A DNA stretch of 64,000 nt, from IMG/VR virus record IMGVR_UViG_3300020190_000007, positions 96,001 to 160,000 of that record. One strand, given 5' to 3'. Below the pieces are notes generated by a model, which worked only from the letters and a program-made list of their open reading frames with translations, did no database searches and was not told where the DNA came from. Source of the stretch: a virus. Shown here in pieces: positions 1 through 64,000 of the stretch (position 1 is the stretch's first letter; every line of letters starts with the position of its first letter). The translations under genes and the position numbers were made by a program.

Positions 1-210
1 AGAAAAGATTCAAGAAAAAAAGCCGATGAAATCACATCAATAACAGGAGAAAGAAAAAATAGTCATCTCAAAACTCATAAAAAAAGATTTGGTTTTAAAA
101 TTCCAACCAATTTAGTTAAAAGTAATTCTCATAAAACAAGTGTATCTCCACTCACATCAATGAAATTATTTGAAGAAATAGACAAAATAAAAAAATTAAT
201 TAGTTATTAA
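1..210 (+). CDS. Partial CDS (C-terminus), hypothetical protein
   Basis: Frame 1 is open from the window edge to TAA at 208-210 and ends ...LFEEIDKIKKLISY, like the C-terminal motif of the 874 ORF. Confidence 0.7.
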   Translation, partial: RKDSRKKADEITSITGERKNSHLKTHKKRFGFKIPTNLVKSNSHKTSVSPLTSMKLFEEIDKIKKLISY

Positions 211-211
211 T

Positions 212-874
212 ATGCCAACACAATTAGAAATAATCGGAGATAGAGAAAGAAATATTCTCATGTCTAAAAATGAGTACAATCTTGGAGATTTGTATAGTTC
301 AAATAATACTGGAGCGCTGTCAGATGGCGATGAAAGAGGTAAAGGAGAATTAAATAATAGTATTGGTTCTAAAACAGATATTGTAGAAAGAACTTCTTTA
401 GTTGCAAAAAATCTTTACGGCCCAACAAATGAATACAGTTCAAATAATGCCGGCGCGTTATCAGATGGCGATGAAAGAGGTAAAGGAGAGTTAAATAATA
501 GTGTTGGTTCTAAAACAGATATTGTAGAAAGAACTTCTTTAGTTGCAAAAAATCTTTACGGCCCAACAAATGAATACAGTAGTGGTAACCCCAATGCACT
601 ATCAGATGGCGATGAAAGAGGTAAAGGAGAATTAAATAATAGTATTGGTTCTAAAACAGATATTGTAGAAAGAAACGGTCTTTTGTCTAAAAACATTTAT
701 AATAATTCTTTTGAATATTCTTCGGGCAACCCTAACGCCTTATCAGATGGCGACGAGAAAGGTAGAGGAGAAAACAATACGGGTGGAGTTGGTACCTTAA
801 CAGATATTAACGAAAGAACGACTTTAGGCGCTAAAAACAAATACGGTAGTACAAAAACTTACCCCGATTTTTAA
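212..874 (+). CDS. Tandem-repeat protein (four 47-aa units), probable virion protein
   Basis: Repeated ALSDGDERGKGELNNSIGSKTDIVER. Confidence 0.75.
   Translation: MPTQLEIIGDRERNILMSKNEYNLGDLYSSNNTGALSDGDERGKGELNNSIGSKTDIVERTSLVAKNLYGPTNEYSSNNAGALSDGDERGKGELNNSVGSKTDIVERTSLVAKNLYGPTNEYSSGNPNALSDGDERGKGELNNSIGSKTDIVERNGLLSKNIYNNSFEYSSGNPNALSDGDEKGRGENNTGGVGTLTDINERTTLGAKNKYGSTKTYPDF
290..850 (+). repeat. 141-bp coding tandem repeat, about 4 copies
   Basis: TCAGATGGCG recurs at 320, 461, 602 and 743. Confidence 0.95.
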
Positions 875-1728
875 TGATAAAATTTCAATCAATATTAACA
901 AACATTTTATCCGAAGCGCCTACAAGAAGTACACAAAAAACCCTTGAAAACGCAATCAAAAATAGAATGCCTGTGTCTTTTGATTATAGAGGACCCAAAG
1001 GAGAGGTTCAACCTGGTAGAAGAATCAAAACGGAATTAGTTGCATCGGGATTAACAAAAAAAGGAAATTTAGCGGTAAGGGGTTATGTTAAACCACCATC
1101 AGTATCTAAAAAAGGATTTAGAAAACATGGATGGAGAACATTTATTATAGATAGAATATCGTCAGGTTCAATCCAAGTTTATGAGGATGAACAATTCAAT
1201 CAGAAAAGACCCGGATATAAAGAAGGTGATGATAATAGTTTTTCTACAACATATGTTACAAGTGATTGGGGAGCAATGAAACAACCCCAACAAACAAAAC
1301 CAACACCATCACCAGAACCAAAAAGAAAAGAAGAACCCAAAAAACAAGAACTACCACAACCAAAACCAAAAGAAAAACCATCCACTGTCCCTGTTGAAAC
1401 ACCAAAAAGAGAAGTTGAGGTTTTCAATGATTTAAAAACAAAGGTTAAAGTTGTTGACAATATCAAACAAATTAGTCCTGAAGAATTTAAAACCGCCATT
1501 GAAGATTTATACAAAAAGAAAATGGACGATTGGAAAAAATCTCAAGTAGATATTGGGGGAAATTTAAACGCTGGCGAAGGTACGAGAAGAAGAATTGAAA
1601 AAGACTCGGAATTAGATTTAGATAGATTATTAAAACAAGATAACATTAAAGTTATTGAACCCCCATCAGAAGAAACTGTTGAGTTACAAGAACAATTAAA
1701 AAGAATCAAGACTTTAATTTTGTTTTAA
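874..1728 (+). CDS. WYL-like domain protein with Pro/Lys-rich linker
   Basis: AIKNRMPVSFDY...GRRI...GWRTFIIDRI resembles the WYL domain pattern. Confidence 0.6.
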   Translation: MIKFQSILTNILSEAPTRSTQKTLENAIKNRMPVSFDYRGPKGEVQPGRRIKTELVASGLTKKGNLAVRGYVKPPSVSKKGFRKHGWRTFIIDRISSGSIQVYEDEQFNQKRPGYKEGDDNSFSTTYVTSDWGAMKQPQQTKPTPSPEPKRKEEPKKQELPQPKPKEKPSTVPVETPKREVEVFNDLKTKVKVVDNIKQISPEEFKTAIEDLYKKKMDDWKKSQVDIGGNLNAGEGTRRRIEKDSELDLDRLLKQDNIKVIEPPSEETVELQEQLKRIKTLILF

Positions 1729-1755
1729 AAATACTTATTTTATAAAAAAATCAAT

Positions 1756-2337
1756 ATGGAAAAAACAGGACAAGGCGTAATATCACAAAATGATTTAATG
1801 CAAAGATTAGTGCAAGCCAAAAAAGTGTTGAACAAAGTTGAGACTGGTGACTTTGAAACAGGTAATGTTAATGAAGAAATACTAAGAAGTAACCCTGAAG
1901 ATATTTTATCGTCAACAACTCAAAACCTACAAGTAAGACAACCACAACAACCAAATTTACAAAAAATACAAGAATCTAAATTACCCGAAGTAATCAAAAG
2001 AGCGATGATTGAAAATCCAATACCACAAATTAGTTTATCGGATTCTTTAGATTTAAACTTTGTCGAAAAAACAAAAAAACTAATGGAATCAGAGGGTGTT
2101 GTCACAAAAAAATCTACACAACAAAGGAGTTCACAAGTAGATAGTTCAGATTTGGTTAAACAACTTACACCAATAATTGAAAACATTGTAAGAAAAACTG
2201 TAGTCGAAATAATGGATTCCAAACTTAATCAAATTTTAACAGCGCAACAAACCATGAGTATTAATGAAAATTTAGTATTAAAGGTTGGTGATTCCGTCTT
2301 TAAAGGTAAAATTACAGGGGTAAATAAATCTAAGTAA
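1756..2337 (+). CDS. Hypothetical protein
   Basis: ORF in the same operon. Confidence 0.7.
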   Translation: MEKTGQGVISQNDLMQRLVQAKKVLNKVETGDFETGNVNEEILRSNPEDILSSTTQNLQVRQPQQPNLQKIQESKLPEVIKRAMIENPIPQISLSDSLDLNFVEKTKKLMESEGVVTKKSTQQRSSQVDSSDLVKQLTPIIENIVRKTVVEIMDSKLNQILTAQQTMSINENLVLKVGDSVFKGKITGVNKSK

Positions 2338-2389
2338 GTTTGACTTTTTCAATTTCTTTTCTTATAATTTATAAAAAGAAAAGATTTGA

Positions 2390-3610
2390 ATGTCAAAAAT
2401 TAAAATTTTAGCAATACCCCCCGATACACATGGTGTAGGTAAATATAGAATATTAGACCCATATAAATTTATTGGAGACCATTATAGTGACGAATTTCAT
2501 GTCGACATTACATTCTCTGCTGAAAACAACGATAATTTCTTTAAGAACTACGATATTGTGGTCTTCCACAGTTTTATCCATCAAACGAGTCACGAAGAAA
2601 ATATTTCAAGAATTAAGTGGTTAAAATCTCAGGGTATTAAAACCGTAATGGATATTGATGACCATTGGTCTCCCGACCACAGACACCCAATGTATTTTCA
2701 CATTAGAGAAAGTGAGCTACCAAAGAAAAAAGCTGACATGATGAAAGAGTCGGACTACGTTACGTGTACGACTGAATATTTTGCCGATACTTTAAGAAAA
2801 AGATTAAATTTAAAAAATGTTTTAGTATTCCCTAACGCAATCGACCCAAATGAGAGCCAATTTAAACCTAAACCCACACAATCAGATAGACTTAGATTTG
2901 GGTGGCTTGGAGGTTCAACCCACTTACATGATTTAGAACAAATTAGAGGTGGAATTTCAATGATTAATAATGAATACGATAATATTCAATTTGTCTTGTG
3001 TGGTTACGATTTAAGGGGTTCTATTACTGAGGTAAATCAACAAACAGGTGAAAAAAAAACACGACAAATTCAACCCACGGAAACGGTTTGGTACAAATAC
3101 GAACAAATATTTACGGACAATTACAAAACAATTGACTCTGAGTATAAATCATATTTAATGAATTTTACACAAACACCAGAAATTGACGATAGTGATAAAA
3201 AATATAGAAGAGTTTGGACACAACCAATTGGAAAATATGGTTATAATTATAACTTATTTGATGTATCTTTAGCACCAATTATACCCTCACAATTCAACTC
3301 CTGTAAATCACAGTTAAAAATAATCGAGGCGGGTTTCCATAAAAAACCTATTATTGCAAGTGAAACATTGCCCTATACGATTGATTTAAAAACAGCATAC
3401 AAAGAAGGTAAGTTGTTAGATAACGGTAACGCTTTATTAGTACATGAAAACAAAAACCATAAACTGTGGTCAAAGTATATGAAATTATTAATAAATAATC
3501 CAAATATGGTTGAAGATTTGGGTAATAGATTATACGAGACAGTGAAAGACAAATACTCTTTAGTAACAGTTTCAAAAAACAGAACAGAATTTTTCAAATC
3601 AATAATTTAA
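2390..3610 (+). CDS. Glycosyltransferase (GT-B fold)
   Basis: DIDDHW, FGWLGGSTH, DVSLAP...FNSCKSQLKIIEAG. Confidence 0.8.
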   Translation: MSKIKILAIPPDTHGVGKYRILDPYKFIGDHYSDEFHVDITFSAENNDNFFKNYDIVVFHSFIHQTSHEENISRIKWLKSQGIKTVMDIDDHWSPDHRHPMYFHIRESELPKKKADMMKESDYVTCTTEYFADTLRKRLNLKNVLVFPNAIDPNESQFKPKPTQSDRLRFGWLGGSTHLHDLEQIRGGISMINNEYDNIQFVLCGYDLRGSITEVNQQTGEKKTRQIQPTETVWYKYEQIFTDNYKTIDSEYKSYLMNFTQTPEIDDSDKKYRRVWTQPIGKYGYNYNLFDVSLAPIIPSQFNSCKSQLKIIEAGFHKKPIIASETLPYTIDLKTAYKEGKLLDNGNALLVHENKNHKLWSKYMKLLINNPNMVEDLGNRLYETVKDKYSLVTVSKNRTEFFKSII

Positions 3611-3622
3611 AAACAAAAAACC

Positions 3623-3856
3623 ATGCATTATTTAGTAACAGTAGGTTATGAAACCGAAAATTTAGACAGAAACGGTAATTCAAGATTGCAAAAAGTTAAG
3701 TACATTGTAGAAGCTGAGTCGGTTGAAGAAGCAACTTTGGTTGTTTCAAAGTACAGAGCCGGAGACACGAGGTCTTCAGAAAGTTTGGCGATTGTAAAGA
3801 TGCCAATCGAATGTATTATTGACCCACAAAATACTCCTGAGTACTTTAAAAAATAA
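3623..3856 (+). CDS. Small protein, DUF4494-like
   Basis: KVKYIVEAESVEEA resembles the Bacteroidota DUF4494 pattern. Confidence 0.45.
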   Translation: MHYLVTVGYETENLDRNGNSRLQKVKYIVEAESVEEATLVVSKYRAGDTRSSESLAIVKMPIECIIDPQNTPEYFKK

Positions 3857-3861
3857 TTAAA

Positions 3862-4428
3862 ATGTTAACCGCAGAGCAAATAGAGTCAAACAAGAAAAAG
3901 TTTCTTGAAACAAACTCGAAATATAAAATTTTTACAGAAGAGTTGTTAGACTTTTTGGGTAATGACTTTTTTTTAGCACCAGCTTCCACATCTTTAGACA
4001 TGTATGGGTGTTTTCCAGGTGGATTATTGGGTCATTGTTTTAAAGCCGCGAAGTATTCGGTTAAAACCAATGAACTACTCCCTGAAACAATGAGGGTAGA
4101 AACGTCTTCTATTTTGAAGTGTATATTTTTATCACAGATTGGTAAAACTTTTATGTTTAAACCAAACCCAAGTGAATGGCATAGAAAAAACCTTGGTAAA
4201 ATGTACGAATTCAACGAACAGGAAGTTTCAATGAAATCAGGTGAAAGGGCAATATATTATGCGGTAAACAACGGGGTAAAATTATCAGAAGACGAATTCC
4301 AATCAATCATGAACTCGGATAAAGAATCGGATGATAAAATGGCTAAGTATCGTTCTGGTACTTTATCTAATGTAATAAGAGTCGGTTTTGAACTATCAAT
4401 ATTAGAAGAAAAAAATGGACAAAAATGA
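3862..4428 (+). CDS. HD-fold hydrolase-like protein (YhaM-like), HD motif degenerate
   Basis: APAS...GGLLGH present; LSQIGK where LHDIGK is expected. Confidence 0.55.
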   Translation: MLTAEQIESNKKKFLETNSKYKIFTEELLDFLGNDFFLAPASTSLDMYGCFPGGLLGHCFKAAKYSVKTNELLPETMRVETSSILKCIFLSQIGKTFMFKPNPSEWHRKNLGKMYEFNEQEVSMKSGERAIYYAVNNGVKLSEDEFQSIMNSDKESDDKMAKYRSGTLSNVIRVGFELSILEEKNGQK

Positions 4429-5014
4429 AATTGAGTCGTATATTAAACGACTCCAAGAATTAGAAAAAGAAATCCTTAACGATAACTCCGATGATACGTC
4501 AATTATGGGAGACTTAAATAATTTGTTATTTAGTCTTGGTGATGATATCAAAAATCAAGTTGAGGAACAAGTTAATCGATTTGAAGTAAAAGTTAAAAAA
4601 TTACATCCTGACGCAGTGATTCCCAAATACGCAAAAGATGGAGACGCGGGAATGGATTTAGTTGCAACATCAATCTTATCGGAAACCACAACTCATGTTA
4701 CTTATGGTACAGGAATCTCTATTGAAATTCCAAAAGGTTTTGTTGGGTTAATATTTCCTCGCTCATCTATTAGAAAATATGATTTATCATTAACAAATTG
4801 TGTCGGTGTAGTTGATAGTGGATATAGGGGGGAATTACAAGCAACATTCAAAAAATCTAATTGGTTAAAAGGAAATGAATCTGAAAAATATCAAATCGGT
4901 GATAGGATTGTTCAAATAATGATAATTCCATATCCTTCAGTCACTTTTGTTTGGGTAGACGAATTATCTCAAACAGACAGGGGGGAAGGGGGGTTTGGTT
5001 CTACGGGTTCATAA
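4415..5014 (+). CDS. dut: dUTPase with N-terminal extension
   Basis: DAGMDL, PRSS, GVVDSGYRGE, RGEGGFGSTG. Confidence 0.95.
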   Translation: MDKNEIESYIKRLQELEKEILNDNSDDTSIMGDLNNLLFSLGDDIKNQVEEQVNRFEVKVKKLHPDAVIPKYAKDGDAGMDLVATSILSETTTHVTYGTGISIEIPKGFVGLIFPRSSIRKYDLSLTNCVGVVDSGYRGELQATFKKSNWLKGNESEKYQIGDRIVQIMIIPYPSVTFVWVDELSQTDRGEGGFGSTGS

Positions 5015-5037
5015 TAATTTTATTAAAAAAAACTGAA

Positions 5038-5754
5038 TTGAGAAAATCAACAATAAAAACCGTAAATGTAGTGGAAGATAAAAAAACATCTAAAAAAGAT
5101 AGAATTAGGCAAATTATAAAACAACCTAAAGAAAAATTTCTTAACAAAAATCAAGAAAATTATTGGAAAACTTTAGGTGAAAATGAAATAACATTTTGTT
5201 TTGGACCCGCCGGTGTTGGTAAATCTTATATTGCAATGAAAAGGGCTGTTGATTTACTTTGGGACGAAAATAATAAATATGAAAAAATTATTATCGTTAG
5301 GCCAGCGGTCGAAGCGGAGGAAAAATTAGGTTCACTACCCGGTGGATTAGAAGAAAAACTAGACCCATACATCTATCCTTCATACTATTTACTAAATAAA
5401 ATAATAGGTAAAGAGGCAAGAGAAAAATTAAAAGATGAAGGGTTTATTGAAATTGCCGCATTGGCTTATATGAGAGGATGGAATGTTGACAATACAATTT
5501 TAGTCTTCGAAGAGGCTCAAAACACAACCCCGTCCCAAATGAAACTTTTATTGACCCGTATTGGGTTTAATTCAAAATTTTTTATTTCGGGAGATTTAGA
5601 ACAATCAGACAAATTTAAAGACAAAACAAAAACCGGATTATACGACGCAAAAGTAAGACTTGGTGATTTAAAAAACATCGGTGTATTTGAATTTAGTAAT
5701 GAGGATATTGTTAGAAATCCAATTATTACTCAAATCTTAAAAATGTACGATTAA
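5038..5754 (+). CDS. phoH: PhoH-family ATPase (probable TTG start)
   Basis: GPAGVGKS, RPAVEAEEKLGSLPG, YMRG, EEAQN, GDLEQSD. Confidence 0.92.
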   Translation: MRKSTIKTVNVVEDKKTSKKDRIRQIIKQPKEKFLNKNQENYWKTLGENEITFCFGPAGVGKSYIAMKRAVDLLWDENNKYEKIIIVRPAVEAEEKLGSLPGGLEEKLDPYIYPSYYLLNKIIGKEAREKLKDEGFIEIAALAYMRGWNVDNTILVFEEAQNTTPSQMKLLLTRIGFNSKFFISGDLEQSDKFKDKTKTGLYDAKVRLGDLKNIGVFEFSNEDIVRNPIITQILKMYD

Positions 5755-5791
5755 ACTTTACTTATAAAATTTTATAAATTATATTTCCTAT

Positions 5792-6472
5792 ATGGAAATA
5801 TTTGTTGGTATTGATGGTGTTTTAAGAAATACAATACAGAAATTTGATTACCATTATAGAGATTATTTTTTAAACACCGAAACATGTGAGGAAGAAAAGT
5901 TTGATTATGGTGTAAATGGTGTGCCAATATCTATTGAAAATTTGTTAAGTACCTACAATTTTCAATCAATCGATGAATTTAATAAATTTTTATATTTTGA
6001 TTTCCCAATTGAAATATATGGACACGCCGGTTTGAGTTATAATCAAGCAGCCACTGAATTAAACAAATTAATTTTTGAAAATAAAAACCACAAAATAACC
6101 TTAGTTGGTTTAAGCGAAAAGGGTAAAGCAAAACCCGCCACACTCTTTTTTCTTTCAAAAAATGGTATTATATGTGATAATATCATTTTTTCAACGACTG
6201 GAGAAATAAAAAAATTATGGAAAAAATGTGATTTATGGATAACGGATGATATAAATGTTGTTTCACAATGTCCAATACACAAAAAAGTTATAAAATTTAA
6301 TACCTTTTATAATAATAACTTTACAAATAAACTACAAATAAATAAATTATCAGAAATAAATAAAACATGGTTGAAATTTTCGGTAAAAACTATTATATCG
6401 ATGTTGATAGAATCAGTGACAAATGTCAAACGGGTAATCAAATTCAAAATGAGGACGGAATCACAACATTAG
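5792..6472 (+). CDS. HAD-superfamily nucleotidase-like protein
   Basis: N-terminal GIDGVL and later WITDD. Confidence 0.55.
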   Translation: MEIFVGIDGVLRNTIQKFDYHYRDYFLNTETCEEEKFDYGVNGVPISIENLLSTYNFQSIDEFNKFLYFDFPIEIYGHAGLSYNQAATELNKLIFENKNHKITLVGLSEKGKAKPATLFFLSKNGIICDNIIFSTTGEIKKLWKKCDLWITDDINVVSQCPIHKKVIKFNTFYNNNFTNKLQINKLSEINKTWLKFSVKTIISMLIESVTNVKRVIKFKMRTESQH

Positions 6473-6648
6473 AAATAAACCTATTTAAATATGAGATTAT
6501 TAAAAGTTGTATTGAGAGAATACTAAATGAGTTTGATGAAGTAGATGAAGAATTGGGTGAATTTGGCCAAAGTAGTTTATCAACATCTTTTAAAATTGCT
6601 TTTAATACTCTAATAAAATATGACATACTAATATCAGAAGATGAATAA
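6367..6648 (+). CDS. Hypothetical protein
   Basis: ORF overlapping its neighbours in the operon. Confidence 0.65.
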   Translation: MVEIFGKNYYIDVDRISDKCQTGNQIQNEDGITTLEINLFKYEIIKSCIERILNEFDEVDEELGEFGQSSLSTSFKIAFNTLIKYDILISEDE

Positions 6649-7726
6649 CAAAGAAAATATAGAAAAATTATCGGTTGCTTTAGAAAAACTAAAAACCAAA
6701 ACCAACACCATATATTTTTTGGTGTACGATACAAAAAAGAATCCAAGAGCGTCAGTAAAGCATATTTACGACATCGCTTTAACTTTAAAACAAAGTGGGT
6801 ATAATTCAAAATTACTTGTTGAAGATAAAACATATTCAGGAGTGAATTCTTGGTTGGGTGACAATTACTCCGAATTAGAAATTGTAACAATTAAAGACGA
6901 CCGAGTTGAAATCAAAATTGAAGATGTTATTATTGTTCCTGAGTACTATTCGAACGTGTTGGAATCTATGACCAATATTAGATGTGTAAAAGTCATGTTA
7001 GTTCAACAAAAAGAATACATTTTTGAAACATTACCAATTGGTAGTAGATGGTCCGATTACGGATTTGATAGGGTAATCACAACTACTAAATTTTCTAAAA
7101 AATATATTAGTGAGATTTTTCCCGAGTCTCTGGTGCATATTATTCCTCCAATTATAGGTGATGAATTTAAGGTTAATGATAAAAATACAAAACCAATTAT
7201 TTCTATAATGTGCAAAGACAGGTCAACAAACAAGAGAATTATATCTGAATTTTATATTAGATACCCACACTTGAGGTGGTTGACGTTTAGAGACATGGTT
7301 AATATGTCTTATCAAGAATTTGCTGATAACCTGAGAGAGTGTATTGTTTCAGTATGGGTAGATGAAGATTCCACATTTGGGACCTTCCCATTAGAATCGA
7401 TGAAATCGGGAGTACCCGTAATCGGTAAGATACCAAAGAATGAACCAGATTGGTTAAGTGAAAATGGTATGTGGACATATGACGATTCAAAAATTGTTGA
7501 AATCCTCGGAACATATATTAACGCTTGGTTGGAGGGTGTTGAAATTAATGATGATATCAAAAATAAAATGAAAGACACGTTGTTGCCATATGAATCAGAT
7601 ATTACAAAAAGTAACATATTAAATATTTTTGATTCATTTATAAATAAAAGAATTGATGTAATAGAACAAGCAATAAATAAAATAAAAGAAGAATTTAATA
7701 AATCAACTAAAGAAGAGGTATCATGA
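6641..7726 (+). CDS. Glycosyltransferase (GT-B-like)
   Basis: FGTFPLESMKSGVPVIG donor-binding-like motif. Confidence 0.7.
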   Translation: MNNKENIEKLSVALEKLKTKTNTIYFLVYDTKKNPRASVKHIYDIALTLKQSGYNSKLLVEDKTYSGVNSWLGDNYSELEIVTIKDDRVEIKIEDVIIVPEYYSNVLESMTNIRCVKVMLVQQKEYIFETLPIGSRWSDYGFDRVITTTKFSKKYISEIFPESLVHIIPPIIGDEFKVNDKNTKPIISIMCKDRSTNKRIISEFYIRYPHLRWLTFRDMVNMSYQEFADNLRECIVSVWVDEDSTFGTFPLESMKSGVPVIGKIPKNEPDWLSENGMWTYDDSKIVEILGTYINAWLEGVEINDDIKNKMKDTLLPYESDITKSNILNIFDSFINKRIDVIEQAINKIKEEFNKSTKEEVS

Positions 7727-8502
7727 AAGACATATCAATAATTTTACCCATTCATAAATGGGATGAGGAATATGAAACGATGTTTAGAAACGCGTTCAGT
7801 TCAGCCGAACAATTTTATAACGATGTAAAGTTGATAATTGTTGGGCCACCAAGTGTTGTTTCAAAAATAAACATTGAACAATCTAATTTGGAGTATAAAA
7901 TAATGGAAAACAGTGGTGAACAAGATTTTTGTTCACAGATTAATCTAGGTATCACAAATTGTGACACAGAGTGGTTTTCTATTTTGGAAGTTGATGATGA
8001 ATATCACAAAAATTGGTTAACATTAGTAAACTCATACAGAAAAGAAAACCCTGAAGTTGGGGCTTTTTTAAGTTTAGTAAAAGATATCAATGTTGAAGGA
8101 AAGTTTTTAAGTTACACCAATGAATCAACTTGGGCCTATGGATTTACAGATAAACAGGGATTCTTAGATAATGAAGCTTTATTAGAATACCAAAACTTTC
8201 AAATTAATGGTGGCCTATACAAAACATCTGTTATAACAGAGTATGGTAAATTAAAATCAAACATCAAACTAACATTTGGTTATGAATTTTTATTAAGGTT
8301 AACACATAACAATGTGAATGTCATGACGATTCCGAGATTAGGATACCAACACGTAAACTTTAGAGAGGATTCTTTATTTTGGAATTATAAAAATTCAGAA
8401 AAAATGAGACTTTCACAAGAAGAGGTTAAATTTTGGTTAAACACAGCAAAAAAAGAGTTTTTCTTCAAAAACGTAAGAGATATAAATTATGTAGAAAATT
8501 AA
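7723..8502 (+). CDS. Glycosyltransferase family 2-like
   Basis: ISIILPIH, INLGI, EVDD. Confidence 0.75.
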   Translation: MKDISIILPIHKWDEEYETMFRNAFSSAEQFYNDVKLIIVGPPSVVSKINIEQSNLEYKIMENSGEQDFCSQINLGITNCDTEWFSILEVDDEYHKNWLTLVNSYRKENPEVGAFLSLVKDINVEGKFLSYTNESTWAYGFTDKQGFLDNEALLEYQNFQINGGLYKTSVITEYGKLKSNIKLTFGYEFLLRLTHNNVNVMTIPRLGYQHVNFREDSLFWNYKNSEKMRLSQEEVKFWLNTAKKEFFFKNVRDINYVEN

Positions 8503-8505
8503 TAT

Positions 8506-9204
8506 ATGCCGCGTAAACGAACCCAAAAAATATATTTTGGGGAGGAACAAGAAAAAGCGGTTGTAAGATACTTAGAATCCGAATCCGAAACAGAAAAGAA
8601 TAAGATATTCAACGAATATTTAAGAGAACCTCTCACAATAATGGTCGAAAGCATAATTCGACGTTATAAATTATATAGAAAAGATTTTGAATTTGTGGAC
8701 ATACACGCAGATACAATGTCTTTTTTAATGACGAAGATTAATAAATTTGACCATACAAAAAACCATAAAGCTTATTCTTATTTTGGTACTATTTGTAAAA
8801 ACTACTTAATGGGTGCAATTCAAAGGGACGCTAAAGAAATGAATCGAAGCGTTTCTTACGATGATATCTCATCCGATTTAGAGGAAAGTGCAGAGCATTC
8901 TTATTACATTGATGAATATCATATTGATTACAAAGATGTTATAATAAAATTTATAATTGAATTAGAAACCTTTATAGAGACAGAAGAATTGAATGATAAT
9001 GAACAGAAAATAGGGTATGCTTTAATTGAGATTTTTAGCAACTTTGAAAAAATATTCCAAATAGGTGAAGGAAATAAATTCAATAAAAATTTAATTCTAT
9101 TATCATTAAGAGAAATGACATCATTATCAACAAAAGAAATCAGAATCTCTCTAAAGAGATATAAAAAAGTTTACGAAGGAATCATGGTAAGATTCGTAAA
9201 TTAA
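8506..9204 (+). CDS. Phage late-transcription sigma factor (T4 gp55-like)
   Basis: KFDHTKNHKAYSYFGTICKNYL resembles sigma region 2 of gp55-like proteins. Confidence 0.7.
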   Translation: MPRKRTQKIYFGEEQEKAVVRYLESESETEKNKIFNEYLREPLTIMVESIIRRYKLYRKDFEFVDIHADTMSFLMTKINKFDHTKNHKAYSYFGTICKNYLMGAIQRDAKEMNRSVSYDDISSDLEESAEHSYYIDEYHIDYKDVIIKFIIELETFIETEELNDNEQKIGYALIEIFSNFEKIFQIGEGNKFNKNLILLSLREMTSLSTKEIRISLKRYKKVYEGIMVRFVN

Positions 9205-9225
9205 CTATTTCTCTATTTATATATT

Positions 9226-9600
9226 ATGAGGGAAAAGAAAAATATAATATCATTAGACACAGATTCAGCGTTAGCGTTGATGCAAGAAATCTACAACGAT
9301 ATTGTTGAACAAAAAAATACTGCGTCAATGATAACTAAAAAAATGTTAACATTCATGAAAGACGCTGAGGATATGAGCGTCATTGGTCCCGTCATTAAAG
9401 AACAACAAAAAATATTAAACGATTGTACCGAAAAAAAGATTTCATTAGTTAAACTTCAAGGAGCCTTATTAAAACAAACCCAAGGAAGTGGCCCAAATTC
9501 AAGTGGTGGTAAATTACAACTTACTGATGAAGATAGAGTCATATTGGAAAAACTGATGAATGATACTGAAGGAGAGTCGTCAGGAACATATACAGACTAA
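9226..9600 (+). CDS. Hypothetical protein
   Basis: ORF preceded by TATTTATA. Confidence 0.7.
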   Translation: MREKKNIISLDTDSALALMQEIYNDIVEQKNTASMITKKMLTFMKDAEDMSVIGPVIKEQQKILNDCTEKKISLVKLQGALLKQTQGSGPNSSGGKLQLTDEDRVILEKLMNDTEGESSGTYTD

Positions 9601-11558
9601 TGGCTAATTCAAAAGAACCCAAAAAAAAACTTCAAGCTTCGATTGAAGCAATAAAAAAAATTAATGACGACCCAAAGGGTTCATTGGGTTCTATTGCCGA
9701 CTCTTATCAAAAAAACATACCGGACCCAAACGAGTTATTTTCTAAAAAAAGTGCCGATTTAAAAAATAAATTAAAATCTAAGGTAGAAAATAATAAAGAC
9801 ATCTTTAAAGAATTGTTAGAAATTACAGAACAATTCATTACCAGTAACAAAAAAACAAAAACCGATACTACACCAACAAAAAGTGACAGTGTACCTGTCA
9901 ATGTTGACAAGAATCTCGTAAAAGGAAAAATAAAACGTTATGCGGTTTCTTCCTCAAAAACAACTCTAAAATCTGCAAAACAAATTGCAATTAAACATTT
10001 TTCAGAAGCTCTTTTTATGGGTGACGGAATTTGTGGTAGTCAGTCCGTTTTTAATATAGATTCAATAGTCCTAAAACCTGACGAATTTGACTTCTTAGAT
10101 ATTTTTACAATTGACCCCGATTCAGATTGTGGTCAATTAATTTACGAGAAAAAGTCACCTGATAAAAACAAACAAAAGGCGAATAGAAAATTTTATGATT
10201 TAATGTCTTCAGGAGGTTTATACACTTACTCATCAAACAATGGTAAAAACCTATTTAGTACCCAATGGAGTGCTTCAACACAACAATTTTTAATTACAGG
10301 ATTAACTCAAGGTACAACAGGTACAACCAAAGTGCAAGACTTCATCAAAGACTATTATGAGTCTTTGGAATTTCCTGATATTGAAGATATCATGAAGACC
10401 GCTATGATGTTAACCATACAAGGCGGTTCAAGTTGTAGTGACTCAAGTAAATTTACAGTATCATTAAATAAATCTCTAAGATTAATTGATAAATTATTCA
10501 AAGTATGTGGTTCCAATACTCAAAAAGATGAATTAAAAAATCAGACACCTGTTGATATGTTTAGTGAAAACGACCAAGACATTGAATTCTATTTTGATTT
10601 CGATGATGTGGAAGGTATTGACTTAGACGATGAACAAAATAGATTTAAAAGAGTATTAAAGTTTAAAGACTGTTATAATTTTGAAATACCAGTAGACGAC
10701 ATGCATGTGGAGGATTTTATCTACTTAACAAATAATCAGAGCGTAGAGAGTGCGGTAGACAACACTTTAGAAAATTTAGCTAAAGATGCTTTATCACAAT
10801 CAGACTCCTCTTTTGATATTAGCGCATTTTTAAATAACCTATTAAATAATTTCATCATCAATTTACCAAAAGCTTTGGTTATGTCGATTTTGTCGGCTAA
10901 AATATTCTTACCAATTATAGTATTATATAAAATATTTAAAACAGGTTTAACCAATGTGTATTTAAACAGTAAAGAATTAGCCAAGAAATTTTACAAGGCT
11001 ATCGGTGCGATAATTAAAGATTTATTTTGGTTATTCATAAGAGAATTTTATAGATTAATAAAAGTAGATTTATTGGCGTTTATCCAAAGTATTGTACAGA
11101 GAATTATTAAAAATAAGTACAAAAGGTATCTATTAATTATTACATCGTTAATTGCTTTATTGAGGAAAGCTTTAGAGACAGAGATAAATAATTGTTATGA
11201 TTTATTCCAAACAATACTATCAACAATTGAGGCCGCATTATCACAAAAAGCACCTATAACAATACCTTCAATTCTTTTACTATTTTCAGATTCATTACCG
11301 GGTTTCAGTCAAGATAGGGCATTTATGAATATCATGAATAAATTAGAAGCGTCAGGTGTACCTACCGGACCTTTATTTGGTGAATCAAATGACATAGGTA
11401 GTTTGGTAAAATCCGTTGTTGATGGGTATACCGAAGAAGAGGATGCAAATTCATTTGTAAAAATTGTATTGAAAGGTGGAACACTACCCGGTCCACCACT
11501 CGCTGGTGGCGCGGTAATACCACCTGGATTTATTACGGGCGTAGGTAAAAAACAATAA
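9600..11558 (+). CDS. Large hypothetical protein, possibly structural
   Basis: 652-aa ORF next to a baseplate-like gene. Confidence 0.6.
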   Translation: MANSKEPKKKLQASIEAIKKINDDPKGSLGSIADSYQKNIPDPNELFSKKSADLKNKLKSKVENNKDIFKELLEITEQFITSNKKTKTDTTPTKSDSVPVNVDKNLVKGKIKRYAVSSSKTTLKSAKQIAIKHFSEALFMGDGICGSQSVFNIDSIVLKPDEFDFLDIFTIDPDSDCGQLIYEKKSPDKNKQKANRKFYDLMSSGGLYTYSSNNGKNLFSTQWSASTQQFLITGLTQGTTGTTKVQDFIKDYYESLEFPDIEDIMKTAMMLTIQGGSSCSDSSKFTVSLNKSLRLIDKLFKVCGSNTQKDELKNQTPVDMFSENDQDIEFYFDFDDVEGIDLDDEQNRFKRVLKFKDCYNFEIPVDDMHVEDFIYLTNNQSVESAVDNTLENLAKDALSQSDSSFDISAFLNNLLNNFIINLPKALVMSILSAKIFLPIIVLYKIFKTGLTNVYLNSKELAKKFYKAIGAIIKDLFWLFIREFYRLIKVDLLAFIQSIVQRIIKNKYKRYLLIITSLIALLRKALETEINNCYDLFQTILSTIEAALSQKAPITIPSILLLFSDSLPGFSQDRAFMNIMNKLEASGVPTGPLFGESNDIGSLVKSVVDGYTEEEDANSFVKIVLKGGTLPGPPLAGGAVIPPGFITGVGKKQ

Positions 11559-11559
11559 T

Positions 11560-11760
11560 ATGAATATTGAAAAATTACAAAATATTGTAGAAAATGCAAA
11601 AGATAAATCAAATAAGGATTTATTTGATGCTGAAGAATTTTTATTTAAACAACACGAAGAATTAAAACTGTACATTGTTGAATTAACAAAAAAATTAGAG
11701 TTCATTGAAAATCTACATGGGACAATAATTACTGAAATTGAAAATAGAAAAATACAATGA
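11560..11760 (+). CDS. Small coiled-coil protein
   Basis: ORF overlapping the start of the next gene. Confidence 0.6.
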   Translation: MNIEKLQNIVENAKDKSNKDLFDAEEFLFKQHEELKLYIVELTKKLEFIENLHGTIITEIENRKIQ

Positions 11761-13316
11761 AAATAGTTGATATAGGTGTATGTTTAGACAACAATGACCC
11801 TAAAGGTTTAGGACGTATTCGTGTTGTTGATTATGATGATTACATTGGGGGTAAATCGAATATAAAAGAAGGTATTCAAAATTGGAGTAAAGATGACCCA
11901 TTTGTAGCATCTCCATTTTTACCCAATAATATAAATTTTATACCTGAAAATAAACAAGCGGTTAAAATCATTAGATACGATACCGAAAAAACAACAGTAA
12001 ACCAAGAATACATTGCAGGTCCGTTTTCAACAAGATATGATTTTAACTCACAAGAATTTAATACACAAATATCTCAAACATCTTATGGTGTTTCTGTTGA
12101 GGATAAGGTAGATATTATAAAAAATGAAGAAGGAACTCTTCCCGAGAATTGTAAAAACGCCTTATCGAAATATAGAGACTATTCTGTAGGTGGAAAGTAT
12201 GGTTCTGATGCTTTATTTACACAAGACGGATTAGTTTTAAGAGGTGGTAAGTTAATTCAAAAGGAGGTTGCTAGTAATCAAAACAGAGAACTTCTAACAA
12301 AAGGATTCCCAATAGTTTCTGATAAGGTTGCTAAATTACATTTAAAAAAATTCGGACCTAAACAATTTATATCAGAAGAAATAAAAACGGAAAATGTAAC
12401 AGAGAATTCAAATTTAAAGTTCATAATTGAGTATGATGTTGACAACCTGACAAACCCAACTTATGTAAATTTTTATTTATATCAAATAAAACCTAATGTA
12501 ACTGAAAAATATAATTCAAGTAATTTTACGGAGTCGACGCAAATATTAGCGGGAGAATCTGTTTTTCTATCTGAATCCGGTAACACTTATACGTTTAGGA
12601 TTGATTTAAATTCAATTTTTTTATATAACGTAGCGTCACTAAACAAAAAAATTAAATTAATATATCAAGAAATTAGAAATAAACTAAAAACAATACAAAG
12701 TAATGGATTCGAGGATATTGTTCCTTTTAAAATACTCACAGATTTAATAGTAACTCAATCAGATTCAAACATATATCCTTTTTTCTTTAGACCGACAAAT
12801 GAGTTTGAAAACAGGTCAACAACAAGTACTGAAAAAAATAACAGATTAACTCTGTTTAATAACATAAAAATACCCGGGTCTACTTCAAAATCAAGTTTAG
12901 TTTATAATAGAGATAAGGTTACACCAAACACGAAGACAGTTGAAAAAGTCATAAAAGTTTTAAAAACGGATTCTACGTCTTTTGAACAAACTTTTGGAAA
13001 CGTGACCGCCGATAAAATTTACTTACTTTCTACGGACACAAATTTTACGGATAAAAAAATTGATTTTCCTGTTTTAAACACTTATGAATATGACCAATCT
13101 GACTATATTGAAAAGATAGAACCAAATACATATTCTTTAGTGAGAGGTGAAATATTATTAGATTTTATTGATGCTCTTTACACCGTTTTAACTAGTCACG
13201 TACACAATATCAATAAAGAGTATGTTAAGAATGGATACTCCCCTCACGCAAAATTGGAAATACTGTATAAAAAATTAAGGGACGAGTTGATAAATAAATC
13301 TATTAAAATCAACTAA
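11757..13316 (+). CDS. Baseplate hub/spike-like protein (gp5/VgrG OB-fold N-terminus)
   Basis: GVCLDNNDPKGLGRIRV and C-terminal SHVH. Confidence 0.65.
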   Translation: MKIVDIGVCLDNNDPKGLGRIRVVDYDDYIGGKSNIKEGIQNWSKDDPFVASPFLPNNINFIPENKQAVKIIRYDTEKTTVNQEYIAGPFSTRYDFNSQEFNTQISQTSYGVSVEDKVDIIKNEEGTLPENCKNALSKYRDYSVGGKYGSDALFTQDGLVLRGGKLIQKEVASNQNRELLTKGFPIVSDKVAKLHLKKFGPKQFISEEIKTENVTENSNLKFIIEYDVDNLTNPTYVNFYLYQIKPNVTEKYNSSNFTESTQILAGESVFLSESGNTYTFRIDLNSIFLYNVASLNKKIKLIYQEIRNKLKTIQSNGFEDIVPFKILTDLIVTQSDSNIYPFFFRPTNEFENRSTTSTEKNNRLTLFNNIKIPGSTSKSSLVYNRDKVTPNTKTVEKVIKVLKTDSTSFEQTFGNVTADKIYLLSTDTNFTDKKIDFPVLNTYEYDQSDYIEKIEPNTYSLVRGEILLDFIDALYTVLTSHVHNINKEYVKNGYSPHAKLEILYKKLRDELINKSIKIN

Positions 13317-13340
13317 AACGATATTTATACTATAAAGGGA

Positions 13341-14714
13341 ATGTCGTACTATCGCTCATATTTTTCTAAAAACAATACTATCATCGAAGACAGTAGAGTT
13401 AACACCGCAAAAAATCCAACAACTGAGATTTATTATGGGGACGGATATTCGAGATTCATATTTAAAGTTGATTTTACAGATTTACAATCAAAAATTGACA
13501 GTGGTGATTTAGTTATAACCACAGGAACAACTCACTACTTGAAAATGACTAATACGGTCATTGGTGACGCTAAATTAGTTGGAGACAGTAAGTCCAATGG
13601 TAAAGACCGAGCAACATCATTCGATTTAATATTATTTTCAATACCACAATCATGGGATGAAGGTGTTGGATATGATTATGAATTTACCACTTATGATGAC
13701 AGTTCAGGTAACAAAATATATGACACACGAGCTTCTAATTGGTACGATAGAACTACAACATCGGGATGGACTCATCCAGGTGTGTATACAGGTGCGACCG
13801 TAATAAGTACAATACACTTTGACAATGGTAATGAAAATATCAATGTTAACATTACAAATTATGTAAATGGTATATTACTATCAGGTAACACTGACCATGG
13901 ATTAGGGTTGGCTTTCACATCAGCATTTGAATCCATAACTACGGGTGAAACACAACAATCGGTATCGTTTTTCTCAAAATACACTCAAACATTCTTTGAG
14001 CCATTTGTTGAGACGACTTTGTACGATAGAATATATGATAACAGACATAATTTTATTGAAAAGAGATATAATAATCTTTATCTATATGTAACGAAAGGTT
14101 CTAATTTCTATGATTTAGAAAGTAACCCCACTGTTGATATACTTAATTCAAGTAGTGTTGCTATTTCTGGATTAACAGGTCTTACAACAACAAAAATTAG
14201 AAAAGGTGTCTACAAAGTGAGATTCGGTTTAACAGGACAACTATGTGATGGTAAAAGATTTTTCTATGATAGATGGAAAAATCTAACACTTGATGGTGTG
14301 TCTATAGGTAACGCCACTCAAAAGTTTGTACCAAAACCGTATACATCGGGGTATAGTGTTGGTTCAAACCCAACCGAGACTCAAAACTATAAAATTCAAT
14401 TTTCAGGAATAAAACAGAATGAAAAAATAATTAGGGGTGAATTAAAAAAGATTGTACTTTATTTGAAATCAATTGAACAATCAAGAACAATATTATTTGA
14501 CGATGTTTATTATAGAATTTTCATAAAAGAAGGAAAAACAAATGTAATTGTTTACGATTGGACTAATGTAGATGTTACAAATGAGAATTCTTTTTATTTA
14601 GATACATCGTTTATGATTCCAAGGGAGTATTTTATGGAATTTAAAGCTAAAACATATACTGAGGAAATATTTTACAACGACTATGTCAAGTTTGAAATAT
14701 TATCAGAAATTTAA
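13341..14714 (+). CDS. Putative virion structural protein
   Basis: Thr/Gly-rich, WDEGVGYD, late-promoter motif upstream. Confidence 0.55.
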   Translation: MSYYRSYFSKNNTIIEDSRVNTAKNPTTEIYYGDGYSRFIFKVDFTDLQSKIDSGDLVITTGTTHYLKMTNTVIGDAKLVGDSKSNGKDRATSFDLILFSIPQSWDEGVGYDYEFTTYDDSSGNKIYDTRASNWYDRTTTSGWTHPGVYTGATVISTIHFDNGNENINVNITNYVNGILLSGNTDHGLGLAFTSAFESITTGETQQSVSFFSKYTQTFFEPFVETTLYDRIYDNRHNFIEKRYNNLYLYVTKGSNFYDLESNPTVDILNSSSVAISGLTGLTTTKIRKGVYKVRFGLTGQLCDGKRFFYDRWKNLTLDGVSIGNATQKFVPKPYTSGYSVGSNPTETQNYKIQFSGIKQNEKIIRGELKKIVLYLKSIEQSRTILFDDVYYRIFIKEGKTNVIVYDWTNVDVTNENSFYLDTSFMIPREYFMEFKAKTYTEEIFYNDYVKFEILSEI

Positions 14715-14727
14715 AATATTTATTATT

Positions 14728-15159
14728 ATGGATAACTTAGAAGGAATTATTAAAAATCAACTTGACAATTACAAGAATGAAAATATAACTGAAAACTACA
14801 TGTTTTTCAGTAATCTTAAACAACTTCACAGACAATGTCAAATGTTGTTACAATTAGACCCATCTATCGTTGAAGACATTTTACAAAATGGTCATGATTG
14901 GGCTGATGACCATGTTGCTGTCGCTAAAGAAAATGTTGACCAAGTTTTTGATTTTATGATGAATATAACGAAAGAATCATTAAACGAGGCCAAATCAAAT
15001 AAACTTTGTGCACGAGGAAAATCAGCAGCAAAATCAAAATTTAAAGTCTATCCAAGCGCGTACGCTAATGGATATGCGATTCAAGTTTGTAAAGGTAAAA
15101 TAAAAGGTTTAGATGGGGTAAGAAAGTGCTCGGGGTCATATTGCTCGGGTAAAAAATAA
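14728..15159 (+). CDS. Hypothetical protein (probable start 14728)
   Basis: YPSAYANG motif and Cys pairs. Confidence 0.6.
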   Translation: MDNLEGIIKNQLDNYKNENITENYMFFSNLKQLHRQCQMLLQLDPSIVEDILQNGHDWADDHVAVAKENVDQVFDFMMNITKESLNEAKSNKLCARGKSAAKSKFKVYPSAYANGYAIQVCKGKIKGLDGVRKCSGSYCSGKK

Positions 15160-16187
15160 TGGATAAAAAAATTGTCTGTCAATGCGGTTGGAATTGGTCT
15201 TTATATGATGGTGGAGATGACCCGTATACGTGTCATAAATGTGGTCATGATAATACAGATAAGTACACAATGAAGATTTATATTAGTGAAGAAGATTTAT
15301 CTTATGTAAATGAATCTATTGAATCTGGAGAGGTTTTAAAAGAAGACTTGGCAAGATGGTTTAAAGAAAAATGGGTTGACGTTTCTCGTAAGATTGACGG
15401 TAAACACCCCCCCTGTGGTAGAAAATCGGCTGATGGTGAAGAAGGTAGAAAGGGTTATCCAAAATGTAGACCATCAAAAAAAGTATCAAAAGACACTCCA
15501 AAAACCGCTGGTAGTTATAGTAAAAAAGAAAAAAAATCTATGACTTCTCAAAAAAGAAGAGCAGAAAAGAAAGAACCGAAGATAGGCAAGGGTAACAAAC
15601 CTACAATGACAAAATTTAATGAAAATATGGAAAATATAATTAAATTAGATACAACTACAATTCAAAATACAATTAAACATCCAAAATTGGTTACTGAAAA
15701 TATGGAAATTTCTAACGCTCTCCAATATCATATTATTTATAAAAAATCATTATTAGAAAATGTATACAAATTAGGTACTGATAATTTTTTTAAATTATTA
15801 GAAGAATGTAAAGAACTATATTTGACTGGTCACTTAGATTTATCGGATGAGGATATTACATTCATTTATCAAAATGAATACGGCCCAATTGAAGAAACTA
15901 ATTATGAAATTACAGACCTTTTAAATGAAGCCGAATATCAGGGAAGAAAGGTACAACTTGGAAAAATTATGCAGGGTGATATTAAGAAATTTAAAGTTTA
16001 TGTTAAGAATGATAAAGGAAAAGTAGTAAAAGTAAATTTTGGGTTTGGTGGTAAATCTGCAAAGGGTAAAGTAATGAAAATTAAAAAGAATAATCCCGAA
16101 AGAAGAAAATCATTTAGAGCTAGACACAATTGTGATAATCCAGGTCCACGTTGGAAACCAAGATATTGGGCTTGTAGAACTTGGTAA
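15159..16187 (+). CDS. Multi-module basic Cys-rich protein
   Basis: CQCGW..CHKC; WFKEKWVD; ERRKSFRARHNC...YWAC. Confidence 0.6.
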   Translation: MDKKIVCQCGWNWSLYDGGDDPYTCHKCGHDNTDKYTMKIYISEEDLSYVNESIESGEVLKEDLARWFKEKWVDVSRKIDGKHPPCGRKSADGEEGRKGYPKCRPSKKVSKDTPKTAGSYSKKEKKSMTSQKRRAEKKEPKIGKGNKPTMTKFNENMENIIKLDTTTIQNTIKHPKLVTENMEISNALQYHIIYKKSLLENVYKLGTDNFFKLLEECKELYLTGHLDLSDEDITFIYQNEYGPIEETNYEITDLLNEAEYQGRKVQLGKIMQGDIKKFKVYVKNDKGKVVKVNFGFGGKSAKGKVMKIKKNNPERRKSFRARHNCDNPGPRWKPRYWACRTW

Positions 16188-16628
16188 TTAATAATAATTA
16201 ACAACAACCCCACATTCAAGGAGGAGTTGGAGGGATTTCTTTTGAGATTCATCCCACTTCTCCTTATTTTTTGTGGTACATACCTCTTTACAGTAAACAG
16301 TTTTAATTCCACTATTTACTATACCTCTAGCACAGTCCATACATGGTAATCCCGACGTAAGATATATTGTGGAACCTTTTAATGGTGTTCCTACACGAGC
16401 GGCGTTATAAATTGCATTACGTTCCGCATGTTCAAACCAGAAGTATTTTTCAGGTCTTTCCTGACGTTCTAATTTAGAATCGTCCATTCCCCTTGGGAAA
16501 GAATTATAACCCGTAGAAAGTACCTCATTGTCACCCCCAACGATTACCGCACCTATCTGTGTGAATTGGTCTTTTGATTTAAGTTTTACTTGTTCCGCTA
16601 ATCCTAAAAAATATTCCGTCCAATTCAT
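16188..16628 (-). CDS. dCMP deaminase
   Basis: STGYN, HAERNA and PCMDC zinc motifs. Confidence 0.92.
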   Translation of the reverse strand: MNWTEYFLGLAEQVKLKSKDQFTQIGAVIVGGDNEVLSTGYNSFPRGMDDSKLERQERPEKYFWFEHAERNAIYNAARVGTPLKGSTIYLTSGLPCMDCARGIVNSGIKTVYCKEVCTTKNKEKWDESQKKSLQLLLECGVVVNYY

Positions 16629-16978
16629 ATTAATTTTTGGTTTGAAATAAAATGTACTCTATTATTGTAATATAATCTAAGATTTTCGGCAAGACCTTTT
16701 TCCATTAATTTACTCATCTCTCTACAATTGTCCGAATCACTAATATCAATACCGACTATGAATCTACCATCATATTGTTTTTGATAAGTAATTGGTCGAA
16801 TATATTTTCCTTGGTCTTCCATCTTAAGATATTTCACCATTTCATCTTTAGTCTGTTTACACTCAATATTCCTACTTTCTATCAAACCTTTTAATACGTC
16901 TAATCTTAATTTCTCATAATCAAAGGGTTCGTCGGACATAATTGCTTTTTGTATATTTTTTTTTGATATTTTACCCAT
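16625..16978 (-). CDS. Hypothetical protein
   Basis: ORF with TATATTTG on the minus strand at 16990-16983. Confidence 0.6.
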   Translation of the reverse strand: MGKISKKNIQKAIMSDEPFDYEKLRLDVLKGLIESRNIECKQTKDEMVKYLKMEDQGKYIRPITYQKQYDGRFIVGIDISDSDNCREMSKLMEKGLAENLRLYYNNRVHFISNQKLI

Positions 16979-17010
16979 ATTACAAATATACTGAAAAATT
17001 GTACAATAAA

Positions 17011-17034
17011 AAAGGGGGACTAATGTCCCCCTTT
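17011..17034 (-). terminator. Intrinsic terminator after the major capsid gene
   Basis: AAAGGGGGAC-TAAT-GTCCCCCTTT hairpin; the A-run gives a minus-strand U-tract. Confidence 0.85.
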
Positions 17035-17054
17035 CTATTATGAGATAGTTATGA

Positions 17055-18818
17055 TTATCTCAAGGTGTCAAGACTAAATGTAGACAAACCACTTACGTTT
17101 ACCACACCAAAATAACGGTTGTTAACCATTTTCTTAGCGTATCTGGTCATAATACCTTTGATTGGTGTAAAGTTGAATGGATTGTACATTGTAGGTGTTA
17201 ATTGTAATGGAACGTATGGTGCGTAAATATAACCAGCGTCCAACAATGATTTACCTTTGTGACCGATAACAACCTTACCAGCTGGTAAGTATGGGTCACG
17301 GTACACTTGATAACGACCTGCTAAAGAACCGATTTTCTCGATACCCATGTTATATTGGTCTTGCTCAGGAGCCGCGTTTGAAACGTGGAAGTATTCCAAG
17401 TCGTCAAATACTGCAGATACCTCAGAAGATACAACAATCCAGTTAGCTCCACCTCTTAAGGTAGTTTTATGGATTTGAGCTGAGATTTGGTTAATTTTGG
17501 TAACCAATGTTTGGTTCCAGTCTTTTTGAGTGTAACCAGCGAATGATGAACCATCGTTACCGTATCTCCATTCGTTGTAGTCCCACTTAGATGTCCAAGC
17601 GGCACCTTTACGAATGTCACGAAGGATTTCACGGTCGATTTCTGCTGCGATTTGCTCAGACAATAAAGCTGTCAATTCAGCTTCAGCATCGATGTTGTGG
17701 AATGCACTTACGTCTTGTGCTAATTCAGGAGACCAGCTAGCTCTCAATTTTCTTTCAGTTACAGAAACTGTTACTGACTCAAGGTCGAAAGATACTTCAC
17801 CGATTTCTTCTTCGAATTCTAATGAATTGTATTCTCTCCAACTTACCTTAATGTCACTCGCCGCTAATGATGAACCAGCAACTGTGTAATCTGTAAAACC
17901 TGTTGTTACACCGTTGTACTTTTGTAAGTCGATAGATAAGTAAATAACTCCATCAGCGTCACAAACGTTTGTGAATTTACCTGTTCTACCACTGTCTTTA
18001 GAACCGTACTCTACAATGCCTTTACCGTATTTTTGAGTTACTACGCTGAAAGGAATATTAGCGGCTGCAGTAGCACCTAAGTGAGTATATAACGAACTAT
18101 CAAGACCTGATAAAGTGTAAACAGTTAATGATGCTAAGAACTCTTCAGTATCCATGACATGACCATTAGGGCCGGAAAGTTTACTAGCACCTTCGTAAGT
18201 TGTAAAACCTGAAATTTTAGCAATTACACTTGATACTGTGTTACCTGTAGCAATAGCCGCTTGAGTTGAAGCTACGCCGTTACTAAATGTAACAAATTCA
18301 ATTGTTGAGCCAGTAATTGTTGCAAAAGTACCTTTTGAGTAGTCAAACAAACCAGAATCAACTGAATCACTCGCTTCGTAGAAACGGTCATACAAGTTGT
18401 TACCAGTGTAACCAACGGCTGGGTCGGTATCGGTTGTGTTTGGGAAACCGAATGGTTGACGGTGTGCGTTTGCCGATGTTCTATCTTGAATTTTAGGTAC
18501 AAAGTAGAACAATTTACCGATAGGTAAGTTCATTGCTTGTACGGATACGATGTCGTTCGCTAACAATTTAGAGAAAACACGACGGATAATAGGGAATACT
18601 ACAGTTTCAAATGAACCTGAAGCATCGGCTACAGCCGCTTCGTTGATTAGGTATGAAGCTTGGTTTTCATACAATTGTGCGATGTTGTCTTTTTGGTGAC
18701 CGTTAAGACCCTCAAGGAATCCTAAGTCATCCCATTTTTTAATGGTATCTTCTTTGATAACACGGAGGTGTTTTAATCCAATGTTACCAACCATACCAGA
18801 TTCTAATAATGCTCCCAT
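17055..18818 (-). CDS. Major capsid protein (T4 gp23-like)
   Basis: VQAMNLPIG, RKLRASWSPELAQD, AELTALLSEQIAAEIDREI, YAPYVPL, GIMTRY. Confidence 0.97.
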   Translation of the reverse strand: MGALLESGMVGNIGLKHLRVIKEDTIKKWDDLGFLEGLNGHQKDNIAQLYENQASYLINEAAVADASGSFETVVFPIIRRVFSKLLANDIVSVQAMNLPIGKLFYFVPKIQDRTSANAHRQPFGFPNTTDTDPAVGYTGNNLYDRFYEASDSVDSGLFDYSKGTFATITGSTIEFVTFSNGVASTQAAIATGNTVSSVIAKISGFTTYEGASKLSGPNGHVMDTEEFLASLTVYTLSGLDSSLYTHLGATAAANIPFSVVTQKYGKGIVEYGSKDSGRTGKFTNVCDADGVIYLSIDLQKYNGVTTGFTDYTVAGSSLAASDIKVSWREYNSLEFEEEIGEVSFDLESVTVSVTERKLRASWSPELAQDVSAFHNIDAEAELTALLSEQIAAEIDREILRDIRKGAAWTSKWDYNEWRYGNDGSSFAGYTQKDWNQTLVTKINQISAQIHKTTLRGGANWIVVSSEVSAVFDDLEYFHVSNAAPEQDQYNMGIEKIGSLAGRYQVYRDPYLPAGKVVIGHKGKSLLDAGYIYAPYVPLQLTPTMYNPFNFTPIKGIMTRYAKKMVNNRYFGVVNVSGLSTFSLDTLR

Positions 18819-18845
18819 TTTAGTATTAATTTTTAATTTTTAAGT

Positions 18846-20201
18846 TTATTTTATTTTTGCCATTAAATCTTTCATTCTTCTGAATTGTGGATTCTCATAT
18901 GCTTTTGATTCCGACAATACTTTTGAAGAAGAAGATGTTTGTGACGTTGTTATTTTATCAACCACTGATTCAGTTACAGGTTTTTTTGTATCTAATTCAG
19001 TTTTTATAGAACTATATAAGTTCTTAGACTCTTTCAAGGTTGAGATTGAATCGAATCTTTTTAAGATGTTTAACTTCTCTTGTTTGGTGGTCGAGTGTTC
19101 AGTAAACAAACGGGTAGCGTAAGCCAAGTTAGCGTTGAATACAGCAACTTCATTTAACTTTTCTTTGAATAAGACTAAAGCCTTTTTATATTCATCGTTT
19201 TGTTTTTTGAGTTTACTAACTTCTTCGTTGATTGAACCCGAACCAGCTTTATATTTTGTTTTGCCTTTAATACCGGCTCTATTCATACCACCTTTATCTC
19301 CGTGAAGATTTGATGTAGTTCTTGATGCTTCATCAACGTCACCCATCTTGGGGTCTTGGTCTTCGTCATCTTCGCACATCTTTTCGTCCTCGTACATCTT
19401 GGGGTCTATTTCATATTCGCACAACTCGTCGTCCTCGGGCATCATCATAGGGTCCATCATGTCTTCATCAACATCATCAAGTTCGATTTCGTAAACTGTT
19501 TGTTCAGAATCATCCATCATTTCTTTCAATTCATTTGAATATTCCGACTCATAACCCATGCCCATGTCTTCATCATCCATTTCCATGTCTTCATCATCCA
19601 TTTCCATGTCTTCATCATCCATTTCCATGTCTTCATCATCCATTTCCATGTCTTCATCATCCATTTCCATGTCTTCATCATCCATTTCCATGTCTGCACC
19701 TAACTTAATGATATACTCGTCATCACCATCAGACAATTCGATGTGGTCATCATCTTTCTTAACGATTACTCCATCTTCAGGACTCATTGCTTTAAAAACT
19801 TTTAAAATTTCGTCTTCGTCAGCACCAGTCATATCAACCACATCGTCATCATCCATGTCTCCAAAGTCGTTCATGTTATCCATGTCGCCAAAGTCGTCAT
19901 CAGATGAATCTTTTGAGTCGATGTCTTTAGATAGTTCATCAGATGAGTTGTCATCATCTTCGTCTGATTTATCGTCCCCAGTGTTATCGTCAGCACCTGC
20001 TGATACATCGTCTGCGGGGTCTTCTTCAGGATTAGGTTGTTCTTTAACAACTTTTTCCTCATCTTCCATGGATTCTTTCAACAAATCGCCGATTTCTTGT
20101 TTCATAGTTGAAGCAAGTATACCTTTTGCGTTTGCCCTTACCGCCTCCTCAAGGGTCTGTACTTGAAGCAATGCTTGTTCTAGAATGGATTTTTCGCTCA
20201 T
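18846..20201 (-). CDS. Prohead core/scaffolding protein, highly acidic
   Basis: Lies between protease and capsid genes; acidic centre and coiled-coil C-terminus. Confidence 0.75.
   Translation of the reverse strand: MSEKSILEQALLQVQTLEEAVRANAKGILASTMKQEIGDLLKESMEDEEKVVKEQPNPEEDPADDVSAGADDNTGDDKSDEDDDNSSDELSKDIDSKDSSDDDFGDMDNMNDFGDMDDDDVVDMTGADEDEILKVFKAMSPEDGVIVKKDDDHIELSDGDDEYIIKLGADMEMDDEDMEMDDEDMEMDDEDMEMDDEDMEMDDEDMEMDDEDMGMGYESEYSNELKEMMDDSEQTVYEIELDDVDEDMMDPMMMPEDDELCEYEIDPKMYEDEKMCEDDEDQDPKMGDVDEASRTTSNLHGDKGGMNRAGIKGKTKYKAGSGSINEEVSKLKKQNDEYKKALVLFKEKLNEVAVFNANLAYATRLFTEHSTTKQEKLNILKRFDSISTLKESKNLYSSIKTELDTKKPVTESVVDKITTSQTSSSSKVLSESKAYENPQFRRMKDLMAKIK
19562..19695 (-). repeat. Perfect 21-bp tandem repeat x6 encoding DMEMDDE
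   Basis: (CCATGTCTTCATCATCCATTT)6 on the plus strand. Confidence 0.95.
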
Positions 20202-20281
20202 ATTATTAAATATATTTACCTATAAATATGCTGATAATGTAAAAAAATACCGATTATAGTTTGATAACCTATAATAAATTA

Positions 20282-20965
20282 TTATTTACCTAAATAACTA
20301 TCCAACTTTGACATCAAATTTTTCATTCTATTTGAGTCTGATGGATTTTCTTGAATTGATTCTTGATATTGGTCCCTGTCTTTTAAGTCTGAGAATACAT
20401 ATGCACCTGGTGTACTTGGGGATGACACTAAATCAAAACACACTAATTCAAAATCTTCTTGAACAATGTTTTGACCTTTAATATTTTTTAAAGAACCAAC
20501 ACCTCTTGATGATATACCAAGTGTTGCACCATTCATTAATAACATGGCAGCTTGGTCACCTTTAGTACTAACTATTCCCATTTTTTTCCAAGCGGGAGAA
20601 GTAAATAATTTTATTTTACCCATAAGGATTTTACCATCCCACCATGTTTCTAAAATCGAATGTGAAACTCTGTCTAAATCTATTAGTGAAGATGTTGGGT
20701 GATTTAGTTCGTTTAATGCACCACCTTTATTTATAATAGATTGATATTTTTCATTTTCTCTCTTAAGAATGTCTTCAGGGTAGATTCTACCATTTTTATT
20801 TGGTGTATCATATTTTTGTAAAACAGCGTAAAGGACCACATCATCAGAATAGTCCACATCTTTCATTTCAGAAATAATTTTCTGATTTTCTTTTGGTGAT
20901 ATATAACCAGCGTCGTATTCTATTAGTATACCTTTACCGGTTTCATTTGGGCCGAGTATTTTCAT
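20282..20965 (-). CDS. Prohead protease (T4 gp21-like)
   Basis: NKNGRIYP, ELNHP, GISSRGVGS, DLVSSPSTPGA. Confidence 0.95.
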   Translation of the reverse strand: MKILGPNETGKGILIEYDAGYISPKENQKIISEMKDVDYSDDVVLYAVLQKYDTPNKNGRIYPEDILKRENEKYQSIINKGGALNELNHPTSSLIDLDRVSHSILETWWDGKILMGKIKLFTSPAWKKMGIVSTKGDQAAMLLMNGATLGISSRGVGSLKNIKGQNIVQEDFELVCFDLVSSPSTPGAYVFSDLKDRDQYQESIQENPSDSNRMKNLMSKLDSYLGK

Positions 20966-20995
20966 CCAACTTTTTATAATAAATACCTCAGATAC

Positions 20996-21424
20996 TTAAT
21001 TAATTTTTTTTTCAAAGAAATTAAATAAAGTTTCGTTCGTCAAAACGGTGTCTATTATAGTTTCTGATAAGTTGGTAATAATATTTTCAACTTCTTTAGA
21101 ACGCACATCAAAAAATTTATCGACATACAATGTAATTTCAAGGTCCATGAAAGACCTTTTATTTGTTTTTATGGCACTAGTTTTAATATCCAAATCAACA
21201 ATTGATTCTCTTTTAAATAAATCAGAATTTAAACAATAAACTTTTTCTTTTATTTGTCTTCTTGTTTTTGAAATTAATTTTTCAAAATCGTGGTCGTTTA
21301 TTGTTGGTTGAGTCCATGAATTTAATTGTACGTAGATTGTTTTTAAGTTTTTACAATCAACCGTTCCGTATCCAATTTTTACATTATTGTGAACACCAAT
21401 TGAAATAAACTTTCCTTTTTTCAT
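20996..21424 (-). CDS. Hypothetical protein
   Basis: ORF. Confidence 0.7.
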   Translation of the reverse strand: MKKGKFISIGVHNNVKIGYGTVDCKNLKTIYVQLNSWTQPTINDHDFEKLISKTRRQIKEKVYCLNSDLFKRESIVDLDIKTSAIKTNKRSFMDLEITLYVDKFFDVRSKEVENIITNLSETIIDTVLTNETLFNFFEKKIN

Positions 21425-21521
21425 TTAATAATATCATACTTATGTACTTTATGGTGTATTTAAAATATACAAAATAAACTTAATAAATCAAAACTTTTTA
21501 TTTATATTTCAAAAAAAGATT

Positions 21522-21722
21522 ATGATAATCGTAAACGTCAACAAAGAAAAAAACCTTGAATCAGCATTAAAAAAATACAAATACAAGGTTCAAAAAACTA
21601 AACAAATCGAAAAACTTAGAAAAAAACAAGAATATGTTAAACCATCGGTTGAAAAAAGAGATAAAAAATTAAAGGCGATTTATAAGCAGCAATTGTTTAC
21701 CGATAAAGAAAAATCAAATTAA
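21522..21722 (+). CDS. rpsU: Ribosomal protein bS21
   Basis: LESALKKYK...LRKKQEYVKPSVEKR...KAIYKQ, 66 aa, Bacteroidota type. Confidence 0.92.
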   Translation: MIIVNVNKEKNLESALKKYKYKVQKTKQIEKLRKKQEYVKPSVEKRDKKLKAIYKQQLFTDKEKSN

Positions 21723-22454
21723 ACCATTTTTTAATTCAATTAGTTTATAGTAATTGAATTTTGAAATTTCCGATTTTTCAACTTCTAATTTTACATTAGT
21801 AAGTTTACTAACTACAGAATCTTCGGTAGATTCTTTTAATAGTGAATCTAATTTGTTATTAAGTTCTTTTTTTACAGAGTTCATTTCATTAATCAATTCC
21901 TCATCAGTCATTGATACAATCTTATTGAAAGTTTCTTTTTGTTCCTCATTCAAAAAATCACTATACTTAATATTAAAATTATTTACCAACACCGCATTCA
22001 ATAAAGAATGATTTTCTATTTGAACTGAAGGTTTTTCAAAAATTTCTTTTTTCTTTTCTTGAATCAAATGAAATATTAAGTTTTCTCTAGCGTCAATCTT
22101 AGATGCGATATTGTGCATATTGGTTTCCTCCGAAAGAATATCCAAATCGTTATAAAGTAAATTTGATTCCGCTACAACGCCTTTGATTGATTTATCAAAC
22201 TCTTTTATTTCTTTTTTCAAAGATTTAGTTTTTTCTACTAAAATAGGTTCAATAGATTCCACATATAATTTGGCTTTATCTTTTGATGAAATGTTCAAGT
22301 TTTCAATATTTTCATAAAACATATACATTTCAGATAAAGATTTATTTGATTTTAGTTTATTTACTAAATCTTTAATTTCACCTTTATTATTAGAGGCGTA
22401 AGATTCGGTAAGTTTTGTTAATAGTTTTATTTTTAATTTACCAAAGTTTGTCAT
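21714..22454 (-). CDS. Hypothetical head-module protein
   Basis: ORF directly downstream of the portal gene. Confidence 0.7.
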   Translation of the reverse strand: MTNFGKLKIKLLTKLTESYASNNKGEIKDLVNKLKSNKSLSEMYMFYENIENLNISSKDKAKLYVESIEPILVEKTKSLKKEIKEFDKSIKGVVAESNLLYNDLDILSEETNMHNIASKIDARENLIFHLIQEKKKEIFEKPSVQIENHSLLNAVLVNNFNIKYSDFLNEEQKETFNKIVSMTDEELINEMNSVKKELNNKLDSLLKESTEDSVVSKLTNVKLEVEKSEISKFNYYKLIELKNGLI

Positions 22455-22459
22455 TTTTG

Positions 22460-24274
22460 TTATTCGTTTAAGAAGTTTTTAAGTTTATTTTCTATTTCAT
22501 AAATATTATCTTGAGCTTTATTCATATCAAACAAATCTTCTAATTTGTCATTTTCGTTCAACATACTCAATATATTGTGTTTTTTTGTTTCGTTCTCACT
22601 CAAAGGAGCGTCTCCACCCCCCGCTGGTGGCGGTGGTGGTGGGGTACCTCCGCCCGTACCCATATTCATACCGCCAGCATCGCCGCCAGCCGCATCTCCA
22701 CCTTCTTGTCTTTCCTCTTCGGGAACCCCATATTTTGAATCAACATCATCAAATACACCACTTCGTTTGATAACGTTTTGTGTGTTAGTTAATTCGAAAC
22801 CAATTGCTCTTTCAATTCTTTGTTGTTGTAAATCAAGAATCACTTCACTGTCACTCATACCAAGAATATTTTTCTTAGCCCAAGTATGTGAAACAGGTAG
22901 GATTCCAATTTGAGATTGGTCAGATGTTGCATCTTTATACAATACAATTTTTTCTTTCCATTGTTCAATTCTCAACAAATCAGATTGTGCTGACGGGTTT
23001 GTTAATGATAATGTGAAATTATCTAATTCATCTTCCAAACCCAATAAGTAAAGATGAATTAATGCTATTTTATTTAATTCTTGAATTACCGATTTTTGAA
23101 TTCTGTTGATTGTTCTTGCAAAACGAATATCCATCAACGCGAGAGTTTTACCGTCACCAACAACTTCTTCAAAACCTAAGAAAGCTTTTGGAATACGAAG
23201 TGCCGCCAACATTTTCTTTTGGATATATTCAATGTCGGCAATTTCACCTAAGTTTTGTGCCCCTGCTAATGTTTCAATAGGATTTGTTTGAGCTGGGTCA
23301 CGAACAGGGATGAAATAATCTTGGTCAACCGCCATTTGATTATATCTCATATCAACTTGACCGTTTCTTGAATCAACCACTTGGTCTCTTTTAAATTTAT
23401 TAGCCACACGTTGTACATAAGCCTCGATGTCTTTGTCATCCATGTTACCAACAAATATTTTAAAAACCCTTCTTTCAGGTGCTCTTGTTGTTCTATAAAT
23501 CAACATAGCATCCTCTGCTAAAAGTAATTGTTTCCAAATTCTTCTAATTTTATCCAACATAGAGGTACCATAAGGAAGTTTTCTATCATCACCCAATAAT
23601 CTAAAATGGGCTATTTCCCAAGCTTGAAATTCTAAATCTTTATTTTTCCATTGAAATCTTAACTCTCTTGTTGGAAGTTGCATTGAGTTTTGTTGATTTG
23701 GTGTTTTGCTTTCTTTACCTTCATGTCTTTCAATTTCAATATTAGGTAATTGTTGACACCCAATAATACCTCTTTCAGGGTCTATTTTAAGGTAAACAAA
23801 GTTATCGCCGTACTTACAAGTACCCCTTGTCCACATTTGTAAGTTAGTGTTCAAATCTAACCTATTCATAAACAAATCATCAAGAATAATTTTGACTCTT
23901 GATGATTCTGAAAAAATAGTTAATATTTCACCTTTTTCAGATAATGTTGTTGATTCTTCGGCGTATATATCTAAAGCGGCAGAAATTTCAGGAGTAAATT
24001 CCATCGATTCATAATCGTAATATGCTGACAACCTATTTGGTTCGTAATATACCGATTGATTATAAAGAGATTGGTCAAGTTTTGTCCACTTGTCTGCAAT
24101 GTATTGACTCTGCTGAGCTTGTAGCATCGATTTTTCATACTCCTCCCTACTATTTGTTTTTAGTATTTGTTCTTTATCAAAATTGAAAGACGGAGCCTCC
24201 TCAGGAGTTACCCTACCAGGGAACCCAAACATTTTTGTTAATCTCTGAAATACCGTTAAATTACTTTCCGCCAT
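22460..24274 (-). CDS. Portal protein (T4 gp20-like)
   Basis: PYGTSML, EDAMLIYRTTRAPERRVF, DYFIP, DIEYIQKK...LRIP. Confidence 0.96.
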   Translation of the reverse strand: MAESNLTVFQRLTKMFGFPGRVTPEEAPSFNFDKEQILKTNSREEYEKSMLQAQQSQYIADKWTKLDQSLYNQSVYYEPNRLSAYYDYESMEFTPEISAALDIYAEESTTLSEKGEILTIFSESSRVKIILDDLFMNRLDLNTNLQMWTRGTCKYGDNFVYLKIDPERGIIGCQQLPNIEIERHEGKESKTPNQQNSMQLPTRELRFQWKNKDLEFQAWEIAHFRLLGDDRKLPYGTSMLDKIRRIWKQLLLAEDAMLIYRTTRAPERRVFKIFVGNMDDKDIEAYVQRVANKFKRDQVVDSRNGQVDMRYNQMAVDQDYFIPVRDPAQTNPIETLAGAQNLGEIADIEYIQKKMLAALRIPKAFLGFEEVVGDGKTLALMDIRFARTINRIQKSVIQELNKIALIHLYLLGLEDELDNFTLSLTNPSAQSDLLRIEQWKEKIVLYKDATSDQSQIGILPVSHTWAKKNILGMSDSEVILDLQQQRIERAIGFELTNTQNVIKRSGVFDDVDSKYGVPEEERQEGGDAAGGDAGGMNMGTGGGTPPPPPPAGGGDAPLSENETKKHNILSMLNENDKLEDLFDMNKAQDNIYEIENKLKNFLNE

Positions 24275-24326
24275 GTATATAAATAGTTTAAGAGAATATA
24301 ATTAATTTTATTATTATAATAAAGGA

Positions 24327-26102
24327 TTATCTTTTTTTATTAAACAACCAAGAGTACCGAGAGTATTGTTCTTTTGTTGCGTTGTTATTATGTCTTGGAA
24401 TATTGGGGTCATTATCCACTGACATTGAACCTATTTGGTCAAACGCTGTTCCGTATGAATAAAATGATTTATTTGGTTCATATGTTCTTTCGGACAATGT
24501 CCAAGATTCTAACATCGCTTTATTAGCATTCTCGTTTTTAGTTAGTTGTGCAAATGAAATATCACCAACATATAATGCCATTGACATACTCATAATCGCA
24601 TCATCGTGAGCCCCTTTCATGTGGTCAGGTCTACCATTTATATAAACAAATGTGTTTAATTCATTCATTAATCTCGCAGACCTAACTTGAAACCCTTTTC
24701 TTAATTGTTCTTCAAAAGCAGCAACAATTTGTGTCCTTTTATTGTTAAAGTTAATACCTGGAATTTTTTCCAACGCTTTAGAGTTGTACTCCCAAATATT
24801 TTTGGTATTAATTCCATCTATATAAAGATTTTTATAATTTAACTCTTGTAGTTTTCTTGATGTTGCAACACCCATACCACCGGTAATATCAACCACAATA
24901 AAAGCTTCATAAAGTATCCCCCATTTATATGCGACCGAAGCCAAATCATCAGGTGGTATTTTACCAACATATTCCGCCACTTGTTCTCTTTCATCAAAAT
25001 CTATGATACTAATTGCAGAAAAGTCCTCACTATCACCTCTTGAAACGTCTACACCCATAATATATTTATGACCCTGTACGGGTTCTTTCCATTGCCAAAA
25101 AGTACCATGCATATACTTTTCTTTTGGGTCCCTCAGCATGTTTTTAACAATATTATCTTGTACTTCAGTTGGAATTACACCGTCCCCTGAACCAAGAAAA
25201 TCACATTCTAATTCTTGGGATATTTTTCTTCTATCAAACTTGAATTTTTTACACATTGATTCAAACCAAGAAGATAAAGGTTTAAAACCTTCTTCTTCGT
25301 ATTGTTTGTAATTTTCAATATCAAAATCAGTCATTACAATATCATCATCGTTATATTGTTCTCTATTCAACATGTAATGAACAATATCATTACATTTAAC
25401 CCATCTCAAATCTTTTGTGTAACGAGGGTCTTTGAACCATCTAAGGTCGGTAATGTGAAAATCATTTACAGCTCTAATTGCTTGGTCATAAACACCATAA
25501 TAAATCGGGTCAAAACCGTTTGGGGTAGAAATAAGAATAATCTTACCACCCGTAGATAATGACGCCATAGACGCTGCCCAAAAGTCTTCACCCGCCTCAA
25601 TATACGCAGCTTCGTCAAATATAAGAATTGTAGGTGTATAACCACGTAAAGCATCCGCAGAAGTTGCAACTGCTTTCACTTCGCAACCATTGTTTAACCT
25701 AAATCTACTTTCTGAGTTTTTATCGGGTGAAAATCCTACATTAATCCAATCAGGCCACTGGTCTAAAAAATGTCTAATCTTGTTAGCCATTTCAACCGCG
25801 GTGTCTTTTTTGTTTGCGATAATAAGAACTCTTTCAGGGTTCTCGGGTTTTGCTAATTGTAATTTTTTAGAAATCCAAGCGGCAGTAACCGTGGTCACAC
25901 CCGCTTGTCTATACTTTCTTGTGATATTTTCATTGTAATCCTCGTAATCTTTTAATAATTGAATTTGGTCAGGAAAAAGTTTTAATGGAACAAATCTTTT
26001 TTGAGTATTATCGTAAGTCTGTAGGTATGTTCTCAAAGCATATGGTGTATCTTTTAAAATACGGGCATACTCTTTTAATTGTTCTATTTTTTGATTACTC
26101 AT
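24327..26102 (-). CDS. Terminase large subunit
   Basis: KYRQAGVTT, FDEAA, STPNG, GVDVSRG, HDD. Confidence 0.95.
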   Translation of the reverse strand: MSNQKIEQLKEYARILKDTPYALRTYLQTYDNTQKRFVPLKLFPDQIQLLKDYEDYNENITRKYRQAGVTTVTAAWISKKLQLAKPENPERVLIIANKKDTAVEMANKIRHFLDQWPDWINVGFSPDKNSESRFRLNNGCEVKAVATSADALRGYTPTILIFDEAAYIEAGEDFWAASMASLSTGGKIILISTPNGFDPIYYGVYDQAIRAVNDFHITDLRWFKDPRYTKDLRWVKCNDIVHYMLNREQYNDDDIVMTDFDIENYKQYEEEGFKPLSSWFESMCKKFKFDRRKISQELECDFLGSGDGVIPTEVQDNIVKNMLRDPKEKYMHGTFWQWKEPVQGHKYIMGVDVSRGDSEDFSAISIIDFDEREQVAEYVGKIPPDDLASVAYKWGILYEAFIVVDITGGMGVATSRKLQELNYKNLYIDGINTKNIWEYNSKALEKIPGINFNNKRTQIVAAFEEQLRKGFQVRSARLMNELNTFVYINGRPDHMKGAHDDAIMSMSMALYVGDISFAQLTKNENANKAMLESWTLSERTYEPNKSFYSYGTAFDQIGSMSVDNDPNIPRHNNNATKEQYSRYSWLFNKKR

Positions 26103-26118
26103 ATATATAAATATGAAA

Positions 26119-26141
26119 AAGGGTGGTTAAAAACCACCCTT
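26119..26141 (-). terminator. Intrinsic terminator
   Basis: AAGGGTGGTT-AAA-AACCACCCTT hairpin with flanking A-run. Confidence 0.7.
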
Positions 26142-26148
26142 CGAACTT

Positions 26149-27591
26149 TTATACTATGGGACCTTGTGGGTCATCATCGTCATCTGTTAATCGTATACCA
26201 AGACCACCCAAGAAGTTTCCCAAATCATCATCATCTGTTTTATCTGTGATTCGTTCCAATTCTTGGTTAAATCTATTAATTGCGTCATTGTAATTTTTAT
26301 CTCTTAACATTTGACCGATACCTTGAAGTAGTACCCCCATCAATCTTTTACCTTCACCAGAACCTGAAACAACTTCTTTTGTGAATACTAAAAATTCTTT
26401 CGCCGGTAATCTAAAGATACTGGTAACTAGGTAATTTTGAAGATAATATGATTCTTCTTCATTAAAAATTTCATCAGGGAATTGTTGTCTGATTCTATCA
26501 TAAATTGCTGGTCCTAATCTTAAATCCCATACCTCTTTTTCTAACGTATCTTCTGATTGTTCAATTTCAGCGAATCTTGGGTCTTCTTTACCTTCATCAT
26601 CTTTTGGTCTTCCTTGTATACCAAATAACTCATATGTACCTTTAATTAATTCGTGCACTAAAATTGGGAAATTTACCGCTTCTACATAAACTGTTGGTGG
26701 TGTTGTACTACGTTTTACTTGTTCTTTTCCACCCATACCAGCACCTCCCATCATACCTTTCATTTGGTTATCACTTAATTGCCAGTATAATGTATCATTT
26801 ATTGACATTAAAATACCGTAGTTAGCAACCAAATTGTTAGAACCTGTAATTTCAGCAAGTTTGTCCGCAACATACGAATACATGTAGTGACCCTTTTTAG
26901 AGACACCTTGTATCATTGCGTTAATCATTCTTCTTTTAGCTCTTTCAAAATCCATTTTTTCCAAATCAGTGGCTAAGTCTTTTTCAACATCAACAGGGTC
27001 AATATTTTGTTGTTGTTGCATTTCTCGATTGAAACCCTCAGGATTTACTTGACCTTGACCGACAAGTTTTGCATCATATTGTATTTTGTACTTTTTACTA
27101 CCATCTGGTAATCTATAAAAAACTTTATAAATTCCATTATCGAATTCAATTCCACCATTATCACCCTCACTTAAAGTTGATTTTTCCTTTCTACTTAAAA
27201 CAGGAATTTCATCAACAGCCAACCTAATACCTAACGCAATCAATTCCGGTCTATGATTTTCTTCTGCTTGTACAATTTCATTATGTGCAGTCATCATCAT
27301 TTGTACCAACGGCATTATCCCACTCTCATCATCTGTTAATCTAACGTTTGAACCAGTAAGTTCCCTCAATCTTGCAACAACTTGTCTGTATCTTTCAGAT
27401 GCTAATAATTCTTGGAAATTTTTATTTGGTTCATCACCCGTTTTGGGTAGAGGGACTTTTTTAAGTGGAGTATCACCCGTAGAAAGAGTTCTCTGTATGT
27501 CTATGTTCGGTCTATCTTCCGAATCAAAATCCATTGGCATTTCGTTTATATCTTCCAGTAAAGATACTAAATCTTTTTTCTTGAATTTCAT
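26149..27591 (-). CDS. Hypothetical virion-associated protein
   Basis: 480-aa ORF in the head region containing HELIKG. Confidence 0.65.
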   Translation of the reverse strand: MKFKKKDLVSLLEDINEMPMDFDSEDRPNIDIQRTLSTGDTPLKKVPLPKTGDEPNKNFQELLASERYRQVVARLRELTGSNVRLTDDESGIMPLVQMMMTAHNEIVQAEENHRPELIALGIRLAVDEIPVLSRKEKSTLSEGDNGGIEFDNGIYKVFYRLPDGSKKYKIQYDAKLVGQGQVNPEGFNREMQQQQNIDPVDVEKDLATDLEKMDFERAKRRMINAMIQGVSKKGHYMYSYVADKLAEITGSNNLVANYGILMSINDTLYWQLSDNQMKGMMGGAGMGGKEQVKRSTTPPTVYVEAVNFPILVHELIKGTYELFGIQGRPKDDEGKEDPRFAEIEQSEDTLEKEVWDLRLGPAIYDRIRQQFPDEIFNEEESYYLQNYLVTSIFRLPAKEFLVFTKEVVSGSGEGKRLMGVLLQGIGQMLRDKNYNDAINRFNQELERITDKTDDDDLGNFLGGLGIRLTDDDDDPQGPIV

Positions 27592-28394
27592 TTTTTAATT
27601 TTTTTCTTTTCGGCTAACGCCTTTGGTTTAGTATCAGGACCTGGTTGTGGTTCAAACGGGTCAAACGGTTCGTCTTCTTGTGGTCTTGTTGGTGTTTTTG
27701 GTTTGGTTGGTGTTTCTGTTGGTGTTTCAACAGGTGCTGGTTGGGCTGCAGCCATGATTGCATCATAAGTCATAAACTCAGGTACACCATTGTGACCTTT
27801 TTTCGCTCTTGTTGCCGGCATTGGTTGAAACGTCGCTTCCATTTTTTCACTAATAATATTCATGATGTCATTTTTAGATGTAAAATTACTGTATTTTGAT
27901 TCAGTCAAATCTAACACCCATTCTTCAACTTCTGAAACACTTTCGTTCATTTTTTTCTTCCAACCTTGTTTTGCTCTAATAGCAAATTTTATTTCGGCTT
28001 CTTGGTCTATAATTTTTTTAGGTACTTTTTTACCTTCGTCTTGATATTTCTTACTTTTTTCTTTTAAAGAATTAAGTTCTTTTTTTAGTTCTACAACTGA
28101 CTTACCAGCGTGTTCACCGGTTTTTTTAACCTTGGTATCACCCTCCCATTTTTCATTTACACCCCCATGTTTTTTGTCCTTACATTTAGGACATACTTTA
28201 GATTCGTAAGTTTCAATGGTTTTACCATCGGCTTTAGCTGCTTCGATATCTTTTAAATTATTCGCTTTAATCATAACAGCTTCTTTAAGAACTGTTTTAG
28301 ATAAAGTTATAAGTTCGTTATCACTTAAACGAGAAAGAGTTCTCTCTGAAAACCCTTCCATTATTAATTCTTCAATGACTAATCTTCTATTCAT
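27588..28394 (-). CDS. Hypothetical protein with Pro/Thr-rich C-terminus
   Basis: PAPVETPTETPTKPKTPT. Confidence 0.65.
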   Translation of the reverse strand: MNRRLVIEELIMEGFSERTLSRLSDNELITLSKTVLKEAVMIKANNLKDIEAAKADGKTIETYESKVCPKCKDKKHGGVNEKWEGDTKVKKTGEHAGKSVVELKKELNSLKEKSKKYQDEGKKVPKKIIDQEAEIKFAIRAKQGWKKKMNESVSEVEEWVLDLTESKYSNFTSKNDIMNIISEKMEATFQPMPATRAKKGHNGVPEFMTYDAIMAAAQPAPVETPTETPTKPKTPTRPQEDEPFDPFEPQPGPDTKPKALAEKKKIKK

Positions 28395-28792
28395 GATTCT
28401 TTGAATTTTATTGATTTTTTTTCAAGGGAGATATTCCTTTCTTTTAATTTTTTTGAAACATTTTCATATGACTCACCAAAACGGAAAAATAACCTATCTT
28501 CTTCTAAATCAAAATTAGATTTTTCCCACGCCATAGCAATTATACCATCTACAGCATCAATAACACCGAAATAGTCTGAATTTTGTATTAATTCAAAAAC
28601 TATTTCGGTGTCTTTCAGTAGACCAACTTGGTCTATATATTCAATGTTTGGTGATTTTGGTGTGGATGTTGATGATGCGGGTATGTCAAACCATTCGTCC
28701 ATGTCTATCTCAGTTGATTCACTAAAAATGAATTCATACTGTTTTTGACCCTTATAATCGGTTCCAATTTCGTTGACATATATAAGTCGCAT
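28391..28792 (-). CDS. Hypothetical protein
   Basis: ORF. Confidence 0.7.
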   Translation of the reverse strand: MRLIYVNEIGTDYKGQKQYEFIFSESTEIDMDEWFDIPASSTSTPKSPNIEYIDQVGLLKDTEIVFELIQNSDYFGVIDAVDGIIAMAWEKSNFDLEEDRLFFRFGESYENVSKKLKERNISLEKKSIKFKES

Positions 28793-28793
28793 T

Positions 28794-29855
28794 TTACTTA
28801 AAGTATTTACCTAAAGTATTAGATATTGTTTTGTTAATTTCTTTTTTGATTTCGTCCAAATCGATTTCCTTAACATCATCACCACCTAAATCAGCGTATT
28901 TTGATAAATCAATTTCTTCTTCCGTTGACATTGGTGTGTTTATAAAACTTTCCAATTTGTCCATTGCGTGCATTTCACCTAAATCAGCGTCAGCAGTTGG
29001 TTCAGCTGGTGTAGTATCGTCATCAGCAGGAACGTCAGACATATCATCAGATGGTTCGTCAGATAACTCTACATCATCCTCAATATCCCTATCGAATTTT
29101 TTACCAATCTCTTCGATATCATCATCCTCCAACTTATCTAAATCTACTGCCGAAATAACCATGTTAAGGACATATTTGATATCGTCACTTTCCATTTTAT
29201 CTTTTTGGTCTCTTAGTTCTTGTCCTAATTTTCCTGCAAATTTTTGGATTTCAGTCATATAGTCAGATGGTTTACCTGATTCATCAGATGGTAAATCATC
29301 ACCCATTTCGTCCCCTTCAGGTGCCATTGGAGTATTACTTTCGGGAGCCATTGGGACATCACTTTCGGGAGCCATTGGGACATCACCACCCATTTCAGGT
29401 GATGGTGGTACGTCACCCTCAGGAGCTACGGGAGCTGGCGGAACCTCACCCATTTCTGGTGATGAAACAGGAGCTTCGTTAGCGGGTTCTGAAGTTGGTT
29501 TTTGTTTTAAAACGTACTTAGTTGCTTCATTTAATTCACGTCCAGATAATAACTCTAATCTTTTTAGTGCTTCCGCATATGAATTAAATTTATTTTTATT
29601 TTTCATGAATAGACCACCGATGTAGTCTAATGAATTTTCGTTTAAACCTTTTTTAACGTAGTATCCATCTTTTTCTCTTACAATACCAAATCTGAAACCA
29701 CTTACGGATTCAGAAAGATATTCAGTTTTAGATACTGGTGATTGGTTAGGGGTAGATGATTTTTTATCATTACCGTAATAGGTCAACTCGAGGATACGTC
29801 TTAGTTTGTCGTCTCCGTTAAGTTTTTCGCTTCCTAATGGTTTTAAATCTGCCAT
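28794..29855 (-). CDS. Acidic Pro-rich protein, probable head component
   Basis: DVPMAPES short repeats; TATTTATA upstream. Confidence 0.65.
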   Translation of the reverse strand: MADLKPLGSEKLNGDDKLRRILELTYYGNDKKSSTPNQSPVSKTEYLSESVSGFRFGIVREKDGYYVKKGLNENSLDYIGGLFMKNKNKFNSYAEALKRLELLSGRELNEATKYVLKQKPTSEPANEAPVSSPEMGEVPPAPVAPEGDVPPSPEMGGDVPMAPESDVPMAPESNTPMAPEGDEMGDDLPSDESGKPSDYMTEIQKFAGKLGQELRDQKDKMESDDIKYVLNMVISAVDLDKLEDDDIEEIGKKFDRDIEDDVELSDEPSDDMSDVPADDDTTPAEPTADADLGEMHAMDKLESFINTPMSTEEEIDLSKYADLGGDDVKEIDLDEIKKEINKTISNTLGKYFK

Positions 29856-29929
29856 TGCTTTAAATGTTGATAATTATATTATTCTTGTATCCTATAAATA
29901 CATGCATATAGATAAAAAATTTACTGTTT

Positions 29930-30718
29930 CTATTGCGGTAAGGACAATTTTTTATTTCGTATTGAACTTTTGATATTAAAAAGTTTTTCGATAAATCCAT
30001 TTCTTCTTAATAATTTGAAGGTTAAATTTTCATAGGAATATTCACCTCCTTTTTCTAATCCTGATTGTCTGAATTTTTTTAGCTTGTCTTTTAGGGTTTT
30101 TATTTCTTTTGAAACATCTCGACCTTTATTGTTTAAATCTTCTAAACGTTCTACTTCTTTTGCGTATTCCTCGGATTTTTCTAAAATTTTCTTCTCATCG
30201 ATTTCAAAAGCTGATTCAAATTTTTTAGGTTCAATAACCCAATCATTATTCAAAACCGAGTAAACACCTGTTGCAAAATACTTGTCATCCACGTCTTGAA
30301 CATACATCTCCACTTCATATCCTTTAATTTTAATATCGGTGGTCTCGTTCCACAATCTTCGTTTTACATCAAAAAATTCTTGTACGATTTGGTGATAAAC
30401 AACTAAATCTTTAGACTCTGATTCATCAAATTCGTCATAATCAATTAATATGTGGATATCAACGTCTGAATATTCAGACCAATTATAGTTTGCTAATGAA
30501 CCAATAAAAATAATATCATAGATGAAAAAATTAACCCCAACAAAGTCGATAAATTCTTCTGTTATTTCTAACATTTTTTTTCGAACTTCTGAATTTAAAA
30601 CAGATTTACCATTATTAATATCAAAGATATCGTTAGGCAATGAATCCTTTGGAACAAAAGATTTTACAATCTCTTTGTTCTTTTCCATGTCTTCAATTAT
30701 TTCGTCAATTACACTCAT
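29930..30718 (-). CDS. Pol-beta superfamily nucleotidyltransferase
   Basis: GSLANYNWSEYSDVDIH (GS...DxD). Confidence 0.8.
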   Translation of the reverse strand: MSVIDEIIEDMEKNKEIVKSFVPKDSLPNDIFDINNGKSVLNSEVRKKMLEITEEFIDFVGVNFFIYDIIFIGSLANYNWSEYSDVDIHILIDYDEFDESESKDLVVYHQIVQEFFDVKRRLWNETTDIKIKGYEVEMYVQDVDDKYFATGVYSVLNNDWVIEPKKFESAFEIDEKKILEKSEEYAKEVERLEDLNNKGRDVSKEIKTLKDKLKKFRQSGLEKGGEYSYENLTFKLLRRNGFIEKLFNIKSSIRNKKLSLPQ

Positions 30719-30960
30719 TTGATTTTTTTATATTTATACGTTCTCGATATATTCGAATTAAAAAATTTACCTTGAGATTCTGATTTTTTAAAATTTTCAA
30801 AAATCTCTAGTGGCACATTTTCATATTCATAAATAGAACCATTATTAAATTCAATCGATAAATGGTTTTCAGATGAATTATAAATCGCTCGATTCAGATT
30901 TGATGATGAAACCACAACCTCTGTAATGTTACCTTCTGTTTTTTCTAAAATAATTGACAT
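30715..30960 (-). CDS. KTSC domain protein
   Basis: SSNL..AIYN...LSIEFNNGSIYEYENVP...SQGKFFN. Confidence 0.88.
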   Translation of the reverse strand: MSIILEKTEGNITEVVVSSSNLNRAIYNSSENHLSIEFNNGSIYEYENVPLEIFENFKKSESQGKFFNSNISRTYKYKKIK

Positions 30961-31132
30961 AATTTTTTTTTTAGATATTAGTATACATAATAAATATCAA
31001 ATAAAAAACCCCTTGTAGGGGTGTCATTTTTTATTTATGTTTGTGGAAACAGGTATTCCTAAAAACAACTTCTCGGAGTCAACATTTGTTTTTACGGGAT
31101 TCTTTTTGTATACTTAAAGAAAATTATTTCGT

Positions 31133-33151
31133 ATGTCAGTAGATTTTTTCGAAGAAGGAAACACAACCAACCCAAAGAAAACAAGAAAGGGTTCAACCAC
31201 CCCTATCCTTGATAACTTTTCAAGGGATTTAAACAAAATGGTAGAAGAGGGTAAAATTGACCCAATAATTGGGAGAGATGGTGAGGTTAAAAGAATTGCA
31301 CAGATATTATCTAGAAAAAAGAAAAACAACGTAGTGATAATTGGTGACGCGGGTGTGGGTAAATCGGCTTTAGTTGAGAAACTCGCTCAGATGATTGTAA
31401 AAGGAGATTGTCCATCAAATCTTTTAGACAAACGAGTTGTATCATTAGATTTAACATCTTTGGTGGCTGGTACAAAATACAGAGGTCAGTTTGAAGAACG
31501 TATTAAAGCAGTTCTAAACGAAATACAGAATGAACCTAATGTAATTGTGTTTATTGATGAAATACACACAATGGTTGGTGCTGGCAACGCTAGCGGGTCA
31601 ATGGACGCCGCTAATATTATGAAACCCGCATTAGCTCGAGGAGAAATTCAATGTATTGGGGCGACAACATTTGATGAATTTAAAAAACACATCGAGAAAG
31701 ATGGTGCATTAGTTAGAAGATTTCAAAAAATAATTTTGAAAGAACCAAGTAAGGAAGAAACAGTTCAAATTTTAAAAAATTTAAAAGATTCATATCAAAA
31801 TTTTCACAAAGTATTTTATGAACCGGAGGTTTTTGAAACTATCGTGAATTTGTCATCAAGATTTATCACAGACCGTCAGTTTCCCGATAAAGCAATTGAC
31901 GTGATGGATGAATTGGGTTCAGAAAAAAAAATAAATACCAAAATTCCTGAGATTATTGAAAAACTAAAAAAGGAATCTGATGATTTAAAAAATAGGAAGA
32001 TAGAAGTTGTAAAAAGTCAAAACTATGAACAAGCGGCTAAATTAAGAGATGAAGAAAGAAAATTACTGAGTAAATTAAATGATGAAAAAAAGAAGTGGTT
32101 AGACAAACAAAAAGACAATAAAACACCCGTAACGGTTGCAGATGTATATGAAATGATTTCACAAATTACAGGTGTACCTCTCTCTAAGATTGATGATACA
32201 GAGACCGCAAATCTTTTGAACTTAGAAGAAAAATTAAAATCTAAAGTAATTGGTCAAGACGAGGCTATTTCAATAATTTCCAAATCAATTAGAAGAAATA
32301 GGGTTGGTATTAAAGATACAAATAAACCAATAGGTTCTTTTATATTTTTAGGTTCAACTGGTGTTGGTAAAACATATCTCGCAAAATCGATTGCTGAACT
32401 ACTTTTCGGAGACTCCGAAAAAGTAATTCGTGTTGATATGAGTGAATACATGGAAAAACACAACGTGGCAAAATTAATTGGTTCACCTCCAGGTTATGTT
32501 GGTTATGATGAAGGAGGCCAACTTACTGAGAAGATTAAAAATAATCCATTTTCTGTGGTATTGTTCGATGAGGTTGAAAAAGCACACAAAGACGTTTTCA
32601 ATATCTTACTTCAAATTTTGGATGAAGGACATTTAACCGATTCGTTTGGAAGAAAAGTAAACTTTACAAACACTATAGTAATCATGACATCCAATATTGG
32701 TGCAAAAAAAGTATCTGAATTTGGTAAGGGTGTTGGTTTTAGTTCATCATCTTCAGAATCACAAAACTTTGAGGTTAAAAAATCAATCGTTCAAAAATCA
32801 TTAAAACAACACTTTAACCCTGAGTTTTTGAATCGAGTAGACGACATAATCAGTTTTAATTCGTTAGATAAAGATGTAATTAAAAAGATTATTGAAATTG
32901 AATTAAATAAGTTGTCTGTTAGATTAAAAGAAAAAAATTATAAAGTTTCTTTTGATAAGACAATTGTGGAGAGAATATCGGAACTTAATATTCAAGAAGA
33001 TTTTGGTGCAAGACCAGTTAAAAGAATCATCCAAAATATGTGTGAAGATTATTTAAGTGATTCAATCTTAAAAGGCGAAATTAAGGAGAATGATTCCATT
33101 AATTTAAAATTTAAAGACGGTGAAATAAAAATTTTTAAAAAAAGGGTGTAA
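31133..33151 (+). CDS. ClpC-like AAA+ unfoldase lacking the N-terminal domain
   Basis: Two Walker A motifs (GDAGVGKS, GSTGVGKT), UVR-like QNYEQAAKLRD, GSPPGYVGY, VGF loop. Confidence 0.92.
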   Translation: MSVDFFEEGNTTNPKKTRKGSTTPILDNFSRDLNKMVEEGKIDPIIGRDGEVKRIAQILSRKKKNNVVIIGDAGVGKSALVEKLAQMIVKGDCPSNLLDKRVVSLDLTSLVAGTKYRGQFEERIKAVLNEIQNEPNVIVFIDEIHTMVGAGNASGSMDAANIMKPALARGEIQCIGATTFDEFKKHIEKDGALVRRFQKIILKEPSKEETVQILKNLKDSYQNFHKVFYEPEVFETIVNLSSRFITDRQFPDKAIDVMDELGSEKKINTKIPEIIEKLKKESDDLKNRKIEVVKSQNYEQAAKLRDEERKLLSKLNDEKKKWLDKQKDNKTPVTVADVYEMISQITGVPLSKIDDTETANLLNLEEKLKSKVIGQDEAISIISKSIRRNRVGIKDTNKPIGSFIFLGSTGVGKTYLAKSIAELLFGDSEKVIRVDMSEYMEKHNVAKLIGSPPGYVGYDEGGQLTEKIKNNPFSVVLFDEVEKAHKDVFNILLQILDEGHLTDSFGRKVNFTNTIVIMTSNIGAKKVSEFGKGVGFSSSSSESQNFEVKKSIVQKSLKQHFNPEFLNRVDDIISFNSLDKDVIKKIIEIELNKLSVRLKEKNYKVSFDKTIVERISELNIQEDFGARPVKRIIQNMCEDYLSDSILKGEIKENDSINLKFKDGEIKIFKKRV

Positions 33152-33189
33152 ATATTCATACTTTTTAAAAAAACATATATATTTATATT

Positions 33190-33290
33190 CACACAGGATA
33201 TCTTTGCCGATTTCCTTTCGTTTTATAGTCTGTGGTGTTGAAACCACAAAATGACCACAAACCCCCGACTCTCTGTTGGGGGTTTTTATT
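33190..33290 (+). ncRNA. Candidate small RNA A
   Basis: ORF-free unit between TATTTATA (33180-33187) and a terminator; complementary to candidate RNA B. Confidence 0.55.
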
Positions 33291-33295
33291 TTTTT
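33259..33295 (+). terminator. Intrinsic terminator
   Basis: AAACCCCCGAC-TCTCT-GTTGGGGGTTT followed by a T-run. Confidence 0.85.
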
Positions 33296-33324
33296 GGTAT
33301 TCTAAAAATTATTATTTATATTTG
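33293..33324 (+). promoter_or_regulatory. Bacteroidota sigma70-type promoter
   Basis: TTTG-N20-TATATTTG. Confidence 0.65.
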
Positions 33325-33342
33325 CGATAAATCTATTTTACC

Positions 33343-33756
33343 ATGGAATATACAAAAGATTTGATATTAGTTAGGGGTTTACCCGGCTCGGGTAAATCCA
33401 CTTTAGGTGAGGTCATTCTTTATACCCCAAATAATCCAATGAAACCATTGTCGGCGGATGATTTCTTTACAGACAAGGAAGGTAACTACAATTTTGACCC
33501 AATAAAATTAAGGGAAGCTCATAACGACTGCCAACAAAGGTGTGCAAATTTGATGATGAATAGCGTCGTAAGAGTTGTTGTGTCAAATACGTTTACCCAA
33601 GAATGGGAAATGGAACCATATTTTGAAATGGCGAAAAGATACGGATATCGAATTCACACTATTGTTGTTGAAAACAGACACGGTGGTGAAAATGTCCACG
33701 GAGTACCCTCTGACAAATTAGAGATTATGAAAAATCGTTTTGAAGTAAAACTGTGA
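33343..33756 (+). CDS. P-loop kinase (polynucleotide kinase/AAA_33-like)
   Basis: RGLPGSGKST, SADDFF, VSNTF, HGVP. Confidence 0.85.
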   Translation: MEYTKDLILVRGLPGSGKSTLGEVILYTPNNPMKPLSADDFFTDKEGNYNFDPIKLREAHNDCQQRCANLMMNSVVRVVVSNTFTQEWEMEPYFEMAKRYGYRIHTIVVENRHGGENVHGVPSDKLEIMKNRFEVKL

Positions 33757-34091
33757 TAGTTAGGTTACAAAAATACCATGAGGATGGTTTAGATAATGTT
33801 GAGTTGATTTCTTTAGACCACGACTTGGGTGATAGCGCAATGAAAGAATGGTTACACGGTGTAGTTAAAAACTACGAAATCAACTACGACAATATCACCG
33901 AGAAAACAGGTATGGACTGTACCAAATGGTTAGTTAATCAGTGGTTGGATGGAAAACCTGTTGTTGATGTGGTTGTACATTCAGCCAACGCGGTTGGGAG
34001 TGCTAATATGATGGGGTACATCAATAATTATAGACATATCCACAGATTACCCCAAAACTGTGTGAGAGTTCAGTGGGACCATACGGTTTAA
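33753..34091 (+). CDS. Cyclic-phosphate-processing receiver-like protein, N-terminally truncated or chimeric
   Basis: ISLDHDLG, TGMDCTKWL, VHSANAVG; the usual N-terminal LDD motif is absent. Confidence 0.6.
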   Translation: MIVRLQKYHEDGLDNVELISLDHDLGDSAMKEWLHGVVKNYEINYDNITEKTGMDCTKWLVNQWLDGKPVVDVVVHSANAVGSANMMGYINNYRHIHRLPQNCVRVQWDHTV

Positions 34092-34174
34092 ACTTTTTTT
34101 AAACAATTTATTCATTTATTTGTATAGGTCGATTTTTTTGGTCAAATTTGTGATGAACCAAAAATTAAATCGAC

Positions 34175-34519
34175 ATGCCACCAAAACTACCTAAAAAACC
34201 AAACGATACCGTAATCAAAAAGTTAATACTCCAACAGGACTATAATAGCTTTGGTGATTTTTACAATGTTAACAAAGAACTAATTTATCTGACGTTAGTC
34301 AACCTCTTTAAAAGTCTTAAAAGAAAAGATAAAAACAATGTAATTTTAGTGTTAGGCGCTAAGATAAATGGTTTACAATGGGAAACTGAGTTAAAATTTA
34401 AAAGAAAAGAATCAATTGTTTTAGTAAGGGATATTCTACCATTCTTTGAAGGTAACGAAGATTATGAAACTTGTGCTGAAATAACCGATACGTACAATAA
34501 AATACTTCAGATTCAATAA
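34175..34519 (+). CDS. Hypothetical protein
   Basis: ORF ending in a UVR-like EDYETCAEI. Confidence 0.6.
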   Translation: MPPKLPKKPNDTVIKKLILQQDYNSFGDFYNVNKELIYLTLVNLFKSLKRKDKNNVILVLGAKINGLQWETELKFKRKESIVLVRDILPFFEGNEDYETCAEITDTYNKILQIQ

Positions 34520-34573
34520 TAAGATGATGATTGATTGATATCACCTAAACGGGTTATATCACTCCGTAATCAC

Positions 34574-34828
34574 TTACTCAGATACTGAGTCGTCTGATTT
34601 CTTTTTATGTGAGAACTTGTCTACAGTATCTGCACCCATTCCAATTGCAGTAATAACCATAACTGCGTTTACTAATTCTTCAGATGGTTTAATGTCACCA
34701 TGAGAAAAAGAATTTACAGCCATGGTACCACAAAGGAATAATGCGCCTAATAGAGCAATTACCGGTTTGATTGAAGTTGACCCTCTTTCATCTTTGAATA
34801 GGTCAATAATCCATTTTTTAAAGTTCAT
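34574..34828 (-). CDS. Small two-TM membrane protein (holin candidate)
   Basis: Two hydrophobic segments, charged tail, late motif upstream. Confidence 0.5.
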   Translation of the reverse strand: MNFKKWIIDLFKDERGSTSIKPVIALLGALFLCGTMAVNSFSHGDIKPSEELVNAVMVITAIGMGADTVDKFSHKKKSDDSVSE

Positions 34829-34963
34829 AGTTGTAATTTAGTTTAGTTTTATTTATTTGGTTTACTATAAATACCTCGGCAATGAAGATTGTTATATATA
34901 TTTTTTTAAACATTTTGAAATATGAAATTTACTTGTTATAATTTATAATAAAAGTTAACAGAT

Positions 34964-35049
34964 GAATAAGAAGCGAAGTTGGTCGATTACATCTGACTTG
35001 AAATTAGGTGTACTACAAAGTATCGTAGGTTCAAATTTTACTCTCTCCG
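34964..35049 (+). pseudogene. Degenerate tRNA-Ser(TGA)
   Basis: Anticodon arm TCTGA-CTTGAAA-TTAGG, long variable arm, GTAGG-TTCAAAT-TTTAC and 3' TCTCTCCG; 5' acceptor strand missing. Confidence 0.6.
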
Positions 35050-35104
35050 ACACAGATGAAAGAGTGGTTCGATTTCCTATAGGGATACAACTAAAAAAGA
35101 CAAT

Positions 35105-35347
35105 ATGTTAGAAAAAATTTTAGAACAATATGCAGATGAGGAAATTTTAATAGCGGATGGATTTGATTCCGCGGTATTAGGAATTGATGAAAACTCTATG
35201 AGATTGATTTACTCGGTTGAAAAGTGTTTAAAGATTCTCATGGACCAAGGTATGGACATGACTGAAGCGGTTGAATATTTTGATTTTAACGTGTCAGGTT
35301 CATACATGGGAGAGAAGACACCAATATGGTGTGATGATTTATTTTAA
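35105..35347 (+). CDS. Hypothetical phage protein
   Basis: ADGFDSAVLG...EAVEYFDFNV.GSYMGEKTP. Confidence 0.7.
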   Translation: MLEKILEQYADEEILIADGFDSAVLGIDENSMRLIYSVEKCLKILMDQGMDMTEAVEYFDFNVSGSYMGEKTPIWCDDLF

Positions 35348-35384
35348 AAAAACTTTTTGTATATTTGTATATACTTATTAAACA

Positions 35385-35550
35385 ATGATGAACTTGGTAC
35401 ACATACAACAAACGTCAAACAACCCGCTAAGTGGTAATGGGAGAGGTTTGTATTTAAGTAACCCAAGTTCGGATTTTAAGTTGTAAGTTATACTGAGAGT
35501 AAACTCTAACTAATTGAACCCGAACTTTTATTTTTGAAGTTCGGGTTTTT
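35385..35550 (+). promoter_or_regulatory. Putative leader-peptide attenuator (33-aa ORF 35385-35486 plus terminator 35517-35550)
   Basis: TATATTTG at 35360; mutually exclusive pairings 1:2, 2:3 and 3:4 with a U-tract. Confidence 0.55.
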
Positions 35551-35604
35551 TATTTTAAGTCTTTTTTTTGTATAATTGTACAATAGTTCAGATTGAACTG
35601 AATT

Positions 35605-35616
35605 TGTTCTTTGACA
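35605..35616 (+). promoter_or_regulatory. boxA-like antitermination element
   Basis: TGTTCTTTGACA just before tRNA-Leu. Confidence 0.6.
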
Positions 35617-35632
35617 TGTTGGTGAAATTGAT

Positions 35633-35718
35633 GCCGCTGTGTTGAAACAGGTAGACAAGAGAGACTTAAAATTTCTTGGACAGTAATGTCCGTGCCGGTT
35701 CGATTCCGGCCAGCGGTA
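35633..35718 (+). tRNA. tRNA-Leu(TAA)
   Basis: GCCGCTG/CAGCGGT acceptor, AGAGA-CTTAAAA-TTTCT, long variable arm, GGTTCGATTCC. Confidence 0.92.
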
Positions 35719-35782
35719 CAAAAATGGAAAACTCCTCAAATCTACAACTACGGTTATCGTAGAAGGAAATTTCCATTTTAAT

Positions 35783-35854
35783 GGGCCCATAGGTAAAGGG
35801 ATATACCCTCTCACTTCTAATGAGATATTCCAAGTTCGAATCTTGGTGGGCCTA
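35783..35854 (+). tRNA. tRNA-Arg(TCT)
   Basis: GGGCCCA/TGGGCCT, TCTCA-CTTCTAA-TGAGA, CCAAG-TTCGAAT-CTTGG. Confidence 0.9.
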
Positions 35855-36091
35855 CGAATTTAAATGATGTCTCTTTCTATGACAATTTGAACATAAAAGA
35901 ACACATTTATTAAGTTCATTTTTGATTGATTCATCAGACTTCAATCTGAGTTTTGACCAATCAACATCTTTTTCAGAAGGATTTAAATGGTGAAAATCAA
36001 AAATGACATATGAACGATTGAACTTTTGTTCGTACAGATTGTGGTAATTGGACATGTCATATGAATCCCTCGGGACATAAAAAGGTGGCAA
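35852..36091 (-). pseudogene. HNH endonuclease remnant
   Basis: FDFHHLNP...KCVLLCSNCHRKRH; N-terminal CxxC half missing. Confidence 0.65.
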
Positions 36092-36181
36092 ATGCTGTTA
36101 TCACACAGATGAAATTCAAAGTAAAAAACTAATATCGCCGATTTAAACGATAATTCATTTTATCGGTTATTTCGACGATAC

Positions 36182-36255
36182 GGTCCCTTAGCTCAGTTGG
36201 TCAGAGCACCCGACTCATAATCGGTAGGTCCACGGTTCAAGCCCGTGAGGGACCA
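36182..36255 (+). tRNA. tRNA with CAT anticodon, probably Ile2 (lysidine)
   Basis: GGTCCCTTAGCTCAG...GACTCATAATCG...GGTTCAAGCC...AGGGACCA, Ile2-type body. Confidence 0.9.
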
Positions 36256-36281
36256 CGAGATATTTATATAATAAAAAAATC

Positions 36282-36734
36282 ATGGGAATTGAATTAAAAA
36301 AGAAAAAACAACTTATCGAAAGATTAAACAAAAGACTCCTATCCGAAGCGGAAATGGAATGTCCTAAAGCAACTCAAGATTTAGAGTTAAATACCAATAA
36401 TAGAGACAAGTCAATAAAAGCGGATTATATAAAATATGGTCCACTTAATATTGACGAACCCGGTGATTATTGGGAAATGGTTGCATCTGATTGGAACACC
36501 ACTGTTGAAGCTGCTAAAAAATCACTATGTGGTAATTGTGTAGCATTTGATATATCACCAAGAATGGATGAGTGTATGCCAGGTTCGGTTTCTGATGATA
36601 GTGGTAGATTAGGGTACTGTTGGATGCATCACTTTAAATGTCACTCCGCAAGAACATGTAAAACATGGGCAAAAGGTGGTCCAATTACCGAAGATACGGT
36701 GTCCTATGAGTGGCAACAAAAAAATCAAAAATAA
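36282..36734 (+). CDS. Cys-rich hypothetical protein
   Basis: CGNC, GYCWMHHFKC, RTCKTW; late motif upstream. Confidence 0.7.
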   Translation: MGIELKKKKQLIERLNKRLLSEAEMECPKATQDLELNTNNRDKSIKADYIKYGPLNIDEPGDYWEMVASDWNTTVEAAKKSLCGNCVAFDISPRMDECMPGSVSDDSGRLGYCWMHHFKCHSARTCKTWAKGGPITEDTVSYEWQQKNQK

Positions 36735-36803
36735 TATCAACATGTGGTCGTACCCTTAACTCCAAAACCTATTAAGGAAATCGTTATGGGAAGACCACTC
36801 CAA

Positions 36804-36878
36804 GCGGGAGTAGCTCAGTGGTAGAGCATCGCCTTGCCAAGGCGAGGGCCGTGGGTTCAAATCCCATTTCCCGCTCCA
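36804..36878 (+). tRNA. tRNA-Gly(GCC) with encoded CCA
   Basis: GCGGGAG/TTCCCGC-T-CCA, TCGCC-TTGCCAA-GGCGA. Confidence 0.95.
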
Positions 36879-37123
36879 AGTAGACCTTAAAAAGGGCCCT
36901 TCCGTTGCGTACGAAAACGGCTTGTTGGGCCCGGGTCTACCTTTTAAGCGAATATCGTATAACCGACATTATCGGTTATATTAAAGACTACTTGGTAGTT
37001 ATGTGTAATAATTTTCACCAACCCACATCAACCCCACAAAATTACTACACATAACAAGGTGTTACAGTCGCAAGGGTTCGAGCCCCTCACCTTCCGCGGA
37101 GTACTTATATATTATAAAATGGT

Positions 37124-37585
37124 ATGAAAAAATTTAGAACATTGCACGGAACACTCATAACCGACGTTATAGGTTACATCAAAGATTATTTGGTGGATAA
37201 AAACGATATTGAAATATTGATTGGTTCGGATTCACAATCATTTAGTAATTCTAAAACAGTTTACGGGGTGGTTATTGCTCTTTACACAAAAGGTAAGGGT
37301 GCTCACGTATTGTGTACTAAAGACACAATACCATTTGAAAAAGATACGTCAAGTAGACTAATGACTGAAGTGTGGAAGGCGGTTGAAGTTGCTGAACACT
37401 TGAGAAACAATGGTTTACCAAAAGTCACTTGGATTGATATTGACCTTAATCCTGACCCAAAATACAAATCAAATAAGGTTTTAAGACAAGCCGTTGGTTT
37501 GGTTGAGGGTATGGGGTATAAAGTGAGATACAAACACGCGGGGGCTATGATGACCTACAGCGCGAATCATTTGGTGAGGATTTAA
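37124..37585 (+). CDS. YkuK-family RNase H-like protein
   Basis: IGSDSQ, RLMTEVWKAVEVA, DIDLN. Confidence 0.8.
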   Translation: MKKFRTLHGTLITDVIGYIKDYLVDKNDIEILIGSDSQSFSNSKTVYGVVIALYTKGKGAHVLCTKDTIPFEKDTSSRLMTEVWKAVEVAEHLRNNGLPKVTWIDIDLNPDPKYKSNKVLRQAVGLVEGMGYKVRYKHAGAMMTYSANHLVRI

Positions 37586-37615
37586 AAATTTTTTTTAATT
37601 TTTTTTAAAAAAAAC

Positions 37616-37646
37616 TTTGTTTTTACAAAAAGTTTATATATCTTTG
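37616..37646 (+). promoter_or_regulatory. Bacteroidota sigma70-type promoter for the TROVE-like/TerD operon
   Basis: TTTG-N19-TATCTTTG. Confidence 0.75.
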
Positions 37647-37682
37647 TACCATTACAATAAATTACAACATTAATACGACATT

Positions 37683-39755
37683 ATGACAACAAGGAATTTA
37701 GTTGCGTTTCAAAAAGGTTTGGTCTGTTCACCAAACGACGGTCAAGATAATAGAATCGCGGTAGCAACCGTTCAATCCCACTTAATGCAATGGGGTTACA
37801 TGTTAGACGAAGATGCTTTCTTCGCGTTGTCCAAATCAGAATTATCGTTTATTCAAAACTTCAATCATGAAGTATTGAATCATTTGAAAAATGTAATGGG
37901 TGGTAATCGTAATTACCAACCCCTATATAAGAATTTCCCACAAGAAGTGATGGTTATGTCCGACTTCGAATTATACATGAACGCAATCTTGCATTATTGG
38001 AGTAATGGTCAATGGGAACCATCAACCCACACTTACGAAAAAGAAATCAAGTTTGAAAAAATTAAATACAACTTGATTAAGTATGGTACCTCTGATAGAT
38101 TCTCAAAAATTTTCACTGACTTAGTGTCAATCAACACATCATTAACCCCCCAAGACCTTGAGATTGTTAAGTGGTTTGTATCAAGTGGTGAAACATTGAT
38201 TTTCCCTGACACAATTCCTTTCAAAGAGAATTTGTGTACACTTGCGGGAATGGGAATCGAGGGACTTCCAGTAAAGACTTCAACCGACGTGTTAAGAATA
38301 GCCGTTCATCTTTCAGGTGGAGACATTAGTTTACCTAAAGTTCCTGAAAAGGAAATTAGACTAAACAGATGGTCTACCGATAAAGGAGTAAATCCCGAAA
38401 GAGAAAAGTTTAAATTCAAGAAATTCACTCGTAAAGAGAGGAAGTACATCTTGAATTTACTTGAGAACACAAACTGTGACCCAAGAGAAATGGTTTTAAG
38501 AGACCAACGATGGGTTCGTTTAGGTGAAATCTTACACCCGGGTGAGTATAAAAACCAATTCCCTAAATCTTTTGATGCGTTCAACAAGATTAGAAACGAG
38601 AAAGTAAAATCTTGGTTCTCCCTTGTAGATGAGGGATTCAAAAAAAGTTTGGAGAATGGTTTGAGAGTATTGTCTCAAAGACCCGGTGAATTCTCTCGTC
38701 GATTAGATTGGTTGGTTCGTACATATCCACAAGATATTGAAACAATTATGAAATTATTCGGAGAAGCGGTAAAAGGTACATCAAACAAAGTATTGTTTGA
38801 GGTTTACACTCACTTTGAAGGTCGTACTGAACCTAAAACAAATAGGTCAGTTATGATTAAAGGAGCGAGAAAACGTACCGAATTACCATCACTACAAGCA
38901 ATCCCTAAAGAGATTGTGGAAACCATCCACTCTAAATTATTCGAAACTCTTAGAGATAAGTTTTCGGTAATGGATTCTTTAGGTAACTGTTGGATTGATG
39001 AGGAATTAAAAAAGATTCCTTTACCAACCAACATGAGAAGTATGAACTTCTCAACTAAACCTACCATCAGAGGTCAACGAGTTCCGCTCGATAACCCCGA
39101 TGCAAAAGTTATCAGACCATTTATTCATTGGATGGATAAACGTGGTTCTGAAGACTTGGATTTAAGTGTTACGTTTGTTGGTGAAAAAGTGTCAGAAGTA
39201 CTATCTTTCAGTAACTTGAGAGTTGGTAACTCTGTTCACTCGGGGGACGTGAGACATAGACAGGGTCCTTGTGCGGAGTACATCGACATCGATATTCAAG
39301 ATGGATTAAATCGTGGATTCAAGTACGCGGTTATTGACGTAAGAAACTTCAATGGCGGTAGTTTAAGTTCACTTGAAACATCCTTTGGTATCATGGAGAG
39401 AGAACATCCTGAATCAAACACGACATGGTTACCTGAGACAATTTCAAATTGTCAATCATTAGAATCTGAGTCGTCAAACACTTTGATTGCAATTATTGAC
39501 TTAGAAACCAAAGAGTACATCATGTTGGACATTGATTCAAGTGGTTTTGTAACCGCGAGGAGCGACTTCAATAACACCTTTAAAGTAATTCAACAATACG
39601 CTGAATTACCAAAAGTAAGTGTTTATGACCTTATTCTTCTACACGTAGAAGGTCGAGGAAAACAAGTTACCCTTGACGAGAATGTGGATACACATTTCAA
39701 GTACGAGGACTTCTGTTACTCTTATGAAGAGACAGGTAAATTGATGGGTGTCTAA
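37683..39755 (+). CDS. Helical TROVE/Ro-like protein with C-terminal TerD-like domain
   Basis: PLYKNFP, TSTDVLR, LHPGEY, RPGEFSRRLD, C-terminal DLDLS...HSGD...AEYIDID; recalls the Prok-RING_4 family architecture without the RING finger. Confidence 0.65.
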   Translation: MTTRNLVAFQKGLVCSPNDGQDNRIAVATVQSHLMQWGYMLDEDAFFALSKSELSFIQNFNHEVLNHLKNVMGGNRNYQPLYKNFPQEVMVMSDFELYMNAILHYWSNGQWEPSTHTYEKEIKFEKIKYNLIKYGTSDRFSKIFTDLVSINTSLTPQDLEIVKWFVSSGETLIFPDTIPFKENLCTLAGMGIEGLPVKTSTDVLRIAVHLSGGDISLPKVPEKEIRLNRWSTDKGVNPEREKFKFKKFTRKERKYILNLLENTNCDPREMVLRDQRWVRLGEILHPGEYKNQFPKSFDAFNKIRNEKVKSWFSLVDEGFKKSLENGLRVLSQRPGEFSRRLDWLVRTYPQDIETIMKLFGEAVKGTSNKVLFEVYTHFEGRTEPKTNRSVMIKGARKRTELPSLQAIPKEIVETIHSKLFETLRDKFSVMDSLGNCWIDEELKKIPLPTNMRSMNFSTKPTIRGQRVPLDNPDAKVIRPFIHWMDKRGSEDLDLSVTFVGEKVSEVLSFSNLRVGNSVHSGDVRHRQGPCAEYIDIDIQDGLNRGFKYAVIDVRNFNGGSLSSLETSFGIMEREHPESNTTWLPETISNCQSLESESSNTLIAIIDLETKEYIMLDIDSSGFVTARSDFNNTFKVIQQYAELPKVSVYDLILLHVEGRGKQVTLDENVDTHFKYEDFCYSYEETGKLMGV

Positions 39756-39766
39756 ACTCACCCATT

Positions 39767-39778
39767 AGTTCTTTGAAA
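39767..39778 (+). promoter_or_regulatory. boxA-like element
   Basis: AGTTCTTTGAAA just before the RNA array. Confidence 0.55.
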
Positions 39779-39783
39779 TATTA

Positions 39784-40202
39784 TATGTGGCTATGTGAGC
39801 CATTGAGAGGATAGTCAACTGACCATCACATCAAACCACGGAGTGGTTCTGTTTTGGTCCTTAGCGGTGACAAAAGTATCAATGCAAACGTCTTACTTCT
39901 AACAAACAACTATCAGATACGAAAACCAGACACACAATTTCCACATAACTTCTTAGACGGCTATGTATTGGGTTACTTCTGCTAGGGGACTAATGTCCCC
40001 CCTTCTATAACAATTATATGTTACATTACCCGTACTTTTTCCGTCAATCATATTGAGTGGCTATCTATCAACTTACTTCTAAATTTTAAGCAAAAAATCA
40101 AAAATTAGTTGTAGTCTTTCCACTTTTAAAACACACATGGATATGTGTTCAGTTATTTCTACTTTGACCGATAATCAAAACAATTATTGACACAGTTTCC
40201 AT
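39784..40202 (+). ncRNA. Array of four structured RNAs (39784-39947, 39956-40045, 40056-40124, 40137-40202)
   Basis: Each unit has GG(C/A)TAT...TTA(C/T)TTCT...TTTCC with three stems that show compensatory changes between units. Confidence 0.8.
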
Positions 40203-40243
40203 TTTTTAAAAACAACAAAATAAATAACATAAAAACAACAATT

Positions 40244-40690
40244 ATGGCAACAAAAACAACTGACCAGAAAGTAAAAGAACTATTCGATTTAGTTCAAAGT
40301 AAAAAATTAGCAATTGAAAAAGCTGAAAGACCTTGTTGGAAAACCAGCGGTAACTTTGGTTATTCAGCGAATTCCGCACATGACAGGACATCAATTCCAA
40401 CTATCACAGATGTACGTAAAATCGTAGAGATGTACGCATTTCTGATGGAAAGAAAAGATAAATCCGAAACCGCAGCCAAAGAACTTGGCGTAAACTACAA
40501 ATTCACATGGTTAGGATTTACTGTCGATGAATGGAAAGATGATTTTCAAACAAGAGTAAATCAAATTTTAATTCAAGAAAAACGTAAAGAACTTTCTGAA
40601 ATTGAATCTCGTTTGAATTCATTAATTTCACCCGAGATAAGAGTACAAATGGAATTGGAAGCAATCACGGAGTTACTTAACGAAAAGTAA
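40244..40690 (+). CDS. Hypothetical coiled-coil protein (probable start 40244)
   Basis: A-rich leader before ATG; the longer ORF call overlaps RNA unit 4. Confidence 0.7.
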   Translation: MATKTTDQKVKELFDLVQSKKLAIEKAERPCWKTSGNFGYSANSAHDRTSIPTITDVRKIVEMYAFLMERKDKSETAAKELGVNYKFTWLGFTVDEWKDDFQTRVNQILIQEKRKELSEIESRLNSLISPEIRVQMELEAITELLNEK

Positions 40691-40747
40691 TTTCTTGGTT
40701 TTTTAAACCAAGTGGTGGAGTCGAACCGAGAAACCGGTCGTCCTAAA

Positions 40748-40778
40748 AAGGGGTTGGGTGACTAACCCCTTCTTTTTT
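40748..40778 (+). terminator. Intrinsic terminator
   Basis: AAGGGGTTGG-GTGA-CTAACCCCTT followed by a T-run. Confidence 0.8.
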
Positions 40779-40806
40779 AAACATATTTTTTGATATATTT
40801 ACAAAT

Positions 40807-41526
40807 ATGAGAATAGTATGTATTTCTGACACCCACTCTTTACACAATGGTATGTTGTATAACATACCACAGGGAGATATTTTGATACACTCAGGAGATT
40901 GCACAAATGTCGGACGACAAAATGATGTTCGTGATTTTATTAATTGGTTTCAAAATATACAAGGATTTACCCATAAAATTTTCATTGCAGGTAACCACGA
41001 TTTTGCGTTTCAAAGAAAACCAACATGGTTAAATCTTTACATAGACCCATCAATTCTCACAGAAAATAATGTTACTTATTTGGAAGATGGTGAGTTGGAA
41101 ATTATTAGTTCAGAATTCTCAAGACCAATAAAAATTTATGGTTCTCCATGGCAACCTGAATTTTTTGATTGGGCATTTAATTTACCAAGAAACGGTGAGG
41201 TGTTAAAAGAAAAATGGGACTCAATCCCAAATAATACCGATATCTTAATAACACATGGTCCACCACATGGAATTAGAGATTTTACACCCAATAATTTACA
41301 GGTCGGATGTGAACTTTTAAGAGAGCGTGTTGAAGTTTTAAAACCACTTTTACATGTTTTTGGTCACATACATGGTGCATATGGTGTTGCAATGATTGGC
41401 GATACAGTATTTGCTAACGCATCAACTTGTACAGAAAGGTATCGACCAATAAATAAACCATTAGTTTTTGATTTAATCGAAAATGATGGTATATTTACAA
41501 TAAATTATATAGACGAAGAAAATTAA
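40807..41526 (+). CDS. Calcineurin-like metallophosphoesterase
   Basis: ISDTH, HSGD, AGNHD, THGPP, FGHIH. Confidence 0.92.
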   Translation: MRIVCISDTHSLHNGMLYNIPQGDILIHSGDCTNVGRQNDVRDFINWFQNIQGFTHKIFIAGNHDFAFQRKPTWLNLYIDPSILTENNVTYLEDGELEIISSEFSRPIKIYGSPWQPEFFDWAFNLPRNGEVLKEKWDSIPNNTDILITHGPPHGIRDFTPNNLQVGCELLRERVEVLKPLLHVFGHIHGAYGVAMIGDTVFANASTCTERYRPINKPLVFDLIENDGIFTINYIDEEN

Positions 41527-41527
41527 C

Positions 41528-41550
41528 TATCTTTGTCTTGTTCTTTGACT
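41528..41550 (+). promoter_or_regulatory. TAnnTTTG promoter element plus boxA-like element before tmRNA
   Basis: TATCTTTG at 41528; TGTTCTTTGACT at 41539. Confidence 0.6.
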
Positions 41551-41553
41551 TAT

Positions 41554-42129
41554 GGGGGTGTATGGAATTGATTGGCGTTGATATGGTAAATGGGCACGTA
41601 GTCGGATGTCATCTACGACTTTAATCCACGGTGGTAAATTTTAAACGGCAACGTTTATAACCAAATGGAAGTAGCAGGTCTTCTTGCGACTTCTAAAGTT
41701 GCAGCCTAATTGGTTGTAACTAACGGGTCGACGGACAGATAACCTTGGAACAGAAGTCCTTGTAGGGTGTGGTTTCTATCCTAAAAGAAACAAAGTGGAA
41801 GATTAGTTCTCAGTAAACCGAACCACTTTAAAATAAGGGAATTGTGAATTTCGGAGTATTAGAAAATACTGTCCTAAACGTGTAGTCCATTTATTGTATT
41901 GCGAGCAAGACGCGGGTTTTTAATCGAGCCCCTTCATATCGTGAGATATGTCGAAAATCGGATGAACTCAGGGGAAGTCTTTTAGATAATCCTGAGCCAA
42001 GCCTGATAGGAACAGGAAGGTGCAGAGACTAGTGGGTGATAGACGCTTCTATCGTAATACCACATTAGCGTCCGACATCTCGTTGAGATGATGATATAGT
42101 CCAATAATTGTCGAAACCCGCCACCTCCA
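41554..42129 (+). ncRNA. ssrA: tmRNA, intron-containing
   Basis: GGGGGTG/CACCTCC-A acceptor with G3-U70; tag ORF 41647-41709 GNVYNQMEVAGLLATSKVAA*; T-arm GCGGG-TTCGAAA-CCCGC after splicing. Confidence 0.93.
41918..42110 (+). mobile_element. Group I intron (193 nt, IC3-like) in the tmRNA T-loop
   Basis: AATCCTGAGCCAA, GTGCAGAGACT and GATATAGTCC core elements; 5' exon ends in U, intron ends in G; internal guide TCGA-GCCC pairs with both exons. Confidence 0.9.
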
Positions 42130-42133
42130 CATT

Positions 42134-42168
42134 AAAGGGAACCTCAAAAGGGTTCCCTTTTATTTTTA
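42134..42168. terminator. Terminator between tmRNA and the convergent HNH gene
   Basis: AAAGGGAACC-TCAAAAG-GGTTCCCTTT plus T-run. Confidence 0.8.
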
Positions 42169-42665
42169 ATTAAAATACTAATTAATTCATGAATATACGC
42201 ATCATCCATTTCATTTTTCATCCAATTAATTGCCCTTGAAACCCATCTAACATTTCCTTTAACATAACCTAATTTATTATCTATCCTATCTAAAGACGCA
42301 GAATATATTGGATTCTTTTTTATTTTGGTATATGATGACAACTCTAATTTTATACCACTGAATGGACAAATTCCATTTTGTAAAACCCATTGATTAGACA
42401 AATCTTCAATAGTTAAATCAATAATTTGATTTCTTTTTTTAATATTTCTAAAATGATATTTGAATTTTGAATATTCCCCACCTCTATTATTTGAGTGTCT
42501 TTGTATATCGTATCGATTTTTAACGTTTAATAAATTTTTAGTATTGTTAATACCAACACAATTTCTTGAACAAAAATTAGGTCTATTTAATTTTTTATTA
42601 CGATTTAATTCAGAATTTGATTTTTCAAATTCAATCCCACAGCTTGAACAAATACATTTTCCCAT
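42144..42665 (-). CDS. Free-standing HNH-type endonuclease with N-terminal zinc finger
   Basis: CSSC, FCSRNC, CPFSG, SLDRIDNKLGYVKGNVRWV...N.MK. Confidence 0.8.
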   Translation of the reverse strand: MGKCICSSCGIEFEKSNSELNRNKKLNRPNFCSRNCVGINNTKNLLNVKNRYDIQRHSNNRGGEYSKFKYHFRNIKKRNQIIDLTIEDLSNQWVLQNGICPFSGIKLELSSYTKIKKNPIYSASLDRIDNKLGYVKGNVRWVSRAINWMKNEMDDAYIHELISILIKNKREPF

Positions 42666-42730
42666 TTTATTACTTTATTATAAATATGGAGATAATGGGA
42701 AAAGTATGGAGGTGTTACTAATTAAATAAT

Positions 42731-42900
42731 AAACCCACCAATTGGTGGGTTTTTTGTTTTAAGGACACTTTGTCCTCGATATTGTCTTTGAGAGGTATAT
42801 AACGAACAAAGAGGTCAATTCAGACCCCTTTGCCGAGATGTGGAATACCTCCTTTCGTTTTTAGTCTAATTATCATCTCATGGCGACCAAACCATTTGAT
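42731..42900 (-). ncRNA. Candidate small RNA B displaying an extended SD sequence
   Basis: TATTTATA on the minus strand at 42914-42907, terminator hairpin 42731-42752, stem GAGAUG/CAUCUC around a loop containing GAAAGGAGGUAUUCCA, then a 12-bp hairpin. Confidence 0.6.
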
Positions 42901-42929
42901 TCTAATTATAAATATCTTGTAATCTTAAT

Positions 42930-43892
42930 TTAGACGTATTTTTTTGCTAAAGTTTTTAATAAACCTATACCTAAAATTCCAGCTAAGGGGTTCACAGATT
43001 CCCCTCCTTGATTTGTGTTTGAATCACCTTCAATTTGACTTAAATCATCGGGAGTCGTGTTTTGTGCAATGTATTGACTAACTGTTGGGTCATTAGCTAA
43101 AGCATTTTTAAATCTATCATCAAGCATCGCTCTATCGAGTTGGTTCATACTTAAATTGGGTAAGCCAAACATTTTTGCAACTTGACTTGATATGACAATT
43201 GACCTAAACATGTCTTTTCTTGATTGTCTTCCTGCTCTTGTTATATTCCACCATTTACTCAACCAATTGCTAGGTTCCATACCTTTTTTCGCAATATACT
43301 GAGCTAATTTTTCTTCTCTAAAGAATGCTTTCATACCTGTTGCCACAGGTCCTCTACCTGACATCATTTTAAGATAACCAGCCGAAGGTTGTGTTGCAAT
43401 CTCTTTACCAATTCTTTGAGTCATTTGTACAGGTCTTAATTTAGATGCTGTGGTTTTTAGAGAACTAAGACCATCAGTCATTTTTTGACCCCAACCCTTG
43501 TTTATATTTGATACTGAATTTATTGTTTGTTTTACACCAGCATCGTCAAAGTGTTTTGACATCTTTAAGAATTGTTCTTTCGCACTTGGATTTTGCATCA
43601 AGTATTTAGCTAAATCATCACTACTCCTAAGAGCTGTTTTACCAGCAATACCTGCGCTCTTTAATACTCGAATAAATGGTTTAACTATAAAGTCACCCAC
43701 TGTAGGTATAAGCGCGACTAACATCAATGCTGCGTATAGATATTCTTTTTTATAGATATATCTAATAATCAATATAATGTCAGCGATTTCACCAATTACA
43801 GGTACAAATCCCGCTACCATTAGAATATTTTCTAATGTATCTTCTTTTAATACTTTTTTATTTTCTATTATTTGTTTTTTAGTGAATTCCAT
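42930..43892 (-). CDS. Putative virion protein with pre-toxin TG-like hydrophobic motif
   Basis: AGFVPVIGEIAD...AALMLVALIPTVGD. Confidence 0.6.
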   Translation of the reverse strand: MEFTKKQIIENKKVLKEDTLENILMVAGFVPVIGEIADIILIIRYIYKKEYLYAALMLVALIPTVGDFIVKPFIRVLKSAGIAGKTALRSSDDLAKYLMQNPSAKEQFLKMSKHFDDAGVKQTINSVSNINKGWGQKMTDGLSSLKTTASKLRPVQMTQRIGKEIATQPSAGYLKMMSGRGPVATGMKAFFREEKLAQYIAKKGMEPSNWLSKWWNITRAGRQSRKDMFRSIVISSQVAKMFGLPNLSMNQLDRAMLDDRFKNALANDPTVSQYIAQNTTPDDLSQIEGDSNTNQGGESVNPLAGILGIGLLKTLAKKYV

Positions 43893-44494
43893 TAGTGAAT
43901 AAATTTACATATTTTGTCTGATATGGTTTCACCTATATTAGAATCTTTTATTACTTCACCAAATATATTTCCAGCAAAACCTGAAGATAAACCTCCTAAA
44001 TTTAATCCGTAATTATTCCTATCTACACCAACAGCAGAACCTGCCACATATCTTGATAAAGCTTCTAATACCCCATCAACCATTTTTGGCATATGAGACA
44101 TACAATTCGGTTCATCTTTAAAAGGTTTAAGTATGTCTCTAACATCATAATCAGCAAAAACCACTGAGATGGTTGTAATCATTCCTTGATTCTTACCACC
44201 AAAAATAAATGTTAATAATAGATTGATTGCGTACTCTTTCAATTGCGAACCACCCGCACTTAATAAATCATCACCAGTTAAGTCAAGACCCGATAATGGA
44301 TTTTCAACTTCATTAAGTACAGACTCAACTTCTTCAAAGGAATATCCTTCATTTAAAAGACCAGAGGTTATAACAAAGTATCTTTCAAGAAAATACTCCT
44401 TATCTCTGATGTCATTTAATTCATCATAAGATTCGTACAACTTTCTTTCTCTTTCTTCGAGTAGAGTTTCTTTAATGTATTTCCTTAATTCCAT
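43892..44494 (-). CDS. Hypothetical protein
   Basis: ORF in the operon. Confidence 0.7.
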   Translation of the reverse strand: MELRKYIKETLLEERERKLYESYDELNDIRDKEYFLERYFVITSGLLNEGYSFEEVESVLNEVENPLSGLDLTGDDLLSAGGSQLKEYAINLLLTFIFGGKNQGMITTISVVFADYDVRDILKPFKDEPNCMSHMPKMVDGVLEALSRYVAGSAVGVDRNNYGLNLGGLSSGFAGNIFGEVIKDSNIGETISDKICKFIH

Positions 44495-44505
44495 TGTCTA
44501 TATTT

Positions 44506-46599
44506 TTATCTTATTCCTCTGTCTCCACCTGAAGATGTTAGTCCATATCTTCTCTTCATTCTAGTTACACCACTTCCAACACCAAAGTTGTACTGTTGCA
44601 TACAGAATTTAAGTTGTTGTTTTTCTTTATCCGTAGCAGTTGCTTTACCCGCGGATTGGTCTCTATCGTTAATTGTGTCAAACAAATTTTTACAAGTTCT
44701 TCTATTTAAAGAGGCTTCAGGTTTAACAGTTGTGTCTCCACCTGATGTTGGTTTTGGTGAAACAGTTCCACCACCCTGTACAGGTGGTGTTACGGTTGTT
44801 CCAGTACTAGCAATTGTAGTTCCTGTATTAACCGTGGTACCTGTTTGTGATACTTTTTTACATTTACTGATAATTCCATTATATGTGATTTCATCAATAA
44901 CATCCATACCAAATTTATTTCTCATTTGAGATAAAGTTAATGGCCCAAAATTACCCGTTTGGTATTTCGATTCCATCCCTAAACATCTTTGTACTTCTCT
45001 AATTTTTTCATTCTTACAACCAAATCTGAATGGGAACGCATCACATTGATAATATTTTATTGGTTGAGGCACTGGTATTGGTTTATCACCGTCACCGCCT
45101 CCACCTTCTTCTTTTTTCTTTTCACCATCCCATGTAATTTCAATACCAGATAAATCTGCGGTTTGATTACCTCCTTGATTTTCACCACCACCTGTTTTAC
45201 CAGATTCGATTTGTTTAATAAGTTCATACATTTTATTTTTAGATAAAACTGAACTTGCTTGGAATGTTGCGATGTAATCTAATGATTTTTTTAACGAACC
45301 ACTTCCTAATCCTGAGTCTTTATATAATTGTAAGAAATCTTTTCCTTTTGGACTTTTTGCATATTTTGCCAATAATGTTCTTGCCTGTACCAAGTCACCA
45401 CCCGAAACCGGAAAGTCTAACAAATCAATCATTGTCTCAACGTCGTTTGTCATTTCGGTTTCGGATTGTTCATTAATTACAAATGATTCAGGAATTGTTT
45501 GAATTTTACCTTGTTTACATTTCCAATTACCTCTTTTAGATGCATCATCACTAATAACTCTACCATTCATGTAGAAATTTAACCCACCTAAACTATCGTA
45601 TTCTGAGTTACCTGTGTTTTTAACATAAACTATTGGGGAACCGTCAGATGATTCTTCAATTTGTGCAGAACCATTATCAATAAGGTTTCTTAAACATTCT
45701 GCCATTCCATCGATTAAATTTGGGTCAACTTTTTTACCCTCCTCATCAACAACAACAACGTCACTTCCGTCTGAATCGGTTAATAAAGAGTAAATGAAGT
45801 ATGCACCACCGGCCAATAATGCCCATTGTAATAATTTTTTAGTAACGGTAACTTTTTTAATACCATCTTCGATAACAGTTTTTTTCTTACCGAATTTTTC
45901 CCACATTTTTTTCAACCACTCGTGGTATTTTTTACCACCACCAGCAATCATAACTTCTTTACCTTTTGAGATTTTAGAAGCTTCCTCAGCCGTCTTAGCA
46001 GCATCTTTACCCGCTCCTGTGGCTTTTTTGGTGGTATCACCAGCCCTTTTTGCGACTGCCTTGTCTACAGCTTTCGCGGTAACTTTAGTAGAACCACCCG
46101 CATCTTGTGCTGCTTTTTTCAACATAGCCTCAGCTTCTTTACCCTCAATACCAAATTTAGCCATTGTTTCTTGTGCTAACTTTAGTTTAGACGCATCTGC
46201 AGCCATTTGTGTTCCTTTTGGAAATACTTGTTTTGCAATTTCCTTAAATTCAGGTTGAGTTCTTAAAAGTCCTTTCATTTTAATTGCAACTTCAGGAACA
46301 TTCTTGATTGCATATTTTACAATTTCTGCAGACTCAACAGAGGTAATTTTACCAGCCTCAGCGGCTGCTTTAAATTCTGCGGCACTTTTAAATTTATTTC
46401 CAATTGCTGGAATTTCAGTTTTAAGTGTTTGCCATAACGCTTTTTCCACTTCAACTGTTCTTGCTAAGGTTTTTACCAAATCTTGGAACATTCTTAACTG
46501 TTCATTAAGAGGTTCTTCTGTTTTTGATTTAACTTTATTATCAATTGACTCCATTAGAGTCAGATACTTTCTTATTAGGATTGCGTCTTTGTTTTCCAT
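44506..46599 (-). CDS. Large protein with TM segment, peptidoglycan-binding-like motif and Thr-rich linker
   Basis: WALLAGGAYFIYSLL; GCKNEKIREVQRCLG...GNFGPLT. Confidence 0.6.
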   Translation of the reverse strand: MENKDAILIRKYLTLMESIDNKVKSKTEEPLNEQLRMFQDLVKTLARTVEVEKALWQTLKTEIPAIGNKFKSAAEFKAAAEAGKITSVESAEIVKYAIKNVPEVAIKMKGLLRTQPEFKEIAKQVFPKGTQMAADASKLKLAQETMAKFGIEGKEAEAMLKKAAQDAGGSTKVTAKAVDKAVAKRAGDTTKKATGAGKDAAKTAEEASKISKGKEVMIAGGGKKYHEWLKKMWEKFGKKKTVIEDGIKKVTVTKKLLQWALLAGGAYFIYSLLTDSDGSDVVVVDEEGKKVDPNLIDGMAECLRNLIDNGSAQIEESSDGSPIVYVKNTGNSEYDSLGGLNFYMNGRVISDDASKRGNWKCKQGKIQTIPESFVINEQSETEMTNDVETMIDLLDFPVSGGDLVQARTLLAKYAKSPKGKDFLQLYKDSGLGSGSLKKSLDYIATFQASSVLSKNKMYELIKQIESGKTGGGENQGGNQTADLSGIEITWDGEKKKEEGGGGDGDKPIPVPQPIKYYQCDAFPFRFGCKNEKIREVQRCLGMESKYQTGNFGPLTLSQMRNKFGMDVIDEITYNGIISKCKKVSQTGTTVNTGTTIASTGTTVTPPVQGGGTVSPKPTSGGDTTVKPEASLNRRTCKNLFDTINDRDQSAGKATATDKEKQQLKFCMQQYNFGVGSGVTRMKRRYGLTSSGGDRGIR

Positions 46600-46614
46600 T
46601 TTTTTATTTTTAAT

Positions 46615-47916
46615 TTATTGATTATCCATTTGTTTAAATTTATTGATTAAAGCCTGCATATCGGTTTGTGCCGCCTGTTTTAAGGTTTCGTCATTACTTG
46701 CGTATTGGGCAATTGCTTGGTCAGCTTTTGCTTTCTCTTGTTTTAATTTATTTTCATCTTCTTTAGCCTTACTTTCCGCATATTTCTCCACACCTTTCAT
46801 ACCAAGAGCAAATGCGGTACCTGTTTTAGCACCTTTAAATGCTGCCCTCTCTAATTCCGCTGCGGTTTTAGTTTTTAGTGCGGTTTTTAATGGATTAACA
46901 ACATCAGTTTTAACACCTTGAACTATTGTTTTACCAAGACCTGGCCCCTCTGCAGCTTTACTAAAGGCATTTTGTAGTTTTTTAACAACCTCACCAATTT
47001 TATTCTTAGCGATGTTTATCATTTCTGTTACCTTAGAACCACCCAAAGTTTTTGCCAACCATTCAATTGGTTTTAAAATCATATTACTAATGAAACTAAC
47101 ACCCTTTCCTAAAAGTTGTAATAATTGTTTGATACCAGGTAATTTTGCTAATTTAGCAATACTTCTACCTGTTGCTTTTATTGCACCACCTAAGGCCTTT
47201 GCAGCGCCACCTGTTAAAAGTAAACCAAGAAGACAAACACCAATATCAAGATAAGACCATATGCTATTTTCAATTTTACCTGTGAACAGTTGATATATTT
47301 TCCATATTCCAAGAGCGCCCCATAAGATTGCTCCCGCGATTTTACCCACACCTATTGCCATTAATGCAACTTCAATACCAATGGTTACGGGATTCAATAA
47401 AAATGCTTCGAGTTTTTCAAAAAACCAAGGAAGTCCTTTATTTAAAATCCAAGAACCAGCTTGTTTGACTTTATCCCAAACATATGAAGCCCCTTGTTTG
47501 ACTTTTCCCCACGTATCATCCAACCATCCTTCCAACAATTCTGAAGGTGTGACAGGGAATACTTCTAACATTTTTGTTTTGACAAAATCCCAAGATTCCT
47601 CAATTGTTCTATATGTAGTCAGACTAAATTCTTCGGTTGATTCATAAATGAGATGCATACCAAATCTTATTTCATATTCCGAAACAATACCTCTATCGTG
47701 TGTGATTAGTGGGTATATTAATTGTTTCATCTTTGAAAACAAATCAGTAGATTCCATTAATTTATATTTGTAACTGTGTGTAAACTGATTTTTGAACATT
47801 TCACAAACAACGGATGGGTGGGCGTGATTTAAATCAAATTTTATTCCCGTTTCTAAATCTACAACCATAGTTTCTAGTTGTACATATCTTCTATCTTTAC
47901 TAACAGTAAAATCCAT
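46615..47916 (-). CDS. Putative membrane-inserting virion protein
   Basis: Central Gly/Ala-rich hydrophobic helices. Confidence 0.6.
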   Translation of the reverse strand: MDFTVSKDRRYVQLETMVVDLETGIKFDLNHAHPSVVCEMFKNQFTHSYKYKLMESTDLFSKMKQLIYPLITHDRGIVSEYEIRFGMHLIYESTEEFSLTTYRTIEESWDFVKTKMLEVFPVTPSELLEGWLDDTWGKVKQGASYVWDKVKQAGSWILNKGLPWFFEKLEAFLLNPVTIGIEVALMAIGVGKIAGAILWGALGIWKIYQLFTGKIENSIWSYLDIGVCLLGLLLTGGAAKALGGAIKATGRSIAKLAKLPGIKQLLQLLGKGVSFISNMILKPIEWLAKTLGGSKVTEMINIAKNKIGEVVKKLQNAFSKAAEGPGLGKTIVQGVKTDVVNPLKTALKTKTAAELERAAFKGAKTGTAFALGMKGVEKYAESKAKEDENKLKQEKAKADQAIAQYASNDETLKQAAQTDMQALINKFKQMDNQ

Positions 47917-47957
47917 TTTTTTGTGTTTCTATATAATAAATATCATATAAATATCAT

Positions 47958-48212
47958 TTATTTGAGTGGATTTCCATGACCTCTTTTTAAAACTGAACCA
48001 ACCACGTCCGACCATTTGGTCACACCAATTTGATTGCCAGGCCCTCTAGTTACACCGCTTTCCCATTTTCCAACCTCAGGATAACCTTGTTTGCTACCTG
48101 AACTACCAACACCACTGGACGGTTGTGCCGCGGATGGGTCATTACCTTGCTCATCTAATTGAGCACTATCTACAATTTTTTTATATTGTTTTTCTGAGAT
48201 TATAATCTTCAT
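47958..48212 (-). CDS. Small phage protein
   Basis: MKIIISEKQYKK N-terminus; late motif upstream. Confidence 0.65.
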   Translation of the reverse strand: MKIIISEKQYKKIVDSAQLDEQGNDPSAAQPSSGVGSSGSKQGYPEVGKWESGVTRGPGNQIGVTKWSDVVGSVLKRGHGNPLK

Positions 48213-48296
48213 ATCCTTATAAATAGTAAAAAAAATCTTTAAAAATTTATTGTATAGTATAAAAATATACCTATTTTAGCTGAAATTTTAAATATC

Positions 48297-48887
48297 ATGA
48301 AAAATTTATTTTATGTTTTTATTTTACTATTACTTACAAGTTGTCAGAAATATGAAGAAGTAAGTGAACCAATTTTGTACATGGGTGGTGGTAAATGGAC
48401 TTTTGTTGATTATGATGTTGTTGTAATAAGTTCCCAAAGTCAAGTTGAGCTTATAAAAAACGACACCATTTGTATCAATTCGTTTAATCAACAAAGTTTT
48501 ATTAGTGGAGGGACTTTAATGTCACAAAATTATAAAAACACCGCGTTGTCACGTAGGTTTATTAAGAATAAAACGATGTGGGAGTTTGATGGATATAATT
48601 TGTATTGTGATTGGTCGTTTCAACCAGGAGGTCAAAAACCCTCTCATGAACCATTTTGGGTTACTTACCCATCAAATGGTTTGTACACAAACTACACAAG
48701 GATGTCAATTTTAGACCATACTCTTGGTTTAAAAACCGATTACACTTTTAAAACGAATAATGTTGGGGTTGCACCACCAAATGAATTAATTTTAATGAGC
48801 CCTGAAATAATTACGGATTTATATCTTTCAGATGGGACAAGAGAAAGGGCGGTTACTGTGAAAGTAATTTTAACCTTTTTAAGATAA
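48297..48887 (+). CDS. Lipoprotein
   Basis: Signal peptide with lipobox LLLTSC. Confidence 0.75.
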   Translation: MKNLFYVFILLLLTSCQKYEEVSEPILYMGGGKWTFVDYDVVVISSQSQVELIKNDTICINSFNQQSFISGGTLMSQNYKNTALSRRFIKNKTMWEFDGYNLYCDWSFQPGGQKPSHEPFWVTYPSNGLYTNYTRMSILDHTLGLKTDYTFKTNNVGVAPPNELILMSPEIITDLYLSDGTRERAVTVKVILTFLR

Positions 48888-48888
48888 T

Positions 48889-49257
48889 TTACTCATCATA
48901 TATTGTATTATCTTTCTTGGAAAACATCTTTATGTATTGTCCAGCTTTAGAATTGGCTTCATCTTCAATTTCACCCCCTATGTCAGGTGGTTGTACTTTT
49001 AGTCTACCTTGTTCATATTGTTTATGGTGAATCATTTCGTGAGCGATACTTCTTAACACGTCAACCAAAGCTCTATTTTTAACATTAACTCGAATTATTT
49101 TTGGGTCCTTTAAATAATTGTAACTCGCTGTGGTTTTTAGTTCACCTCTACCATTTTGTAAAATAACAACAGGGCACTTCTCTAAGTTTAGTTCGATTTT
49201 AACAAACTTAACAAACTCACTAATTTTATCTTTTTTTTTGTCACTTAAAAAATCCAT
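48889..49257 (-). CDS. Zincin-like metallopeptidase
   Basis: AHEMIHHKQ...EDEAN. Confidence 0.7.
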   Translation of the reverse strand: MDFLSDKKKDKISEFVKFVKIELNLEKCPVVILQNGRGELKTTASYNYLKDPKIIRVNVKNRALVDVLRSIAHEMIHHKQYEQGRLKVQPPDIGGEIEDEANSKAGQYIKMFSKKDNTIYDE

Positions 49258-49337
49258 ATTAATAAATATTGTTGGTATGGTAATTTATCATTGAAAAAAA
49301 AAATTGAATTAATATCTTATTTCAAATAATTACTGAT

Positions 49338-49673
49338 ATGATGGATTGGTATACCATTAAATATTTATATCCGAGAGCGTTAAACATCTTTTCTAAAATG
49401 ATGTTTCCTAACGTTGGTTTACCATGCTTATCGGTTCTTCGATATTACGACATTAAGAAATTGTACAAATTTTTTGATAAAAACGGTATCTATCTTACTG
49501 TAGAAATGATGACAAGGAATAATTGGGTTTATAGTTTGTCATTAAATGATGGCAAGATATTTTTTCCTTGTCAAGACTCTCAATCAAATAGAGAATTGAT
49601 TGAAGTAGAGGGTTTTTATGAATGTTTTAGATTATTAGAATCAAAACTGAAAGATGTCAATTATCCTTTTTAG
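49338..49673 (+). CDS. Hypothetical protein
   Basis: ORF. Confidence 0.6.
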   Translation: MMDWYTIKYLYPRALNIFSKMMFPNVGLPCLSVLRYYDIKKLYKFFDKNGIYLTVEMMTRNNWVYSLSLNDGKIFFPCQDSQSNRELIEVEGFYECFRLLESKLKDVNYPF

Positions 49674-49887
49674 AAGATAATGTTCGAGTAAAAAATATAT
49701 ACGATAACCAAAAACATCCTGAAATAAAGTAAAAAATTATATCTGCAACCCAATACGAGCCAGTGACCTCCATCAACAACTTGAATGAAGCGTCGTACCC
49801 AAATGGGAGAAAGAACATCGCTAACATTAGAGATGTATCTCGATAAAGGGTCAATCTTGTCTCCTTGTGTTTCAGTTTGTGTATCAC
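49657..49887 (-). CDS. Small membrane protein
   Basis: Two hydrophobic segments. Confidence 0.5.
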   Translation of the reverse strand: MIHKLKHKETRLTLYRDTSLMLAMFFLPFGYDASFKLLMEVTGSYWVADIIFYFISGCFWLSYIFFTRTLSSKKDN

Positions 49888-49943
49888 TATCGGGGTCCAT
49901 ATAGGTGTATTAAAATACTTATGACTATTAGTCGGGGTTTATA

Positions 49944-50876
49944 TTAAATATTCGGATAATCTAACATTTTTTTAATACCATCTTTTAATTGTATAAAATT
50001 ATTATAATTTGTACAATTTTTTAATTCATCTAAATCAGGTTTTCTCCATTTAGTATCGTTCTTCCAACCTTCTTTATAGATAACGTTGAACTCAATACCC
50101 ATGATTTCGTGAATTACTTTTGATAATTCATTTATTGTCACCTCTTCGTCAAAACCAATATTTAAAATTTTATCATTAACATTTTCAATCAATTGATTCA
50201 TTATGTCGGTATGGTTTGTAACATAACAAAAAGAACGAGTTTGTTTACCATCACCAAACAAGTAAAATTGTTCGCTCGATTTAATTCTTTCTATAAATTC
50301 AGGTATAACTTGTCCGTAACCGTTTGTTGCCATTCTTGGTCCATAGGTATTGAATGGTCTAACGATTAGATAATTTTTTTGATTTTCCCTAGCCCATAAT
50401 CTAACCAAATACTCACCTATTGCTTTTGATGACGCATAAGAATCTCTATCGGATAATGAATCTAAAATTATATATTCAGTTTCTTTTGTTGGGACTTTAG
50501 GTTCGGGACCATATACTTCAGAAGACGACGCATAAACAACTTTTCTAACTGACTTTCCACAGGATTCTAAAATGTTTTGTGTTAAAAGAATATTATCATT
50601 ACAAACTTTGTACGGTATGTCATAAAAATACTTTGTTCCGTTGATTGCTGCATAGTGTACAACAATTTCAGGATACTCGGTATTCATCATAATCTTTGTT
50701 TGACTTAAATTCCTTAAATCAATTTCGTAAAACCTAAAATTATCATGAATCGGTAAATTTGATTTTTTACCTCTGAAAAAATTATCAACACCAATAACTT
50801 GATGTCCATTACTTAAAAGAGAATCACATAAATGTGAACCTAAAAATCCAGCGGCTCCTGTGACTAAAATTCTCAC
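49944..50876 (-). CDS. NAD-dependent epimerase/dehydratase (UDP-glucuronate decarboxylase-like)
   Basis: GAAGFLG, SSSEVYG, YASSK, FNTYGPRM, QTRSFCYV. Confidence 0.88.
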   Translation of the reverse strand: MRILVTGAAGFLGSHLCDSLLSNGHQVIGVDNFFRGKKSNLPIHDNFRFYEIDLRNLSQTKIMMNTEYPEIVVHYAAINGTKYFYDIPYKVCNDNILLTQNILESCGKSVRKVVYASSSEVYGPEPKVPTKETEYIILDSLSDRDSYASSKAIGEYLVRLWARENQKNYLIVRPFNTYGPRMATNGYGQVIPEFIERIKSSEQFYLFGDGKQTRSFCYVTNHTDIMNQLIENVNDKILNIGFDEEVTINELSKVIHEIMGIEFNVIYKEGWKNDTKWRKPDLDELKNCTNYNNFIQLKDGIKKMLDYPNI

Positions 50877-51674
50877 TTATTTTCTCATCCCTTTTGGGAC
50901 CTTTTTTATAAATTTATCATTTTCCTCATCAATAAATTTGAAAATGTCAACATCGATATTATATTTTTTACAAAGAACTTTCATAGCTTTGGTGTCCTTA
51001 GGTAAACAAGGGCCCGCGTATCCACCAAACTCTTCATTTACGTTCAAATAATGACTTTCACCCACTCCGTGAAATAAAAACGCATCTTTAATCGCGCCAT
51101 AATTAGCTCCAAAATGTTGACAAACTTTGTGGAATGAATTCGCAAATGTAATTTTTGTTGCTTTATAAGTGTTTGAAAAATACTTCATTAATTCAGCTTC
51201 AACAATTTTCATTTTTACCCTATGAATAGGTAAATTACCATGACTTTCAACAATTAAGTTATAATCGATATCATTTTCAGTCCCAACTACAAGTATGTTA
51301 TTATTAAATACAAAATCATTATATGCGCATCTTTCTTTTAAAAATTCCGGTACAAAAACAAATCTACAATTTGGATAAACTAATTTTAATTTATTAGTTG
51401 TTCCAGGTTCTACCGTGCTTTTTATTGCAATTAAACCGTTATAGTTTAATTCATCTAATTGACTCACCACACTGCTTACCGCGGATAAATCACATTCTTC
51501 ATTTAAACCAATTATCGTACTAACCGTTAAGTATACGATTTCACAACCTAAAACATCCTCTATTTTTGTCTCAGGCATTTTTATATCGTAAATAGATACT
51601 TCGTGTCCAATATATTCAAACCCATCTTTAATTGCTTGACCCACAACACCAATACCAATGACTCCAATTTTCAT
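50877..51674 (-). CDS. UDP-glucose/GDP-mannose dehydrogenase family protein
   Basis: GIGVVG, KSTVEPGT, PEFL, GYAGPCLPKD. Confidence 0.9.
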   Translation of the reverse strand: MKIGVIGIGVVGQAIKDGFEYIGHEVSIYDIKMPETKIEDVLGCEIVYLTVSTIIGLNEECDLSAVSSVVSQLDELNYNGLIAIKSTVEPGTTNKLKLVYPNCRFVFVPEFLKERCAYNDFVFNNNILVVGTENDIDYNLIVESHGNLPIHRVKMKIVEAELMKYFSNTYKATKITFANSFHKVCQHFGANYGAIKDAFLFHGVGESHYLNVNEEFGGYAGPCLPKDTKAMKVLCKKYNIDVDIFKFIDEENDKFIKKVPKGMRK

Positions 51675-51679
51675 AAAAT

Positions 51680-53389
51680 TTAATTTTCTCTTCTTTCGTC
51701 GGGTTGATAGTGTTTAATTCTATCATGCCAAATCGGTGACGCTAATAATACCGCAGGTCTTAGTTTATTTTCTTTTGTTAATTGATACATATATGACATC
51801 CACGTTTGTTCAAATGGATGTGCCCATTTTGTTTCTATGAACATTTTATAATTACCTTCTTTACTAACAATCATTGGCCAATTTGCATAATAAATTTCAC
51901 CGTCGATATAAGATAATCCATCCATACTTTTAATATTCTTAAAATTAGTTAATGGTACATTTGGGTCTAAACCTGTCACAGGTAATTTATCATAGTTGGG
52001 CCAATCTCTTGTTCTAATTGTTTGTGGCACATTGTACCAAGAACATTGTTTGTCGTTATCAAAATATACTTCAGTAAATGACAATTTAAGAAAATCAAAT
52101 TGTTCTTTTAACATTATTCTGTGAACCAAATTGTAAAGATTGGGGATGTATTTTCTAAATCCGTTTCTACAAAATTGACCTTCAATTTCAGGAGGATTAA
52201 CGGTCATATCGTCTTCAAAAAAGAACATAAAATCAGCATCAGAATTATGAAAATGTTCTGACGCCGCTTGTCTACCTCCACAAATACCGGTGTTACCCCC
52301 TAAACTAACATATTCAAATTTAAAACTTTCAGCGATTTCCCTATTTTTATCTCGAGATTCTTGGGTTGTTGAATTATCGAGTAAAACTAAATGCGGTCTA
52401 TTTAACCAATCGGGCGTTTTTTCCATTGATGTAATGGTGTGTAAAACCTGCTCAGCGAAATTAAATGTTAAGACGTATAAATTTGTTTTAACCTTTTCAA
52501 CATCCCTATCTGTGTACTTAATAAATTTTTGGGATTGGGTTATTTTAGGTGCAACGATATCTACTTTTTTATCAATAATCGCTTGGGTAAATTTCACAAT
52601 CAAACCATTACCATCTAATTCAAATCTTTTGTACAAGTGAGGTTCATTGTATGACATCAAAGTAAAGACACTTTCCTCTGTTCCCATGTAACCCGTATTC
52701 AATGTGTTAGTCAAGATTGAATAATATGTTGCATTTGCTTCGTGTATTTGTTGTTTGTGTCCACCGAACAAACCACCTCGACAAACATATTCTACCTTCG
52801 TTCGTGCAATCTTATTCATTTCAGTAAAAGTGAAACCATGAATTTCATTTTCGGCTTGATATGGATAACTTAAAAATAAAAATGGATTACCATATTCAGG
52901 TAATTTATTTAAGATGTTATTTTCAGTTATATGTGTGTGAGGCACAGTATTTGTAATTCCCGCATCTAACCAAAAGAAATACTCAGTGTCAAATGGATTC
53001 CAAATTGACGCGTCATTTAACATAAACATTTTAGATTGAACTATTGGGTTATAGTATTCCAAAACTGCTTGTGGTGAACCCGATAACCAACCAGCTTGAT
53101 TTAACCAATCAGGACATGTCCTTATTTCTTGAGTTTTATTCCAAAAAGGGTCGTATAATCTTTTTATATCTTCCAATTCGGTTATTCGTACATATGTATT
53201 CTCTCTACTTCGTTTTTCCCAAACCAAATATTCATATTCCGCTGGTATATAAATGAATAAATTTTGTGGAATATCTAAGAACATTTTGAAGTGTTCAATA
53301 TAATGTGTAAAATCCCTCCCCGGTCTACCAATATTCCATAAACCAGTAACAATAGTTAAATTTTTATTAATCTCTTGATTCATCACCAA
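51680..53389 (-). CDS. Two-domain glycosyltransferase (HtrL/YibB-like plus GT2-like)
   Basis: TIVTGLWNIGR, FFWLDAG, GGLFGG; second domain FFEDD. Confidence 0.7.
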   Translation of the reverse strand: MVMNQEINKNLTIVTGLWNIGRPGRDFTHYIEHFKMFLDIPQNLFIYIPAEYEYLVWEKRSRENTYVRITELEDIKRLYDPFWNKTQEIRTCPDWLNQAGWLSGSPQAVLEYYNPIVQSKMFMLNDASIWNPFDTEYFFWLDAGITNTVPHTHITENNILNKLPEYGNPFLFLSYPYQAENEIHGFTFTEMNKIARTKVEYVCRGGLFGGHKQQIHEANATYYSILTNTLNTGYMGTEESVFTLMSYNEPHLYKRFELDGNGLIVKFTQAIIDKKVDIVAPKITQSQKFIKYTDRDVEKVKTNLYVLTFNFAEQVLHTITSMEKTPDWLNRPHLVLLDNSTTQESRDKNREIAESFKFEYVSLGGNTGICGGRQAASEHFHNSDADFMFFFEDDMTVNPPEIEGQFCRNGFRKYIPNLYNLVHRIMLKEQFDFLKLSFTEVYFDNDKQCSWYNVPQTIRTRDWPNYDKLPVTGLDPNVPLTNFKNIKSMDGLSYIDGEIYYANWPMIVSKEGNYKMFIETKWAHPFEQTWMSYMYQLTKENKLRPAVLLASPIWHDRIKHYQPDERREN

Positions 53390-53402
53390 CTCTTTATTTA
53401 TT

Positions 53403-54179
53403 TCATTTGTTTCGTAATCTGTTATACGTGTTTTTTATTCCTTGTTCTAATCCAACATACTCAATTCCTAAATCAATAAAATTTCCGCAATATTTTTTAC
53501 CTATTATAGAGTCGTTAAGGGTTGGTGATTTGAACTCACCTAAATTATTTATCATCTGTAGAATTTCTATAGTTTTAAAGGTTTTATTGTAAGTACATTC
53601 ATGAATTTTTGGTAGAATATCTTTATCACTAAAGATAAAATATTTTACCAACCTTGTAAAGTCTTCCATATAAAAAAAATCCATTTCTTTATTTTCATAT
53701 AAAACAAATGGCTCCTCCTTGATGTATCTTACTATATTCGACTTTATAAATCTTGTGTCAATCTCGTTTTCATCAAAAACTGCAAACAATCTTATATTAA
53801 AAAAATTATCTTTTTCTAAAATGGAATTATGGATAACTTTTTTACTTAAACCATATGGTGACTCACTATTGAAAATTTCTGCACCCGAACCCAAATTAAT
53901 AAATCTATCAAACCGATTTTTACAACCTAAAAGATTAAAATACATCTTCAAATTCTCATCCATTATTTGAAAATCATCTTTTTTTAGTCTACTTCCTCCA
54001 ATTACTGCGCAATGTAAAACAACATCGAAATATTTGTCTGAAAAAAATTTCAAAGTTTCAAAAGAGTCGGTTAAATCAAAATCTTTTCTCGATATCCCAA
54101 CAACATTAAATTGATTTTTTAAACTTTCAAACAATGATTTACCTATGTATCCATTTGCTCCTGTAATTAGTATTCTCAT
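53403..54179 (-). CDS. NAD-dependent sugar epimerase/reductase
   Basis: GANGYIG, YGLSK. Confidence 0.85.
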   Translation of the reverse strand: MRILITGANGYIGKSLFESLKNQFNVVGISRKDFDLTDSFETLKFFSDKYFDVVLHCAVIGGSRLKKDDFQIMDENLKMYFNLLGCKNRFDRFINLGSGAEIFNSESPYGLSKKVIHNSILEKDNFFNIRLFAVFDENEIDTRFIKSNIVRYIKEEPFVLYENKEMDFFYMEDFTRLVKYFIFSDKDILPKIHECTYNKTFKTIEILQMINNLGEFKSPTLNDSIIGKKYCGNFIDLGIEYVGLEQGIKNTYNRLRNK

Positions 54180-54652
54180 TTTTTTAAATTAATATAAACA
54201 GGAGAATTATTATTAACAGCAAAATTAAAATCATTTTCTAATTCATCCTGAGTATGTGGTTTAAATAATTTAAGATTTTCAAATATGCTTAGAGCAGCTA
54301 AATCTTCACTAGCCCAATGTGAGAATCCTAAATAACCATAATCTTCATTTCTACCACCACCTAATATCTTTACAGGAATATTTTCATGATTAACGTAATT
54401 TCTAATCATTTCAAATGGTCTATAAATAGCAAACGGTGTAATTGAATATACAAATGGTATTTTATTTTCCATCGCTAGTCCAATAGCTATGCCCATCATA
54501 GCCATTTCAGATGACCCCACATTAAAAAATCTATCAGGAAATATATTCATAATGTCATCCCATAAACCATAACCTAAATCACCTGTAATAAGATAAATAT
54601 CAGGATTAGATTTCATTTCATTAAGCAATAATTTAGCAAATTCTCGTCTCAT
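54176..54652 (-). CDS. Transketolase-like pyrimidine-binding subunit
   Basis: GDLGYG, FFNVGSSE, RPFEMIR. Confidence 0.88.
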   Translation of the reverse strand: MRREFAKLLLNEMKSNPDIYLITGDLGYGLWDDIMNIFPDRFFNVGSSEMAMMGIAIGLAMENKIPFVYSITPFAIYRPFEMIRNYVNHENIPVKILGGGRNEDYGYLGFSHWASEDLAALSIFENLKLFKPHTQDELENDFNFAVNNNSPVYINLKK

Positions 54653-55272
54653 AATAATTGTTCTAATGCTGTTTGGTAATCATTTTCTTTCATTATATGG
54701 TAGTGAGCATTTAATCCTTTAAGAAATGAAAAATGTTCTACTGTAGTGTAATGGATATTAATATTAGATAGAAATGATTTTAATCTATTTGTCAAATATT
54801 CAACGTCTACTTCTCTATAAGCTGCATATCCATTTACGTTAACATGTACCTCAATGTTTGTAATGTTTTGTTCAACTATGGTTTTAAGAGATTCCCAAAC
54901 ACTACCTTCAGCACACTCACCATCACTTAATAACACATATACTTTTCTATTTAGATTAGCAATTGCTCTTCCTAGGGCAATAGTAATACCTAAACCCAAA
55001 CTACCTGTTGAGCAACATATACCCGCTTCTTCATCCCAATGTGGGTGTCCACCATGTTTTAAAAATAATGCTTCAGCATCTTGTCCTCTATATTTTTCCA
55101 AGCAAACGTATAATGCTAATGCGGCATGGCCTGATGATAAGATGAATATATCATCTTTATTCATTTTTTGATAGATACTATCAATTATTTCTAGTGCTGA
55201 GAAATAACTACCAAGATGACCTAATTTATGTTTATAGGCGATTTCAACTATTCGTTTCTTTAGCTCTACCAT
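54649..55272 (-). CDS. Transketolase-like ThDP-binding subunit
   Basis: GHLGS, LSSGH, STGSLG.G, SDGECAEGSVWE. Confidence 0.88.
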   Translation of the reverse strand: MVELKKRIVEIAYKHKLGHLGSYFSALEIIDSIYQKMNKDDIFILSSGHAALALYVCLEKYRGQDAEALFLKHGGHPHWDEEAGICCSTGSLGLGITIALGRAIANLNRKVYVLLSDGECAEGSVWESLKTIVEQNITNIEVHVNVNGYAAYREVDVEYLTNRLKSFLSNINIHYTTVEHFSFLKGLNAHYHIMKENDYQTALEQLL

Positions 55273-56213
55273 ATAAATTTATTTTTATAATATTCTACTA
55301 TTTTTATTATTTCATCATCAAAATTTTTCAATGGTGTCCAACCTAATGACCTCATTTTAGAATCGTTTAATGAATATCTCATATCCATACCGGGTCTGGA
55401 ATATGTTAAATCAATAAAATCATTTGGGTCGTCTTTACCATGGTAAATTTTCACTATTTTACTCACGGTTTCGTAATTTGTCTGTTCGTAATTTGATGAG
55501 ATATTAAAAATCTCATTTACTCTATTTGAATTTATTATTGTTATTACGGCCCTTGCAGTATCTTCAGCGTGTAACCAATTTCTAATTGGGAAACCATTGT
55601 TATGTAAAGGTATTTTTCTACCTAATATTAGATATTTGCAAGTTTTTGGTATAAGTTTTTCAACGTATTGACCAACACCATAATTGTTTGTTGGTCGAAT
55701 AATTACATATGGTAAGTTATACGTCCTACCCCACGCAACTATTAATTGGTCTGCGGCTGATTTGGTTGCAGAATAAGGATTACTTGGTTTTAAGATATCA
55801 TCTTCATTGTGTTCACCATTAAGTATATCACCATATACCTCATCGGTACTAAAATGTAATAAAACAGGTGTCTTTGACGTTTCTAAACGATATGTTCTAA
55901 TTAATTCCAATAAATTATGGACACCATTAATATTACTTGAGACAAATTCATTACTATTTGATATTGAATTACCAACGTGGGTTTCTGCTGCGGTATTAAT
56001 CACATAGTCACAATCATATAAAAATTTTAAATCATTAATATCACTTTTAACAAATGTGAAATTTTTATATTCATTAAATTCTTTTAATAATTCTTTATTT
56101 GATGCATATGTCATTTTATCAACACCCATAACATACCACCCTAAATTCAGACATTCTCTTGTAATATGAGAACCAATAAAACCTAAACAACCTGTTATGT
56201 AAACTACCTTCAT
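55266..56213 (-). CDS. NDP-glucose 4,6-dehydratase (RmlB-like)
   Basis: AAETHV, STDEVYG, PYSATK, NNYG. Confidence 0.9.
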   Translation of the reverse strand: MKVVYITGCLGFIGSHITRECLNLGWYVMGVDKMTYASNKELLKEFNEYKNFTFVKSDINDLKFLYDCDYVINTAAETHVGNSISNSNEFVSSNINGVHNLLELIRTYRLETSKTPVLLHFSTDEVYGDILNGEHNEDDILKPSNPYSATKSAADQLIVAWGRTYNLPYVIIRPTNNYGVGQYVEKLIPKTCKYLILGRKIPLHNNGFPIRNWLHAEDTARAVITIINSNRVNEIFNISSNYEQTNYETVSKIVKIYHGKDDPNDFIDLTYSRPGMDMRYSLNDSKMRSLGWTPLKNFDDEIIKIVEYYKNKFIW

Positions 56214-57352
56214 TAATTAAAAAATTTTATAATTTTATCTGTCACGTAATCAACATCATCAATATTCATCCCATGGTGTGCACCAAGTAAAAACCCATTT
56301 CTCATAATCATGTCTGAGTTTTTAAATGACTTTAAATAATTTCTATACGCTGGATGTCTTGTAACATTACCAGCAAAAGTTACTCTTGTTTGTATATTAT
56401 TTTCCTCTAAGAAATGAAGTAAATCGTACCTGTACTCACTTTGTAGTGGGATAGCCAACCAATTGGGTTTTATTGAATCATCGGGTAAAATAATGTCACC
56501 AACACCTCTTAAATTATTAATGTATCTTTCTATATTATTTCGTCTTATTTGTTCAAAATTTTTAAATCTATCTAATTGTACTAAACCAAATGCCGCATTC
56601 ATTTCCGAACTTTTAAAATTATAACCCAACACCGAATACAAGAATTTGTGGTCGTAAGGAATTCCGTCAACAGAATGGTTAAATCTGTCAGACATTATTT
56701 CAGAATTATCTCCTAACCTTCCCCAATCTCTGTATTGTAAGCATACGTCTCTTAATTTGGTGTCATTGAACATAACCATACCCCCCGAACCACCAGCTGT
56801 AATCACATGACTAGCGTAAAAACTTGTTGTTGAGATGTCCGATTCTAATGTGTGAGTTATAGTGTCAGCAGAATCCTCAATTAAAATAATATCCCCTCTA
56901 CCAATTTCGATTAAACATTCTTTTAATAATTTCCAATTGGGTTTGTTACCAATAAGATTTGGTAGCATAATGACTTTAACTTCATTATCAACCAAAGAAA
57001 TTATTTCACTTACAGTTGGTACATAAGAGTTTATACCAACATCACAAAATACAGGTATTAAACCTAATTGAATTATAGGTGCTAAAGTTGTTGAAAATGT
57101 ACAAGAGGGTGTAATCACCTTAGTTCCCTTGTTTAATTGTAAACAAGCTAATGATAATAAACAGGCGGACGAACCGCTGTTCACAAAAACACCGAATTTT
57201 TTACCAAAAAAACGACTAATTCTTTCTTCAAATTCAATCGTTTTAGGTCCAAATCCGGCAATCCAACCATCTCTTAAACAATTAACAACCGCTTGTATTT
57301 CCTCCTCACCATATGACTCAAACTTATTAGGTGCGTACCATATTTTTTTCAT
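56213..57352 (-). CDS. DegT/DnrJ-family PLP enzyme, RfbH/ColD-like 3-dehydratase
   Basis: VNSGSSA, IEDSAD, SFYASHVIT with His at the catalytic Lys position, RDWGR. Confidence 0.8.
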   Translation of the reverse strand: MKKIWYAPNKFESYGEEEIQAVVNCLRDGWIAGFGPKTIEFEERISRFFGKKFGVFVNSGSSACLLSLACLQLNKGTKVITPSCTFSTTLAPIIQLGLIPVFCDVGINSYVPTVSEIISLVDNEVKVIMLPNLIGNKPNWKLLKECLIEIGRGDIILIEDSADTITHTLESDISTTSFYASHVITAGGSGGMVMFNDTKLRDVCLQYRDWGRLGDNSEIMSDRFNHSVDGIPYDHKFLYSVLGYNFKSSEMNAAFGLVQLDRFKNFEQIRRNNIERYINNLRGVGDIILPDDSIKPNWLAIPLQSEYRYDLLHFLEENNIQTRVTFAGNVTRHPAYRNYLKSFKNSDMIMRNGFLLGAHHGMNIDDVDYVTDKIIKFFN

Positions 57353-57361
57353 AATGTTTTT

Positions 57362-58207
57362 TTACATCCAACCTAATTGAATAAATCTCATGTGGTTGTC
57401 GTCAATATTTTGATTCCTGTGTATGTTACAACCCTCGATACCTTCGTGTGTTGTATGTCTGATTACTGGAAATGTGGTGACACCACCTTTTTCTCTCCAT
57501 TGTTCAATGGTGATAAGTGGTTCTTCGTCACTGTAAAATCTAACCAATTTCTTAAATCCATGTTTACCCATGTATGCAGAAAATGATACGTCATCATTCC
57601 ATGATACGTCCATAAACTCCTTATATAAATCATCTTGGAAAAAATATCTTTGATAAGAAATTGTTTTATAGTGTTGTAAAAATTTTACATACACGTCTTT
57701 ATAAACGGAAACAACAAAAGTGTTTCTAACATCATCAAAATCACTCGGGTTCTCACATCTACTTCCATCATATCCACAAGCGGTGTCAGTATAGGTTTCT
57801 TGATTTTTAACTTGTTCTTCAACCATCTTGGGGTGATAAACTAAATCATCATCACATACAATCAAAATAGCGTCTCTTTCGGTAACTCTTTTTAAGGTGG
57901 GAACTAACTTTGTCATAGTACCTAAATCATCTAAACCTTCAAAAATTTTAAATTTAGGATGTTGTTGTGACAACTCTTTCATCCATTCTGGTATAACGTA
58001 AGGTTCACCGGTTAATTTACTTACAGACGGTACGTTTAAATGTATTTCATATTCACCATTATATTCTTGTTCTATTAATGATTTAATATTACTTTTTATC
58101 CCTGTATCATATTCCGCCGAAAGTCTTGATGGGATTGTTGTTAATGTTACGATAACTCTTCTCTTATGTTTCATAATTAAATTTTTAATTGTATTCAGAA
58201 TTGACAT
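57362..58207 (-). CDS. Glycosyltransferase (GT-A-like)
   Basis: VTLTTIPSR, VCDDD. Confidence 0.75.
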   Translation of the reverse strand: MSILNTIKNLIMKHKRRVIVTLTTIPSRLSAEYDTGIKSNIKSLIEQEYNGEYEIHLNVPSVSKLTGEPYVIPEWMKELSQQHPKFKIFEGLDDLGTMTKLVPTLKRVTERDAILIVCDDDLVYHPKMVEEQVKNQETYTDTACGYDGSRCENPSDFDDVRNTFVVSVYKDVYVKFLQHYKTISYQRYFFQDDLYKEFMDVSWNDDVSFSAYMGKHGFKKLVRFYSDEEPLITIEQWREKGGVTTFPVIRHTTHEGIEGCNIHRNQNIDDNHMRFIQLGWM

Positions 58208-58210
58208 AAT

Positions 58211-59062
58211 TTATTTTTGAGTGTAAATTTTATTGTTATTTTGGGTAAATTCATCAAAAATTCTATCATGCATATAACCCATATGGTGACCGCATTGAGC
58301 TCTAAACTCATTAAATCCCGAATCAGGAAATAATATCTGTCTTACGATTGGGAAAGAATGTGAACCTCTTCCATTATTGTTTACAGACCTCCAGTCCGTC
58401 TCATTTTCCCAAGTTGCAACAATATATGGTCTTTCCCTTAATCTAAAATAATAACCTGTTAATACATCATCATTTGTTGCCATGGATAAAAATGATTCAT
58501 CCATAAAATCATCACTAAAGTAATTTCTTAGATAAGATACCGAATGCCAATGACCGGGTTGAATAACTTGACCATCGTATTTTATTGGGAAATAAAAATG
58601 TGTAGGACTTAAGGTATATTTAACAATACCATCACTGTCTAACCACTCTCTTTTTTCAATACAATTATCACCCCTGAAACAAATCATAGCTTCAGGGTAT
58701 TGAGACATCTTTTTTAAATGGTATTCTAACATGTCTTCGTGGTAAACATGGTCATCATCACAAACAATCATTATGTCGTCGGGATTTGTGATATAGAGTA
58801 ACGCTCCTGTAATTTTAACCACGGGACCATAATCTTTCTCAACGCGATTAATTATTAATTTAGAATTTTTATTTACAAAATCAATTAAGTCATTTGAGAT
58901 GATGTATTCTTCATCGTTATTATTTTTATACTTGTATGGTATATTTAACAATACTTTGTAATCTTTATCTGTCTTCTGATTCAAAAGAGAGGTCAGATTT
59001 TCTTTAAATGAATCCCAAAGATTTATTCTTTTAGGTACTGTTGTAAGTGAAATGTAAATCAT
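58211..59062 (-). CDS. Glycosyltransferase (GT-A-like), paralog of the preceding gene
   Basis: ISLTTVPKR, DYGP, VCDDD. Confidence 0.75.
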   Translation of the reverse strand: MIYISLTTVPKRINLWDSFKENLTSLLNQKTDKDYKVLLNIPYKYKNNNDEEYIISNDLIDFVNKNSKLIINRVEKDYGPVVKITGALLYITNPDDIMIVCDDDHVYHEDMLEYHLKKMSQYPEAMICFRGDNCIEKREWLDSDGIVKYTLSPTHFYFPIKYDGQVIQPGHWHSVSYLRNYFSDDFMDESFLSMATNDDVLTGYYFRLRERPYIVATWENETDWRSVNNNGRGSHSFPIVRQILFPDSGFNEFRAQCGHHMGYMHDRIFDEFTQNNNKIYTQK

Positions 59063-59063
59063 G

Positions 59064-59849
59064 TTATAGTTTGTTTATTAATTTTATAAAATCTAAAGAA
59101 TGTTCGGGTCTATTTAAATCGTTTTTTCTATCATATTCGGGATTTGGGTAATTGTTCATATCTAAATCAACTTTTTTACCACTTTTAAAAGTGTCTAAAA
59201 ATCTACTTAGAGTCGACTTATTATTCGCGACCAGTGTTTTATTTATGAACGTCATTTCCAATATGTGTGGTAAAGTAATATCAAGTCCATATTCTGAGTA
59301 TGGAGATGAACCCGCATAATTGTTACAATGAATATGACAATGATAAAAATATTCGTTAATTTTTTTAAGTACGTCAAAATACTCTTGTAGTAATCTTGGG
59401 TTGTCAATTGGGTGAAACTCCACAACAATTCCCGTTACGATTTCTGATAATCTTTTTATATCAGAATTTAAAAAGAAGGGGAATTCTGCACCCTCAATAT
59501 CCATTTTTAAAAAAACTTGTTCTTTAATGCCACTCTGTTCATAGTGAGCAAAGAATGTATCTAAATCGGTTTCTTTTTGGTAAGACAAACCCTCTTTTTT
59601 AAACACCATTAGGTGTTGTAAATCATGAGGAATACCCGCACCTTCCACTGTGTGGTCATATGAGAATGAAGGTTTATTAGTTTTTCTTACGTAATCAATT
59701 TCAAATGAAATATCAGAACCAACTCCATAAGAGAATAATGCTGCACTTGAATCTAATATTATTTGGGGAGCAACATAACCACCATCCCATTCATTTCCCA
59801 ATCTAACTTTGGGTGACTTAACGTCGTATAATTTTAATTGCTCAATCAT
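59064..59849 (-). CDS. FkbM-like methyltransferase
   Basis: RLGNEWDGGY, SYGVGSDISFE, LKMDIEGAE. Confidence 0.8.
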   Translation of the reverse strand: MIEQLKLYDVKSPKVRLGNEWDGGYVAPQIILDSSAALFSYGVGSDISFEIDYVRKTNKPSFSYDHTVEGAGIPHDLQHLMVFKKEGLSYQKETDLDTFFAHYEQSGIKEQVFLKMDIEGAEFPFFLNSDIKRLSEIVTGIVVEFHPIDNPRLLQEYFDVLKKINEYFYHCHIHCNNYAGSSPYSEYGLDITLPHILEMTFINKTLVANNKSTLSRFLDTFKSGKKVDLDMNNYPNPEYDRKNDLNRPEHSLDFIKLINKL

Positions 59850-59866
59850 TTTTTCTTTATCTTTAA

Positions 59867-60496
59867 TTATAGTAATCCCATTTTTTCAAAAAAATCAAAT
59901 AGTCTATCTCTATCAGTTATATGTACTTCACCATCTGACCATTCTTTTACCATGTAACCTTCGTTATCACAGTATAATGAATGTACATCAATGTATGGGT
60001 AGTTATTTTCTTTACATTTTTCTTTTAATAAATCATTTATTTTTTGAACGTAACGTAATCTATCACTGTCTAATCCAATTACAGGGTATTGTTCTTGGAA
60101 TCGACTATGGTCATAATTACCTGTGAGATACCTTATTGTGGGAACGACACTCATTATTGCAATTTCATGATAATTTGCGTTTTTAATTGATTCAAAATAG
60201 TTTGAAACTAATGTGTTTATTACTTCATCTTCATTTCTACCGTTCACATTAATCTGATTCCATAAATGACATCGACAATCTATTTCACCAAACGCCAACA
60301 CCCACAAACCTTCTCTTGAAACTTCACCTCTCGGAATGTAATAGTTATCAAAGTTTTCTTCTAAACCATCTCTACCAACTCTATGCATGGTTATTGGTCC
60401 AACGTTTAGTGTCCCTATTTTTGGGTGACCAATATGAAAAGTGTTTGAATGCGAATCACCGATTACCCATATTTTTTCATATTTTTTATAATTCAC
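59867..60496 (-). CDS. SGNH hydrolase-like protein
   Basis: IGDSH, GEIDCR, DGEVH. Confidence 0.7.
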   Translation of the reverse strand: MNYKKYEKIWVIGDSHSNTFHIGHPKIGTLNVGPITMHRVGRDGLEENFDNYYIPRGEVSREGLWVLAFGEIDCRCHLWNQINVNGRNEDEVINTLVSNYFESIKNANYHEIAIMSVVPTIRYLTGNYDHSRFQEQYPVIGLDSDRLRYVQKINDLLKEKCKENNYPYIDVHSLYCDNEGYMVKEWSDGEVHITDRDRLFDFFEKMGLL

Positions 60497-61530
60497 TATA
60501 AAAGTTTATCTAAGTTTATTAATTCATCAACAAATAGTTTTGAATAAGAATCTAATCTTGAATTTTCCTCATACCATTTTCTACCATTTTGACCAATAAA
60601 TTCTACCAATTTCGGTTTGTTTTTTAATTCTTCAAATTTTTCAATATAAGCGTTCGCTAATCTGGGAAAATCAGACAAATCATCACAATCAACTTTAGCA
60701 TAATGATAATTAGGAATCAATTTATTATGATATTGAATAGCTAATTCAGGTCTTATAACCGCACAACCCAAACCCATACCGTCAATTAAACGACCTGATA
60801 TTTCTACCACTGAGTTTACGTCCATAATGATAGAATATTGTGAAAGTTCTATCATAAATTCATCACCCGTTAACCTATCGGGATAAAAAATGTTAAACCT
60901 ATCATCAAAATGTCTCAAGTATTCCCTAAACGGGGCATTACCACCTCTTAAAAACAATTTTTCGGGTATTTTCCTATCGACCCTATTGTATAACTTTTCA
61001 ATTTCAATCATACCACTTTTAAAATATGTTGACATGGTACACGGTGTGTAGACATATTCCAAACAATTTTTTTTATACCCCTCTTCATCGGTACAATCAA
61101 ATGGTATCATTGGTTTATAATGTACGACATCAAAATTAATGCCCACAGGTTGAAACACATCAACACAATTATCTAAATCCCAACCCCAAGGCGATTCGCC
61201 CTTTGTTATATAATACCCCCTATCGCAATACGATATTATCATAAACTTTCCCGTTTTTGGATTTTTTATGACAGGTGTGGCAATACCATATGCGGGGCAA
61301 CAACAATCTTTGTTTATTAATCTTGTATTAATTGGTATGAATTCAATTTCTGGATATTTTTTAATTAAACTTCTAAGAATTTCTATGGGACATATTTGAT
61401 GCATATATTCTACACCATCGTATGTAATGTCGGGATTTTTAATATCGTCTGCGTCGAATTCACTAAACCCGTCAACCCCCGTAACTTGAGGAAAATCTAA
61501 ATAAAATTCTATTTTTTTGATTGACGACAT
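60496..61530 (-). CDS. Putative glycosyltransferase
   Basis: LFLRG, LIPNYHY, IGQNGRKWY; cluster context. Confidence 0.55.
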   Translation of the reverse strand: MSSIKKIEFYLDFPQVTGVDGFSEFDADDIKNPDITYDGVEYMHQICPIEILRSLIKKYPEIEFIPINTRLINKDCCCPAYGIATPVIKNPKTGKFMIISYCDRGYYITKGESPWGWDLDNCVDVFQPVGINFDVVHYKPMIPFDCTDEEGYKKNCLEYVYTPCTMSTYFKSGMIEIEKLYNRVDRKIPEKLFLRGGNAPFREYLRHFDDRFNIFYPDRLTGDEFMIELSQYSIIMDVNSVVEISGRLIDGMGLGCAVIRPELAIQYHNKLIPNYHYAKVDCDDLSDFPRLANAYIEKFEELKNKPKLVEFIGQNGRKWYEENSRLDSYSKLFVDELINLDKLL

Positions 61531-62273
61531 TAATTACCAAATAATTTAGAAAAAAGACCCGTTTTATTATTTTCTAAATCAGAATTTTTTACAAAAACAG
61601 TTTGTCTACCCCATAGAACTTTGATATATCCGTTTTCTAATAGATATGGTGTAAGGTATTTGTCTTTTCCACCTAAATCCGTATCAAAATCGGTGTCATC
61701 AATTGAAATCAGATGATTGTCAGCCAATTTATCTTTCGCGGCCATAAACGCCTCTAAATGTTTCTCAGCAAAATTATCAGTACCCACATCCCAACCATCT
61801 AAAAATAATAAATCAATTTTCTTATTGAAATTTTTCAAAAACTCAATACCATCATGTGGAATGTGCATATGTAAATTACTTGGTATTGGTTCTTTAATGT
61901 GATGTTCATAAGAACTCTCAATTTCTTGTTTACACATTTGGTCGATATCAACCGTATGTACTTCAAAACCTTCTCTAACCCAAAAATAAGTTGAATGACC
62001 ATCTTGACAACATGGGGGAGCGTCTTTACTTTCCAATTTCATTGAGTTATTATGATAAGAAATACAACTCTGAGTCAATTCTCTTCTTGTTGAACCAATT
62101 TCAACGATAACATTACCTTCAATTATTTTCAATAACTCTACGGTTTTTGTAATCCAAGGTGCGGGGTAATTTCTAATACTATTTTCCTCGTGCGTTAAAA
62201 TATTGTGGTCCCAATAGTATGTTGTTTTTTTAAAATTACTACATGCTTTTAATACTTCTGTAAATTTGCTCAT
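61530..62273 (-). CDS. Class I SAM-dependent methyltransferase
   Basis: IVEIGS, TVDID, IDLLFLDG, IDD. Confidence 0.75.
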   Translation of the reverse strand: MSKFTEVLKACSNFKKTTYYWDHNILTHEENSIRNYPAPWITKTVELLKIIEGNVIVEIGSTRRELTQSCISYHNNSMKLESKDAPPCCQDGHSTYFWVREGFEVHTVDIDQMCKQEIESSYEHHIKEPIPSNLHMHIPHDGIEFLKNFNKKIDLLFLDGWDVGTDNFAEKHLEAFMAAKDKLADNHLISIDDTDFDTDLGGKDKYLTPYLLENGYIKVLWGRQTVFVKNSDLENNKTGLFSKLFGN

Positions 62274-62277
62274 TTTT

Positions 62278-63546
62278 TTAATTATTTAAATTTATTTCTT
62301 TTCTTTCTACCCATCCTCTTTCAGGTGAGTGAGCCCAATAAACGACTCTTTTTGGTTCTTTTTCAATCAAAAACATTTCTTCGTAGTGAATTGGTCCATC
62401 ACCATTTAAAAATTTTTGTAAATTATGACCATCAATGTACTTGTTAAATATTGATAACCCATTTTCATCATCATACGCTACCAATATAAAATCATAATCA
62501 TTTTCAGGTAGGTCATTTCTATCAATATTAACTAAATAGTAAAATGATTTCATAAATGATTCCTCCCACTCTTCCTCTGTATCAAATTGTGGATTAGGTG
62601 GGAATTTATCGTCAATTGTCCACTTTTGAAACGCTCTTTTCTTGAAATGAATACCCGCATATTTTTCATAGTCACGAATAGTCCTATCAGTTCCCAACCC
62701 ATATGGTCCTAAATCGTGACCATTATCCTCAGTGCACAATAGTTGTCTAATTCTTGAACGAGCAACGTCATTACCTTTCCACCACATACTTTCACCCCGT
62801 TTATGTTGGTCATCCCATACCAATTTACCAGCGCGTTCTTCTCTCATGGTTGCGTGCCATATAACAACTTGATGTGGGTGAAACAAATCGTATCCATGTG
62901 TAAAACTCCGAACCGAAAGATTGATTTCTTCACCAGCAAAAAAGATATTTGGGTCGTGCCTAACTTCTTTAGCCCATTTATTAGGACCAAAACAAAAATG
63001 ACCACTTAAGAATCTGGCGGGATATGGTTTTGTCAAGTCTTGCCAACCACCACGAACACCGGCAGGTCTTATGAATATTGTACCATGTGGGTAAAAACAT
63101 TCAGCTCTTGAGAACCAAGGTTCGTGAACTCTTTTTTCAGGGTCATTAAACGGGTCATAGTAAGGTAAATAACCACAAATAAGTGGATTATGTCCATCCT
63201 CCTTTAATTCGTGATACCAACCAATCAATTTAGAATCCCAATTCTCAGAAAATCTATGATGAGAGTCTAATTGACAAACAAAATCTTCATCGGTTAACAA
63301 TTCTTCATTAATGACAGAACGTGCATACGCTAAACCTTTTGCTTCGGTATAATGAATGTCTTTTATTTTAAATCGTGGGTCATCTCTATACTCATCAACA
63401 TTATCAAAACCATCCTCGGGGTTAAATTGTCGACAAATACCAAAGTGAATTCTTTCGGGAAACTGGGCGTTTTCTAACGCACTTTTTATTGTAGGTAATA
63501 ACTCAGGTTCCCTATATGCTGGTAAATGAACTAATATTTTTTCCAT
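62278..63546 (-). CDS. GT60-like polypeptide GlcNAc transferase (Skp1 hydroxyproline GlcNAcT family)
   Basis: AYREPEL..TI, GICRQ, AKGLAYAR, QLDSHHRF...WD, FFAGEE. Confidence 0.75.
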   Translation of the reverse strand: MEKILVHLPAYREPELLPTIKSALENAQFPERIHFGICRQFNPEDGFDNVDEYRDDPRFKIKDIHYTEAKGLAYARSVINEELLTDEDFVCQLDSHHRFSENWDSKLIGWYHELKEDGHNPLICGYLPYYDPFNDPEKRVHEPWFSRAECFYPHGTIFIRPAGVRGGWQDLTKPYPARFLSGHFCFGPNKWAKEVRHDPNIFFAGEEINLSVRSFTHGYDLFHPHQVVIWHATMREERAGKLVWDDQHKRGESMWWKGNDVARSRIRQLLCTEDNGHDLGPYGLGTDRTIRDYEKYAGIHFKKRAFQKWTIDDKFPPNPQFDTEEEWEESFMKSFYYLVNIDRNDLPENDYDFILVAYDDENGLSIFNKYIDGHNLQKFLNGDGPIHYEEMFLIEKEPKRVVYWAHSPERGWVERKEINLNN

Positions 63547-63554
63547 ATATTTTA

Positions 63555-64000
63555 TTAAATTACACCCTCTAGTCTATTACCCCAACCATGTTTTTCTGAA
63601 TGTGGCCAAACATACCATTTAGCGGGTTTACTTACCGTTTCAAAACTTCTCCATAGTTTACAGTAACCGTCCACATCTCTTTTCATCATTCGAATTTCTT
63701 CAGGTGAGGCGTCTTGTCTGTAAATTTCATTACCATTTTCATCATTAAAAGACACCGCCCAAAACGTGTAGTCGTCATGAGGTACATCATGGTAACCAAT
63801 ATCTATACAATGTTTAAAATGTGAAGTAAATGAATTATCATATTCGATTTGGTCTTCAATATATGGATTTGGTGGGTGGTTGTAATCTAATGTATATCTT
63901 TGTGTCGCTCTTTTTTTAAAAGAGATACCCGAATATCTTTCGTATTGTTCAAGAGTTCTATTTGGACCAAAACCAAAATCACCAAAATCAATTTCTTTAC
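63555..64000 (-). CDS. Partial CDS, C-terminus of a second GT60-like paralog
   Basis: Minus frame reads RTLEQYERYSGISFKKR...HPPNP...WPHSEKHGW, parallel to the C-terminus of the 62278 ORF. Confidence 0.7.
   Translation of the reverse strand, partial: KEIDFGDFGFGPNRTLEQYERYSGISFKKRATQRYTLDYNHPPNPYIEDQIEYDNSFTSHFKHCIDIGYHDVPHDDYTFWAVSFNDENGNEIYRQDASPEEIRMMKRDVDGYCKLWRSFETVSKPAKWYVWPHSEKHGWGNRLEGVI

Follow-up and report, generated by a model that had tools for sequence, protein, structure and literature searches.

The locus and its genomic setting

The DNA analyzed here, hereafter the window, is a stretch of 64,000 nucleotides, taken from a viral metagenome record 170,860 bp in length (its bases 96001-160000), with a G+C content of 32.7% and an estimated completeness of ~55%. 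Only ~7% of this 170-kb phage genome is non-coding. A 264-nt gap between a 320-aa ORF and the gene for an HNH-type endonuclease contains the motif TATTTATA, a structured stretch, a bidirectional terminator, and a second copy of TATTTATA that serves the next gene. The unit in this gap, which we call RNA B, stands alone, extends from promoter to terminator at 42914-42725 on the minus strand, and has no conserved ORF. Its core measures ~110 nt and the form in this window ~175 nt. The features in and around it, with the bS21 gene of the phage, are as follows:

42930-43892, minus strand: 320-aa ORF that flanks RNA B
42907-42914, minus strand: TATTTATA, promoter-like motif of RNA B, retained in every homologue as ATATTTAT, with constant spacing to P1 downstream
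42876-42899, minus strand: hairpin P1 (UCAAAUGG / CCAUGAGA) with invariant loop UUUGGUCG, covarying across 22 homologues
42858-42874, minus strand: GAUAAU box and A-rich linker (UAGACUAAAAA); GAUAA is conserved, and the 3' extension of RNA A is the predicted pairing partner of the linker
42841-42857, minus strand: extended Shine-Dalgarno (SD)-like stretch CGAAAGGAGGUAUUCCA, complement of the 16S 3' tail
42835-42839, minus strand: AUCUC, invariant, 7-12 nt (usually 8) after GGAGG
42803-42835, minus strand: hairpin P2 (CGGCAAAGGGGUC / GACCUCUUUGUUCG), 100% of cells paired, five pairs changed on both sides
42790-42800, minus strand: anti-SD-like AUAUACCUCUC, clade-specific, which in the minimum-energy fold may pair, on weak support, with GGAGGUAU
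42722-42776, minus strand: 3' extension with hairpin AGGAC/GUCCU (42776-42762), kept in L027, L069, and L076
42752-42731, minus strand: bidirectional intrinsic terminator with U tract, the hairpin terminator of RNA B
42144-42665, minus strand: HNH-type endonuclease, 173 aa, phrog_3322, the other flank of RNA B
21522-21722, plus strand: phage bS21 gene, 66 aa, PF01165 (43.7 bits), with TATTTATA upstream and no SD

The endonuclease gene sits between RNA B and a phage tmRNA gene, and it looks like a mobile, free-standing homing endonuclease because it is missing at that position in several relatives; its upstream region has repeated ATCTCCA / CACCTCCA sequences similar to the 16S anti-SD. The tmRNA gene (41554-42130, plus strand) scores 35 bits, below the Rfam gathering score, and a group I intron (41908-42120, 68.8 bits) interrupts it close to the 3' end. 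ARAGORN missed this tmRNA and found intact ones in the relatives L041, L042, and L077, where RNA B is directly convergent with the intact gene.

A promoter-like motif without an ORF behind it

An earlier note on this stretch had described a minus-strand unit with a motif and a terminator of its own, and both are in place (TATTTATA at 42914-42907 and the hairpin terminator at 42752-42731). The motif occurs 46 times across the 170-kb genome, and ~29 of these copies lie between genes, in sense orientation and with an ATG 3-41 nt downstream, the distribution of a genuine promoter-like motif. All but two copies have an ORF behind them; the exceptions are the one at 33180 (plus strand), which precedes a second small unit that we call RNA A, and the one at 42907 (minus strand), which precedes RNA B. 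Many of the motifs genome-wide lie only 3-8 nt upstream of the ATG, and a large share of the phage messages should therefore be leaderless or nearly so.

As the earlier note had gathered from the start regions that it inspected, the phage does not appear to use SD sequences: GGAG occurs within the 20 nt upstream of none of 159 long phage ORFs, which fits a host of the Bacteroidota type. We infer a Bacteroidota/Flavobacteriaceae-type host. The phage encodes bS21, as had also been recognized, and the closest cellular relatives of the protein are from Flavobacteriales (50% identity). Genomes of host-type Flavobacteriaceae (G038, G040, G061, G065, G068) contain three to five PF01165 paralogues each.

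The predicted 181-nt transcript of RNA B folds far better than shuffled versions of itself (z = -6.3). With its putative promoter and terminator, its lack of an ORF, and its conserved structure, RNA B has the attributes expected of a trans-acting sRNA. A search of the locus against Rfam 15, at gathering and at permissive thresholds, returned only chance matches driven by the terminator (42649-42811), all of them far below the gathering score.

RNA B is conserved as a structured RNA in phages that encode bS21

Pattern scans of viral contigs served to collect homologues, 22 distinct ones of RNA B and 12 of RNA A, after which 29 whole viral records were searched with covariance models (R1 and R2). 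RNA B was matched in 22 of these 29 related records, with one copy per genome, RNA A in 26, and bS21 (PF01165) in 19, including every record of at least 94 kb. The RNA B family thus co-occurs with phage bS21, and the order is conserved: bS21 on the plus strand, RNA A ~11.5 kb further on the same strand, and RNA B another 8-27 kb on and on the minus strand. The records that bear RNA B and RNA A are the bS21 myoviruses of PMC9723584, a paper in which neither small or non-coding RNAs nor intergenic elements are mentioned. The element was found neither in the literature searched nor in any Rfam family.

Other routes to homologues were less productive. BLAST of the RNA B locus and its neighbors against deposited phage genomes returned no relatives, and a search through the neighboring 320-aa protein led to a single locus, cut at a contig end. 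The 16-mer described below, when searched alone in viral contigs, mostly matched chance SD sites of unrelated phages, and only five of the first 80 loci in a metagenome scan were true members. Two weak second matches of the B model (G027:8001 and G004:119654) were rejected because they are terminator-like hairpins only.

The consensus runs promoter, P1, GAUAAU, A-rich linker, CGAAAGGAGG, a variable stretch, AUCUC, P2, and UUAUA. The loop of P1 reads UUUGGUC(R) throughout, and GGUUUGGUC in the P1 region is also invariant. The stretch after CGAAAGGAGG may be UAUUCC, UAUCC, GGUUC, UUGUUCC, or AUGUUCC. The check that the earlier note had named, conservation and covariation in other bS21 phages, supports the hairpins P1 and P2, which covary: taken together, 95.7% of their cells are paired, and the covariation score was reached by none of 500 shuffles and by no slid register. 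Because the helices hold many G-U pairs, the RNA strand is read as the minus strand of the window.

The stem by which the earlier note had closed a 33-nt loop around the SD (GAGAUG/CAUCUC) did not survive this comparison. The two hexamers exist, but they are paired in only 58% of cells, equal to shuffles, GAGAU is the 3' strand of the covarying hairpin P1, and the minimum-energy fold instead pairs GGAGGUAU with the downstream AUACCUCU. The SD, which that note took to be exposed in the loop, is unpaired in the consensus structure and is predicted to be masked in this window by AUACCUCU, through a clade-specific and weakly supported helix. In single-sequence folds its unpaired probability is only ~0.35-0.5, owing to a possible weak 5-bp hairpin between GAGGU and AUCUC and, in the subclade of the window, to the pairing of AUACCUCU with GGAGGUAU; in the predicted folds of other clades the SD core is partly paired with AUCUC. 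The sequence AUAUACCUCUC is present only in that subclade (the window, L027, L068, L069, L076, and L085).

Conservation of RNA B is at the nucleotide level, following helices and G-U pairs and not codons, and this bears on the possibility, raised as an alternative in the earlier note, that the unit encodes an 18-aa peptide (MIIRLKTKGGIPHLGKGV, 42876-42820). The ORF exists in the window and L085 has a similar one. However, an ATG-started ORF is missing altogether from six homologues, the ORFs of the others differ in frame and length, and the ORF in the window is preceded by neither an SD nor an A-rich leader. We therefore rejected it as absent or different in frame or length in most homologues, and regard a coding function of this kind as hardly credible.

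RNA B complements the 16S tail and resembles the host rpsU leader

The central feature of RNA B is GAAAGGAGGUAUUCCA (42856-42841, minus strand), complementary at 15 of 16 positions to the 3' tail of 16S rRNA. The match to that tail given in the earlier note holds against the 16S genes of 14 Flavobacteriaceae genomes, which end in ...GGCTGGAACACCTCCTTTCTAGAG (also given as GGCUGGAACACCUCCUUUCU); equivalently, the plus strand at 42841-42856 reads TGGAATACCTCCTTTC and is identical to the tail at 15 of 16 positions. None of 100 shuffles of the window matched the tail with one mismatch or fewer. Over both strands of the 170-kb genome RNA B is the best complement of the tail (-23.3 kcal/mol, vs. -19.1 for the next), with GAAAGGAGGU forming 10 consecutive pairs, one mismatch, and four more pairs. 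The second-best complement, AAAAGGAGGUGAAUAUUCCU (30034-30053, minus strand), lies inside a 262-aa ORF (29930-30718), ~180 nt before the next start.

Among the 22 distinct homologues, CGAAAGGAGG is nearly invariant, with two exceptions of the wobble type, a C to U change before the SD and an A to G change in its core. The latter, GGAGG to GGGGG in G009 and G025, is the only change in the SD core and retains a G-U pair with the anti-SD. Predicted pairing with the tail ranges from -17 to -25 kcal/mol among the B variants and from -19.6 to -21 kcal/mol among host rpsU leaders.

In Flavobacteriales the 3' tail of 16S rRNA is normally buried under bS21, bS18, and bS6. In F. johnsoniae, rpsU, the gene for bS21, is the only gene that bears an SD; it is read by ribosomes that lack bS21, and its 13-bp SD-ASD helix sterically excludes bS21 (PMC9976891, PMC13000453, PMC13000457). 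The host gene reads AUGAAAGGAGGUGCCAACAUAUG, with leaders generally of the form (A/U)UGAAAGGAGGUGCCAACAUAUG, and RNA B of the L064 type reads AAUGAAAGGAGGUAUCCAACAUCUC, that is, the SD and spacer as in rpsU followed by AUC/CUC instead of AUG. The shared spacer CCAACAU is found in one B clade only and could be due to chance or shared composition.

Start codons are what RNA B lacks. The earlier note had reported no AUG at SD spacing, and GUG and UUG are missing there as well. The SD of RNA B is not placed ~9-10 nt before the start of bS21 or any other ORF; it lies 21 kb from the phage bS21 gene, itself without an SD. The place of the rpsU AUG is taken by the invariant AUCUC. One might suppose, then, that RNA B is a translated leader or sensor, on which ribosomes whose anti-SD is free initiate at the near-cognate AUC and translate a mini-ORF of six to eight codons into P2, the opening of which would modulate termination or the downstream gene. 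AUCUC is invariant at about the distance of a start codon from the SD, ~17 of 22 variants have an in-frame stop in the loop of P2, and P2 followed by a U-rich tail is terminator-like. However, with a stem of constant length the stop necessarily falls in frame, the window and L050 have no in-frame stop, and in G009 a UAG comes directly after AUC. Further, the downstream neighbor varies (a Zn-ribbon gene, an HNH gene, or a tmRNA gene that is convergent and offers nothing to regulate) and downstream genes carry their own TATTTAT motif. We consider this reading improbable. Longer ORFs started at AUC were rejected, with lengths from 0 to >26 codons.

RNA A is a co-evolving antisense partner

The second ORF-less copy of TATTTATA introduces RNA A, which the earlier note had treated as a separate matter. 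RNA A appears to be a co-evolving antisense partner covering part of the SD of RNA B. Its features, and those of a gene that it might also target, are:

33180-33295 (predicted RNA 33195-33290), plus strand: RNA A, antisense partner of RNA B
33180-33187, plus strand: promoter motif
33202-33210, plus strand: segment S1, CUUUGCCGA, complementary to UCGGCAAAG in RNA B (part of the 5' strand of P2)
33214-33231, plus strand: segment S2, CCUUUCGUUUU with extension, complementary to AAAACGAAAGG and the linker in RNA B
33232-33247, plus strand: hairpin
33252-33256, plus strand: UGACC
to ~33295, plus strand: terminator
G000:163574-163930 (= L268:275-631), plus strand, outside the window: gene T, 118 aa, function unassigned, possible target of RNA A

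RNA A is flanked by genes for a ClpB/ClpC-like double AAA+ ATPase (31133-33151, plus strand; phrog_4871, annotated "ATP-dependent protease") and a polynucleotide-kinase-like P-loop protein (33343-33756, plus strand). It has been speculated that bS21 phages might deploy a protease against host bS21 (PMC9976891).

RNA A is predicted to pair with both flanks of the SD of RNA B, and partly with the SD itself, the second pairing site being the 5' strand of P2, complementary to CUUUGCCGA. The duplex predicted for the window has an energy of -37.6 kcal/mol and leaves the 3' part of the SD in a loop. Predicted same-genome duplexes span -20 to -38 kcal/mol and 19-31 bp, and the 3' part of the SD with the spacer, (A)GGUAUUCC...AUC, is always in an internal loop. 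Same-genome pairs beat cross-genome pairs (permutation p = 0.0005, a value inflated by related genomes). The linker of RNA B is otherwise unconserved and differs between clades, yet it remains complementary to RNA A of the same genome, shifting in step with it (AGACU/AGUCU, GGCU/AGUC, CUGG/CCAG); a C-G to U-A change is fully compensated between the two RNAs in G002, and compensated changes also occur in G019. The exceptions are uncompensated mismatches in G017 and G009. These patterns indicate that RNA A co-evolves with RNA B and that their complementarity is maintained by co-variation. Pairing with RNA A also requires the GAAAGG of RNA B, so that 16S is not the sole reason for the conservation of this sequence.

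The two loci have sequence blocks in common, ordered and inverted relative to each other, and one could read both as elements that act as DNA, for instance as binding sites for a protein or as inverted repeats left by a duplication. This is very unlikely, since the promoter motif and a strand-specific terminator are kept at both loci, and the covarying helices contain many G-U pairs, for which the opposite strand would have A-C mismatches.

A more serious alternative, unlikely in our estimate and second only to the start-less rpsU mimic set out below, is a circuit of RNAs without ribosome contact, in which RNA A represses initiation of gene T and RNA B is a sponge imitating the purine-rich leader of T, so that its SD likeness is a by-product. 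The same-genome duplexes and the linker that tracks RNA A agree with it. Further, RNA A fits the leader and early codons of T through two helices around the AUG (-22.5 kcal/mol in the record of the window, second of 169 initiation regions), the fit in the G000/G012/G004/G003 clade ranges from -19 to -27 kcal/mol, and in G004 and G012 the CCUCUCG of RNA A matches CGGGAGG of T better than CGAAAGG of RNA B. However, this fit is strong only in the clade of the window and at background level in most others, whereas RNA A and RNA B are universal. Sponging also does not account for a GGAGG that is looped out of the duplex yet invariant, for indel variants (UAUUCC, UUGUUCC, AUGUUCC) that keep extra complementarity to the 16S tail, or, alone, for the likeness to host rpsU. 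The leader of gene T is short (GAAACGAAAGG, GGGAGG in close relatives) and mildly SD-like, and few such leaders occur in these phages. RNA A was also considered as a repressor of host rpsU mRNA and rejected, its pairing being no better than with shuffled leaders.

A proposed start-less mimic of rpsU

Our leading explanation, held tentatively, is that RNA B is a start-less mimic of rpsU that would bind the freed 16S tail as a decoy or as an aid to bS21 exchange and would be controlled by RNA A. We prefer it because the features that pairing with RNA A leaves unexplained all point to the 16S tail: the invariant GGAGG, the fact that several indel variants are also complementary to GGAACA, the resemblance to rpsU, and the co-occurrence of the family with bS21. 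That RNA B is transcribed, binds ribosomes, and affects bS21 we infer from the comparisons above. The earlier proposal of an RNA that has no ORF and presents a 16S-tail complement in a bS21 phage, as a decoy or sensor, thus gains nucleotide-level conservation, bS21 co-occurrence, and the rpsU likeness, and loses its stem-loop.

In the mechanism that we envisage, RNA B would pair with the freed 16S tail of 30S subunits and, lacking a start codon, could not be translated, hence the decoy and/or exchange roles. It could compete with host rpsU mRNA and block re-synthesis of host bS21, and/or hold the tail out of its pocket such that host bS21 leaves and phage bS21 enters. RNA A would switch RNA B off, or be soaked up by it. 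A stronger version, in which RNA B is an active exchange factor that lets phage bS21 take the place of host bS21 and RNA A then releases RNA B from the ribosome, seems rather doubtful to us; if true, it would be an RNA-only device that re-equips host ribosomes. That bS21 phages encode products aiding bS21 exchange has been put forward as a speculation (PMC9976891).

bS21 is common in aquatic phages. RNA B, as a copy of the only host signal that ribosomes without bS21 read, offers a concrete candidate molecule for the takeover of host ribosomes by the phage protein. If our reading is true, RNA B would become the first known RNA decoy aimed at the ribosomal anti-Shine-Dalgarno tail, and a case of a phage subverting the autoregulatory loop of a ribosomal protein.

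Comparison with known systems

The closest known counterpart is the extended SD region of rpsU in the bS21 autoregulation of Flavobacteriales (PMC7797042, PMC9976891, PMC13000453, PMC13000457). RNA B has nearly the same sequence, (U/C)GAAAGGAGGU, a similarly A/C-rich spacer, and an SD where no other message bears one. Unlike the rpsU region, it has no start codon or ORF, is a predicted stand-alone transcript unit with its SD between two conserved hairpins, comes from a phage in which the bS21 gene itself lacks an SD, and has a dedicated antisense partner.

A second comparison is with pairs of sRNA and anti-sRNA (sponge), such as the prophage RNA AgvB acting on GcvB. As in these pairs, RNA A and RNA B are two predicted independent units at distant loci with long, co-evolving complementarity, and one of them may titrate the other. 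In contrast to such pairs, RNA B carries an invariant ribosome-docking signal that is looped out of the duplex.

The third comparison, one of mechanism only, is with 6S RNA, which sequesters RNA polymerase by mimicking a promoter; RNA B has no sequence or structural relation to it. Both would be stable non-coding RNAs that imitate the nucleic-acid ligand of a core machine and occupy that machine unproductively. The proposed target of RNA B differs, being the tail of 16S rRNA in the 30S subunit, which it would reach by plain base pairing.
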